This document shows, piece by piece, positions 1 to 32,000 of a stretch of 32,000 nt of DNA. Source of the stretch: Candidatus Saccharimonadota bacterium (lineage in GTDB: Bacteria; Patescibacteriota; Saccharimonadia; Saccharimonadales; Saccharimonadaceae); contig CP075337.1 of NCBI GenBank assembly GCA_025349965.1, positions 150,001 to 182,000 of the forward strand. The letters run 5' to 3'. Position 1 is the stretch's first letter; the number at the start of each line of letters is the position of its first letter. The notes under the pieces are model-generated. The model was not told the DNA's origin. It did no database searches and was given only the letters and a program-made list of their open reading frames with translations. The translations under genes and the position numbers were made by a program.

Positions 1-311
1 TTAGTGGTATCGGTAACCTCTTTTCGCAGCCGGAATTTCTTCAGGGTGACCACGTGCAGCAAGTAGCGCGCCTGCTTGATAACCTTGAGCCGTGGCTTCG
101 TGAAGCGGCGCCAAACGAGCCACTTAACGTTTATATTGGGTCTGAAAACCCAATCGGAAAGACGAGCGGCGTATCGCTTATCATTAGTCGATTCCGTTCG
201 CCATACAGCGACAATAGCTATATCGGTGTTCTTGGCCCGACACGTCAGAGCTATGACAAAGTGATGCGGCTCGTGCGTCACACTGGAGCAATGTTAGAAG
301 AGGTTTTATAG
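1..311 (+). CDS. hrcA: HrcA heat-inducible transcription repressor, C-terminal fragment (5' end lies outside the window)
   Basis: Frame 3 is open from base 3 (SGIGNLFSQPEFLQGDH...LGPTRQSYDKVMRLVRHTGAMLEEVL, TAG 309-311). It lies directly upstream of grpE. Its cognate CIRCE operators occur three times in the window. Confidence 0.8.
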   Translation, partial: SGIGNLFSQPEFLQGDHVQQVARLLDNLEPWLREAAPNEPLNVYIGSENPIGKTSGVSLIISRFRSPYSDNSYIGVLGPTRQSYDKVMRLVRHTGAMLEEVL

Positions 312-321
312 GGGAGAATAC

Positions 322-816
322 ATGAACGAAGAAGCAAAAAAGACACCAAAATCTACAAAAAAGAACCTGCAAGCCGAGCTTGAACAGCAACTTGCTGAAT
401 TGACGCTTGATTTGCAGCGCACGCGGGCTGATTTTGAAAATTATCGTAAGCGCGTAGAAGTGGAAAAGTCGGCTGCTCGCGAGGCTGGTCAGTCTGGTGC
501 CGTGCTTAAACTCCTTCCGGTTATTGATAATATTGAGCGCGCCATTGCCTATATGCCAGAAGACCTTCGGGAGAATAAATGGGCGCAGGGCGTGGCAAGT
601 CTCGTAAAGAATCTTGATAAGTCACTTGAGGGTTTAAGTGTCCGTCGCATTGACGCAAAACCGGGTACGGTGTTTAACCCAGATTTTCACGAAGCGATCC
701 AGTTTGACGAAGATGCGCAGGGTGACCAAGAGGTGATTGCAGAAGAACTTCAGGCCGGCTATATGCTTGGTGATCGTGTGGTTCGTCATGCCATGGTGAA
801 GGTAACGCGTCAATAA
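322..816 (+). CDS. grpE: GrpE nucleotide exchange factor
   Basis: 164 aa with the GrpE signature RTRADFENYRKR, LLPVIDNIERA and a C-terminal beta domain. A GGGGAG SD lies 7 nt upstream. It follows hrcA. Confidence 0.95.
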   Translation: MNEEAKKTPKSTKKNLQAELEQQLAELTLDLQRTRADFENYRKRVEVEKSAAREAGQSGAVLKLLPVIDNIERAIAYMPEDLRENKWAQGVASLVKNLDKSLEGLSVRRIDAKPGTVFNPDFHEAIQFDEDAQGDQEVIAEELQAGYMLGDRVVRHAMVKVTRQ

Positions 817-831
817 TTCACATCCCTCTTA

Positions 832-840
832 TGCTATACT
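832..840 (+). promoter_or_regulatory. extended -10 promoter element (TGcTATACT) 9 nt upstream of ATG 850
   Basis: TG-n-TATACT match. The same architecture recurs at 1638-1646, 11084-11092 and 25622-25629, each upstream of an ATG without an SD. Confidence 0.5.
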
Positions 841-849
841 AAAATCATC

Positions 850-1550
850 ATGAAATCACACAAGAATTCTGTTCAAAACAACTATAATACTATTATATCA
901 CAAAACACTATAAAAAGCAAACTCTCTCTCTCTCTCTCTCTCGTAAAAGAGTAGCATCGGCTTTTACTATCGTTGAGCTCCTTATTGTCATTGTCGTCAT
1001 AGCCCTCCTCGCCGCCATCACTATCGTTGCGTATAACGGCATTACTACGTCTGCGAATGACGCGGCTCGACTGGCAGACATTAAAAATTTTGAGACTACA
1101 CTTAGAGCCAACAAAGCTGTACATCCTCAGGGTTGGGTTGTAACCCCTCCTTCCGACCCTGGAGGGGAGAACGCATTGTCTCGAACTGAATTCTTGCGGG
1201 TGAACGGCCTGAAGAGTTTTGAGGGCAAGTTATGTATTGGTCAATACGATCGGTCGAATAAAGGTTGTTACCCAGATCTTGTTGAGGGTGTTGTGCCGGA
1301 GTATGACCGGCAGAAGATTTATATATCTGTTAGTGCCGTAGGGATTCATGGAAGTCCGGCTTCGGGGGTAAATCTCAATTTCTTGTCTTGGGATGCAGAT
1401 CAAGGAAGATGGATGGGTAAAAATTTCACTGCAACCACTGAGTCTCTTGATAGTGAGGATGTGTTTGATGGCGGACGATGCACGCCAGGTGTGGAGTGGG
1501 ATCCTAGTTTTGATCAGGAGTGTAGGTACGCGAAGTATGAAGTAACATGA
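850..1550 (+). CDS. type IV pilin-like protein (prepilin N-terminal cleavage/methylation motif), frameshifted at the (CT)10 tract in this sequence; candidate phase-variable gene
   Basis: ATG 850 (frame 1) reads through the CT tract to TAG 952-954. The pilin body AFTIVELLIVIVVIALLAAITIVAYNGITTSAND... is in frame 0 (open 888-1550) and has no ATG/GTG/TTG before TTG 1176. Removing 2 nt or adding 4 nt in the tract restores a single ORF. The C-terminal region contains 4 Cys. Confidence 0.7.
922..942. repeat. dinucleotide simple-sequence repeat (CT)10C
   Basis: An uninterrupted ctctctctctctctctctctc read directly from the sequence. It is the only long SSR noticed in the window. Confidence 0.98.
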
Positions 1551-1655
1551 TTTGTTTGGGATTGAGCGGAGCGAACACAGCTTGTGCATAAAATACATTC
1601 TTCATTGATAATCCACTGGTTTATGTGATTGTCCTTATGCTAAAATAGAAGCATT

Positions 1656-3272
1656 ATGCGTGGGCAACTATATTCATTGATGACGAATCCAGATTTTAAT
1701 GGGGTCGTTGAAACAACACAGGCCGCTCGTGAGGCGGTAAAGAGAGATGCAAGTATTTTTGAGGTCGTTCCAACCGGTGTGATTGCACCGCGCGACGTGA
1801 ATGATATTCAGGCAGCGGTACGCTGGGCGAGCGAAGAGGTGGAGGCGGGGCGTCCTGTCACGCTTGCGGCTCGTGTTGGTGGCACGTGTATGTCTGGCGG
1901 CTCACTCACCGAAGGATACGTTCTTGACCTCAAGCGCTTCTTTAATTTCACTGGTCAGGTTGACCCAGCTGCGCGGACAATTCGTACGCAATCTGGCGCA
2001 ATGCACCTCACCATTGAAAAGGCTGCTAAAAAGGCGGGGCTACTGTTCGCTTCATACACCTCATCTCGTGAGATTTGTGGCATTGGCGGCATGCTTGGTA
2101 ACAACGCCAGTGGCGAGCAATCTATTAAATATGGCCCAACTAGCGCGAACGTTAATAACGTGAAAGTTGTTCTCTCTGATGGTAATGAATATGAATTTGG
2201 TCCATTAAGTCGTGCTGAAGTAGAAGATAAAAAGCGCCAGCCAACCTTTGAGGGCGAAATCTATCGCCGCATGACTGATCTGCTTGATAAGAATTCATTC
2301 ACAATTGACCGCAACCACCCTCGCACTGTAAAGAACGCAGCCGGCTATCAGCTCTGGGATTTGTGGGATGCACACAAGCAAACACTTAATCTTGGCCGTC
2401 TCTTTATTGGTGCGCAAGGGACGCTTGGTGTTATTACTGAAGCCGAACTCAAGCTTGTAAAGCCAGGTTCGCACCGCCGTATGATTGTAACGCCAATCAA
2501 GGATCTTGATAAGCTTGCAGAGGTGGTAAAGACGATGCTTGCAGAAGGCCCAGCTATCTGCGAAACCTTTGACCATTTTACGTATGAACTGGCTGAAAAA
2601 TATTATCCACAAGATGCTGACCGTGCACACGTTGCTCGCGGTAAGCACATGGTTGTCTTTTCAATTTTTGAAGGTGAGACACAAGATCAGGCGGATATTA
2701 TTGCAGGCGCTGCAAAGGAAGCCCTCGAGCATAAGGGGCATGATACATTCTGGATTGATGAAAAAGAAGTGATTGAAAGCTTCCTCCTCATCCGCCGCAA
2801 GAGCTTCGGTATGCTCCTTGAGCATCCAACGCCAAATACACGCGCCGAAGCCTTTCTTGAAGATACTATTGTTCCACTTGAACACTACGGCGACTTCCTT
2901 CGTGAACTTGAGGCAATCTTGGAAGAGTACAAACTTATTTACACGTACGCCGGCCACATTGGACACGGCAGTATCCGTCTCATTCCACTTGTTGACATGG
3001 AGGCGCCTGGTGCCGCGGAAACGGTCATGGAGCTTGAGTCAAAGGTGAATGACTTGGTGATTCGCTACGGTGGCTCTATCAGCGTTGACCATAACGACGG
3101 TATTATCCGTACTCCATTCCTTGAAAAACAGTTTGGAACTGAAATGACAAAGCTTTTTGAAGAAGTAAAGAATATCTTTGACCCATTGAACATCTTCAAT
3201 GCAGGCAAAAAAGTTGGCGGCACATATGAGTATGCCGTTGAACATATCATTCGCGAGAACGTGAACAGCTAA
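1656..3272 (+). CDS. FAD-binding (PCMH-type) oxidoreductase, GlcD/D-lactate dehydrogenase-like family
   Basis: 538 aa. The N-terminal FAD-binding pattern is VIAPRDVNDIQAAVRWA...LAARVGGTCMSGGSL, and the C-terminal FAD-linked oxidase part is DHNDGIIRTPFL...IFDPLNIFNAGK. An extended -10 TGcTAAAAT lies at 1638-1646. Confidence 0.85.
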   Translation: MRGQLYSLMTNPDFNGVVETTQAAREAVKRDASIFEVVPTGVIAPRDVNDIQAAVRWASEEVEAGRPVTLAARVGGTCMSGGSLTEGYVLDLKRFFNFTGQVDPAARTIRTQSGAMHLTIEKAAKKAGLLFASYTSSREICGIGGMLGNNASGEQSIKYGPTSANVNNVKVVLSDGNEYEFGPLSRAEVEDKKRQPTFEGEIYRRMTDLLDKNSFTIDRNHPRTVKNAAGYQLWDLWDAHKQTLNLGRLFIGAQGTLGVITEAELKLVKPGSHRRMIVTPIKDLDKLAEVVKTMLAEGPAICETFDHFTYELAEKYYPQDADRAHVARGKHMVVFSIFEGETQDQADIIAGAAKEALEHKGHDTFWIDEKEVIESFLLIRRKSFGMLLEHPTPNTRAEAFLEDTIVPLEHYGDFLRELEAILEEYKLIYTYAGHIGHGSIRLIPLVDMEAPGAAETVMELESKVNDLVIRYGGSISVDHNDGIIRTPFLEKQFGTEMTKLFEEVKNIFDPLNIFNAGKKVGGTYEYAVEHIIRENVNS

Positions 3273-4090
3273 TGAATGCTCGTCAGCAGGCAGTAAAGCG
3301 GCTGATCGAGAGTGACTTTCAGGGCGATGTACAGGCTGCGGTTGACGAGGTAAAGAAATACTTACTTGAATCATACGGCAAGCAAGAGGCGCCACTGGTG
3401 CGTCCAGCTACGCCCACTGGTCCGATTCTTTTATCTGTGAAAAACCTCTCTAAAACATACAAGCGCGGGCGTCAAAAGATTCCCGTGCTTCATGATATTT
3501 CTCTTGATATCCACGAGGGTGAGTTTGTAGCTATCACAGGTGCAAGCGGCAGTGGAAAGAGCACGCTACTTCAGCTTTTGGGTGGGCTTGATAAGCCGAC
3601 CTCTGGTGAAGTGCTCTATGATGGCATTAACCTAGCGAAGCTTTCTGATGGGAAGCTTTCGGCTTTTCGTCGGCAAACAGTAGGATTTGTCTTTCAATTT
3701 TTCTATTTGCAGCCCTTTTTACGACTTGGAGTAAATTTGGAGGTGCCCGGGATGTTTGCTCGTACTAAACGGAAGGCTCGTCATGAGGCCTCCGAACGAT
3801 TAGCAGGGCAGGTGGGGCTTGATGACCGTTTGAGTCATTTTCCACGAGAACTCTCGGGTGGGCAAATGCAGCGTGCTGCTATTGCCCGTGCACTCTTCAA
3901 CCAGCCAAAAATTCTTCTTGCTGATGAGCCAACTGGAAATCTTGATAGTGAAAACGGAAAAGCAATTATTGAACTTTTTGAGCTCATTCGCCAAGAACTA
4001 GGCACTACTGTGGTAATTGTCACCCATGATAAAGACATCGCTCGTCGGGCGGATAGAATTATTCAAGTGAAAGATGGGGCGCTGGTATGA
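3272..4090 (+). CDS. ABC transporter ATP-binding protein (MacB/LolD/FtsE-like) with ~50-aa N-terminal extension
   Basis: Walker A GASGSGKST, signature LSGGQMQR, Walker B ILLADEPTGNLD and H-loop VTHD. The start overlaps the upstream stop (TAATG). Confidence 0.92.
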   Translation: MNARQQAVKRLIESDFQGDVQAAVDEVKKYLLESYGKQEAPLVRPATPTGPILLSVKNLSKTYKRGRQKIPVLHDISLDIHEGEFVAITGASGSGKSTLLQLLGGLDKPTSGEVLYDGINLAKLSDGKLSAFRRQTVGFVFQFFYLQPFLRLGVNLEVPGMFARTKRKARHEASERLAGQVGLDDRLSHFPRELSGGQMQRAAIARALFNQPKILLADEPTGNLDSENGKAIIELFELIRQELGTTVVIVTHDKDIARRADRIIQVKDGALV

Positions 4091-6021
4091 TTCGGTTCTT
4101 TGATGCCATTATTCTTGCGCACACCAAGCTTCGAACGCATAAAATTCGCACCGGTATTACTATTGGGGTCGCTGGGATTCTTTTTGGACTTATCTTGGGT
4201 GCGATATTTGTTGTGCAGGGTGTATTTGATAGTCTTGAGCGTTTTGGCGAAGAAGGGCTGGGTGACCGTGCAATTGTTACACTCACGAAAATGAGTAAAA
4301 CGTACCCCGTATACGAGCACCTTGAAGACCAGCAGTTTATTGCCGAAGTAGAGGCGCTTCATAAGGCGTTTGTTAATAATAAAGCGACGATTGCTAAGAA
4401 GCACAATGTTCCTTATGACTCCGAATCAGAAGATCCGTCACCAATACAAGTAGACAAGAAGTCGAAGAAAAAATCTATCGATGGTCAAGACATGATGAAT
4501 ACATTTGTCATGCAGGCTGCGCAGGCGCGGCAGAATAAAGTAGCAAAACCGTTCGATGTTCACGAATATCTTGCGCCATATAAAACGGCTAAAATTCTCC
4601 CTAACAACGCAAAGCTCAGCGGGCTTGATGGTGCAAGCTTCCTCTACATGAAGGATGGCAAGGAATTTAGTACCGATGACCAGCGTAAAATCCAAATGCT
4701 TCAGATGGGCGGGGAAGATAACCCGACACTCATGATTATCAATCAGTCTATTGCTGATGCCTTTATGGGTAAGCAGTCTCGGTTCGACCCAAATAAAGGC
4801 GAGCTTCCAGTGATTGTGCCCTTTAAAGATGCAGAGAAACTTTTAAAACTCAAACCACTCAAGGGCGAAGCAAGTACACAGCAGAAGTATGATCGCCTCA
4901 AGGATGTTCGCTCCCGAATGTCAGAAATGACCGCTTCATTTTGTTATCGCAATGAGACGTCGCAACAGTTATTGGCACAGGCAAAGTCACAGCATGATGA
5001 AGCGAAGCGCAAAGTGGACGATCCAGATTACAGAGCGCCATCGCTTCAATATACACTTCCCGCTGATAATTCTTGTGGCCCTGTAGCTACAAGTAAAGAC
5101 ACGCGCACCTCTTTAGAGAAGCGTTTCATGGAGAATAGACTTGCCTATGAAAAAGAGCTCCAGGTCTACACTGGTGAACCTGAGCAATATAAAGTGAATC
5201 TGCGTGTTGTTGGTGTTTCGGGTGATACTCCTGAGGGAATGGCGTCGTTTGACGCAGCAGGTATGGTACAGAGCCTGCTTGGCTCATGGCTTGGCTACGG
5301 ACAGCAGTGGGCAATTCCAAGCGAAATGCTCCGGCAAATGCCAGAGAGTTCGCTACCGTCTTTTGTGCAGGCTGCTATGAAGAGTGACAGCGTGAAGACT
5401 AAAAATAGTATTTTAGATAACGAAGACTATCTTGTAGAATTCGGTGATGTGGCTGAAGCGCGCGCCCTATTAAAAAGAGACGGCCTTTTGAATGTAGACG
5501 CGGCTATAGGCAATAGCACTTTCGCACTGCCGTTTGGGAGCGGCATGCTCGTAGTTGAAGACCTTAAGGAATACTTTGCAACGGGAGTGTTCTGGGCACT
5601 CTTGATTGTTGGTGGTGTAGCAATTATTATTCTGGGTAGTATTATTGGGCGAGCTGTTTCCGAAGGGCGCAGGGAAAGTGCTATCTTTAGGGCAATTGGC
5701 GCCCGTCGGGCGGATATCGGTGCTATTTATGGAGTGTACGCGTTCCTCTTGTCTCTGCGCGTGGCAATTTTTGCAGTGTTGCTGGGAGTTATTTTGGCGC
5801 TTGGGGTAGAGGTGTGGTTGTCCGAGTCTGCAACGCTTGGCGCGCGGTATTCATACGCAGCAACGGATGCGAACACCGGATTCCATTTCTTTAGCCCGTT
5901 CTCTATTTATGTGCCGATTGTTCTGGCTGCAATTCTTGTATTTGGTATGATTGCTTCTATTGTGCCGGTCATTTTGAGTGCGCGACGCAATCCGATTAAG
6001 GATATGCGCGACGATACGTAA
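4087..6021 (+). CDS. ABC transporter permease, FtsX/MacB-type (4 TM) with a very large (~460 aa) extracytoplasmic domain
   Basis: ATGA overlap with the ATPase gene. There is an N-terminal TM (GITIGVAGILFGLILGAIFVV), a long hydrophilic domain, and a C-terminal FtsX-like 3-TM block (FWALLIVGGVAIIILG...RESAIFRAIGARRADI...IVPVILSARRNPIKDM). Confidence 0.8.
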   Translation: MIRFFDAIILAHTKLRTHKIRTGITIGVAGILFGLILGAIFVVQGVFDSLERFGEEGLGDRAIVTLTKMSKTYPVYEHLEDQQFIAEVEALHKAFVNNKATIAKKHNVPYDSESEDPSPIQVDKKSKKKSIDGQDMMNTFVMQAAQARQNKVAKPFDVHEYLAPYKTAKILPNNAKLSGLDGASFLYMKDGKEFSTDDQRKIQMLQMGGEDNPTLMIINQSIADAFMGKQSRFDPNKGELPVIVPFKDAEKLLKLKPLKGEASTQQKYDRLKDVRSRMSEMTASFCYRNETSQQLLAQAKSQHDEAKRKVDDPDYRAPSLQYTLPADNSCGPVATSKDTRTSLEKRFMENRLAYEKELQVYTGEPEQYKVNLRVVGVSGDTPEGMASFDAAGMVQSLLGSWLGYGQQWAIPSEMLRQMPESSLPSFVQAAMKSDSVKTKNSILDNEDYLVEFGDVAEARALLKRDGLLNVDAAIGNSTFALPFGSGMLVVEDLKEYFATGVFWALLIVGGVAIIILGSIIGRAVSEGRRESAIFRAIGARRADIGAIYGVYAFLLSLRVAIFAVLLGVILALGVEVWLSESATLGARYSYAATDANTGFHFFSPFSIYVPIVLAAILVFGMIASIVPVILSARRNPIKDMRDDT

Positions 6022-6042
6022 GATGCGTTGAGAAATCATGTG

Positions 6043-6069
6043 TTAGCACTCTTGACACGAGAGTGCTAA
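6043..6069 (+). promoter_or_regulatory. CIRCE operator (HrcA binding site), perfect consensus
   Basis: TTAGCACTC-N9-GAGTGCTAA read exactly (ttagcactc ttgacacga gagtgctaa), 100 nt upstream of dnaK. Confidence 0.95.
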
Positions 6070-6081
6070 TTTTATTACAAT
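6052..6081 (+). promoter_or_regulatory. sigma70-type promoter of dnaK (-35 TTGACA inside the CIRCE spacer, -10 TACAAT)
   Basis: TTGACA at 6052-6057, an 18-nt spacer, and TACAAT at 6076-6081. Confidence 0.6.
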
Positions 6082-6088
6082 AAAGATA

Positions 6089-6115
6089 TTGGCAGTCTAC
6101 ACAGAAGAGTGCTAA
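6089..6115 (+). promoter_or_regulatory. second, imperfect CIRCE operator in tandem
   Basis: ttGgcaGtc-N9-gagtgctaa has two mismatches in the left arm and a perfect right arm with the correct 9-nt spacer. It covers the predicted transcription start. Confidence 0.7.
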
Positions 6116-6168
6116 AATAGAATTAGTATATAAGTTTTCCATTTCTATCTAACTAAAGGAGGAAATAT

Positions 6169-8055
6169 ATGGGTAAAATTATCGGAATCGACCTTGGTAC
6201 AACCAATAGCGCCGTAGCATACATGGTTGCTGGTAAGCCGGAGGTGATTGCAAATGCAGAAGGTAACCGCACTACTCCAAGTGTTGTGGCGGTGAATAAG
6301 TCAGGCGAGCGTCTCGTTGGCCAGGTTGCACAGCGTCAGCGTGTTACAAATGCAAAGAACACTATTTATGGTGTAAAGCGTCTTATTGGACGTAAGTTTA
6401 GCGATGACGAGGTTCAGAAAGACCATGACATCATGCCATACGAAATTGTTAAAAAGGGCGAAGGTGTTGCTGTAAAGCTTGGTGATAAGGACTACAGTCC
6501 TGAAGAAGTATCGGCAATGATTCTTTCAAAGCTTAAGGCTGATGCGGAAGCATTCCTTGGTGAAAAGGTCACCGAAGCGGTTATTACCGTTCCTGCGTAC
6601 TTCGATGACTCACAAAGGCAGGCTACAAAAGACGCTGGTAAGATTGCTGGCCTTGAAGTAAAGCGTATTATCAACGAGCCAACTGCGGCTGCGCTTGCCT
6701 ACGGCCTTGAAAGCAAAAAAGATGAAAAGATTGCAGTGTTCGACCTTGGTGGTGGTACATTCGACGTCTCTATTCTTGAGCTGGGTGACGGTGTCTTTGA
6801 AGTAAAGTCTACTCACGGTGATACACACCTTGGTGGTGAAGACTTTGACAACCGAATTGTTAACTTCTTCCTTGATGAATTTAAGAAAGAAAGTGGCATC
6901 GACCTTAAGGGTGATAACGCAGCAATGCAGCGCCTTAAGGACGAAGCCGAGAAGGCAAAGAAGGAGCTTTCTTCTACAACTGAATATGAAGTAAACCTTC
7001 CGTTTATTACTGCTGACGCAGAAGGCCCAAAGCACTTCGAGGTAAAACTTACTCGTGCGAAGCTTGAAGAACTTGTTGGTGATCTCATCGACCGCCTTGC
7101 AACTCCAGTTGAAAAGGCGCTCAAGGACGCAGGCCTTAAGGCGAATGAAATCGACGAGGTAGTACTCGTTGGTGGTATGACCCGCATGCCGGCAGTTGTT
7201 GAGAAGGTGAAGTCTATCTTCGGTAAAGATCCACTCAAGGGCGTAAACCCTGACGAAGTTGTAGCCATTGGTGCTGCGGTTCAAGGCGGTGTCCTTGCTG
7301 GTGACGTGAAGGACGTTCTCCTTCTTGATGTAACACCACTCACACTTGGTATTGAAACTGCTGGTGGCGTGCGCACCCCTATGATTGACCGTAACTCAAC
7401 CGTACCTACAAGCAAGAGCCAGGTATTCTCTACCTATGCCGACAATCAGCCGCAAGTAGAAATTCACGTCCTTCAAGGTGAGCGTGACATGGCCAACGAC
7501 AACAAGAGTCTTGGTACATTCGTACTTGATGGCATCGCGCCAGCACCTCGTGGTGTTCCACAAATTGAAGTGACCTTCAATCTTGATGCAAACGGTATCC
7601 TTAATGTGTCTGCAAAAGACAAGGGCACTGGCAAAGAGCAGTCAATTACCATTCAGGATAGTGGCAACCTTTCAAAGGAAGATATTGAAAAGGCGCAGCG
7701 CGAAGCCGAAGAGCATGCCGAAGAAGACAAGAAGAAGCGTGAAGCGGTTGATGCACGCAACCAACTTGAAAATGCTATCTACCAAGCCGAAAAGATGCCG
7801 GATGAATTCAAGGATAAGATTTCCGACGAAGACAAGAAGGCAATTACTGACGCTGTAGAAGAAGCCAAGAAGCACAAGGATGCAGCCGATAAGGATGAGC
7901 TTGAAGCTGCCGTAAAGGCGCTCAACGATGCAATCATGCCAATCGGTGCGAAGTTGTACGAAGAGGCTGCGAAGGATGCGCCTGCGGATGACGCGGACGC
8001 TGACAAGAAGTCTGACGAACCTGTTGAAGGTGAAGTTGTAGACGAGAAGAAGTAG
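6169..8055 (+). CDS. dnaK: molecular chaperone DnaK (Hsp70)
   Basis: 628 aa with [18 protein letters not shown] and [10 protein letters not shown] motifs. A strong AAGGAGG SD is present. Confidence 0.99.
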
Positions 8056-8073
8056 AGTCGTTTGACGTGGAGG

Positions 8074-8109
8074 AATAGCCGGCAGAGATGTCGGCTATTT
8101 TGTTGTTTT
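8074..8109 (+). terminator. rho-independent terminator after dnaK
   Basis: Stem aatagccggc/gtcggctatt (8074-8083 pairs with 8090-8099) followed by a T-rich run. Confidence 0.75.
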
Positions 8110-8172
8110 CAGCATTCTCTCAGCTACTAAGCGTATTCTAAGAGTACACATAAAAACCAAAGGAGGTGTAAC

Positions 8173-8445
8173 ATGTGGAGCATTATTGTATGGATAGTCG
8201 TGGGAGGACTCGCTGGTTGGGTTGCCTCAATGATTATGAAGACGGATGAAAATCAAGGTCTTGTCGGCAATATTGTTGTCGGTATCCTTGGTGGACTTGT
8301 AGGTGGATTCTTAGTCGGCATGCTTGGTGGCGAAGGATTTACCGGATTTAATATTTGGAGCTTCCTTGTAGCGCTCCTTGGTTCAATCGTACTACTGTTC
8401 CTCTGGAGGCTAGTTACGGGTGGACGCGGCGCTGCTCGTCAATAA
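8173..8445 (+). CDS. GlsB/YeaQ/YmgE family (transglycosylase-associated) small membrane stress protein
   Basis: 90 aa, Gly-rich with 3 TM segments (IVVGGLAGWVASMIM, GNIVVGILGGLVGGFLVG, typical of the family). An AAGGAGG SD is present. Confidence 0.85.
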   Translation: MWSIIVWIVVGGLAGWVASMIMKTDENQGLVGNIVVGILGGLVGGFLVGMLGGEGFTGFNIWSFLVALLGSIVLLFLWRLVTGGRGAARQ

Positions 8446-8461
8446 ACTAACTTATAAAAAC

Positions 8462-8494
8462 AAAAAATGCCCTTCCAGCGGGGCATTTTTTGTT
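8462..8494 (+). terminator. rho-independent terminator
   Basis: Stem aaaaatgccc (8463-8472) pairs with gggcattttt (8481-8490) around an 8-nt loop, followed by a T-run. Confidence 0.8.
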
Positions 8495-8521
8495 TTAGCA
8501 CTCTAGACATATGAGTGCTAA
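8495..8521 (+). promoter_or_regulatory. CIRCE operator, perfect consensus, upstream of dnaJ
   Basis: ttagcactc tagacatat gagtgctaa. It is followed by -10 TATACT at 8527-8532 and then ATG 8544. Confidence 0.95.
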
Positions 8522-8543
8522 ATCGCTATACTAGATAACAGAT

Positions 8544-9632
8544 ATGAGTAAGCGTGATTATTATGAAGTATTAGGTGTTTCTAAAGGCGCCTCTGATGAT
8601 GAAATCAAAAAGGCGTTTCGTCGTCAGGCTGTGCAATATCACCCGGATAAAGAGGGTGGGGACGAGGCTAAATTTAAGGAAATCAACGAAGCTTACGACG
8701 TCTTAAAGGATTCGCAAAAACGACAGCGTTATGATCAATTCGGCCATGCCGGTGTTGGTGGTGCCTCGGGTGCCGGCGCGGGCGGCAATCCATTTGAAGG
8801 ATTCGGCGGTTTTGGTGGCCAGAATGTTAACTTCGATTTTGGCGGTGGCTTTGGGGATATTTTTGACCAGTTCTTTGGTGGCGGTGGCTCAAGCCGTCAG
8901 CGTGGTCCAATTCGTGGCCGAGATGTTGAGGTGCAACTCCAGCTTACCTTTGAAGAAGCTATCTTTGGCCTTGAGCATACCCTCGCCCTTGATCTAGAGG
9001 TGGAGTGCGAACATTGTAAAGGCACAACTGTTGAGCCTGGCCATGATATGAAGATCTGCCCAGATTGTAAGGGTGCTGGCCAACAAACACGCGTGATGAA
9101 TACAATGTTTGGACCTATTCAGCAAACTGTACCGTGTGAAACCTGTCAGGGCGCCGGCAAGGTCCCCGAAAAGGTCTGTACGGTGTGTCGCGGTAAGGGT
9201 ACTGAACGTCGCAAACAAGATATTAAGGTAAAGATTCCTGCGGGTATTGATGATGGTGCCACAATCCGTCTTTCAGGCCGTGGTGAAGCAATTGCTGGTG
9301 GCGAGGCAGGCGACCTCTATATTAATATCCGCGTCAAGGCACACAAACACTTTACTCGTGAAGGTGATATCATCCTTTCTAATGAGCACATTTCTATGAT
9401 TGACGCCGCACTCGGTACGGAAATTGACGTACGCACTGTTGATGGTACGGTTCGTATGAAAATTCCAGCAGGCACACAACCTGAAGCCGACTTTAAGCTT
9501 TCTGGTCACGGGGTGCCCTATCTTCGCAATCAAGACAAACGCGGCCCACATATTGTGAACATTATTGTTGACGTGCCAAAGAAGCTGAACAAGAAGCAAA
9601 AGAAGCTACTCGAAGAACTTCGCGACGCATAA
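8544..9632 (+). CDS. dnaJ: molecular chaperone DnaJ (Hsp40, type I)
   Basis: J-domain with HPDK, a G/F-rich region, and four CxxCxGxG zinc-finger repeats ([32 protein letters not shown]). Confidence 0.97.
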
Positions 9633-9645
9633 CGCTTACCCCTCA

Positions 9646-9674
9646 TTGACATTTTTACATAAAAATGATACAAT
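9646..9674 (+). promoter_or_regulatory. near-consensus sigma70 promoter (TTGACA-17-TGaTACAAT) for the rimK cluster
   Basis: TTGACA at 9646-9651, a 17-nt spacer, and an extended -10 TGaTACAAT at 9666-9674. Confidence 0.65.
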
Positions 9675-9712
9675 AACAGGCGAATTTACGTAAAACGTAA
9701 ACGGTAAGATAT

Positions 9713-10150
9713 ATGCAAGAAGAAACTGTTATTATTGGCTGTCTTGAGCAAGTTGCCTTCCCGGCGCTTCTTATTGACGAAGTCATGGCAAAGATTGATA
9801 CTGGTGCGTATTCAGGTGCGCTGCATTGTAACAAGATTGATGTCATCGACCGTGATGGTGTCCGAACGCTTCGCTATCAGCCAATTCACGAAAGTAGTGA
9901 GTTTATTGAGACGCAAGATTTCGTATCTACTCATGTGACAAGCTCAAATGGCCAGCGACACAAGCGCTATATTATTGAAACGCCTATACTCATTCGTGGC
10001 AAACAGTATACAATGAGGATTGGACTGACGGATAGGTCAGATATGAAAATAGACGTGCTTATTGGGCGTCGTTTCCTTAGAAAAAATAACATGATTGTTG
10101 ATGTACGCATCGGCGCAGAATTTGATGAAGACGGTGGAGGAAAAGAATAA
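9713..10150 (+). CDS. putative ATP-dependent zinc protease / retropepsin-like family protein of the kind commonly encoded next to rimK (RimB-like)
   Basis: 145 aa. The pattern IGCLEQVAFPALLIDEVMAKIDTGAYSGALHC...VLIGRRFL matches this family. It lies immediately upstream of rimK, with no gap between its stop and the rimK ATG. Confidence 0.7.
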   Translation: MQEETVIIGCLEQVAFPALLIDEVMAKIDTGAYSGALHCNKIDVIDRDGVRTLRYQPIHESSEFIETQDFVSTHVTSSNGQRHKRYIIETPILIRGKQYTMRIGLTDRSDMKIDVLIGRRFLRKNNMIVDVRIGAEFDEDGGGKE

Positions 10151-11062
10151 ATGAAAATTGCGATTTTATCAAACGGTCCAGGAAATTACTCCACAAAGCG
10201 TCTCAAAGAAGAGGCGTTGAAGCGTGGTCACGAAGTTGACATTATTAAGTATCGCGACTGCTATGCTTCAATCGAAAAGAACAGTCCAACTGTTAGCTAT
10301 CGTGGTGAAGATCTCGGCAAGTATGATGCTATTATTCCTCGTATTTCGGCAAACATGACTCGTTATGGTACGGCGATTGTTCGTCAACTTGAAATGCAGG
10401 GTGTGTACACCATCTCGAGCTCTCTTGCGATTAACCGTTCACGCGACAAGCTCCGCAGTATGCAGATTCTTGCAAAGGCAGGCGTAGGAATTCCGAAGAC
10501 AGTGTTCTCCCGTAATTCTGCTGATATCGATGACCTTATCGATAAACTCGGTGGTACACCGGTAATTATTAAGTTGGCACGTGGAACACACGGAAATGGT
10601 GTTGTTCTTGCGGAAACAAAGAAGGCGGCAAAGTCTGTACTGCAGGCGTTCTACCTTACAAACGAAGACGGTACAAACATCTTGATTCAGGAGTTTATTA
10701 AAGAGTCGGCCGGTACTGATATTCGTGCCTTTGTTGTTGGTGGACGTGTGGTTGCAAGTATGAAGCGTCAAAGTCTTGATGATGATTTCCGTTCCAATCT
10801 TCACAAGGGCGGTCAAGGTACTGTCGTGAAGCTGACGCTTGAAGAGCGCAAGATGGCGGTACGTGCAGCTAAGGCAATGGGCCTCAACGTTGCTGGTGTC
10901 GACCTTATGCGTTCAGAGCAAGGTCCTCTAATCCTTGAAGTAAACGCTAGTCCTGGGTTTGGTATCGAGACTGTTACTAAGCGCAATGTAGCACTTCCAA
11001 TTATTGAGTATATTGAGCTCAATGCGAAGCGTCGCAACAAAAAAGACAAAGTCGGCGCCTAA
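10151..11062 (+). CDS. rimK: RimK-family ATP-grasp ligase (ribosomal protein S6--L-glutamate ligase type)
   Basis: 303 aa with MKIAILS..., ATP-grasp motifs (IIKLARGTHGNGVVL, IQEFI, GVDLMRS...LILEVNASPG) and a basic C-terminal tail. A GGAGG SD is present. Confidence 0.9.
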   Translation: MKIAILSNGPGNYSTKRLKEEALKRGHEVDIIKYRDCYASIEKNSPTVSYRGEDLGKYDAIIPRISANMTRYGTAIVRQLEMQGVYTISSSLAINRSRDKLRSMQILAKAGVGIPKTVFSRNSADIDDLIDKLGGTPVIIKLARGTHGNGVVLAETKKAAKSVLQAFYLTNEDGTNILIQEFIKESAGTDIRAFVVGGRVVASMKRQSLDDDFRSNLHKGGQGTVVKLTLEERKMAVRAAKAMGLNVAGVDLMRSEQGPLILEVNASPGFGIETVTKRNVALPIIEYIELNAKRRNKKDKVGA

Positions 11063-11101
11063 ATAGCCCCGACTAATCATAAGTGATATACTAAGCCCAG
11101 T

Positions 11102-11608
11102 ATGGATATTGATATATCGCGTAAAGCTTGGAGATGGCGAAGTCAGACATGGATTATTTTTGTCACTGGCTTGGCGGTTATTCTTGTCGCGCTTGTTGCC
11201 TCGTATGCTTTTTCTATGTTCAAGCCAACTGTTGATGTAAAGGTTGGTCAGAGTGGTGTTTTTAGGCTTTGGGTTGCCGATACTGATGCCGAGCTCTACC
11301 AAGGTTTATCTGGGGTAGATACGCTATCGCGGGATGGCGGCCTTTTGATGGACTTTAAGGTCTCTGGGTATCATGGAATTGTCATGCGAGACATGAAGAT
11401 TCCACTTGATATTGTTTGGCTCAGCGAGTCAAAAAAAGTTGTATATATTGTTAAGAATGCTTCGCCGGAGCTTGGTGAGAGCAAGACATTTGCGCCGACG
11501 AAAGAAACGGCACGGTATGTTCTTGAGTTACCAGCGGGTACCGTTACGGATAGCGCAATTAAGGTGGGTGATATAGCAGAATTTGACGCGGTAGGCGGAA
11601 AGATATGA
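11102..11608 (+). CDS. DUF192 domain-containing protein with N-terminal membrane anchor
   Basis: 168 aa with an N-terminal TM, then GLSGV..L..DGGLLMDF....GIVMRDMKIPLDIVWLSESKKVVYIV...YVLELPAG, which is typical of DUF192. Confidence 0.75.
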   Translation: MDIDISRKAWRWRSQTWIIFVTGLAVILVALVASYAFSMFKPTVDVKVGQSGVFRLWVADTDAELYQGLSGVDTLSRDGGLLMDFKVSGYHGIVMRDMKIPLDIVWLSESKKVVYIVKNASPELGESKTFAPTKETARYVLELPAGTVTDSAIKVGDIAEFDAVGGKI

Positions 11609-12087
11609 CATCGCTCGTTATTCTTGTCGCGGTAGCGCTATTCCTTTTTGCTGGATCGTTCTTTTCTAAGCGGCGGTTTGGTCTTTTGGGCCTAGCGTTG
11701 GCTGCCGGATACGTTCTTTCTGGGCTTTGGCAGGATACCGCAGAGCTAATGGTTTCAATGACAGGTCTTGTACCTTCTGGGGTTGTATCTCAGTTTATTG
11801 CTACGTTGATTCTTATACTTTTGCCGCCGACGCTTCTTTTATTTCACGGATATGCCTACAAGAGTATAACCGGACGTCTTGTCGGGTCTGCACTTTTCAC
11901 CGTTTTGGCACTTGCTTTTCTTGCTGGGCCTATGAGCAAGGCGCTTGTACTGGACGGTATTGGCGCTCAAGCGTTTCAGTGGATTTTGGGTAACGCAAGT
12001 CTCATTATTGGTATTGGCGTCATGGCTGCAGTCTTTGATGTGTTCTTTTCGAAGCCGGCGCGTATTGGATCGAGGCGAGAGAAATAA
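11605..12087 (+). CDS. hypothetical integral membrane protein (about 5 TM)
   Basis: ATGA overlap with the upstream gene. The 160-aa sequence is hydrophobic throughout, and no family was recognised. Confidence 0.6.
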   Translation: MTSLVILVAVALFLFAGSFFSKRRFGLLGLALAAGYVLSGLWQDTAELMVSMTGLVPSGVVSQFIATLILILLPPTLLLFHGYAYKSITGRLVGSALFTVLALAFLAGPMSKALVLDGIGAQAFQWILGNASLIIGIGVMAAVFDVFFSKPARIGSRREK

Positions 12088-12109
12088 GAGTATCGAGCGG
12101 GCTGGTGCA

Positions 12110-12139
12110 TTGACAAAACCGCCCCTGTTGTTGTATATT
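12110..12139 (+). promoter_or_regulatory. candidate promoter for tRNA-Lys (TTGACA-18-TATATT)
   Basis: TTGACA at 12110-12115 and TATATT at 12134-12139, preceded by TG. Confidence 0.5.
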
Positions 12140-12160
12140 TACAGAGTACTAGAACAATGC

Positions 12161-12237
12161 GGGACCATAGCTCAGCTGGTTAGAGCACCTGCCTTTTAAG
12201 CAGGGTGTCGTGGGTTCAAGCCCCACTGGTCCCTCCA
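12161..12237 (+). tRNA. tRNA-Lys(TTT), CCA encoded
   Basis: Manual cloverleaf: acceptor GGGACCA/TGGTCCC, D arm GCTC-AGCTGGTTA-GAGC, anticodon arm CCTGC-CTTTTAA-GCAGG, T arm GTGGG-TTCAAGC-CCCAC, discriminator T, then CCA. Confidence 0.95.
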
Positions 12238-12244
12238 AGTAAAG

Positions 12245-12292
12245 AACATCCCTTTGATTCATTTGAATCGTCGCTACCGGGGGTGTTTTTTA
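12245..12292 (+). terminator. terminator-like compound hairpin after tRNA-Lys
   Basis: Outer stem aacatccc (12245-12252) pairs with ggggtgtt (12080-type positions 12280-12287, one G-U pair). Inner perfect hairpin gattca-tt-tgaatc lies at 12256-12269. A T6 run follows. Confidence 0.5.
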
Positions 12293-12331
12293 TTTGTGGC
12301 GTCAATGTGCTTCACTCGGTATACTAAGAGT

Positions 12332-14662
12332 ATGACCGCAAAAGAGTTCCGTGCAATCTTAAAGCGAAATTTCTTTTCGCCTGTTATCTTAGCGATTTAC
12401 ACACTTGCTTTGATTCTCCTCTTCCTGGGGGAGCTTCGCGATGCCTATTTTGTAAGCGTTGTTATTACGGTCAACTTTGCCGTAGCGGTTTTTCAGGAAA
12501 CACGCGCTCGTATACAGCTTCATAAAATTGAACTTATGAGTGCACCTCGGGCGCGAAAAGTAATGCCATCAGGTGATATCCAGGAGCTACTGTACACCGA
12601 TCTTATCGTTGATGATGAAATCGTCCTGTCGGTAGGTGATGAGGTGCCCGCTGATGTAAAGATTCTATCAAGCAAGGGTCTTGAAGTAGACGAGAGTATG
12701 TTGACGGGTGAGAGTGCCTCGGTTGAAAAAGCCGCTCAGGACGAAGCGTATGCTTCAAGTGTAGTGTTGGCCGGAAGTGCACGTGCGCGTGTGTACGCTG
12801 TCGGTGAGGAGACTCGCTCTGGTGAGATGACGAAGCGGCTAAAGCAGTATAAGCCAGAGCTTACGCCGTTACAAAAAAGTATCAACCTCGTAATTAGTAC
12901 ACTTACATACGGTGCGCTCGGATTTTCTCTTGCGATTGCGCTGGTATATCTTTTGATGGGGCACGATCTTGTGAGTGTATTTAAGGCTATCACAGCAGGG
13001 GCAATTACCATCATCCCAGAAGGGCTATTACTCGCAAGTACACTTCTTCTCGTTTACGGTTCGCTGAAGCTTGCTGCGGCGCAGGTGCTTTCACAAAAAG
13101 TAACAGCAATTGAAGCAATGGCAATCTTGAATATTCTTTGTGTTGATAAGACAGGAACACTAACGGAGCCTGAGATTCGTTTTGATTCATTCGAGGTATT
13201 TGACGATAAAAAAGACAGCAGGTACTACAGGCGATTGATTGGTGTTATTGCCCAGGAGACGGGCGGCGGTAATACTACAAGTGATGCGCTCCTTGCGGCG
13301 TTTCCTGCCCCAGAATCTTACGAGATAAAAGACATCCTCGCATTTAGTTCTGAGCGAAAATTTAGCGGTGCCCATGTTGCGTATGGCGGCCACGATGAAA
13401 CAATATTTATGGGTGCGCCAGAATATGTAGGCGTGCTTGCAAAGGTGACGGACGAGCAACAGCGTAGGGTGGATGCTCTTGCCTCCGAAGGCCGGCGTGT
13501 TCTTATGGTGGTCGGCGTGAAGAATAGTGCTACGTCACTTAAAGCACTTATTAAACAGCGGGAGTGTGAAGTGATAGGACTTCTCATTCTTCGCAATGAC
13601 TTGCGTGTTGGAGTGAAGGACACGATAAGATATCTTCAGAAACGTGGTGTGCAAGTGAAGGTCATTAGTGGCGATAATCCCAAGACTGTGCAGTTTATTA
13701 CAAAGGAGGCGGGAATTGTGGGTGCTGATAAATCTATAACCGGCGCAGAGCTTGCCGAGCTTGACGATGAGGCGTTTACAAATGCGGCGGTTGAAAATAC
13801 GATTTTCGCCCGCGTGTTACCCGATCAGAAGGAGCGACTCGTGGCAGCGCTACAGGCACGGGGAAGCTATGTCGGTATGGTGGGCGATGGAGTGAATGAC
13901 GCGCTTGCTCTTAAACAGTCTAATCTAGGTGTTGCAATGTTTTCAGGCGCGGCGGCAACTCGGCGTGTGGCGGATATTGTGTTACTCAACAATGCGTTTA
14001 CGTCACTCCCGGTCGGCATGCGCATAGGAAATCGTATCATGCAGGCGATTGAAATCATTTCAACCCTCTTTTTCCATAAAATTATCTATGTGATAGTGCT
14101 CCTTGCCGCAACCATGGCACTTGGGGTGATTTTCCCATTCCAGCCTCGACACGTTACCTTTATGAATATATTTATCGTGACACTTCCGACCCTTATGTGG
14201 ACTATTTTTCCACCGCGCCCAAGACATCAGGTGCGACCGCAGGATTTTTGGAAAGATACATTACTCGCGGTACTTCCTATTGCAATATTGTCCGGTGCTG
14301 CGATTACACTGAGTTACTGGTACTTGCAAGCCGTGCACCCACAAGATGTTAAAGGGGTTGCGACTTCTACGGTAATTATTACGACCCTCTTTGGTGTATA
14401 TCTTGTGTTCCTCGTGCCGTACATGCTAAATGTTGGATATGATTTAAAGGCAAAGATTGCGCGGTTCCTGTATCTCGGTCTTGTTATACTGGGGGCCTCT
14501 GCACTTTTCGGGTTTAATACGCTGCGGAATTTCTTCGACTTCACGCAACCATCACATCAATATATCACCGTGGTGCTGATTGAGATAGTGTTTGTAATGT
14601 GTATTCAGTGGTATATCGCTCGCCGAGCCCGCGACAGGCTCGTTGCCCGTCTTAGGGCATAG
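12332..14662 (+). CDS. cation-translocating P-type ATPase (HAD superfamily, type II-like)
   Basis: Motifs TGES (LTGESASV), PEGL (IIPEGLLLAS), phosphorylation site CVDKTGTLT and hinge MVGDGVNDALALK. Start chosen at ATG 12332, 6 nt after -10 TATACT. The ORF-track TTG 12254 lies inside the tRNA terminator hairpin; ATG 12305 is an alternative. Confidence 0.88.
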   Translation: MTAKEFRAILKRNFFSPVILAIYTLALILLFLGELRDAYFVSVVITVNFAVAVFQETRARIQLHKIELMSAPRARKVMPSGDIQELLYTDLIVDDEIVLSVGDEVPADVKILSSKGLEVDESMLTGESASVEKAAQDEAYASSVVLAGSARARVYAVGEETRSGEMTKRLKQYKPELTPLQKSINLVISTLTYGALGFSLAIALVYLLMGHDLVSVFKAITAGAITIIPEGLLLASTLLLVYGSLKLAAAQVLSQKVTAIEAMAILNILCVDKTGTLTEPEIRFDSFEVFDDKKDSRYYRRLIGVIAQETGGGNTTSDALLAAFPAPESYEIKDILAFSSERKFSGAHVAYGGHDETIFMGAPEYVGVLAKVTDEQQRRVDALASEGRRVLMVVGVKNSATSLKALIKQRECEVIGLLILRNDLRVGVKDTIRYLQKRGVQVKVISGDNPKTVQFITKEAGIVGADKSITGAELAELDDEAFTNAAVENTIFARVLPDQKERLVAALQARGSYVGMVGDGVNDALALKQSNLGVAMFSGAAATRRVADIVLLNNAFTSLPVGMRIGNRIMQAIEIISTLFFHKIIYVIVLLAATMALGVIFPFQPRHVTFMNIFIVTLPTLMWTIFPPRPRHQVRPQDFWKDTLLAVLPIAILSGAAITLSYWYLQAVHPQDVKGVATSTVIITTLFGVYLVFLVPYMLNVGYDLKAKIARFLYLGLVILGASALFGFNTLRNFFDFTQPSHQYITVVLIEIVFVMCIQWYIARRARDRLVARLRA

Positions 14663-14722
14663 TTTTTCTATAAAGTAAAAATAGTTCACTTTAATTATAT
14701 TTTCAATACGTACCATGAGAGT

Positions 14723-16192
14723 ATGTGGCGGATACATAGAAAAATTCAAGTTGAATGGCGTATTGCTTGCCTCTGCGCGGGGCTTCTTGTTGGCGTGGCA
14801 TTAGCCCCTGTTTTAAGGGTGAATACTTTTTGGGGCCTTGCTGCCATTATTCCTATTTGTACTCTTCTTTTAGTAGGGCGGTTTTACGCTTCTTTGCCCC
14901 TTCTCCTGCTTGCGATGCTTGCAGGGTTGGGGTATGGGTCAACGGCATACGGGGAAGGCTATGATGTGTATAAGCCTTTTATTGAGCATACTGTTACGCT
15001 TCAGGGCCGAGTTAAAGAAGATCCATCCGTAAATAGCGCAGGCTATAAATCTTTGCAGCTCGGGTCAATCCAGGTAAGGGGAAGTCCATATGCCGGGAGT
15101 GTTTTTACGCGAATGCGAACAAAAGTAACTGTTATGCGAGGTGATACTGTCACTGTGCAGGGGGTTGCCGAGGCTGGGTTTGGGAGTTTTTCCCTGAATC
15201 TTAAAAATGCTTCTATTGTGAGTGTTGAACGCCAGTCCATGGGGGATGTCGGGCGTGTTATTCGCGATTGGTTTGCGGGCCACGTGCGGAGTTTTATTGA
15301 TGAGCCACAGGCGAGCCTTGGTGTAGGATATTTAACTGGGCAAAAAAGCGCATTACCCGATGATTTTTCCGAGGCGCTTAAAATAGCGGGGCTTACGCAT
15401 GTTGTGGTTGCGAGTGGCTATAATTTGACTGTACTTGTGCGGTTGGCTCGTAAATTATTTATGCGTATTTCTAAATTTAGTGCTGCAATGGCTGCTGTTG
15501 GCATGGTGTTGATGTTCATGACCATTACTGGCCTTAGCCCAAGCATGACGCGTGCCGGAATCGTCTCCGGATTGAGTATTCTGTTTTGGTATTACGGAAG
15601 GAAAGTGCACCCAATTGTACTCTTGCTTTTTGTTGCAACGCTTACAGTGCTATATCAACCTAGTTACTTATGGGGTGACTTAGGATGGCAACTCAGCTTT
15701 TCGGCATTCTTTGGCGTGATGATTATTGGTCCACTCATGCAGCGCTACTTCTATGGCGAGGTGTCACCCGGGCTTATTCGTCAGACACTCATGGAGACTG
15801 TCGCCGCTCATATAGCAACAGTGCCAATTATTGCGCTACAGTTTGGAGTTGTTTCCAATATTGCAATTGTCGCTAACTTGCTCGTTGTTCCGCTTGTTCC
15901 GTTAGCGATGCTTTTGACGTTTATTTGCGGTATTTGGTCGGTATGCGGCATTGGGTTTTCGCAACTTATTATTTGGCCAACGAATGTGCTACTTGAATAT
16001 ATGGTTGCAGTCGTAAGGTACGTTGCAGAGATAAAGTGGGCACAGAGCGCACTGGAATTTTCTGGTAGTGTCTGGCTTTTGTATCTCGCTGCTGTTTTGC
16101 TTGTTTGTTGGTGGATGAAGCGGGCAACGAAATTGAACCTAAGAACCGGTGATATACTTAACCCCTATAAGACTGATGCGAAGGTTATTTAA
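14723..16192 (+). CDS. comEC: ComEC/Rec2-family DNA internalization channel protein, short form without the C-terminal metallo-beta-lactamase domain
   Basis: 489 aa. It has an N-terminal OB/DUF4131-like part (VTLQGRVKEDP...), a polytopic competence domain (LKIAGLTHVVVASGYNLTVL, MTITGLSPSMTRAG), and no HxHxDH motif. Confidence 0.85.
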   Translation: MWRIHRKIQVEWRIACLCAGLLVGVALAPVLRVNTFWGLAAIIPICTLLLVGRFYASLPLLLLAMLAGLGYGSTAYGEGYDVYKPFIEHTVTLQGRVKEDPSVNSAGYKSLQLGSIQVRGSPYAGSVFTRMRTKVTVMRGDTVTVQGVAEAGFGSFSLNLKNASIVSVERQSMGDVGRVIRDWFAGHVRSFIDEPQASLGVGYLTGQKSALPDDFSEALKIAGLTHVVVASGYNLTVLVRLARKLFMRISKFSAAMAAVGMVLMFMTITGLSPSMTRAGIVSGLSILFWYYGRKVHPIVLLLFVATLTVLYQPSYLWGDLGWQLSFSAFFGVMIIGPLMQRYFYGEVSPGLIRQTLMETVAAHIATVPIIALQFGVVSNIAIVANLLVVPLVPLAMLLTFICGIWSVCGIGFSQLIIWPTNVLLEYMVAVVRYVAEIKWAQSALEFSGSVWLLYLAAVLLVCWWMKRATKLNLRTGDILNPYKTDAKVI

Positions 16193-16920
16193 CGTGGGCG
16201 TGTAAGTGCAACAGTTCGAGCCCGCATTGCAATACTATCATCGATAGATTGACCGTTAAACTCGCCGTATCGACGCTTTGCGGCTGTACTAATGAGGTAA
16301 TCCGCTATGGCTGGATTCTTTGGAAGAAGTGACCCGTGAAGGTATGTGCCGATTACGTTTTTATAGAGCACACCTTCGTGGTCGTCCGTAGTATTATTAC
16401 CAGCGCCTATGCGTACTAGCCCAAGCGGTGTAAGCGGTTCTTCGAAATATGTTTGGCCGCTATGGTTTTCGTAACCGATGATAGTACCGAATGTTTCACT
16501 TTCTAGGGTAATATTGCCAACAAGTCGTTCTTTGCCGCCAATAGTTTTAGTATTGAATACTCGGATACCTTCGAGTGTTGTGCCCGTGTGCGTAGTAAAG
16601 CTATTGCCAAAGAGCTGATAGAGCCCGCAAACAAGTAGCATGGGAAGTCCGTCATCAGCGGCGTTTCTAAAGAATTTTCCATTAGAGAGAAGGTCTTGGT
16701 GAATAACATTCTGCCCACTGTCCTGTCCGCCACCCCCAATGATGAGGTCTATGTCGGAGAGATTCGGCAGAGTATCTTCTGGATTGTATTCAATAACACT
16801 GGGTGTATAGCCGTGCCACTCAAGGCGCTTTACGAGCACTTGAACATTGCCATTATCGCCATAGATATTCATATCGCGCGGATAAAGGTGAAGAATTGTA
16901 ATTACGGGTTTTTTACTCAT
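16189..16920 (-). CDS. gatD: lipid II isoglutaminyl synthase glutaminase subunit GatD (CobQ-type glutamine amidotransferase)
   Basis: 243 aa with ILHLYPRDMNIYGDNGN, nucleophile context LLVCGLYQLFG and a GTYLHGSLLPKNP His region. ATGA overlap with murT. Confidence 0.9.
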   Translation of the reverse strand: MSKKPVITILHLYPRDMNIYGDNGNVQVLVKRLEWHGYTPSVIEYNPEDTLPNLSDIDLIIGGGGQDSGQNVIHQDLLSNGKFFRNAADDGLPMLLVCGLYQLFGNSFTTHTGTTLEGIRVFNTKTIGGKERLVGNITLESETFGTIIGYENHSGQTYFEEPLTPLGLVRIGAGNNTTDDHEGVLYKNVIGTYLHGSLLPKNPAIADYLISTAAKRRYGEFNGQSIDDSIAMRARTVALTRPR

Positions 16921-18209
16921 GTGATATCCTCAACTTTTGTATACTTTGCAAGATGTTTTCTAATTGCGAGCATTGCAGTGTAGGTGCAGTAGATGCGTTT
17001 TGGCTCGTTGGCATGGCGTTGTAATAGCATGGTGACGGATTTTTGAATATCCGTATCGCTGCTTCGGAGTGCGACGTCATCATAGTGAAGTCGAAGTGCC
17101 ATATCATCGGCGCGGATGCCTGTGGTGTAGACCGGGTGGTCTTTGAGGCTCGTGAAGTCAACATCCCATAACCAAGACATGTCGCGTCCGTCGGCATAAT
17201 TATCGTTAATAGCAATGAGTGTTGCATACCCCGCAGGAGAGTAAGATGAAAGACCGAGTTTAAAGCCTGCCGGGTTTTTTATGAGTACGAGTTCGACTGG
17301 CTGGTCGTCGACCATAAAGGTTTCACCACGGCCAAAAGCTGGAGTAATTTCCGCTAGTGCCTTCATAAGTTTTTCTACTTTTGCATTGGGAGTAATTGTC
17401 AATACGAGAGACAGCGCCGCTGCGCTATTGAAGATATTATACGCACCCTTAAGCTGAAGTTCTGTAGTGTGCTGTGTTTCCTGTACGTCGTAAGTGGCGC
17501 TTGATTGTGAAAAGCTTTTCAGTGTAACAAGGGGTGCCTTTGGCAGTTGAGGGAGAGTGGTTGGCGTATTTTTTGTGTGGTGTGAATCGTCACTCGGAAA
17601 ATACCCAAGAAGTGATGAATCGAGGCCAAAGTATTCGACGGTCTGTTCTTTTTTTAGTGTATCAGCAATAGAGCTGACTCGAGTATCCGTTCCGTTGAGC
17701 ACTACGGTTTGAGTAGTATTTTCCGCAATTACTTTGAGCATCGTGCGTGTAGTATCAATTTCACCAAAGCGATCAAGCTGATCACGGAGGACGTTTAGCA
17801 AAAGGCTGAAGCGAGGCTTGACAACATTGACGAATTTAACGGCGTGCGCCTCGTCGAGTTCAAGTACAGCGATATCTGCATTAAGCTTTCCGGTGACAGA
17901 TATTTCACCCAAGAGTGCTGCTGCGACGCCACGCACAAAATTACTCCCTGTTCGGTTTGTGAATACCTTTAGTCCTTGGCTCTCTAGGAGGGATACTACC
18001 ATTTTTGTGGTTGTCGTTTTTCCGTTTGTCCCGCTGATTACAACAACACCCTGGGGGAGTTTTTTGAGTGTGCGAGGAACGAAGTCTGGATCGATTTTCT
18101 CTACAAACAACCCCGGGAGTGCCGAGCCGCTGCCACCACGGAGGCGAGCTGCCTGACGAACAGCTTTACCGAAAATAATTGTGAACGGTTTGGGTATGTG
18201 TTTTGGCAT
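16917..18209 (-). CDS. murT: lipid II isoglutaminyl synthase ligase subunit MurT (Mur ligase family with C-terminal DUF1727)
   Basis: 430 aa with a Mur ligase P-loop ISGTNGKTTTTKM, the C-terminal DGRDMSWLWDVDF motif, and pairing with gatD. Confidence 0.9.
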   Translation of the reverse strand: MPKHIPKPFTIIFGKAVRQAARLRGGSGSALPGLFVEKIDPDFVPRTLKKLPQGVVVISGTNGKTTTTKMVVSLLESQGLKVFTNRTGSNFVRGVAAALLGEISVTGKLNADIAVLELDEAHAVKFVNVVKPRFSLLLNVLRDQLDRFGEIDTTRTMLKVIAENTTQTVVLNGTDTRVSSIADTLKKEQTVEYFGLDSSLLGYFPSDDSHHTKNTPTTLPQLPKAPLVTLKSFSQSSATYDVQETQHTTELQLKGAYNIFNSAAALSLVLTITPNAKVEKLMKALAEITPAFGRGETFMVDDQPVELVLIKNPAGFKLGLSSYSPAGYATLIAINDNYADGRDMSWLWDVDFTSLKDHPVYTTGIRADDMALRLHYDDVALRSSDTDIQKSVTMLLQRHANEPKRIYCTYTAMLAIRKHLAKYTKVEDIT

Positions 18210-18237
18210 ATCTATTATTATACTCTATACTATAACT

Positions 18238-18621
18238 ATGTTCTTGGTGGGACTTATTACATGGTGGTATGGGCGTGGCTGGATAGAGCAGTGGCGTCGC
18301 AATGGGGGTATGTTTATGCGCACCCTTGAATTCTTTTCGGTTGGACAGCTTGCGGCGACGCTTTTCTCGCCATTCCGCCAGATTTCAGCAGGTAATAGGG
18401 GAAATGGGTCTTTTGCCTCTGCTTTTAGTGCCTTTTTTGATAGGTTAATATCACGAATTGTCGGTGCGTTCGTCCGCGGTTTTACGATCATTGCCGGTGT
18501 CATAGTAATTGCCCTACAGGCGCTTTACGTGGCGGTTATCATGGCGTTTTGGTGGTTCGTCCCGCTACTTCCCTTGGTTGGATTTGTCGCTTTCATGATA
18601 GGATGGGTGCCTCGTGGATAA
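18238..18621 (+). CDS. hypothetical small membrane protein, translationally coupled to the downstream AAA+ gene
   Basis: Start chosen at ATG 18238, 6 nt after -10 TATACT (18226-18231). It has an N-terminal TM and two C-terminal TMs. Its stop TAA (18619-18621) overlaps the GTG 18614 start of the next gene. Confidence 0.55.
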   Translation: MFLVGLITWWYGRGWIEQWRRNGGMFMRTLEFFSVGQLAATLFSPFRQISAGNRGNGSFASAFSAFFDRLISRIVGAFVRGFTIIAGVIVIALQALYVAVIMAFWWFVPLLPLVGFVAFMIGWVPRG

Positions 18622-21028
18622 AACTCTCTTCAACTGGCATAGTCGCCGTGCACGATTAGCGCGATACGGGCATGCGCTTCGTGCGTGGGTACTTGTTATC
18701 ACGATTCTTTCGGCTGCTTTAATTATTCTGGGTATCTTTGCGCTTGTTGCGGGTCTTGCATTTGGCTGGTTGCTTATTGGATTTGCGGCATTACCAGCAA
18801 TGGTCGTCCAGTGGTACAATTATGAACTTTCAGCATTACCGAACGAAAAAAGCAATTCGAGTATTGATGCAGTTATGGATACGGAGCTCTTGTCGCTTCT
18901 TTCGCAAAACCCCTCTCCTAAAGAGCTGGCGGTTCGACTTAATGAAACGAATGGTGGGTTATTTTTTGAAGTGCGGTTTGGGCTTGGTGGTGGCTTCTTC
19001 AAAGAGGTTGCCACTGATAACCCTGCTGACACAGCCGCTATTTTCAATGAGGCATTAAGTATTGCCAGTCAAGTTGGCGGTAGGGTGAGCCCCGGGGTAA
19101 TTATCCTTGCGATGGTGCGTCAACTTCCAATGAAGCAGACAGTGCTGGGGCATTTACAGCTATCTGAAGATGATCTCATGACGGGTATTATCTGGTACCA
19201 CCGGCTTCATGAGCTGGCAAATAAGAGCAAGAAGCAAACAAAACAGCCGGGTGGGGTTGGGCGTGATTGGTCATTTGGCTGGATTCCAACGTTGCAGCGT
19301 TTTGGTGTGTCACTTGCGCATGGTGGCACGGCATCCCGCAATGATGTGCGTACTGCGCAGGTTGGGCAGCTGATTGGTACGCTTGGTTCTGGCGGCGGTA
19401 CGATTGGTATTATTGGACGTGATGGTGTAGGGAAGACTGAACTGGTTCGTGAACTTGCGAATACTCTGATGCGACCAGATAAATCAGTGCCACGTGGGCT
19501 TTGGTATCAGCAGGTATTTATGCTTGATGCGTCTCGCATTCTTTCTGCGGGAAACGAGCGGGGTGCTGTTGAACAGATTGTTGGTGCAATTCTTGGCGAG
19601 GCCTATGCTGCAAAAAATATCATCGTGTGCTTTGACAATGCGGAGCTCTTTTTCCAAGATGGTGTTGGCTCAGTCGATATCTCAAATCTATTAACGCCAA
19701 TCGTTGAAGCGGGGCGACTCCGCATGATTATGACGATTGATGAGCAGAACTTCCTTCGCATCAGCAAACAGGCGCCGGCGTTGGCAAATTCAATGACGCG
19801 CGTCATAGTGCAGCCAACAGATGAGAAGGATACTATCCGTGTTCTAGAGGATCATATTCCGTTCCTGGAGTATAAGCGTAAAAACACTTTTATGTACCAA
19901 GCACTAAAAGAAGCATACCGTTTGAGTCAACGCTATGTGTACGATGTGTCTATGCCGGGACAAGCGATTCGTCTTCTCGAGCAATCAGCCGAGCATGCCG
20001 AAGGTGGCAAACTCGTTTCGGCTCGTTCTGTTGCGCAGGCGATTGAGCATATGACGGGCGTGAAGACGGGCGCGGCGGCCGGCGATGAAGAGCGCGAAAT
20101 GCTGCTTAATCTTGAGGCGCGTATTCATGAGCGAATGATTGGGCAAGAACGGGCGGTGAGTGTTGTTGCAGACGCGCTGCGTCGTGCGCGGTCTGGTGTA
20201 CGCAATCAGAATCGTCCTGTCGGTACATTCTTATTCCTTGGCCCAACTGGTGTTGGTAAGACGGAGCTCGCAAAGTCATTAGCAGAAGTGTATTTCGGCG
20301 GTGAACAGAACATTATTCGTCTTGATATGAATGAGTTCGTGTCGCCAGATGATGTTGCACGTTTAATTGCGGATGGTGCGGATGATGCAGGTAGTCTTGC
20401 TGCACAGGTGATGAAGCAACCCTTTAGCGTAGTGCTTCTGGATGAGCTAGAGAAGGCGCATTCAAGTGTACTCACAACCCTTTTACAACTCCTCGACGAG
20501 GGTGTGCTGCGGGATGTTCGTGGGCGTGAAGTAAGTTTTAGGGATACAGTTGTAATCGCAACAAGTAACGCTGGTGCAAGCCGTATTCAAGAATATATTC
20601 AGCGTGGCTACACGCTTCAGCAGTTTGAAGAGACATTTATAAATGAGCTCATTAGTGGCCATATTTTCCATCCTGAATTTTTGAACCGTTTTGATGAAAT
20701 GGTGGTCTTTTCGCCACTCTCTAAGCCAGAGTTGCTCCAAGTTGTTGATCTCATCTTGAAGGGTGTTAATAAAAACCTTGCCGAGCAACAAATTACTATT
20801 TCTGTCACACCTGATGCGAAAGAGTACTTGGTTGAGAGAGGATATGATCCTCGGCTTGGTGCGCGTCCAATGCGTCGCGTGGTGCAACGTGCGGTTGAAA
20901 GCACGGTGGCAAAACTACTCCTCTCTAATGCTGCAACGCCGGGAAGCGTTATTGAACTTACCAAGGAGCAGGTTGAGGCTGTGCTTGGTCCTGAGCAGCA
21001 AGCCCAAGCAATTATTTCGGGACAATAA
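18614..21028 (+). CDS. membrane-anchored Clp/Hsp100-family double-AAA+ ATPase, atypical (no M-domain, no pore-loop Tyr, degenerate D1)
   Basis: 804 aa. A TM hairpin spans aa 24-66, followed by a Clp_N-like segment (VSPGVIILAMVRQ). D1 has Walker A GRDGVGKT but Walker B IIVCFDNAE. D2 is canonical (GPTGVGKT, VVLLDELEKAH, GARPMRRVV). Confidence 0.85.
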   Translation: MDKTLFNWHSRRARLARYGHALRAWVLVITILSAALIILGIFALVAGLAFGWLLIGFAALPAMVVQWYNYELSALPNEKSNSSIDAVMDTELLSLLSQNPSPKELAVRLNETNGGLFFEVRFGLGGGFFKEVATDNPADTAAIFNEALSIASQVGGRVSPGVIILAMVRQLPMKQTVLGHLQLSEDDLMTGIIWYHRLHELANKSKKQTKQPGGVGRDWSFGWIPTLQRFGVSLAHGGTASRNDVRTAQVGQLIGTLGSGGGTIGIIGRDGVGKTELVRELANTLMRPDKSVPRGLWYQQVFMLDASRILSAGNERGAVEQIVGAILGEAYAAKNIIVCFDNAELFFQDGVGSVDISNLLTPIVEAGRLRMIMTIDEQNFLRISKQAPALANSMTRVIVQPTDEKDTIRVLEDHIPFLEYKRKNTFMYQALKEAYRLSQRYVYDVSMPGQAIRLLEQSAEHAEGGKLVSARSVAQAIEHMTGVKTGAAAGDEEREMLLNLEARIHERMIGQERAVSVVADALRRARSGVRNQNRPVGTFLFLGPTGVGKTELAKSLAEVYFGGEQNIIRLDMNEFVSPDDVARLIADGADDAGSLAAQVMKQPFSVVLLDELEKAHSSVLTTLLQLLDEGVLRDVRGREVSFRDTVVIATSNAGASRIQEYIQRGYTLQQFEETFINELISGHIFHPEFLNRFDEMVVFSPLSKPELLQVVDLILKGVNKNLAEQQITISVTPDAKEYLVERGYDPRLGARPMRRVVQRAVESTVAKLLLSNAATPGSVIELTKEQVEAVLGPEQQAQAIISGQ

Positions 21029-21058
21029 AATAACCCCAAAGCTGGGGTTATTATTTCC
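21029..21058. terminator. rho-independent terminator between the AAA+ gene and convergent tRNA-His
   Basis: Perfect 10-bp stem aataacccca/tggggttatt (21029-21038 and 21043-21052) with loop aagc and a following T-rich tail. Confidence 0.8.
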
Positions 21059-21071
21059 TTAAGATCTCATC

Positions 21072-21149
21072 TGGGGCGAATGAAGGGAATCGAACCCTCG
21101 GCCTCCGGAACCACAACCCGGCGCTCTAACCAACTGAGCTACATCCGCC
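21072..21149 (-). tRNA. tRNA-His(GTG) with genome-encoded G-1 and CCA
   Basis: Reverse complement: G(-1) GCGGATG TA GCTC AGTTGGTTA GAGC G CCGGG TTGTGGT TCCGG ... GAGGG TTCGATT CCCTT CATTCGC C CCA. The anticodon is GTG, and G-1 lies opposite discriminator C73. Confidence 0.93.
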
Positions 21150-21253
21150 ATAGGCCTTAAGACGTAGTTTATTATAACAGATAGAGGGACGTTTTGGTAG
21201 AGGAGAAAACTCTTTATTATCTTGAGGTGGTGTTGTATAATAACACAGTACCT

Positions 21254-21328
21254 GCGGGCGTCGTATAATGGCTAATATACGTGCCTTCCAAGCATGTGAT
21301 GAGAGTTCGATTCTCTCCGCCCGCACCA
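21254..21328 (+). tRNA. tRNA-Gly(TCC), CCA encoded
   Basis: Acceptor GCGGGCG/CGCCCGC, anticodon arm CGTGC-CTTCCAA-GCATG, T arm GAGAG-TTCGATT-CTCTC, discriminator A, then CCA. Confidence 0.93.
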
Positions 21329-21340
21329 AGAACTTATATT

Positions 21341-21370
21341 AAAAGATGCTCTACTCTGGGCATCTTTTAT
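21341..21370 (+). terminator. rho-independent terminator after tRNA-Gly
   Basis: Stem aaaagatgctc (21341-21351) pairs with gggcatctttt (21058-type positions 21358-21368), followed by T residues. Confidence 0.75.
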
Positions 21371-21447
21371 ATATTGTAGGAGTTTATAAAAGCAATGGAG
21401 TCGGGTGTATACTGAGAAATAACTGCGAGCGCAAAGGGGACACTTGA

Positions 21448-21666
21448 ATGGACGTTGACACATACATTGATACATTTGATAAGGAAGTGCGGGAACGCTT
21501 GACGCAGATGCGGAAGCTTGTGCGACAAGAGGCCCCTGATGCAGTAGAATCATTTACTTATGCCTTGTTGGGTACAAGCTAAACAGAAAACAACTGGTGT
21601 ACTTTGGTGGATTTAATTAAGAAAGTTATTTCGTACCGTAAAGGACAGCTGGGCATAGTCGAGTAA
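21448..21666 (+). pseudogene. decayed remnant of a DUF1801 (YdhG-like) domain gene
   Basis: Frame 1 reads MDVDTYIDTFDKEVRERLTQMRKLVRQEAPDAVESFTYA and stops at TAA 21580. The family-typical YKLNRKQLVYFGGF is in frame 0 (21573-21617). The C-terminal-like LIKKVISYRKGQLGIVE* is back in frame 1. Total length is about 72 codons versus about 115-130 for intact family members. Confidence 0.6.
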
Positions 21667-21691
21667 TCAAGGATGCGCAGCGTAAGTACTG

Positions 21692-22018
21692 TTATTTCTT
21701 CTCGCCCTTTTTAATTTGCTTCTCTTCGCGTTTCTTGTTTGTATCTGCGCCGGGCAGAGCCTCTATGAGCTCGTCAAGCTTGTCCTGGATAGCCTGAGTG
21801 TCGGCATTCTGAGAGCTTTGCACTACGAAGAGCAAGAAGAAGGTCGATACAAAGATGCAAAGGTCCATAATATCAAACCATGTCTGGTATTCAATAAATA
21901 ATCCTGCAATAAACCAGGCGAGGATGACGAGAAATACTACTGCAAATATCTTTGGATTGCCAATAAAATCAGCAAGTTTGTTCATGAACTTGGTAAGGTT
22001 TTTTTCCATCTTTTTCAT
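21692..22018 (-). CDS. low-affinity iron permease family protein (Fet4-like small membrane protein)
   Basis: MKKMEKNLTKFMNKLADFIGNP..., two TMs, then VVQSSQNADTQAIQDKLDELI, which is typical of the family. Start chosen at ATG 22018, 6 nt after -10 TACAAT. The longer ORF-track version (to 22105) adds a non-homologous N-terminus. Confidence 0.8.
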   Translation of the reverse strand: MKKMEKNLTKFMNKLADFIGNPKIFAVVFLVILAWFIAGLFIEYQTWFDIMDLCIFVSTFFLLFVVQSSQNADTQAIQDKLDELIEALPGADTNKKREEKQIKKGEKK

Positions 22019-22024
22019 ACTTCT

Positions 22025-22075
22025 ATTGTACACCTTTTGGTCGAGAGGTGGTGCGTAGTGGTGAGGGGGTATAAT
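22025..22075. promoter_or_regulatory. back-to-back divergent -10 boxes for two leaderless-type genes
   Basis: On the minus strand, TACAAT (complement of 22025-22030) is followed by 6 nt and then ATG 22018. On the plus strand, TATAAT (22070-22075) is followed by 6 nt and then ATG 22082. Confidence 0.5.
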
Positions 22076-22081
22076 GGACAT

Positions 22082-22528
22082 ATGGTACGTAAGCAAAAGA
22101 GTCACACGGCCGACGAGTTTAATCTTGATGTACTCTCAAGTGATATAGATTTATTTCGCTGGTTCTTGCTCTGTTATCTTTTTGGGAAACCGATTCGTTC
22201 GGAAAGTGCTGTGAAGACCTGGCGGTTGTTTATTGATAAGAAGCTAGATACGCCCTGGGCAATTATGGAAGTGTCGGAGCATCGCTTGGTGGGAGTGCTG
22301 CATGCTGGTGGGTATACGCGATATCAACACGTGACGGCACGGGGTTTAAAACTATGTATGGAGCGTCTCATTCGTGAATATGAGGGCTCTCTTTTTCTAA
22401 TGCTTGAATATAGCCAAGACGAAGATGATTTTTCTAAGCGATTGCAGAAGTTATATGGTGTTGGAAAGAAGGTGGCGGAGATTTTTATGCGCGAGACGGA
22501 GGAGGCGTTTGCGCGTCGAATTGAGTAG
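22082..22528 (+). CDS. hypothetical protein with helix-hairpin-helix-like C-terminal motif (possible HhH-GPD-related fold; function uncertain)
   Basis: 148 aa from ATG 22082. LQKLYGVGKKVAEIFMRE resembles an HhH GVG motif. The all-helical pattern resembles endonuclease III/AGOG-like proteins, but no catalytic Asp could be assigned. Confidence 0.5.
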   Translation: MVRKQKSHTADEFNLDVLSSDIDLFRWFLLCYLFGKPIRSESAVKTWRLFIDKKLDTPWAIMEVSEHRLVGVLHAGGYTRYQHVTARGLKLCMERLIREYEGSLFLMLEYSQDEDDFSKRLQKLYGVGKKVAEIFMRETEEAFARRIE

Positions 22529-22582
22529 GCTGCTGTGATGCTGTTATACTAAGAGTACAGATCGTTAAGCGAAAGGAGGCGT

Positions 22583-23479
22583 ATGCCGAGTAAATCAATT
22601 AACGAATTACAAGATCCACGCGGGCAATATCCCGAGATGGATATTCCGCCGCAGCGGCAATCTGAGCCCGGGCTCGATAGCGCCTTAGAGCCATTGGCAG
22701 ATCACGGACTGGCTACATACACAGGGAGCGGACGCCTTAAGGGGCGTAAAGCCCTTATTACGGGTGGCGATAGCGGTATTGGCAGGGCTGTGGCCATTGC
22801 TTTCGCTCGTGAAGGTGCAGATGTCGCGATTAGTTATCTACCTGTAGAGCAGACGGATGCGGAAGATGTGAAGGCAGCTATTGAGGCAAGTGGCCAGCAA
22901 GCGGTTCTTATACCCGGAGACCTTACAAGTGAGGACTTCGCACGCAGTCTTCCGAAGCGGGCGGCCGAAACGCTTGGCGGACTTGATATTTTAGTAAATA
23001 ATGCAGGTAAGCAGATGTATAACGATGATTTCGCCACCATCCCTACTAAGCAGATTATCGATACATTTACCGTTAATGTCTTTGCGATGATGTGGATTAC
23101 ACAAGAAGCGCTTGCGTATCTTCCTCCGGGGTCCGCTATTATCAATACGACATCCATCCAGGCGGCGCAGCCATCCCCCGGACTACTTGACTATGCTGCA
23201 ACAAAAGCTGCAATCTTGAATTTTAGCCGAGGACTGGCGCAACAACTTACACCAAAGGGTATTAGGGTGAATGCCGTTTCACCGGGACCAATCTGGACAC
23301 CGCTACAGCCAAGTTATGGGCAGTCTAAGGACAAACTCACGAAGTTCGGTAAAGATACACCGCTTGGACGCGCGGGACAACCCGCCGAACTCGCATCTAC
23401 TTACGTGTTTCTTGCAAGCCCTGAAGCGAGTTATATTTCTGGAGAGGACATTGCCGTAACTGGAGGTAAGCTACTATAA
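22583..23479 (+). CDS. SDR family oxidoreductase (YghA/YdaD general-stress-protein-39-like)
   Basis: 298 aa with [33 protein letters not shown], the YAATKAA catalytic YxxxK, and a strong AAAGGAGG SD. Confidence 0.9.
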
Positions 23480-23506
23480 CAGGCAGATAAAGAGTCTGGT
23501 TAAACG

Positions 23507-24073
23507 TTAAACCACAGGACTGGGGTTACGACGGAAACAGCTTGCTATATGGTCATTTACAAGGCCAGCAGATTGCATATACGCATAGATGATTGTCGGG
23601 CCAACAAAAGTAAAGCCACGCTTCTTTAAGTCTTTGGAAATTGTTTCGGCAAGAGCGGTTTTTGCGGGTACTTCATCCATGGTACTCCAATTGTTCACGA
23701 TGGGCGTATTCTCAACAAATTCCCAAAGGTATGCGTTAAAGCTGCCAAATTCTTCTTGAACTTTCAAGAAAGCCTGAGCATTCTTGGTGGCGGATGCTAT
23801 TTTGAGCCGATTGCGGATGATTCCAGGATTCTGAAGCAGTTCTGCGTGCTTCGCGGTGCCGTAGGATGCAACTGTCTTAATATCAAAATTATCAAAAGCC
23901 TTACGGTAATTCCCGCGCTTTGCTAGTACTGTGTCCCAACTTAAGCCTGCCTGCGCTCCCTCGAGGGTGAGCAGCTCAAACAGCGCCTGGTCGTCATGCA
24001 GAGGAACACCCCATTCGGCATCATGATACTGAATAGAGAGATCATTTTTTGCCCAGCTACAGCGATATTTCAT
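23507..24073 (-). CDS. tag: DNA-3-methyladenine glycosylase I
   Basis: 188 aa with RCSWAKNDLSIQYHDAEWGVP, FELLTLEGAQAGLSW and an HIASCF zinc-site region. Confidence 0.92.
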   Translation of the reverse strand: MKYRCSWAKNDLSIQYHDAEWGVPLHDDQALFELLTLEGAQAGLSWDTVLAKRGNYRKAFDNFDIKTVASYGTAKHAELLQNPGIIRNRLKIASATKNAQAFLKVQEEFGSFNAYLWEFVENTPIVNNWSTMDEVPAKTALAETISKDLKKRGFTFVGPTIIYAYMQSAGLVNDHIASCFRRNPSPVV

Positions 24074-24102
24074 GAACCTTATTGTACGCTAAAAACACAG
24101 AC

Positions 24103-24576
24103 TTAGTTAAGCGTCGCAACTCCGACAGTGAGATAGGTTGCAAAACCAACCCATGCGAGATACGGGACAAGTAGCCAGAACGCTAAATCCGAATGTTTTT
24201 TAAACTCAATCATTGTCCATATAATGCTTGCGATAAGCCCAATGATTATAATAACGCCGAGCCATGGAAGATGCAGGGTGAAGAACGCGACTGACCACAA
24301 TACATTCAGAATAAGTTGTGTAAAGAAGGCGATATAGACAACACCAGCTTGCTTTTTCTTAGCAATCCATACAAGAAAAAGGGCAATTCCCATGAAAACA
24401 TATAAAATACTCCACACTGGTCCGAATGCTTCGTTTGGTGGAAGGAGTGGGGGTTTGGCAAGCTCTGCATACCAGGTAGGGATATTAGGAGTTGTTGCGA
24501 GTGACCCAAGTGCGCCTGCACCCATTGCGACGACAAGTGACGCGACAAGTTGAGTAATTCTTTTCCAAATTTTCAT
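24103..24576 (-). CDS. tspO: TspO/MBR family tryptophan-rich sensory protein
   Basis: 157 aa with 5 TMs and the motifs WYAELAKPPLLPPNEAFGPVWSILYVFMG and LVPYLAWVGFATYL. An AAGGAG SD is present. Confidence 0.9.
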   Translation of the reverse strand: MKIWKRITQLVASLVVAMGAGALGSLATTPNIPTWYAELAKPPLLPPNEAFGPVWSILYVFMGIALFLVWIAKKKQAGVVYIAFFTQLILNVLWSVAFFTLHLPWLGVIIIIGLIASIIWTMIEFKKHSDLAFWLLVPYLAWVGFATYLTVGVATLN

Positions 24577-24622
24577 GACATAAACTCCTTATAAAAATAC
24601 CCCTCCGGAGAGGGATAAAATT

Positions 24623-25030
24623 TTAGTGATCGTGTTCCGCGGCTTCCGCTTCTTCTTTGGTGAGGTGAATTGTGCCATGCGCATGCTCTGCTGGTGCGTA
24701 GATTGAGTAAAGTTTTAGTGGCTGATCGCCGGTGTTTACTACATTGTGCCACTTTCCAGCGGGAACAAAGATTGCGTAATCATCTTCAGCATCCCAGCTA
24801 TCAAGTGTTGCTTCGCTGTCGCCCATAAGTACCGTAGCAAGCCCTTGCTCAATCCGTAGGAACTGATCGTGGTCTTCGTGCACCTCGAGACCAATATCAT
24901 CACCCGGCTGAATGGTCATAAGTGTCATTTGCATGTTTGCGCCCGTCCATGCGGCGGTGCGGAAGTTTTCGTTTTCAAGTGTTAGTTCTTCAATATTAAC
25001 AACGTATGGATTTGGTCCGTGATCTTGCAT
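24623..25030 (-). CDS. cupin domain-containing protein
   Basis: 135 aa. The cupin motifs are GLEVHEDHDQFLRIEQG...FVPAGKWHNVVN. A GGAGG SD is present. Confidence 0.85.
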   Translation of the reverse strand: MQDHGPNPYVVNIEELTLENENFRTAAWTGANMQMTLMTIQPGDDIGLEVHEDHDQFLRIEQGLATVLMGDSEATLDSWDAEDDYAIFVPAGKWHNVVNTGDQPLKLYSIYAPAEHAHGTIHLTKEEAEAAEHDH

Positions 25031-25107
25031 AATGCCTCCTCTATTTCTCTTACTAGTATAGCTTAGGCGTAGTGGATGGTAAATCTTTGCTATAATAACG
25101 GTGGTAC

Positions 25108-25184
25108 GCCCCGGTAGCTCAGTTGGATAGAGCAGAGGACTTCTAAGCCTAAGGTCGCTGGTTCGAGCCCAGCCCGGGGTACCA
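25108..25184 (+). tRNA. tRNA-Arg(TCT), CCA encoded, with non-canonical acceptor and anticodon-stem pairs
   Basis: GCCCCGG TA GCTC AGTTGGATA GAGC A GAGGA CTTCTAA GCCTA AGGTC GCTGG TTCGAGC CCAGC CCGGGGT A CCA. G1-U72 is a wobble pair. The anticodon stem has only 3 Watson-Crick pairs, flanked by G27/A43 and A31/G39. Confidence 0.85.
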
Positions 25185-25206
25185 TTTGATATATACGAAA
25201 AATTTC

Positions 25207-25557
25207 CTAAAGTGCTTTGTAGTATTTCGCGCCTTCAAGCTGCGCTTTTACAATTCTACCTACTCCAGAGGGTACGATGACCACTTCGGGCTGTAGCATA
25301 TTGGCGGTAATTCCAAATAAATTCATTGCATTTCGACAAACCGAGAAGACCACACCTTCTTCGGAGAATTGAGTAATAGATTCTTCATAGGGACTTCCTT
25401 GTTGTACGAAGCTAATTGCTTTTCCGTAAACAGCCACCTCGATAGCAAGGGGCTGTCCCGCGAGGTCGTCAATGAGGTTGCGTAGGTGGGTCAGGAGTCG
25501 TTCTGCACTTTCTATCCCATCTCGCTCGAAGTCGATAATAAGTTTAGCTGTGTTCAT
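25207..25557 (-). CDS. DsrE/DsrF-like family protein (small alpha/beta protein, function unknown)
   Basis: 116 aa. The pattern IEVAVYGKAI...VVFSVCRNAMNLFGI...VVIVPSGVGRIVKAQLEGAKYYK resembles DsrE-related proteins. -10 TATAAT lies 6 nt from the ATG. Confidence 0.6.
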   Translation of the reverse strand: MNTAKLIIDFERDGIESAERLLTHLRNLIDDLAGQPLAIEVAVYGKAISFVQQGSPYEESITQFSEEGVVFSVCRNAMNLFGITANMLQPEVVIVPSGVGRIVKAQLEGAKYYKAL

Positions 25558-25582
25558 GGATCTATTATATACCTCAAGGTAT

Positions 25583-25646
25583 GTTATGCATAAGCGCCCT
25601 TATGCAATGTTTCGATTTTCCTGTATAATAAGTAAGTTATGCATAA
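25583..25646. promoter_or_regulatory. repeated palindromic motif GTTATGCATAA (two perfect copies plus one degenerate): candidate operator set in a divergent promoter region
   Basis: gttatgcataa occurs at 25583-25593 and again at 25636-25646, where it overlaps the MFS start codon. ttatgcaAtg occurs at 25600-25609. The core TTATGCATAA is a perfect 10-bp palindrome. Confidence 0.45.
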
Positions 25647-27225
25647 ATTATTCTCTAAAAACCAGAAAAAGAAGGTCGATGCGCCGAAGAAGCCTGTTGA
25701 TCTTGACGGGATAGACCCGAAAAGCTACAAGCGTCGTTGGTGGACACTTGCGGCAATGTGTTTGGCGCTTCTTGGTGTCATGCTCGCAAATAGTAGCCTT
25801 AATATTGCGTTGCCGAAGATGTCAATTGATCTCGGCCTTACGCAACTTGATTTCACTTGGATTGTGAACGTCTACACACTTGTATTCGCCAGCCTCTTAT
25901 TTGTAGCCGGCGCCTTTGGTGACCGTTATGGTCGCAAACTTGCGATGCAAATTGGTATGGTGATCTTTGCTGTTGGTTCTGTGTATGCAGCGCTTATTGC
26001 TCAGAATGCAACCGAGCTGATTATTGCTCGTATTGTGATGGGATTCGGCGGTGCGCTTGTGATGCCAACCACGCTTTCTATTATTAATAACACCTTCCCT
26101 AAGAGCGAACGCGCTCGCGCGGTGGCAATTTGGAGTGCTATTGCTGGTATCGGTATGATGGTAGGTTCTATCATCAGTGGGTTCCTTCTTGAGCACTTTA
26201 CGTGGCACTCGCTCTTCTACTTCAGTGCTGCAATTGCAGTCATTGGCTTCTTCGCGAACCACTTCCTTGCAAGTGAGTCTAAGGACGAGAAAGAATCTCC
26301 AATTGACTGGCTCGGTGGACTCTTCTCTGCAGTTGGTATCTTCGGTCTCGTGTATGGTATTACCGAAGCGCCATCAAAAGGTCTTACTGAAGCACTTGTT
26401 CTTACCTCGCTTATCGTTGGTGTTGTAAGCCTCGTTGCTTTTGTTTTCTGGGAGATTCGCGCAAAATCACCAATGCTTGATATGAAGCTCTTCAAGAACC
26501 GTCCGTTCTGGGTTTCAAGCCTTACGCTAACGCTTACATTCTTGGCAATGTCGGGCGTGTTCTTCTCAATGGGTCTATTGATTCAGCTCATTCTTGGTAT
26601 GTCTGCGCTTGAGTCCTCGTTCGCGATGTTGCCAATTATGATCCCAATGATGTTTATCGGTCCGTTCATTCCTATGGTGGTGAAGAAGTTTGGTGCGCGC
26701 GTGACCATCTCAGTTGGGTTGCTTGTGACGGCAATTGCTTTTGCGATTATGTCGACATGGACAGCTGAAATGACCTATTGGAATCTTCTTATTGTGATGT
26801 GGATCATGATGATTGGTATTTCAGCGGCTATGACACCGGGTACAAACATCCTCATGTCAGCCGTACCACGTAACCGCTCTGGTATGGGTTCTGCAATGAA
26901 CGATACAACTCGTGAACTTGGTGGCGCGCTTGGTGTGGCAATTCTTGGCGCAGTTCTTAGCGCTGCGTATGCTGCAAACGTACATGAGGCGGCCTCAAAG
27001 CTACCAGCGGAAGCTGCGGAGGCGGTTGAAGGCTCTCTTGCTGCTGCAATTGCTGTTTCTCAAAAGATTGGCGCGGCGGCCGAACCACTTCTTAACGCAG
27101 CAAAAGAAGCGTGGATGTCTGCGCTTGGCACAGCTTCACTTACTGCGGCGGGAATTATCTTCGCAGCTTCAGTGATTGCATTTATCGCACTTCCTAAGCA
27201 CAAGAAAGATAGTGACACGCTGTAA
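25639..27225 (+). CDS. MFS transporter, DHA2 (EmrB/QacA-like, 14-TM) drug:H+ antiporter family
   Basis: 528 aa with about 14 hydrophobic segments, motif A-like GAFGDRYGRK and motif C-like region. TGTATAAT lies 9 nt upstream of the ATG. Confidence 0.9.
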   Translation: MHKLFSKNQKKKVDAPKKPVDLDGIDPKSYKRRWWTLAAMCLALLGVMLANSSLNIALPKMSIDLGLTQLDFTWIVNVYTLVFASLLFVAGAFGDRYGRKLAMQIGMVIFAVGSVYAALIAQNATELIIARIVMGFGGALVMPTTLSIINNTFPKSERARAVAIWSAIAGIGMMVGSIISGFLLEHFTWHSLFYFSAAIAVIGFFANHFLASESKDEKESPIDWLGGLFSAVGIFGLVYGITEAPSKGLTEALVLTSLIVGVVSLVAFVFWEIRAKSPMLDMKLFKNRPFWVSSLTLTLTFLAMSGVFFSMGLLIQLILGMSALESSFAMLPIMIPMMFIGPFIPMVVKKFGARVTISVGLLVTAIAFAIMSTWTAEMTYWNLLIVMWIMMIGISAAMTPGTNILMSAVPRNRSGMGSAMNDTTRELGGALGVAILGAVLSAAYAANVHEAASKLPAEAAEAVEGSLAAAIAVSQKIGAAAEPLLNAAKEAWMSALGTASLTAAGIIFAASVIAFIALPKHKKDSDTL

Positions 27226-27238
27226 TAAAAGTTTGCAT

Positions 27239-27271
27239 AAAAAATACCCTCACAGCTGAGGGTATTTTTTA
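27239..27271. terminator. bidirectional rho-independent terminator between convergent genes
   Basis: A 13-bp stem aaaaataccctca/tgagggtattttt with loop cagc. An A-run and a T-run flank the two sides. Confidence 0.85.
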
Positions 27272-27279
27272 TGTGCGAG

Positions 27280-28812
27280 CTACTCTGTAATGTCTTTAAT
27301 GACACTAATCTTCGCGCCGAGTTTATTAAGACGATTCGCAAGATCTTCGTAGCCACGGTTAATGACGTAGATGTTCCGGAGTGTGGAAATACCAGGGGCT
27401 GCAATCATCGCAAGGAGCACAACCACTCCTGGGCGTAGTGCGGGCGGGGTGACAATCTCAGCTGGCTTCCACTTTGTAGGACCTTCAATATATACACGGT
27501 GCGGATCAACCATCTCAACCTTTGCGTTAAGTTTGGTGAGCTCCGTAAGATAGATGGCGCGGTTTTCATAGACCCAGTCATGGATGAGCGTCCTGCCTTT
27601 CGCCGTAGCTGCAATGAGCGCGAAGAAGGGGAGGTTGTCGATGTTAAGCCCTGGGAATGGGAGTGGATGAATCTTATCAGTAGACGCCTTGAGGCTGCTT
27701 TGCTTTGTAGTAATGTCTACAAGGCGAGTGTGGCCGTTGTGCGCGGCGTATTCTTCCGATAATTCATATACAAAGCCCATATTCTCGAGGACTTGAAGCT
27801 CAATTTCAAGAAATTCAATTGGTGCGCGCTTGATGGTGATTTCGGATTTTGTGACAATCGCTGCTGCAATAAAGCTCATTGCTTCAATTGGGTCTTCTGA
27901 AGGATAGTATTCGACATCAACGTTGATATCTCGCTTACCGGTTACGGTAAGTGTTGTTGTACCGATGCCATCAATCTTCACGCCAAGCTTTTCGAGGTAG
28001 AAGCAGAGGTCTTGCACCATGTAATTTGGGCTTGCGTTACGGATAATTGTTGTACCGTCATTTAGTGCGGCGGCCATAAGGATATTCTCGGTCACGGTGT
28101 CTCCGCGCTCGGAAAGGACAATCGCACGGGTCGGTTTCTTTTCCGCGACAGACGCAATGTAGCTGTCGGATGTTGTGTTTACTTCAAGACCAAATACTTT
28201 CAGGCCATCAAGGTGCGGCTCAACGGTGCGTTCACCAAGGCTGCAACCGCCAGCGAATGGGATATTGAAGCTACGATATTGGTGAAGGAGTGGGCCAAGG
28301 AACATAATAATGCTGCGCGTACGCTTAGCGGCGTTTACATCCATTTTCTCAAGCTTGAGGCGTGCAGGCGGTGTGATTTCAAGATTATTATCACCAAACC
28401 AGCGAGTCTTCACGCCAATACTATTGAGGACTTCGATGAGACGGTTTACTTCTTCTATGCGCGCGACATGCTTTAGGGTAGTTGTGCCACGGTTAAGGAG
28501 TGACGCGCAGAGGAGTGCTACTGCCGCATTTTTACTTGTCTTAGTGGTGATTTCGCCACTAAGCTTGTGACCGCCTTCGATGCGGAGATTAATAGATCCT
28601 GGTTGATTCAGGCTTACGATTTGACTTGAAAGTACGTCGCTTATTCGGGCGAGCATATCAAGGCTGATATTTTGACCACCTTTTTCAATACGATTAATGG
28701 CACTTTGACTTGTTCCAAGCTCTTTCGCAAGCTCTGCCTGTGTCATGCCTCGTGATTGACGAGTTTCTTGAATAAGGGTTCCGATTTTCTCAGCGTAATT
28801 TCGTGTTTCCAT
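27280..28812 (-). CDS. murA: fusion protein: N-terminal XRE-family helix-turn-helix domain + UDP-N-acetylglucosamine 1-carboxyvinyltransferase (MurA)
   Basis: 510 aa. Residues 1-70 read IQETRQSRGMTQAELAKELGTSQSAINRIEKGGQNISLDMLARISDVL (XRE HTH). The remainder is full-length MurA with a conserved Lys (TSKNAA), catalytic Cys-Arg loop (FAGGCSLGERTVEPH), Asp (LNIDNLPFF) and C-terminal Arg (PPALRPG). Confidence 0.88.
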   Translation of the reverse strand: METRNYAEKIGTLIQETRQSRGMTQAELAKELGTSQSAINRIEKGGQNISLDMLARISDVLSSQIVSLNQPGSINLRIEGGHKLSGEITTKTSKNAAVALLCASLLNRGTTTLKHVARIEEVNRLIEVLNSIGVKTRWFGDNNLEITPPARLKLEKMDVNAAKRTRSIIMFLGPLLHQYRSFNIPFAGGCSLGERTVEPHLDGLKVFGLEVNTTSDSYIASVAEKKPTRAIVLSERGDTVTENILMAAALNDGTTIIRNASPNYMVQDLCFYLEKLGVKIDGIGTTTLTVTGKRDINVDVEYYPSEDPIEAMSFIAAAIVTKSEITIKRAPIEFLEIELQVLENMGFVYELSEEYAAHNGHTRLVDITTKQSSLKASTDKIHPLPFPGLNIDNLPFFALIAATAKGRTLIHDWVYENRAIYLTELTKLNAKVEMVDPHRVYIEGPTKWKPAEIVTPPALRPGVVVLLAMIAAPGISTLRNIYVINRGYEDLANRLNKLGAKISVIKDITE

Positions 28813-28820
28813 ATTTCTTA

Positions 28821-28844
28821 TGATATATCATCCGTGATATATAA
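28821..28844. promoter_or_regulatory. perfect palindrome TGATATATCA plus adjacent near-repeat TGATATATAA, 9 nt upstream of the HTH::murA start
   Basis: tgatatatca at 28821-28830 is self-complementary. tgatatataa at 28835-28844 lies 14 nt away, start to start. Both are in the 102-bp divergent murA/glyA intergenic region. Confidence 0.4.
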
Positions 28845-28914
28845 GCAAGAATACGTCTACGCTTTCTCCTTTGGAAAACTCATATATAATAGAGGTAAAG
28901 AGGACGTATAAACT

Positions 28915-30135
28915 ATGATGTATAAACACTTTGTCGTAAAAGACGATACTGAAGTTGATGAACTTATAAAAGCCGAAGCGAAGCGCCAGGCTGAAGATAT
29001 CCAATTAATCCCAAGTGAAAATTATGTGAGCGACGATGTGCGCGCCGCTTTGGCGAGCCCATTTACAAACCGTTACTCAGAAGGATACCCGGGTAAGCGC
29101 TACTATGGCGGACAGAAATACACTGACCAGCTTGAGCAGCTGGCGATAGACCGTGCTAAGAAGCTTTTTAGGGCGGATCACGCTAATGTGCAGCCACATT
29201 CTGGCGCTCCAGCTAACGAAGCCGTCTACAGTGCTTGGCTCGAGCCAGGTGATACTGTTTTGGCGATGGATCTGTCACATGGTGGACACCTTACGCACGG
29301 TGCGCCCGTTACACGTAGTGCACGGCTTTATAATTTTGTGCGTTATGGTGTTAAAGACCTCGAAACAGCTGAAATCGACTATGATGAACTACGTAGACTC
29401 GCACTTGAACACAAACCAAAGCTTATCATTGCAGGCTTTAGCGCCTACCCGGGTGAGCTTGATTACGAAAAATTTGCCGAGATTGGCAACGAAGTTGGCG
29501 CGCTTCTGATGGCCGACATGGCGCATATTGCAGGCCTTATTGCCGGTGGCGTTGCAAAGAACCCACTCGATTATGGCTTCCATGTCATGACTACGACGAC
29601 TCACAAGACACTGCGCGGTCCCCGTGGTGGACTTATCTTGACCAAGGGGATGGTCTCTAATCCACTCAAGACGGTAGAGAAAACAATTGAGAATATTCCA
29701 ACCCTGATTGACCGGACGGTATTTCCAGGGATGCAGGGTGGTCCACATATGAATACAATTGCTGCAAAGGCGGTTGCATTTCATGAGGCGCTTCAGCCGG
29801 AGTTTGCTGACTATGCGAAGCAGGTTGTGGAGAATGCGCGCGCGCTTACGGAAGAACTCCAAAAGGGCGGTCTGAAGCTTATTGGCGGCGGAACGAAAAA
29901 CCACCTTATCTTGGCAGATGTATATGGAAGCTTTGGGATTGATGGAAAAGAAGCTCAGGAGTGGCTTGAGAAAGAGGGCATTATTGTGAATGCCAATTCA
30001 ATCCCGGATGATACGTTGCCACCTTTTAGGCCAAGCGGGATACGGTTGGGGACACCGGCGATGACGACACGAGGTGCGACTGTTGACGATATGATAGCGA
30101 TTGCTCGTAAGGTCATCGAAGTATTAAGAGGGTAG
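28915..30135 (+). CDS. glyA: serine hydroxymethyltransferase
   Basis: 406 aa with LIPSENYVS, GYPGKRYYGG and the PLP-lysine motif TTTTHKTLRGPRGG. Confidence 0.97.
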   Translation: MMYKHFVVKDDTEVDELIKAEAKRQAEDIQLIPSENYVSDDVRAALASPFTNRYSEGYPGKRYYGGQKYTDQLEQLAIDRAKKLFRADHANVQPHSGAPANEAVYSAWLEPGDTVLAMDLSHGGHLTHGAPVTRSARLYNFVRYGVKDLETAEIDYDELRRLALEHKPKLIIAGFSAYPGELDYEKFAEIGNEVGALLMADMAHIAGLIAGGVAKNPLDYGFHVMTTTTHKTLRGPRGGLILTKGMVSNPLKTVEKTIENIPTLIDRTVFPGMQGGPHMNTIAAKAVAFHEALQPEFADYAKQVVENARALTEELQKGGLKLIGGGTKNHLILADVYGSFGIDGKEAQEWLEKEGIIVNANSIPDDTLPPFRPSGIRLGTPAMTTRGATVDDMIAIARKVIEVLRG

Positions 30136-30157
30136 CAAGATAGCCCTTTTGAGAGAA

Positions 30158-30189
30158 TAAAAATAGAGTCTGTGCAGACTCTATTTTTT
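30158..30189. terminator. bidirectional rho-independent terminator between glyA and the convergent pilin gene
   Basis: Stem aaatagagtc/gactctattt (30161-30170 pairs with 30077-type positions 30177-30186), flanked by an A-run and a T-run. Confidence 0.8.
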
Positions 30190-30210
30190 ATGCAAGTTTT
30201 TGGTTAAGTA

Positions 30211-30714
30211 TTAGCTTGCCTGTCCGGCCATGTTTGCACAACTTGAGCCTGGAGTACCAACACTAATGGTCGTAAGACCTGCATTTGGAGATTTGTCGTA
30301 CTGCCAGTAGCTAATTATTACGCCACCAGTTGAAGCGTCGTCAGAAGCTGCTGTTGAAGATTTTCCGCAAGCCTGAAGGTTAATGCGCTTTGTCCCGTTG
30401 TCCTTAGTAACAACAGTCGCTGGAACGCCTGTTATTGTTGAGCTGTTGTCAATGTAGTAAGCCTTTGATGTATCAGTACCAAAGCTTGCGATTGCATATG
30501 GGTAGCTACCAGTTTCAGCTTGGAAAAGCTCAATCTTCTTCTTCCATGTATTCGCAAGTGAAAGTGACGCTGAAGCGTTAGCCCTGTTTGTAATACCGTT
30601 GTAAGAAACAATCGTGATCGCAGCAAGGATAGCGATAACGACAACAACGATGAGAAGTTCTACGATAGTGAAACCGCGCTTCGCTGTATTTAGTTTGATG
30701 TCTGCAAGACTCAT
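30211..30714 (-). CDS. type IV pilin-like protein (prepilin N-terminal cleavage/methylation domain)
   Basis: MSLADIKLNTAKRG|FTIVELLIVVVVIAILAAITIVSYNG is a class III signal peptide with G-1/F+1/E+5. A C-terminal Cys pair is present. It has its own -10 TATAAT (complement of 30742-30747) and a GGGGG SD. Confidence 0.9.
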   Translation of the reverse strand: MSLADIKLNTAKRGFTIVELLIVVVVIAILAAITIVSYNGITNRANASASLSLANTWKKKIELFQAETGSYPYAIASFGTDTSKAYYIDNSSTITGVPATVVTKDNGTKRINLQACGKSSTAASDDASTGGVIISYWQYDKSPNAGLTTISVGTPGSSCANMAGQAS

Positions 30715-30813
30715 AGTAGAGTTGCCCCCTATTTGTTACTAATTATATGTCTATATTCTAGCGTTCTTTTGTCTTAAGCACAAGCTTTTTACTCTAAGAT
30801 TGAAATGTTCCTA

Positions 30814-32000
30814 CTATGACTCGGGTATAAAGGAGATGCCGTCGAGAGAGACCCAGGTGTTCGATGCGCCGTGCGCGGTAATTTGGCCGTCTGCCCATAC
30901 GTCAAGTCGGCTATGTGCGCCCGCTGCAGGTGTCTGCATAAGGAGGCGTTCGGCTGGACGGTACCCAGGGGGAAGTGTAGCAATGGCGGCGCCAAGTGTG
31001 CCAGAGGCAACGAGACCTTTTAGGTGGACAACGCCGTCACTTGTCTTTGTGTACTGTGGCGTAGTAAACCCTGAGCCGCTATAGTTTGCCCAGCCATTTG
31101 AGAGGGGAAGGTTTATCCAGCCCGAATAAGACCCGGGAAGGTAAGCTACGTTAATAGAGTAAGCACCCGTTCCATCCCCCTTGGCAAGAAGGCCCTGAGT
31201 GGCATCAATGCCAAGATGGTGGAAGGTTCCTGAGCGTGATGGGAAGTGCATGTATTGAGAAGGTCGTGACGCTGCAGGGATGCTGAAGATTACAGTGCCA
31301 TTTGTTCGCGTTCCATTGGCGAGAAGCCCTTGTATGACAACTCGTCCAGCACTATCTTTCACATATGATGCAGGCGCCCAAGCCCCACCGTAGTTAGTGA
31401 AGCCATTTAGTAGTGTCGGTGTCGTTCTTGTATATGGCGCTGACTTTGCCGTGTAGCGAATGGAGTCGAGTGAATACCAGGCCGTATTACCGCCATCCAT
31501 GAAGACAATTTTTCCATCCTCCCAGAGGTCGACGCGTGAACTTGCATTTGAGTTAGTGGTATTTCCAAAGAAAAGTCTTCCGGTTGGTTGGTATTTTGCT
31601 GGAAGTTGGGCGATGGTGCTGCCTTGTGCAGCTGCCGATGCTTTTATCATCCCTTTGATAACTACGAACCCAGCAGAAGTCATCGAATACATAGCTGGAG
31701 AATAATTAGAAGAGTAGCGCGTCCAAGTGCCTTCTAGCGGTAGTGGTGACCAGAGTGGTATGCGTGTATCCTTTGTTGCATATGTTGAAGATCCTGTATT
31801 ATTTCGTGCAATTACACGGACCGACACAGTATCATTATTAATTGCTTCAGTAAGCTTGTAGGATGTGGCTGTAAGATTTGTGGCTGCTGATTGCCATGCA
31901 CCGCCATTAAGGCGATAATCCACGTCGTATACAGAGGCGTAGGATGCGCTTTGCCACGATATATCGACATCACTTCCATCAACGACTGCCATCGTAATAG
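30814..32000 (-). CDS. secreted/surface-type protein: FN3-like domain followed by three tandem ~100-aa beta-rich repeats (partial; 5' end probably outside the window)
   Basis: The frame is open to the window edge. The N-terminal VDISWQSASYASVYDVDYRLNGGAWQSAATNLTATSYKLT...VSVRVIARNNTGSS resembles FN3. Three repeats then share G(W/F)xNY...Y.K.S.G.V.IkG...I..LP..YRP...R(L/V)D.W.DG.I...W.SLDgI. The gene ends at TAG 30814-30816. Confidence 0.75.
   Translation of the reverse strand, partial: ITMAVVDGSDVDISWQSASYASVYDVDYRLNGGAWQSAATNLTATSYKLTEAINNDTVSVRVIARNNTGSSTYATKDTRIPLWSPLPLEGTWTRYSSNYSPAMYSMTSAGFVVIKGMIKASAAAQGSTIAQLPAKYQPTGRLFFGNTTNSNASSRVDLWEDGKIVFMDGGNTAWYSLDSIRYTAKSAPYTRTTPTLLNGFTNYGGAWAPASYVKDSAGRVVIQGLLANGTRTNGTVIFSIPAASRPSQYMHFPSRSGTFHHLGIDATQGLLAKGDGTGAYSINVAYLPGSYSGWINLPLSNGWANYSGSGFTTPQYTKTSDGVVHLKGLVASGTLGAAIATLPPGYRPAERLLMQTPAAGAHSRLDVWADGQITAHGASNTWVSLDGISFIPES
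30817..31743 (-). repeat. three tandem protein-level domain repeats (about 31417-31743, 31111-31416, 30817-31110)
   Basis: Manual alignment of aa 84-192, 193-294 and 295-392 of the ORF. The similarity is conserved at the protein level and diverged at the DNA level. Confidence 0.7.

Follow-up and report, generated by a model that had tools for sequence, protein, structure and literature searches.

In Neisseria, the opa genes carry CTCTT pentamers in the region encoding the leader peptide, and pilC carries a poly-G tract in its signal-peptide region; PilC is a tip adhesin or assembly factor, and the pilin gene pilE is varied mainly by gene conversion from silent copies. Among CPR bacteria, pilin-like proteins are targets of diversity-generating retroelements (DGRs), which rewrite their C-terminal codons and so change ligand binding. 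In Helicobacter pylori, sabA, sabB and hopZ are outer-membrane-protein genes with CT repeats. The gene oipA of this species likewise carries CT repeats in its 5' signal-peptide region, where slipped-strand mispairing is reported to shift the reading frame, so that the number of repeats decides between ON and OFF (PMC10564699). Saccharibacteria possess type IV pili, including T4P-1 and T4P-2 of Nanosynbacter lyticus TM7x and those of TM7i, which two studies describe as required for attachment to the host, for twitching and for episymbiosis (PMC11623550, PMC9894109). The former makes no mention of slippage, leader peptides or repeats in pilin genes, its three uses of the word 'repeat' referring to RCC1 repeats and repeated passaging.

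Here we describe a dinucleotide tract within the leader-coding region of a type IV pilin gene, found in a 32,000-nucleotide stretch of DNA from a Candidatus Saccharimonadota bacterium (hereafter, the window). From comparative sequence analysis, we consider it probable, at roughly two chances in three, that the locus is a translational phase-variation (contingency) switch acting on an accessory type IV pilin gene of a Saccharibacterium and caught in its OFF state. As in the CT-repeat genes of H. pylori, the unit is CT, it is placed in an N-terminal targeting peptide that is cleaved off, and slippage would switch expression ON and OFF. Unlike those genes, which encode beta-barrel adhesins with a Sec signal peptide, the window gene encodes a predicted type IV pilin with a class III leader, belongs to another phylum, is preceded by a conserved promoter box, and has counterparts among the pilin genes of several uncultured lineages. 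No Hop-family beta-barrel homology was found for the window protein, itself a type IV pilin; given that the H. pylori proteins are unrelated to the pilin, the resemblance is one of mechanism and not of family membership. As in Neisseria opa and pilC, the repeat falls within the leader- or signal-coding part of a gene for a surface or pilus-associated protein and would toggle translation, and pilC is moreover tied to type IV piliation; the repeat units, however, are different, PilC is not a pilin, and pilE relies on gene conversion. The window pilin is of the same phylum and protein class as the TM7x and TM7i pili. Like the DGR targets of CPR bacteria, it would represent hypervariation acting on a CPR pilin, except that the CT tract would toggle the whole protein ON and OFF.

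The features of the locus, in window coordinates and with a slash marking the predicted prepilin-peptidase site here and below, are as follows:

819-1633, plus strand: strain-specific segment of 815 bp that carries the whole pilin cassette, delimited by blastn against loci L001 and L002
828-845, plus strand: predicted promoter region, with the box CTTATGCTATACT at 828-840, the extended -10 element TGCTATACT at 832-840 and an overlapping TAAAAT at 840-845
850-921, plus strand: ATG 850 and pre-tract leader coding region, MKSHKNSVQNNYNTIISQNTIKSK; the sole start with an ORF reaching the tract
922-942, plus strand: (CT)10C tract, the slippage-prone element, from Tandem Repeats Finder and an SSR scan
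943-962, plus strand: post-tract leader, reading (S)RKRVASA in the ON frame up to the predicted prepilin-peptidase site A/F
963-1550, plus strand: mature type IV pilin of 195 aa and its stop (body 963-1547, TGA 1548-1550), out of frame with ATG 850
1634-1658, plus strand: second promoter box and oxidase start, CTTATGCTAAAAT, with ATG 1656 of a FAD-linked oxidase; right boundary of the cassette
30211-30714, minus strand: second pilin gene, intact, with leader MSLADIKLNTAKRG/FTIVELL and no repeat tract

Over the 32 kb, Tandem Repeats Finder described the 922-942 tract as having period 2, 10.5 copies and 100% matches, and reported nothing comparable elsewhere; a scan for mono- to pentanucleotide SSRs above threshold returned the same tract as its sole match in the window. 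A (CT)6 run with at most one mismatch is expected 0.08 times per shuffle and was observed only at 922-942. Translation from ATG 850 gives MKSHKNSVQNNYNTIISQNTIKSKLSLSLSLVKE, ended by TAG at 952-954: the leader MKSHKNSVQNNYNTIISQNTIKSK continues as LSLSLSL through the tract and as VKE beyond it before the stop is reached. From 888 onwards, the pilin frame has no stop until TGA at 1548-1550; it reads RKRVASA/FTIVELLIVIVVIALLAAITIVAYNG, and its earliest ATG, GTG or TTG is TTG 1176, far past the N-terminal helix. Between ATG 850 and the pilin body there is thus a pure repeat with a unit not divisible by three. Because its only codons are CTC and TCT, the CT run reads (LS)n in every frame and never as a stop, and both OFF-frame stops, TAA 944-946 and TAG 952-954, fall within the post-tract leader at 943-962. 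When the gene was rebuilt in silico with 5 to 16 CT units, n = 6, 9, 12 and 15 yielded a prepilin of 230-236 aa, and all remaining lengths led to termination 0-3 codons past the tract, at TAA 944 or TAG 952; across this series, the product alternates between full-length and truncated as the repeat number changes. The assembled n = 10 is OFF, one CT unit from ON. These results uphold what an earlier sequence-only reading had proposed: an uninterrupted CT run as the only long SSR in the 32 kb (on which both repeat searches agree), an ATG 850 past an extended -10 that opens onto LS codons through the tract and TAG 952-954, a pilin body one frame off with no start from 888 until TTG 1176, and a fusion of the two at n = 9 or n = 12 with a stop at the other lengths, for which the frame arithmetic is exact in silico.

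On sequence criteria, the predicted product is a type IV pilin (a class III signal-peptide protein). The mature protein is laid out as an FTIVELL helix followed by a four-cysteine globular domain, and the cleavage motif RKRVASA/FTIVELL fits the pilin rule of Gly (rarely Ala) at -1, Phe at +1 and Glu at +5 within F-T-[IL]-[IV]-E. Ala at -1 is a minority form, present in 8 of 119 relatives, and is shared by the closest relatives P0002 and P0006; at 37 aa, the leader is long for a prepilin. With the conceptual n = 9 product as query, homology searches identified P0001, a prepilin-type N-terminal cleavage/methylation protein of Candidatus Saccharibacteria (E = 4e-26, 37% identity, 81% query coverage), and P0002, a prepilin-type protein of Saccharibacteria (E = 9e-21); no protein in the collection searched exceeds 37% identity to the window pilin. 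Its globular domain retains the four Cys and two Trp residues that are invariant among its relatives. The Pfam N_methyl model (PF07963) scored 20.0 bits on the window pilin, just under the cut-off of 21.2 (E = 4.8e-4). An AlphaFold2 model (pLDDT 78, pTM 0.71) forms a helix over residues 10-60, after which come four antiparallel strands, and a Foldseek search of this model against the PDB returned no match with E < 0.3, the best pilin being 7o5y at E ~1. At this composition, a mature region of 195 codons would stay open by chance with P ~2e-5, which indicates that the pilin body is functional or was only very recently silenced. Tandem Repeats Finder additionally listed a 24-nt tandem repeat at 1016-1062, made up of two imperfect copies in the helix and alpha-beta coding region, which was treated as chance.

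Upstream of the gene, a -35-like TTCACA lies at 817-822, and in a promoter scan the combination TTCACA-17-TAAAAT scored 10 of 12. ATG 850 sits 9 nt past TATACT, and the same geometry is found in the neighbouring gene, TGCTAAAAT-N9-ATG 1656; the placement of ATG 9 nt past the -10 element in both genes suggests that the pilin and oxidase mRNAs are leaderless or near-leaderless. No Shine-Dalgarno sequence precedes ATG 850, and its use depends on this putative leaderless start. The 24 codons of the A-rich stretch opened by ATG 850 would remain open by chance with P ~0.14.

In the mechanism that we propose, transcription would begin just downstream of the -10 element TGCTATACT, and translation from ATG 850 would yield a long prepilin leader in which (CT)n is read as (LS)n. 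Slipped-strand mispairing during replication would gain or lose CT units. Whenever n is divisible by three, the leader would be joined to RKRVASA/FTIVELL, and prepilin peptidase would cut off the entire leader, LS stretch included; given that the tract sits in this removed leader, in-frame length variants would all produce the same mature pilin. At any other n, the ribosome would halt 0-3 codons past the tract and no pilin would be made.

A scan of JGI metagenomes for (CT)7 followed by 1-31 nt and by FT[LI][IV]EL codons identified 29 loci. Seventeen were true pilin genes, with a hydrophobic helix past the motif and 12-29 nt between the tract and the Phe codon; at the other 12, a long CT microsatellite was not followed by a pilin. 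The pilin genes comprise several kinds:

L091 and L098: Saccharibacteria-like CT-tract pilin genes with FTIVELLIVAVVIAILAAITIVAYNG
L089, L097, L102 and L103: CT-tract pilins with several in-frame TGA codons aligning with Gly, full-length under code 25
L115: CT-tract pilin with one in-frame TGA as Gly
L092, L093, L096, L099, L104, L105, L107 and L111: low-GC CT-tract pilins with FTLIELL
L087 and L113: classical type IVa pilin with a CT tract, 60% GC

The genes that read TGA as Gly (L089, L097, L102, L103 and L115) come from code-25 lineages. The junction (CT)nC-GTAAAA, which in the ON frame encodes S-R-K followed by K or R, is common to the window, L091/L098/L118 and L093/L099, and a shorter form occurs in L111. 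Interrupted tracts are seen in L097 and L103. Viral contigs provided no example of the CT-tract pilin pattern.

Saccharibacteria pilins with (LS)n leaders were also found at the protein level, namely P0004, P0012, P0013, P0015/P0121, P0018 and P0124, and their leaders follow the pattern M-x(5-25)-(LS)n-basic-[GA]/FTIVELL. A leader-profile search for further LS-leader pilins was swamped by short helix fragments, and P0124 was the one additional example that it supplied. P0012, P0015/P0121 and P0018 have the pre-tract peptide M-I-[LS]-S-[SG]-IIAHF[NS][EK]KV[NK]S in common, and the gene at L098/L118 (P0004) encodes the same pre-tract peptide from its upstream ATG (MIIRGIIERFNEKVNS). The window peptide TIISQNTIKSK aligns with GIIERFNEKVN and SIIAHFNEKVN, and at the DNA level 850-921 can be aligned to the leaders of L118 and L116. 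Four of the (LS)n-leader pilin genes are preceded by the box CTTATGCTATACT, as is ATG 850; an identical box lies upstream of the CT-tract pilins in L098/L118, L116/L117 and L119/L120, at a distance from the tract of 97, 99 and 43 nt, respectively, versus 94 nt in the window. Together, the leader DNA alignment and the common box argue that the window gene and working pilin genes with repeats have homologous upstream regions, and the ATG 850 frame appears to correspond to the leader frame of these relatives. The start and translated (LS)n leader proposed for the window thereby gain backing from independent genes that possess both (LS)n leaders and the box. In the same DNA alignment, the two ATG positions of the L098/L116-type leaders are occupied in the window by ACT and ATA, so that ATG 850 is a different start from those of its relatives and may be fortuitous; we infer that it is the start used. 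At locus L116, the CT-tract pilin gene encoding P0018 is directly followed by a bAvd gene, which encodes a DGR accessory protein.

Comparison of closely related loci revealed tracts of differing length. The L087 tract is 31 nt long and ON, versus 17 nt and OFF in L113, between flanks that are 99% (upstream) and 95% (downstream) identical; L087 is in frame from MMKRS(LS)5RTGQQG/FTLIELM, and L113 stops past the tract. In a single metagenome (Ga0222423), L098 and L091 carry tracts of 35 and 33 nt, respectively, both at contig ends and with 93/93 downstream bases identical, which looks like a pair of coexisting length variants that broke the assembly; the tract of L118, from another study, measures 33 nt. 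An upstream ATG is in frame at about 5 of the 17 pilin loci, the bodies of the remainder being intact but out of frame; the resulting proportion, about one-third, would be expected if tract length drifts freely, with the caveat that tract lengths in a metagenome consensus can carry assembly error. Repeats of this kind are otherwise absent from the Saccharibacteria background examined: no dinucleotide repeat of at least six units was found in 549,744 bp from 80 Saccharibacteria loci, and all those found in 176 kb of pilin loci are the pilin-leader ones. Taken together, this independent comparative evidence supports the phase-variable reading, under which the window locus would switch, and we infer that the tract of the window gene varies within the population. 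Selection would presumably favour such a switch, for instance as a way of hedging bets in host attachment, DNA uptake or escape from pilus-binding phage.

The pilin gene is carried by a strain-specific cassette. An exact-protein look-up of the flanking GrpE and FAD-linked oxidase led to L001 and L002, in which blastn showed flanks 97-99.7% identical to the window and no counterpart of 819-1633; in its place are ~55 bp with a hairpin terminator, so that grpE is directly followed by the oxidase gene. The cassette opens with the box CTTATGCTATACT and closes just before the second copy, CTTATGCTAAAAT, which serves the oxidase gene. Among the best 80 Saccharibacteria grpE loci in GTDB representatives, none has a pilin just after grpE, and one has a FAD oxidase gene near grpE, ~2.8 kb downstream. 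No relative of the window pilin above 37% identity was found in the protein collection, no relative of its C-terminal domain was found in GTDB representative genomes or JGI metagenomes, and an exact-match look-up of the 124-aa and 34-aa partial ORFs returned no record. As to the comparison of orthologues suggested by the sequence-only reading, the two close relatives offer no tract to compare, as they lack the whole cassette, and equivalent pilin genes elsewhere do carry tracts of differing length. Absence of the cassette from two relatives indicates that the gene is dispensable and could be decaying.

Elsewhere in the window, intact genes lie close together, along with four tRNAs. No sign of a frameshift was found in the other genes of the 32 kb, which suggests that the assembly is not generally indel-ridden. 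Pfam scans of ten large window ORFs identified no pilus-machinery genes, the pilus-related genes seen being ComEC (14723-16192) and the second pilin, and no DGR component was found near the window pilin. The second pilin, already recognized as an intact paralogue without a tract, has a 14-aa leader ending in G and scores 29.1 bits against Pfam N_methyl, in agreement with that description. The initial assignment to a CPR/Saccharibacteria-like lineage is likewise borne out, since the best 80 relatives of the flanking GrpE are almost all titled as Saccharibacteria or Saccharimonadales MAGs, the few others having non-committal or other titles, with identities of at most 77%.

Three other explanations can be weighed against this evidence. 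An unlikely one is that the gene is a recently inactivated pseudogene, that is, an accessory cassette from the repeat-bearing pilin family whose original starts have been lost and whose tract is a relic. The strain-specific nature of the gene keeps this explanation alive: besides its absence from two close relatives and the lack of a close homologue in the collections searched (proteins, GTDB representatives and JGI metagenomes), a relic would account for ACT and ATA at the ATG positions of the L118 and L116 leaders, for the OFF state as assembled and for an N_methyl score of 20.0 versus 21.2 bits. Decay sits less easily, however, with a pilin body that is wholly open and retains its conserved residues, with a tract that is uninterrupted, unlike those of L097 and L103, or with a start whose distance from the -10 element matches that of the neighbouring functional gene and from which a one-unit slip restores a prepilin. 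Nor is the OFF state peculiar to the window, as the body is likewise intact but out of frame in about two-thirds of the homologous pilin genes with repeats, the snapshot expected of a working switch.

An error of assembly or polishing, with a true n of 9 or 12 and the gene in frame, whether variable or not, appears improbable. Dinucleotide runs are prone to indels in sequencing and consensus calling, and contigs elsewhere often break at such tracts (L090, L091, L098 and L104), which implies that assemblers struggle there; against this, the other genes of the 32 kb are free of frameshifts, a tract of 21 nt is short for read-spanning trouble, and an error of this kind would affect the captured state alone: the tract and its slippage potential would remain, and with them the nature of the locus. 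We regard as very improbable a non-canonical or lost start in the pilin frame at ATC 897, giving ITKHYKKQT(LS)3RKRVASA/F, or ribosomal or transcriptional slippage on the tract. The pilin frame is indeed open back to 888, and ITKHYKK resembles the MTNHYLK N-terminus of P0002 (ATC ACA AAA CAC TAT versus ATG ACA AAC CAT TAC), but this likeness amounts to 4/9 residues, within a low-complexity, A-rich stretch, and P0002 lacks a tract. Ahead of the tract, the DNA fits the L118 and L116 leaders better, in the ATG 850 frame, and no Shine-Dalgarno sequence precedes 897; furthermore, ATC is a very poor initiator, and slippage at the level of expression is established for homopolymers and not for CT runs. 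The phase-variation switch read from ATG 850 is consequently the explanation that we prefer.

With regard to novelty, the mechanism itself is classical; what is new is the gene family, in which the repeat occupies prepilin leaders, and its occurrence in a poorly understood phylum. As anticipated by the sequence-only reading for CPR pili, we found no description of contingency loci or repeat-driven pilin switching in CPR bacteria or Saccharibacteria in the open-access literature. A broader and more tentative reading, which we hold at a little under even odds, is that the (CT)n tract in prepilin leaders represents an old, modular ON/OFF switch widespread across CPR/Patescibacteria, with room for several switched paralogues in one genome and sometimes stacked on a DGR-diversified pilin. 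The lineages in which the tract was observed here include Saccharibacteria, code-25 lineages (Gracilibacteria/Absconditabacteria-like) and other low-GC lineages. Were it true, this would be the first contingency-locus system recognized in these episymbionts, giving each cell line a stochastic pilus repertoire for host choice, DNA uptake or phage avoidance; the window gene would then belong to it as one strain-specific cassette.

Stochastic switching of pilin genes in these bacteria lends itself to direct testing, since metagenome reads that already exist allow tract lengths to be counted. If some of their pilin genes are switched in this way, those that look frameshifted in MAGs should not be dismissed as pseudogenes or as products of misassembly. 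CPR bacteria, including Saccharibacteria, live attached to hosts, with type IV pili that have been shown to mediate host binding, motility and competition. If pilins are switched stochastically, a clonal population would be a mixture of pilus types, which would bear on host range, on heterogeneity in co-culture and on escape from pilus-dependent phage.

The 815-bp pilin cassette (819-1633), which includes the gene with the (CT)10C tract, represents a complete insertion/deletion difference between the window and two close relatives, L001 and L002, whose flanking sequences are 97-99.7% identical to it. In these relatives its place is taken by approximately 55 bp containing a hairpin terminator (L001, 706-760; L002, 2924-2978). 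Since copies of a promoter-like box, CTTATGCTA, bracket the cassette, recombination at a shared promoter motif is hinted at as the source of this difference. Features of the window relevant to this and the following analyses are:

Features of the window
322-816, grpE
828-836, CTTATGCTA promoter-like box, first copy
1634-1642, CTTATGCTA promoter-like box, second copy
6169-8055, dnaK
14723-16192, ComEC/competence-channel gene (Pfam Competence, E = 3e-38)

The spacer separating grpE from dnaK holds, at 1656-6021, genes for an FAD-linked oxidase, an ABC ATPase and an FtsX-type permease. Among the best 80 grpE loci from other Saccharibacteria, dnaK was located at most 3.5 kb from grpE in 34, at varying distances, and the spacer thus looks like a variable region. 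No pilus assembly gene was found by Pfam among the ten large window ORFs scanned. Type IV pili power DNA uptake, which makes the ComEC gene relevant to the pilin finding. Also present was an ORF (27280-28812, minus strand) with the unusual pairing of an N-terminal helix-turn-helix (HTH_3) and an EPSP-synthase-fold domain.

Four unrelated Saccharibacteria contigs carry an identical 13-nt sequence, CTTATGCTATACT, upstream of their CT-tract pilin genes; in three of the four it precedes the tract by 94-99 nt.

Positions of the CTTATGCTATACT box
Window, 828-840
L098, ~14176
L118, 1417-1429
L116, 5998-6010
L119, 1476-1488

In other Saccharibacteria loci, totalling 550 kb, a degenerate form, CTTATGCTAWAMT, occurs only three times. 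This box may represent a dedicated, putative pilin promoter or regulator site.

Metagenome contigs were often found to terminate at the CT tract, which lies at a contig end or within ~90 nt of one in L090, L091, L098 and L104, a pattern that fits a mixture of tract lengths within the sample having broken the assembly graph. The pilin gene shared by L098 and L118 possesses two ATGs upstream of the tract, in different frames (L098, 14229 and 14260; L118, 1470 and 1501), the first preceded by a Shine-Dalgarno sequence (GAGGG), which the second lacks; for the 33-nt allele (protein P0004), a gene caller chose the second. With starts in different frames, an unchanged mature pilin could be made from two tract-length classes out of three, each with its own leader.

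CT-tract leaders were also identified in other lineages. The pilin bodies of L089, L097, L102 and L103 each contain several in-frame TGA codons, and that of L115 one, where paralogues have glycine, and all are full-length when translated with genetic code 25 (TGA read as Gly). Judged by this codon usage, these contigs are assigned to Gracilibacteria/Absconditabacteria-like lineages.

Among neighboring genes, those with a CdiA_C toxin domain (PF18451) adjoin a pilin gene at each of two independent, Saccharibacteria-like loci (L006, 163-561; L116, 7674-8057). A gene for bAvd, an accessory protein of diversity-generating retroelements, is located directly 3' of that encoding the CT-tract pilin P0018 (387 aa), the pair lying at L116, 6001-7597, and also at L117, 940-2536. 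From this arrangement, P0018 may combine an ON/OFF repeat switch with retroelement-driven hypervariation. P0018 and P0012 are also CT-tract paralogues of a single genome, encoded on one 834-kb contig, as are the two different pilins of L102 and L103, both on contig Ga0335396_10002589. The occurrence of two such paralogues together suggests that several pilins are switched combinatorially within one genome.

What the first reader, a model, noticed from the sequence alone, without database searches (positions are those of the whole stretch)
18238..21028. Two-gene module: small membrane protein coupled to a membrane-anchored Clp/Hsp100-like ATPase stripped of its threading machinery
Seen in sequence:
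- The 127-aa membrane protein's stop (18619-18621) overlaps the GTG start (18614) of an 804-aa double-AAA+ protein.
- That protein begins with a TM hairpin (aa ~24-66, nt ~18683-18811) instead of being soluble. A Clp_N-like segment follows.
- Measured against Hsp100 motif knowledge (ClpA/B/C), D1 keeps Walker A (GRDGVGKT). Its Walker B is IIVCFDNAE, with Asn where the catalytic Glu of hhhhDE is expected (nt ~19628-19645).
- The D1 pore-loop position reads AGNERGAVE, with no aromatic where KYRGEFE is expected.
- D2 has canonical Walker A/B, arginine finger and sensor-2. However, the GYVGY pore loop is replaced by a shorter ADGADDAGS segment (nt ~20360-20401).
- There is no coiled-coil M-domain between D1 and D2, only a short ClpA-like linker.
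- There is no IGF/IGL-type ClpP-docking tripeptide in D2 (region ASRIQEYIQRGYTLQQFEE).

Inference: this protein is unlikely to be a conventional unfoldase, disaggregase or ClpP partner. It looks like an ATP-driven membrane machine of unknown function, working with the co-translated small membrane protein.
Basis: partly seen in the sequence, partly recalled or inferred. Interest (0 to 1): 0.7.

Follow-up and report, generated by a model that had tools for sequence, protein, structure and literature searches.

The report
Membrane-anchored Clp-like ATPase with small partner
Saccharibacteria carry a conserved two-gene operon for a membrane-anchored relative of the ClpA/B/C protein-unfolding ATPases that has lost the loops such machines use to grip and thread proteins, always paired with a small membrane protein; its function is unknown, and no studied bacterial Hsp100 looks like it.

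Summary
The window comes from Candidatus Saccharibacteria bacterium TM7i. A 127-aa membrane protein gene (18238-18621) overlaps by 8 nt the GTG start of an 804-aa double-AAA+ protein (18614-21028).

The ATPase has a basic N-tail, a two-helix membrane hairpin and a remote Clp_N-fold domain. A strongly conserved GGxARDWxxG[YW]xPxL motif follows. D1 keeps Walker A but has lost both arginine fingers and the pore-loop tyrosine. Its Walker B Glu is mostly replaced. D2 is fully catalytic, but its GYVGY pore loop is deleted. There is no M-domain and no ClpP-docking loop.

In 85 complete orthologues (30-76% identity), every D2 catalytic residue is invariant, and no sequence has an aromatic at either pore-loop tyrosine position. 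The small gene sits directly upstream in all 107 testable species genomes, usually with a 4-nt overlap. The family is essentially confined to Saccharibacteria.

Published Tn-seq on the apparent Southlakia orthologues (SEML1_0700/0701) gives both genes the same late growth defect. That genome also has a canonical ClpC-like gene and ClpP.

My reading is a D2-powered, non-threading, membrane-tethered remodelling ATPase acting with its partner. The mechanism is inferred. It is a new variant of a known kind.

The parts
18203..18231 (+). Promoter-like site TTGGCA-17-TATACT. It ends 6 nt before the small gene's ATG, so the transcript may be leaderless. The -35 lies inside the first codons of the divergent MurT gene.
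   Evidence: The match is 10 of 12, but the number of such sites in the region equals chance, so only the position is suggestive.
18238..18621 (+). Small membrane protein, 127 aa. The N-terminal ~75 aa are conserved and net-positive (motifs WWYGxGW, FSxxxLxxTLFxPFRQI, DxxxSRxxG). A C-terminal two-helix hydrophobic hairpin spans aa 76-124, with a conserved W...P.
   Evidence: (1225 homologues, 121-138 aa among the best 120 apart from one 170-aa entry, no Pfam). No Pfam, PDB or PADLOC relatives.
18614..18621 (+). Stop/start overlap GTGGATAA, with an AGGA Shine-Dalgarno-like box at about 18601-18604. This is a translational-coupling junction.
   Evidence: In 105 orthologous loci a start lies within -16 to +11 nt of the small gene's stop in about 100, and -4 is the commonest value (43 loci).
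18614..21028 (+). Double-AAA+ Clp/Hsp100-derived ATPase, 804 aa, membrane-anchored.
18614..18682 (+). Basic N-terminal tail (aa 1-23, with K3, R11, R12, R14, R17 and R23), predicted cytoplasmic.
   Evidence: Sequence. The S/R-R-A-x-x-A-R pattern is conserved.
18683..18814 (+). Two-helix transmembrane hairpin (aa 24-67) with a very short outer loop and conserved GW, G, P and W residues.
18815..19228 (+). Divergent Clp_N-fold domain (aa 68-205).
   Evidence: Searches support it. Pfam Clp_N does not hit.
19250..19294 (+). Family signature motif GGVGRDWSFGWIPTL (aa 213-227). It is the most conserved stretch outside D2 and is predicted disordered, so it is a candidate binding site.
   Evidence: 0.87 bits entropy, 63% mean identity. 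(pLDDT below 50). As a DNA pattern it retrieved 117 true loci out of 120.
19397..20056 (+). D1 AAA+ module (aa 262-481). Walker A is at 19412-19438, the pore loop AGNERGAVE at 19547-19573, Walker B IIVCFDNAE at 19619-19645, and the finger-less PALANSMTR at 19775-19801. There is no M-domain insertion.
20132..20713 (+). D2 AAA+ module (aa 507-700, Pfam AAA_2). Walker A is at 20240-20266, the truncated pore loop LIADGADDAGSL at 20363-20398, Walker B VVLLDELE at 20429-20452, sensor-1 N652 at 20567-20569 and Arg finger R692 at 20687-20689. There is no ClpP-docking loop.
20714..20968 (+). D2-small domain (aa 701-785, Pfam ClpB_D2-small) with the sensor-2 motif GARPMRR (R751 at 20864-20866).
21029..21052 (.). 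Terminator-like hairpin AATAACCCCAAAGCTGGGGTTATT immediately after the stop codon. It can be read on both strands and is shared with the convergent tRNA-His gene.

Best explanation
SHOWN. This is a self-contained two-gene operon, conserved across Saccharibacteria.
- It encodes a small integral membrane protein and, translationally coupled to it, a membrane-anchored paralogue of the class-I Clp/Hsp100 ATPases.
- D2 keeps every catalytic residue.
- D1 keeps its nucleotide-binding P-loop but has lost both trans-acting arginine fingers and, in most members, the catalytic Glu.
- Neither ring has an aromatic pore-loop-1 residue. The M-domain and the ClpP-docking loop are absent.
- Both proteins expose almost nothing outside the membrane.

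INFERRED.
- The protein forms a Clp-like hexamer held on the inner face of the membrane by 12 helices.
- D1 acts as an ATP-bound assembly ring (as NSF-D2 does), and D2 is the only motor.
- Lacking gripping loops, the machine does not thread, unfold, disaggregate or feed a protease.
- Instead, D2 hydrolysis drives rigid-body movements. These pass through the Clp_N-like domain and the conserved GGxARDWxxG[YW]xPxL linker to the membrane hairpins and the small partner.
- That would remodel or switch a membrane-embedded assembly.

This would be a Torsin/LAP1-like or Bcs1-like way of working, not a ClpB-like one. The cellular process it serves is not known. The published Tn-seq says it is dispensable but contributes to fitness in co-culture.
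For: - Architecture and motifs are.
- Across 85 complete orthologues (30-76% identity), D2 K549, D610, E611, N652, R692 and R751 are invariant. D1 K274 is also invariant. The D1 position aligned to the pore-loop Tyr is never aromatic. The D2 loop is 9 aa in 74 of 85 sequences, against 14 aa in ClpB, and never holds an aromatic. D1 Arg-finger positions hold R in 0 of 85 and 4 of 85.
- Pore-loop columns are as variable as linkers, while D2 is the most constrained domain.
- The pair is present in all 107 testable species genomes with a coupled junction. No other neighbour is conserved throughout.
- The N-terminal region defines a small family of 192 representatives among 1.84 billion proteins. 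It is found almost only in Saccharibacteria-labelled genomes.
- In Southlakia, SEML1_0700 and SEML1_0701 share the same Tn-seq calls (NE, NE, GD). ClpP (SEML1_0493) and a UVR-containing ClpC-like gene (SEML1_0512) exist separately (PMC10633639 Table S1/S2). General Clp proteolysis is therefore covered by other genes.
- CIRCE operators lie upstream of dnaK and dnaJ in the window, but none lies near this operon.
Against: - No experiment or structure bears on the mechanism. The hexamer, the partner contact and the non-threading mode are all inferences.
- Identification of the Southlakia orthologues rests on gene sizes, the overlap, MurT/GatD synteny and Pfam coordinates, not on an alignment I could run.
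- Eleven of 85 members keep a canonical DE in D1 Walker B, so D1 may hydrolyse ATP in some lineages.
- The conserved aromatic-rich linker motif would sit near the D1 channel mouth. It could be a substitute substrate-binding element, which would rescue a threading model.
- The one natural fusion of the two proteins (L046) has an odd number of membrane helices, which does not fit my topology.
- AF2 confidence for D2 is only moderate.
Confidence: 0.45

Rival explanations
1. It is still a threading motor. On this view it is a membrane-tethered extractase or unfoldase for membrane or secreted proteins, in the style of Msp1, FtsH or PTEX-HSP101. It would grip substrates with non-canonical elements, such as the conserved W/Y-rich GGxARDWxxG[YW]xP linker at the ring entrance, and the small protein would act as adaptor or conduit.
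For: - The whole Clp double-ring scaffold and D2 catalysis are preserved.
- A Clp_N-fold domain, which binds substrates or adaptors in relatives, is kept.
- The linker motif is aromatic-rich and extremely conserved.
- Membrane-anchored AAA+ extractases are known (my own knowledge of Msp1 and FtsH; PMC7018516 was listed).
Against: - No aromatic occupies either pore-loop tyrosine position in 85 of 85 sequences.
- The D2 loop is deleted and highly variable.
- From established knowledge of ClpB/Hsp104, Tyr-to-Ala changes in these loops abolish translocation.
- There is no protease domain, no ClpP loop and no M-domain.
- The linker motif is predicted disordered and lies outside the rings.
Confidence: 0.2
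2. It is a cell-envelope factor functionally tied to lipid II amidation by MurT/GatD, for example assembling or regulating a membrane-associated peptidoglycan-precursor complex.
For: - MurT and GatD are divergently adjacent in the window, with only 28 nt between the start codons. The same holds in 45 and 36 of 117 loci respectively, and in Southlakia.
- The ATPase is held at the membrane, where lipid II is made.
Against: - The adjacency is confined to one subclade (roughly 46% ATPase identity or more) and is absent from the other ~60% of loci, whereas the small-protein pairing is universal. It may therefore be inherited synteny.
- MurT and GatD are essential in Tn-seq, but this pair is not.
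Confidence: 0.12
3. It is a decaying Clp paralogue or pseudo-enzyme that serves only as a scaffold, or has no function.
For: D1 motifs and both pore loops have degenerated. The pair is non-essential in Tn-seq.
Against: - All D2 catalytic residues are invariant in 85 of 85 sequences across 30-76% identity.
- The family is retained in reduced genomes of about 0.7-1 Mb in every testable species, together with its partner and a coupled junction.
- Insertion mutants show a growth defect by the last passage.
Confidence: 0.04
4. It is a conflict or defence module, for example a Dodola-like ClpB-family ATPase or a two-helix effector of the SLATT type.
For: D2 gives a partial hit to PADLOC DolB (7.6e-33, aa 493-653). 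The membrane hairpin gives a non-significant SLATT_1 hit (E 0.13).
Against: - The hits reflect generic Clp-D2 similarity over part of the model, and no DolA is present.
- The pair is a single-copy, syntenic, vertically conserved core gene pair.
- It is absent from viral contigs.
- G+C content does not differ from the surroundings.
Confidence: 0.02

Closest known systems
ClpB / Hsp104 disaggregases
   Same: It has two AAA+ modules plus a D2-small domain. D2 gives the best sequence match (T. thermophilus ClpB 1qvr, E 5e-99; D2 aligns without gaps over the ClpP-loop region). It has a Clp_N-fold N-domain and no ClpP loop.
   Different: - It has no M-domain, so no DnaK coupling is expected.
- It lacks the pore-loop tyrosines.
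- D1 lacks its Arg fingers and usually its catalytic Glu.
- It has an N-terminal membrane hairpin and an obligate membrane partner.
- It scores 396 bits against the 1232-bit TIGR03346 cut-off.
ClpA and ClpC (ClpP-activating unfoldases)
   Same: The domain order N-D1-D2 with a short D1-D2 connection resembles ClpA, which aligns in one piece over aa 266-793. The top Foldseek hits are ClpC chains.
   Different: - It has no IGL/VGF ClpP-docking loop and no UVR or M-domain.
- It has no pore-loop aromatics.
- It is membrane-anchored.
- It scores 344 bits against the 993-bit TIGR02639 cut-off.
- The same lineage keeps a separate canonical ClpC-like gene and ClpP.
Torsin ATPases with LAP1/LULL1 (eukaryotic; from my own knowledge, with PMC5425593 listed)
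   Same: Torsins are Hsp100-D2-related AAA+ proteins without aromatic pore loops. They work at a membrane together with a membrane-spanning partner and are thought not to thread substrates. This is a functional analogy only.
   Different: Torsin has a single AAA+ module, sits in the ER lumen, and lacks its own arginine finger, which the cofactor supplies. Here D2 has its own finger, there are two rings, the protein itself is membrane-inserted, and the partner is a 127-aa protein with no AAA-like fold.
Membrane-anchored AAA+ machines: FtsH, Msp1, Bcs1, archaeal LonB (from my own knowledge)
   Same: All have an N-terminal membrane anchor holding a ring ATPase at the cytoplasmic or matrix face. 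Bcs1 is a precedent for a membrane AAA protein that moves cargo without classical threading.
   Different: These are single-ring proteins of other AAA+ clades. FtsH and LonB carry protease domains, and FtsH and Msp1 use aromatic pore loops. None is a class-I Hsp100, and none has this small partner.

Membership tests
Class-I Clp/Hsp100 AAA+ superfamily (ClpA/B/C/E/L/V) | Two tandem AAA+ modules (D1 classic, D2 of AAA_2 type) followed by a D2-small domain | tested here: met
   Pfam AAA_2 at E 4e-47, ClpB_D2-small at 5e-23 and a weak AAA_lid_9 hit. PDB phmmer hits to ClpB, ClpC, ClpA and ClpE at E 1e-74 to 5e-99. Foldseek E 8e-41.
Class-I Clp/Hsp100 AAA+ superfamily (ClpA/B/C/E/L/V) | Clp_N double-repeat N-terminal domain | tested here: inconclusive
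   Pfam Clp_N is not hit in 29 of 29 members. The family profile hits Clp/Hsp104 N-domains only, at E 0.014-0.2. For the AF2 domain, nearly all of the Foldseek top 50 are Clp-family N-domains, but E is about 0.01 and TM 0.45-0.54. The fold is probably retained, but the sequence signature is lost.
Class-I Clp/Hsp100 AAA+ superfamily (ClpA/B/C/E/L/V) | Aromatic pore-loop-1 residues (KYR in D1, GYVG in D2) for substrate threading | tested here: not met
   alignment (Y aligns to E315; GYVGY is deleted). In 85 of 85 orthologues neither tyrosine position holds an aromatic. The columns are highly variable.
Class-I Clp/Hsp100 AAA+ superfamily (ClpA/B/C/E/L/V) | Catalytically competent D1 (Walker B DE and trans arginine fingers) | tested here: not met
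   N342 stands at the Glu position (family counts: N 45, D 28, E 11, G 1). The finger positions hold R in 0 of 85 and 4 of 85. Walker A is intact in 85 of 85.
ClpB/Hsp104 (TIGR03346) | Coiled-coil M-domain inserted in the D1 small domain; curated equivalog score | tested here: not met
   ClpB residues about 393-505 are unmatched. The score is 395.7 bits against a cut-off of 1232.1.
ClpA / ClpC (ClpP partners; TIGR02639) | ClpP-docking loop (IGL or VGF) in D2; curated equivalog score | tested here: not met
   A 7-residue gap lies opposite the GFGGSSDG loop of ClpC. The score is 344.2 bits against a cut-off of 993.
Dodola defence system (DolB) | Full-length DolB match with an adjacent DolA | tested here: not met
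   Only D2 aa 493-653 match positions 126-278 of the 375-position model. No DolA-like neighbour is present. The pair is a conserved core gene pair.
New Saccharibacteria TM-Clp family with its small partner (defined here) | N-terminal two-helix hairpin, GGxARDWxxG[YW]xPxL motif, truncated D2 pore loop, and an upstream coupled gene for a protein of about 127 aa with WWYGxGW and TLFxPFRQI motifs | tested here: met
   The window shows all four features. They are shared by 117 loci from species-representative genomes.

The most novel reading that the evidence does not exclude
This would be a bacterial, membrane-embedded Hsp100 that has given up polypeptide threading altogether. A double ring whose only motor is D2 would work on or through a ring of small membrane subunits. 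That would make it a prokaryotic counterpart of the Torsin/cofactor or Bcs1 principle, invented within Patescibacteria and serving an envelope or membrane process specific to the epibiotic lifestyle. It would be a new mechanistic class within the Clp/Hsp100 family.
Probability: 0.3. Interest if true: 0.8.

Novelty: new variant of a known kind. Interest (0 to 1): 0.6.

Why it matters
Clp/Hsp100 ATPases are the textbook case of substrate threading by aromatic pore loops. This family keeps a perfectly conserved D2 motor while discarding both pore-loop tyrosines, the D1 arginine fingers, the M-domain and the ClpP loop. It also gains a membrane anchor and an obligate membrane partner. A family like that tests what else the scaffold can do.

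It is conserved throughout Saccharibacteria. These are ultrasmall epibionts with heavily reduced genomes, in which most conserved genes of unknown function are suspected to underlie their unusual biology. The organism is now genetically tractable, and the apparent Southlakia orthologues already show a fitness phenotype in published Tn-seq, so the question can be tested directly.

Tried and rejected
- Pfam and NCBIfam on the small protein and on the N-terminal region gave nothing significant. The only hits were weak ones from transmembrane composition (SLATT_1 at E 0.13, DUF2207_C at 0.017).
- PADLOC gave only partial generic D2 hits.
- A viral-contig scan found no relatives.
I replaced it with a hand-built degenerate DNA pattern of the signature motif.
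- BLAST hinted that the small protein's WWYGRGW...TLEFFSV resembles the ATPase's GRDWSFGW..TLQRFGV. Profile-profile comparison showed no relationship (probability 0.85%), so I rejected it as chance.
- The listing of cluster members on 10 distant representatives returned no names, so it gave no taxonomy.
- Literature searches for a membrane-anchored or pore-loop-less Hsp100, and for Clp in Saccharibacteria, found no description of this family.
- TM7x transcriptome papers mention a 'predicted clp protease/clpB' TM7x_03020, listed as a hypothetical protein and up 0.79 log2 in recovery. I could not establish whether it is this family.
- I looked for a conserved third gene in the neighbourhood. None exists beyond MurT/GatD in one subclade.
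- I did not attempt a fused-chain structure prediction of the pair.


Full report
**1. What is in the window**

The window matches Candidatus Saccharibacteria bacterium TM7i. The ATPase is 100% identical to an NCBI protein from a 780,698-bp contig.

On the + strand, an ATG at 18238 opens a 127-aa ORF that ends at TAA 18619-18621. A GTG at 18614 opens an 804-aa ORF that ends at 21028. The two overlap in GTGGATAA, and an AGGA box lies about 10 nt upstream of the GTG. Homologues of both proteins begin at the same residues, which supports these start codons.

A promoter-like site (TTGGCA-17-TATACT, 18203-18231) ends 6 nt before the ATG. A hairpin (21029-21052) follows the stop codon directly. The pair therefore looks like a self-contained operon.

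The surrounding genes are as follows.
- Upstream on the opposite strand lie MurT (16917-18209) and GatD (16189-16920).
- Further upstream lie ComEC, a P-type ATPase, RimK, DnaJ, DnaK and GrpE.
- Downstream lie tRNA-His, tRNA-Gly and an iron-permease-family gene.

G+C content is uniform across the region.

**2.

The HMMER alignment to T. thermophilus ClpB and S. aureus ClpC reproduces each item.
- D1 Walker A is GRDGVGKT.
- D1 Walker B is IIVCFDNAE, opposite ILFIDELH in ClpB.
- The D1 pore loop AGNERGAVE sits opposite AKYRGEFE, so the Tyr aligns to E315.
- In D2, LIAD-----GADDAGSL sits opposite LIGAPPGYVGYEEGGQL.
- D2 Walker A and B, sensor-1 N652, Arg finger R692 and sensor-2 R751 are all in place.
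- ClpB residues about 393-505 (the M-domain) have no counterpart, whereas ClpA aligns in one piece (aa 266-793).
- The alignment to ClpC has a 7-residue gap exactly at the GF-containing ClpP loop.

Pfam sees AAA_2 and ClpB_D2-small, but D1 gets only generic P-loop hits and Clp_N gets none. All NCBIfam equivalogs score far below their cut-offs: ClpB 396 against 1232, and ClpA 344 against 993.

The two D1 arginine fingers (ALERRF in ClpB) read ALANSM here.

The membrane hairpin is supported by hydropathy (aa 19-67). AF2 also supports it, with helices 11-45 and 50-72 at pLDDT about 90. The preceding tail is strongly basic and the loop between the helices is very short. The ATPase domains are therefore cytoplasmic and almost nothing is exposed outside.

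The small protein has a net-positive N-terminal region of about 75 aa and a C-terminal hydrophobic hairpin (aa 76-124).

**3. The N-domain**

Pfam Clp_N is not detected in any of 29 diverse members.

A profile of the N-terminal region searched against PDB sequences gives Clp/Hsp104 N-domains as its top nine hits (E 0.014-0.2). Each aligns the second Clp_N repeat to profile positions 143-196.

An AF2 model of aa 68-262 (pLDDT 80-89 over the domain) gives Clp-family N-domains as nearly all of its top 50 Foldseek hits. Probability reaches 1.0, E is about 0.01, TM is 0.45-0.54, and 130-140 columns align. I accept a divergent Clp_N fold.

Between this domain and D1 lies GGVGRDWSFGWIPTL (aa 213-227). 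It is the most conserved stretch outside D2, with 0.87 bits of column entropy, yet it is predicted disordered.

**4. The family**

phmmer with aa 1-262 against 1.84 billion representative proteins finds only 192 hits. Full-length members are 777-840 aa.

In 30 representatives (35-67% identity) the architecture and motif pattern persist.

I back-translated the signature motif into a degenerate DNA pattern and scanned one genome per GTDB species. The scan stopped at its 120-locus limit. By tblastn, 117 loci encode the ATPase. The three that do not are chance matches in Verrucomicrobiales, Nitrospira and Chloroflexia.

Nearly all true hits are labelled Saccharibacteria, Saccharimonadales, Nanosynbacter and the like. 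A few MAGs carry other submitter labels (Berkelbacteria, Dormiibacterota, Parcubacteria, Nomurabacteria), which I could not verify.

Across 85 complete orthologues (30-76% identity to the query), searches give the following counts.

| Position | Finding in 85 sequences |
|---|---|
| D1 G268, G271, G273, K274 | invariant |
| D1 Walker B second acidic position | N 45, D 28, E 11, G 1 |
| D1 Arg-finger positions | R in 0 and in 4 |
| D1 position aligned to the pore-loop Tyr | never aromatic (G 48; the rest small or polar) |
| D2 K549, D610, E611, N652, R692, R751 | invariant |
| D2 loop length | 9 aa in 74 (14 aa in ClpB); never contains an aromatic |

By domain, D2 is the most constrained (62% mean identity, 1.21 bits) and D1 much less so (37%, 1.98 bits). 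The two pore-loop segments are as free as linkers, at 2.43 and 2.30 bits.

In summary, D2 is under strong selection as an ATPase and D1 as a nucleotide binder. The channel loops are not under selection as grips.

**5. The partner**

The small protein has 1225 homologues, 121-138 aa among the best 120 listed (one entry is 170 aa), with no Pfam domain. Diverse members share these features.
- the motif WWYGxGW;
- the motif FSxxxLxxTLFxP[FW][RK]xI;
- the motif DxxxSRxxG;
- a W...P in the second helix.

No relatives appear in Pfam, PDB or PADLOC, and the family shows no relationship to the ATPase N-region.

Synteny results are as follows.
- In 106 of 117 loci, tblastn finds the small gene directly upstream on the same strand.
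- Ten of the remaining 11 are cut off at a locus or contig edge.
- The last, L086, has the gene by HMM at E 7e-37.
- The pair is therefore present in all 107 testable genomes.
- A start codon lies within -16 to +11 nt of the small gene's stop in about 100 of 105 loci, and the commonest arrangement is a 4-nt overlap (43 loci).

MurT and GatD are adjacent in only 45 and 36 loci, all within one subclade. No other neighbour is conserved.

One MAG (L046) encodes the two proteins as a single 888-aa ORF. That fits a physical association, but the fusion has three membrane helices, an odd number I cannot reconcile with the predicted topologies. I treat it as unexplained.

**6. Published data**

Table S1 and S2 of Wang et al. 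2023 (PMC10633639) list two Southlakia epibionticum genes. SEML1_0700 is an 'AAA family ATPase' of 2583 nt, with AAA_2 at aa 544-706 and D2-small at 713-792. SEML1_0701 is a hypothetical gene of 384 nt that overlaps it by 22 nt. The pair is divergently adjacent to MurT (0702) and GatD (0703).

I infer orthology from these features; I could not align the sequences.

Both genes are called non-essential at T0 and T1 and growth-defective at T2. Normalised reads fall from 4124 to 2517 to 1638 for SEML1_0700, and from 258 to 157 to 51 for SEML1_0701.

The same genome has ClpP (SEML1_0493) and a separate 2472-nt Clp ATPase with a UVR domain (SEML1_0512); both are non-essential. This family is therefore an extra paralogue, not the lineage's only Hsp100. 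The paper's text does not discuss these genes.

In the window, perfect CIRCE operators precede dnaK and dnaJ, but none lies near this operon. That argues mildly against membership of the classical heat-shock regulon.

**7. Interpretation**

What is shown:
- a lineage-wide, translationally coupled two-gene module;
- a class-I Hsp100 scaffold that is membrane-inserted;
- a D2 that is catalytically intact, and a D1 that has its P-loop but no fingers;
- no pore-loop aromatic, no M-domain and no ClpP loop.

What I infer:
- The protein forms a hexamer on the inner membrane face.
- D1 is an ATP-bound assembly ring and D2 is the sole motor.
- The output is rigid-body work transmitted through the Clp_N-like domain and the conserved linker motif to the hairpins and the small partner.
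- This is a non-threading remodelling machine, comparable in principle to Torsin with LAP1, or to Bcs1.

I put this at about 0.45. The rivals and my confidence in each are:
- an unconventional threading or extraction motor (0.2);
- a role tied to MurT/GatD and the envelope (0.12);
- a decaying pseudo-enzyme (0.04);
- a defence module (0.02).

The cellular process remains unknown.

**8. Novelty and score**

The genes are in public databases, annotated as ClpC or a Clp ATP-binding subunit plus a hypothetical protein, and they appear in one Tn-seq table. I found no description of the family or of its peculiarities. It fails defining tests for ClpB, ClpA and ClpC while clearly descending from them. 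I classify it as a new variant of a known kind.

Interest is 0.6. An AAA+ specialist would be surprised by a membrane-anchored Hsp100 that kept its motor and lost its grips, and the host organism is now genetically tractable. Against that, the phenotype is mild and the mechanism is inferred only.

Noticed in passing
window 6043-6069, 6089-6115, 8495-8521: CIRCE (HrcA operator) inverted repeats lie upstream of dnaK and dnaJ: two perfect copies and one with two mismatches. Chance expectation is 0.01. None lies near the small/ATPase operon.
   Followed up: partly
L046 (JBASTP010000006.1, 'Patescibacteria group bacterium'), minus strand about 4420-1750: A single 888-aa ORF fuses the small protein to the ATPase. 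The small protein's second helix and the ATPase's first helix are one and the same, giving three membrane helices. That odd number conflicts with the predicted topologies of the separate proteins. It could be a real fusion, an in-frame deletion or a MAG artefact.
   Followed up: partly
window 27280-28812 (-): A 510-aa ORF joins an N-terminal HTH_3 (XRE-type) DNA-binding domain to an EPSP-synthase/MurA-family domain. This is an unusual fusion.
   Followed up: no
window 18203-18238: Only 28 nt separate the divergent MurT and small-gene start codons. A promoter-like -10 box ends 6 nt before the small gene's ATG, which suggests a leaderless transcript. Each gene's promoter must lie inside the other's coding region.
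   Followed up: partly
window 21029-21148: A hairpin readable on both strands (21029-21052) lies between the ATPase stop codon and the convergent tRNA-His gene (21072-21148, -). tRNA-Gly follows at 21254-21328 (+).
   Followed up: partly
window 9713-11062: A Zn_protease (PF05618) gene lies immediately upstream of RimK (starts at 9713 and 10151). The RimK end of this arrangement recurs in the 49-20 relative (L001, where RimK is cut at the locus edge).
   Followed up: no
L100, L103, L088, L017, L059, L092: Loci labelled Berkelbacteria, Dormiibacterota, Parcubacteria, Nomurabacteria and Eubacteriales (the last a 1.8-kb contig) also carry family members: the gene pair in five of them, and only the ATPase on the 1.8-kb Eubacteriales contig (L092). 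Either the family reaches sister lineages, or these MAG labels or bins are wrong.
   Followed up: no
TM7x_03020 (literature: PMC10768705 and bioRxiv 10.1101/2022.03.25.485537): A TM7x gene listed as a hypothetical protein is discussed as 'clpB/predicted clp protease'. It rises in the recovery and stable-symbiosis phases (log2 +0.79) while dnaK, dnaJ and grpE fall. It might be this family, but I could not verify that.
   Followed up: partly

Follow-up and report, generated by a model that had tools for sequence, protein, structure and literature searches.

A helix-turn-helix domain fused to MurA and a conserved palindrome before its gene point to predicted autoregulation of a cell-wall enzyme in Saccharibacteria

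The fusion gene and its domains

The window analyzed here is a stretch of 32,000 nucleotides from the genome of a Candidatus Saccharimonadota bacterium (contig CP075337.1), and the features of the locus under study are collected in Table 1. A single open reading frame encodes an N-terminal helix-turn-helix (HTH) domain, a linker and a MurA domain. Upstream it has a 102-bp intergenic region in common with the divergent glyA gene, and downstream a hairpin separates it from a convergent gene encoding an MFS transporter.

Table 1. Features of the HTH-MurA locus, in coordinates of the window
Feature	Position	Strand	Basis or remark
HTH-MurA fusion ORF	27280..28812	(-)	510 aa; ATG 28812-28810, TAG 27282-27280
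XRE/Cro-C1-type helix-turn-helix domain, aa 4-61	28630..28803	(-)	Pfam HTH_3 and AF2 helices
Flexible linker, aa 62-75	28588..28629	(-)	AF2 pLDDT and low conservation
MurA (UDP-GlcNAc 1-carboxyvinyltransferase) domain, aa 76-506	27295..28587	(-)	NF006873, PDB, Foldseek, residues
Predicted operator, 18-bp palindrome TATATCA-N4-TGATATA	28824..28841	.	conserved site, 11 nt before ATG
Candidate -35 hexamer TTGCTT	28843..28848	(-)	read from sequence
Candidate -10 hexamer TATCAT	28820..28825	(-)	inferred from sequence
Probable bidirectional intrinsic terminator	27236..27273	.	hairpin with A and T runs on either side
glyA (serine hydroxymethyltransferase), divergent neighbor	28915..30135	(+)	Pfam SHMT, E = 3e-149

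The N-terminus of the fusion protein was fixed since an in-frame TGA lies six codons 5' of the ATG. In-frame ATG, GTG or TTG triplets are found at codons 1, 23 and 53 and next at codon 134; since codons 54-133 contain none, a separate murA has no candidate start at the junction of the domains (approximately residues 62-78). The Pfam models HTH_3 (PF01381; residues 14-61, E = 6.4e-15, 55.4 bits against a cutoff of 23) and EPSP_synthase (PF00275; residues 79-494, E = 2e-50) both scored well above threshold. The AF2 model, for which the input was a 24-row alignment, had a pLDDT of 86.8 and consisted of a four-helix HTH (helices 4-20, 25-32, 36-43 and 51-61), a low-confidence linker with pLDDT below 50 at residues 66-72, and a confident MurA fold. 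The linker was also the least conserved segment of the fusion among Saccharibacteria. The recognition helix of the HTH probably sits inside TSQSAINRIEKG. Conservation of the HTH and the enzyme domain was equal (0.81 versus 0.80), and when members of only 33-38% identity were included the invariant residues of the whole family were concentrated in the HTH, where 16 of the 48 invariant columns fall in residues 10-48 and the DNA-reading part is the most invariant. The results bear out an earlier note on this DNA which had described one 510-aa frame running from an XRE/Cro-type HTH into a full-length MurA with no start codon near the junction. The domain searches that it had proposed returned both domains, the NCBIfam and PDB matches and the conserved architecture described below are in agreement, and every peptide string that it quoted was found in the frame. 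The note had also raised a sequencing error at the junction that would leave two genes, which is excluded by the uninterrupted fusion in 80 of 80 genome loci examined.

The fusion protein was matched by the NCBIfam MurA subfamily model NF006873 (339.5 bits, cutoff 297) but did not reach the cutoff of the equivalog model TIGR01072 (319.7 bits, cutoff 392.7), results consistent with a divergent MurA. The closest sequence match in the PDB was the MurA 5u4h (E = 2.9e-53), and a Foldseek search with the model of the fusion gave target-normalized TM-scores of approximately 0.9 to at least 40 MurA structures; by both comparisons MurA structures matched far better than NikO or AroA. No HTH is present in the solved MurA structures, the Foldseek targets being 411-438 aa long. 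Active-site residues were located relative to what we take to be the E. coli MurA sequence, the 419-aa length and alignment range of which agree with 1uae. The equivalents in the fusion are K94 (K22 in E. coli), N95 (N23), R166 (R91), C190 (C115), R195 (R120), D392 (D305), R418 (R331), R460 (R371) and R486 (R397), and none of these nine positions, which serve catalysis or substrate binding, varies among the 80 fusion proteins (22 from Saccharibacteria and 58 from Actinomycetota). The earlier assignments of K22, C115/R120 and D305 are correct, whereas that of R397 to PPALRPG is not, the arginine of this motif being equivalent to R371 and R397 residing in INRGYED. The PPALRP motif is common to the closest unfused relatives as well. 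In the fusion, Pro457 occupies the position of E. coli D369, which is Pro or Ser across the 80 fusion proteins. Since the D369N variant of the E. coli enzyme keeps activity, the replacement was not treated as disqualifying. The kinetics may deviate from those of the textbook enzyme, since the TIGR01072 cutoff was not reached and D369 is not conserved.

The complete gene table of Southlakia epibionticum ML1 lists a single carboxyvinyltransferase, the orthologue SEML1_0687 (PMC10633639, Tables S1/S2). The gene is 1524 bp long and divergent from that for serine hydroxymethyltransferase, its product has PF01381 at 14-65 and PF00275 at 79-494, and it was called essential by Tn-seq at all three time points with 48 insertions in the input DNA but only 1, 1 and 0 at those points (PMC10633639). 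Both Pfam domains appear in the supplement of this 2023 Cell paper, the text of which does not mention MurA (PMC10633639). Sole copy and essentiality were therefore found by proxy, in a relative of the window organism. Together with the nine invariant residues, the sole and essential orthologue agrees with the earlier description of an apparently active MurA, and on the best reading of the sequence the C-terminal 430 residues would be the housekeeping MurA of the cell.

Distribution of the fusion and the predicted operator

A survey of HTH-MurA fusions, as had been suggested earlier, revealed a widespread architecture present in more than 120 protein clusters and at least 598 species genomes, the carriers being Saccharibacteria and, unexpectedly, many Actinomycetota. 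The best 120 homologue clusters are 497-513 aa in length and contain both Pfam domains. In a neighbor-joining bootstrap analysis of the MurA domain (100 replicates), Actinomycetota were monophyletic in 100 of 100 replicates and Actinomycetota plus Saccharibacteria in 99 of 100; Saccharibacteria were monophyletic in 65 of 100, and Actinomycetota were nested within Saccharibacteria in 34 of 100. Since the copies from Saccharibacteria and Actinomycetota are closely related, the results point to gene exchange between the epibionts and the host phylum. No conserved operon partner of the fusion was found in Actinomycetota, where gene contexts vary. Identity with the 'murA2' of Streptomyces was considered and rejected, the primer used for cloning S. 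venezuelae murA2 (vnz_28735) encoding MPTPTAS and not the N-terminus of the fusion.

Written along the gene strand, the palindrome that precedes the fusion gene is TATATCACGGATGATATA; its plus-strand form is TATATCATCCGTGATATA. No other site in the window matches perfectly, and three sites with at most two mismatches were found versus 0.21 expected by chance. A site with two mismatches inside the gene (28654-28671) was rejected as a second operator; in most lineages it does not survive synonymous substitution, and it is regarded as a coding by-product of the peptide N-I-S-L-D-M. The palindrome is kept at the same position in 22 of 22 Saccharibacteria loci (at most two mismatches) and, as TATCTCA-N4-TGAGATA, in 57 of 58 Actinomycetota loci (at most three mismatches). 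It was also found in four distant lineages, making 83 loci in all, and in nearly all of the Saccharibacteria and Actinomycetota loci it ends 8-12 nt 5' of the start codon, with unconserved flanks. One base per half-site distinguishes the form in Saccharibacteria (GC 0.35-0.52) from that in Actinomycetota (GC 0.60-0.75), and the site is kept in other low-GC lineages as well. Only seven further sites with at most one mismatch were found in approximately 0.95 Mb of loci, five of which are 8 nt upstream of murB; the murB-proximal site belongs to one clade of Saccharibacteria and is present in five of the 11 loci with murB within reach. Among 222 genes of the Saccharibacteria loci, an upstream match with at most one mismatch was detected only for the fusion, for murB and for the divergent glyA, with which the site is shared. 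The comparison would narrow the candidate binding region from 28813-28914 to 28824-28841. The murB gene is absent from this window.

The predicted operator fills the spacer between the -35 and -10 hexamers of the candidate promoter of the fusion gene. A TTGNNN sequence followed by 1-3 nt precedes the palindrome in most, not all, Saccharibacteria loci and in one further locus, L081. The candidate -10 hexamer, positioned after a 17-nt spacer, overlaps the right half-site of the operator and ends 7 nt before the ATG; its counterpart in Actinomycetota is TANNNT (for example TACGGT) located 6-7 nt before the start codon. The fusion promoter was not called by a consensus promoter scanner, and its assignment rests on the comparison of loci. 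With only 7 nt between the -10 hexamer and the ATG, and no Shine-Dalgarno sequence, the mRNA of the fusion is probably leaderless. At the other end of the gene the predicted RNA hairpin has a folding energy of -23.4 kcal/mol (z = -7.2), with none of 200 shuffled sequences as stable; it was missed by a terminator scanner and the feature rests on folding. Most Saccharibacteria loci, as well as S. epibionticum, keep glyA and the fusion gene in divergent order. The neighbors of the fusion gene are glyA and the MFS transporter gene and no toxin gene is adjacent, so that a role as antitoxin of a type II toxin-antitoxin system was rejected for want of a toxin partner and with all antitoxin models below their cutoffs. 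The HTH gave a sub-threshold match to the NCBIfam model TIGR03070 (51.7 bits, cutoff 71.65).

Proposed autoregulation and its alternatives

We consider it quite probable that the fusion protein is a bifunctional MurA and autorepressor of its own gene with a logic like that of BirA, for which we infer binding, repression and ligand control. The N-terminal XRE HTH would bind TATATCA-N4-TGATATA, presumably as a dimer since the centers of the half-sites are 11 bp apart. MurA enzymes are generally monomers, a property that counts against a dimer bound to the palindrome. Once occupied, the operator in the -35/-10 spacer and over the -10 hexamer should shut out RNA polymerase, and the concentration of MurA protein would therefore set transcription of murA by negative autoregulation. 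Autoregulation had been put forward in the earlier note, and it gains strong comparative support from an 18-bp palindrome in the gene's own promoter that is conserved in at least three lineages. In some Saccharibacteria the operator before murB would extend control to the second step. Less firmly, DNA binding might be tuned by what the MurA domain has bound, much as BirA responds to biotinyl-AMP. The candidates are UDP-GlcNAc or PEP through the open-to-closed change and UDP-MurNAc through the 'dormant' complex; such ligand control we infer by analogy.

Distant relatives bear on the role of the enzyme domain. Fusions of 33-38% identity retain the operator before the start codon or before an operon, and distant members without R91, C115 and R120 retain both the HTH and the operator. 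Most of the residues that bind UDP-GlcNAc and PEP are gone from the pseudoenzyme paralogues. Two distant members are divergent from an operon of standalone murA and murB that continues with ddl and/or a Mur ligase gene. Since distant members have lost catalytic residues and kept the HTH and operator, and two of them adjoin murA-murB, a regulatory role tied to genes for peptidoglycan precursors is suggested. The loss of most ligand residues from the pseudoenzymes argues that ligand sensing is not obligatory for the HTH-MurA family, and the MurA fold in the family may be only a scaffold for oligomerization.

An alternative with a substantial chance of being correct, if short of an even one, is that the protein is an enzyme and simple autorepressor in which the HTH reports only protein concentration, the ligand state of MurA has no effect on DNA binding, and the fold serves catalysis and perhaps oligomerization. 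The position of the operator suits plain negative autoregulation, the pseudoenzyme relatives carry the HTH and operator without ligand-binding residues, and the model predicts a flexible linker, across which the HTH is not confidently placed against the enzyme. On the other hand, the full two-domain MurA fold is kept even in the dead paralogues adjoining murA-murB, suggesting that the fold serves regulation, and the established enzyme-repressor fusions BirA, PutA and NadR are all ligand-controlled. The fullest form of the ligand-responsive reading is offered tentatively, as one less likely than not to be correct: occupancy of the active site by UDP-GlcNAc/PEP or UDP-MurNAc would alter dimerization of the HTH on the operator, the flux of precursors would set transcription of murA and in some lineages of murB, and the module would have passed a single time between Saccharibacteria and Actinomycetota and split elsewhere in the candidate phyla into a plain enzyme and a pseudoenzyme regulator.

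It is improbable that the palindrome is the site of another regulator or a mere promoter element, with the HTH co-opted for protein-protein contacts, localization or stability. Where intergenic DNA is AT-rich, a palindrome of like composition can coincide in part with a -10-like sequence; however, the site accompanies the fusion gene with its position kept across lineages of differing GC, it is essentially missing from other promoters of the same loci, and it is the DNA-reading part of the HTH that is most invariant in the family. Co-option of the HTH for protein interaction, which had been offered earlier, is not needed as an explanation. Still less credible is the reading that the C-terminal domain is not the housekeeping MurA but a NikO-like enolpyruvyl transferase with another substrate, or a sensor lacking activity, and that a different gene encodes the true MurA. 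The unreached TIGR01072 cutoff, the unconserved D369 and the inactive paralogues in the family would fit such a domain, but the remaining catalytic residues are invariant, MurA structures match better than NikO or AroA, and the complete genome of a relative contains no other member of the family and requires this gene. An artefact in which a frameshift or missed stop merges two genes can be practically dismissed, as the same unbroken frame is present in hundreds of independent assemblies and a separate murA would have no start codon.

Relation to known control of MurA and to other enzyme-regulators

MurA is the target of fosfomycin and the committed entry to cell-wall synthesis. The enzyme is known to be controlled allosterically, by UDP-MurNAc feedback with the 'dormant complex', and in Firmicutes by ClpCP/ReoM-dependent proteolysis; control of its own transcription is not among the known mechanisms. 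A search of the full-text literature returned no report of an HTH-MurA fusion or of a DNA-binding MurA. The sequence indicates an enzyme that would shut off its own gene, a mode of cell-wall regulation for which no description was found in the literature. Transcription factors are scarce in Saccharibacteria and other bacteria of the candidate phyla, where regulation has hardly been studied. In the present case the sequence directly yields a predicted regulator together with its predicted operator and part of the regulon, and Streptomyces, Nocardioides and Southlakia epibionticum are culturable carriers. Members of the family can also be arranged in a natural series, with a bifunctional enzyme-repressor at one end and a pseudoenzyme regulator accompanied by a standalone enzyme at the other, a possible route from enzyme to transcription factor. 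Inducible systems are currently lacking in Patescibacteria (PMC11665869), and a promoter of this kind, operator-controlled, probably leaderless and belonging to an essential gene, could be developed into a genetic tool for them.

The nearest parallel is BirA, the biotin-protein ligase that also represses the bio operon and the model of ligand-coupled 'enzyme as regulator' logic, in which an N-terminal DNA-binding domain is likewise joined to a complete and essential enzyme and the palindromic operator overlaps the promoter of the pathway. BirA binds DNA through a winged helix where the fusion has an XRE HTH, and its enzyme belongs to a different fold and pathway. The corepressor of BirA is known and is the intermediate of its own reaction. 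The gene that the fusion is predicted to regulate is its own. The trigger enzymes PutA (RHH and proline dehydrogenase) and NadR (HTH and NMN adenylyltransferase) also combine catalysis and DNA binding in one polypeptide, and the features of trigger enzymes found here at the sequence level are a DNA-binding domain joined to intact enzyme residues and predicted operators at its own and pathway genes. An XRE N-terminal domain is common to the fusion and the XRE-shikimate kinase fusions of PRK08154, as seen in a weak NCBIfam match. None of PutA, NadR and PRK08154 functions in peptidoglycan synthesis or has the EPSP-synthase/MurA fold, and homology is confined to the HTH. The reuse of an enzyme fold as sensor in MocR/GabR and NagC/Mlc parallels the dead HTH-MurA-like paralogues beside murA-murB; the folds differ, and the window protein, as judged by alignment, keeps every catalytic residue. 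With canonical MurA the fusion has in common the enzyme domain and active-site residues, including the cysteine targeted by fosfomycin. The XRE antitoxins HipB, HigA and Y4mF autorepress via palindromes, and their resemblance to the HTH of the fusion is a generic XRE similarity; they are small proteins encoded with an adjacent toxin, whereas the HTH of the fusion is carried on a 430-aa enzyme.

Architecture of the HTH-MurA fusion

The earlier note had described a single 510-residue reading frame in which a helix-turn-helix (HTH) runs into full-length MurA, and the domain search that it proposed bore this out, HTH_3 being matched at residues 14-61 (E=6.4e-15) and EPSP_synthase at residues 79-494 (E=2e-50) with Pfam; the architecture was conserved in relatives. 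The ATG is the first start downstream of an in-frame TGA, 6 codons upstream. In-frame ATG, GTG or TTG codons follow at positions 23 and 53 and next at 134, so a separately initiated MurA is impossible without loss of the active-site Lys and Asn, in agreement with the earlier reading that no murA start lies near the domain junction. The AlphaFold2 model (pLDDT 86.8, pTM 0.80) revealed four helices at residues 4-61 and a confident MurA fold, with a linker of low confidence at residues 66-72 (pLDDT <50). Superposition on approximately 40 MurA structures, none of which has an HTH, gave target-normalised TM-scores near 0.9. The best sequence matches were solved MurA structures (5u4h, E=2.9e-53), those to NikO and AroA being far weaker. 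The protein scored 339.5 bits against the NCBIfam MurA subfamily model NF006873 (cutoff 297) whereas it scored 319.7 against the equivalog model TIGR01072 (cutoff 392.7), indicating a divergent MurA. Fusion proteins in databases are already annotated automatically, as MurA or 'helix-turn-helix domain-containing protein'.

Residues were numbered by alignment to E. coli MurA, the 419-aa length and aligned range of the reference sequence agreeing with 1uae. The active-site equivalents (E. coli in brackets) are K94 (K22), N95 (N23), R166 (R91), C190 (C115), R195 (R120), D392 (D305), R418 (R331), R460 (R371) and R486 (R397). The equivalents of K22, C115, R120 and D305 named previously were recovered, but the Arg of PPALRPG, previously assigned to R397, aligned with R371, the R397 equivalent being in INRGYED. 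The position of D369 is occupied by Pro457, a replacement characteristic of the clade, found in the nearest unfused relatives too. The nine catalytic residues were invariant across 80 fusion proteins (the best 80 of at least 598 relatives), in which conservation of the HTH equalled that of the enzyme domain.

Predicted operator and proposed autoregulation

Alignment of the 130 nt upstream of all fusion genes revealed an 18-bp palindrome immediately 5' of the start codon, in the form TATA(T/C)CA-N4-TG(A/G)TATA in 22/22 Saccharibacteria loci (≤2 mismatches) and TATCTCA-N4-TGAGATA in 57 of 58 Actinomycetota loci (≤3 mismatches). It ends 8-12 nt from the start codon in almost all loci; the flanking DNA is unconserved, and genomic GC across the loci ranges from 0.35 to 0.75. 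Three matches at ≤2 mismatches were found in the window versus 0.21 expected by chance, two of them imperfect, unlike the site upstream of the fusion gene. One of the two, at 28654-28671 (2 mismatches) inside the HTH-coding region, was rejected as a second operator; it is probably a by-product of the N-I-S-L-D-M codons since synonymous positions are unconserved in other lineages. Only seven further sites at ≤1 mismatch were present in the ~0.95 Mb of fetched loci, and upstream matches at ≤1 mismatch were confined, among 222 genes of the Saccharibacteria loci, to the fusion gene, murB and the divergently transcribed glyA, that of glyA being the same site as the fusion gene's operator.

Features of the window near the fusion gene
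Feature	Position	Strand	Remarks
tRNA-His, tRNA-Gly, tRNA-Arg and small genes	21072-25557		3-methyladenine glycosylase, TspO/MBR, cupin, DsrE-like protein
MFS-transporter gene	25639-27225		convergent with fusion gene
Hairpin	27236-27273	.	A and T runs either side; -23.4 kcal/mol, z=-7.2
HTH-MurA fusion ORF	27280..28812	-	510 aa, single uninterrupted ORF
Candidate TATCAT promoter hexamer (-10)	28820-28825	-	read from sequence; 17-nt spacer after TTGCTT
Predicted operator	28824-28841		perfect palindrome upstream of fusion ATG; sequence comparison
Candidate TTGCTT promoter hexamer	28843-28848	-	read from sequence
Type IV pilin-like gene	30211-30714	-	N_methyl motif
392-aa ORF	30814-31992	-	adjoins pilin-like gene; no Pfam match

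The TATCAT hexamer lies 7 nt from the ATG, without a Shine-Dalgarno sequence. A generic promoter scan did not call the fusion gene's promoter; the layout TTGNNN-operator-TANNNT-(6-8 nt)-start recurs in other loci and suggests, at the sequence level, that the mRNA is leaderless and that the operator, which overlaps the -10, is of the repressor type. A distance of 11 bp separates the centres of the half-sites, which implies a dimer on one DNA face. In the best-supported reading the HTH dimer would occupy the palindrome in the fusion gene's own promoter and repress its transcription, and the protein is quite probably both the housekeeping MurA and its own repressor; the autoregulation proposed in the earlier note gains support from this specific, conserved operator. 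By analogy with BirA, PutA and NadR, ligand occupancy of the MurA domain (candidates UDP-GlcNAc, PEP and UDP-MurNAc) may further modulate DNA binding. In a simpler model the protein may sense its concentration alone, in line with the flexible linker of the AlphaFold2 model and with pseudoenzyme relatives having lost ligand residues. Binding of the palindrome by another factor is improbable.

Sole-murA status was read in Southlakia epibionticum ML1, a cultivated Saccharibacterium with a complete genome, gene table and Tn-seq (PMC10633639), as proxy for the window organism. SEML1_0687 is of the same length class, contains both Pfam domains and shares the divergent SHMT gene and tRNA surroundings. 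The gene table lists no other 'carboxyvinyltransferase', and SEML1_0687 was called essential at each of the three Tn-seq time points, insertions falling from 48 (input DNA) to 1, 1 and 0; the text of the paper does not discuss it (PMC10633639). On fold, catalytic residues, subfamily score and this essential sole copy the fusion protein qualifies as a divergent MurA, falling short in equivalog score and D369, and it can equally be counted among the XRE-family HTH proteins; a domain other than the real MurA is unlikely. BirA-type enzyme-repressors are the closest known systems in function, although the protein is not a member of that family, and Streptomyces 'murA2' is a different gene. Full-text searches turned up no description of an HTH-MurA fusion or of its operator, nor of a MurA that binds DNA.

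Distribution and pseudoenzyme relatives

Both Pfam domains occur in every one of the best 120 clusters of homologues (82-100% identity, 497-513 aa), the named members being Candidatus Saccharibacteria or Saccharimonadota. The phylogenetic survey suggested earlier, in which each GTDB species was represented by a single genome, yielded at least 598 relatives. Among the best 80 loci ~22 were Saccharibacteria (67-82% identity) and, unexpectedly, the other ~58 were Actinomycetota (64-69%, full length including the HTH), with carriers in Streptomyces (including S. rimosus), Kitasatospora, Nocardioides, Aeromicrobium, Knoellia, Terrabacter, Brachybacterium and others. The identical architecture recurs in a 246-member Nonomuraea cluster. 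Recurrence in the 120 clusters and best 80 loci makes an artefact highly improbable; the source contig is 780,698 bp. Actinomycetota loci with their own operator version span L018-L080 (e.g. L054 5992-7521, L070, L025, L034), Intrasporangiaceae included. In Streptomyces loci L050, L053, L054, L062, L063, L075 and L080 a different conserved palindrome, TTGTTCGCATAGTAGTAGAACAA, lies ~60-110 nt upstream, within the intergenic region common to the fusion gene and a divergent ~330-aa gene (family F10), and presumably serves some other regulator as its operator.

In neighbour-joining bootstrap trees of the MurA domain (100 replicates; outgroups without taxonomic labels) the Actinomycetota copies were monophyletic in 100/100 replicates and, together with Saccharibacteria, in 99/100, each being the other's closest relatives, with low-GC unfused and fused relatives outside. 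Saccharibacteria were monophyletic in 65/100 and Actinomycetota nested inside them in 34/100. The grouping points to one inter-phylum gene exchange, in either direction, between Saccharibacteria and their host phylum Actinomycetota.

A second perfect operator copy, TATATCATGAGTGATATA, is located 8 nt 5' of murB (NF000755, E=9e-103; outside this window) in one Saccharibacteria clade (L009, at 485-502, and equivalently L010, L011, L013 and L015); other murB promoters within reach lacked it. Among representatives of 50%-identity clusters, full-length fusions were found at only 33-44% identity. Seven of them have lost R91, R120 and the Cys loop, among other residues, and keep the HTH, in which 16 of the 48 columns invariant family-wide lie. 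All four residue-losing fusions with fetched loci have the operator directly 5' of the start codon or operon. The genes of two of these distant proteins, P0136 and P0150, lie divergent to a standalone murA-murB pair and are themselves followed by ddl and/or a Mur ligase gene; that murA keeps K22, N23, R91, C115, R120, D305 and R397. The catalytically dead HTH-MurA-like genes divergent from murA-murB (L081 5558-11082; L084 2714-8001; metagenomic contigs, GC 0.32-0.34) have the same operator inside the shared intergenic region, which looks like subfunctionalisation into enzyme and pseudoenzyme regulator. A third, P0151, is encoded last in an operon that also includes NUDIX and nucleotidyl-transferase genes and has two operators. 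Retention of HTH and operator without catalytic residues indicates a family that extends from predicted bifunctional enzyme-regulators, as in the window, to putative dedicated pseudoenzyme regulators of peptidoglycan-precursor genes. The closest known systems for the dead paralogues are MocR/GabR-like or NagC-like regulators, which are based on enzyme folds; the fusion protein is not a member of these families either.

Surrounding genes

The hairpin between the transporter and fusion genes, missed by the consensus scanner, is a probable bidirectional terminator. In the majority of Saccharibacteria loci, glyA and the fusion gene have flanking pilin genes (family F2). The tRNA-murA-glyA order is that of S. 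epibionticum ML1, save for the inserted small genes and MFS transporter.
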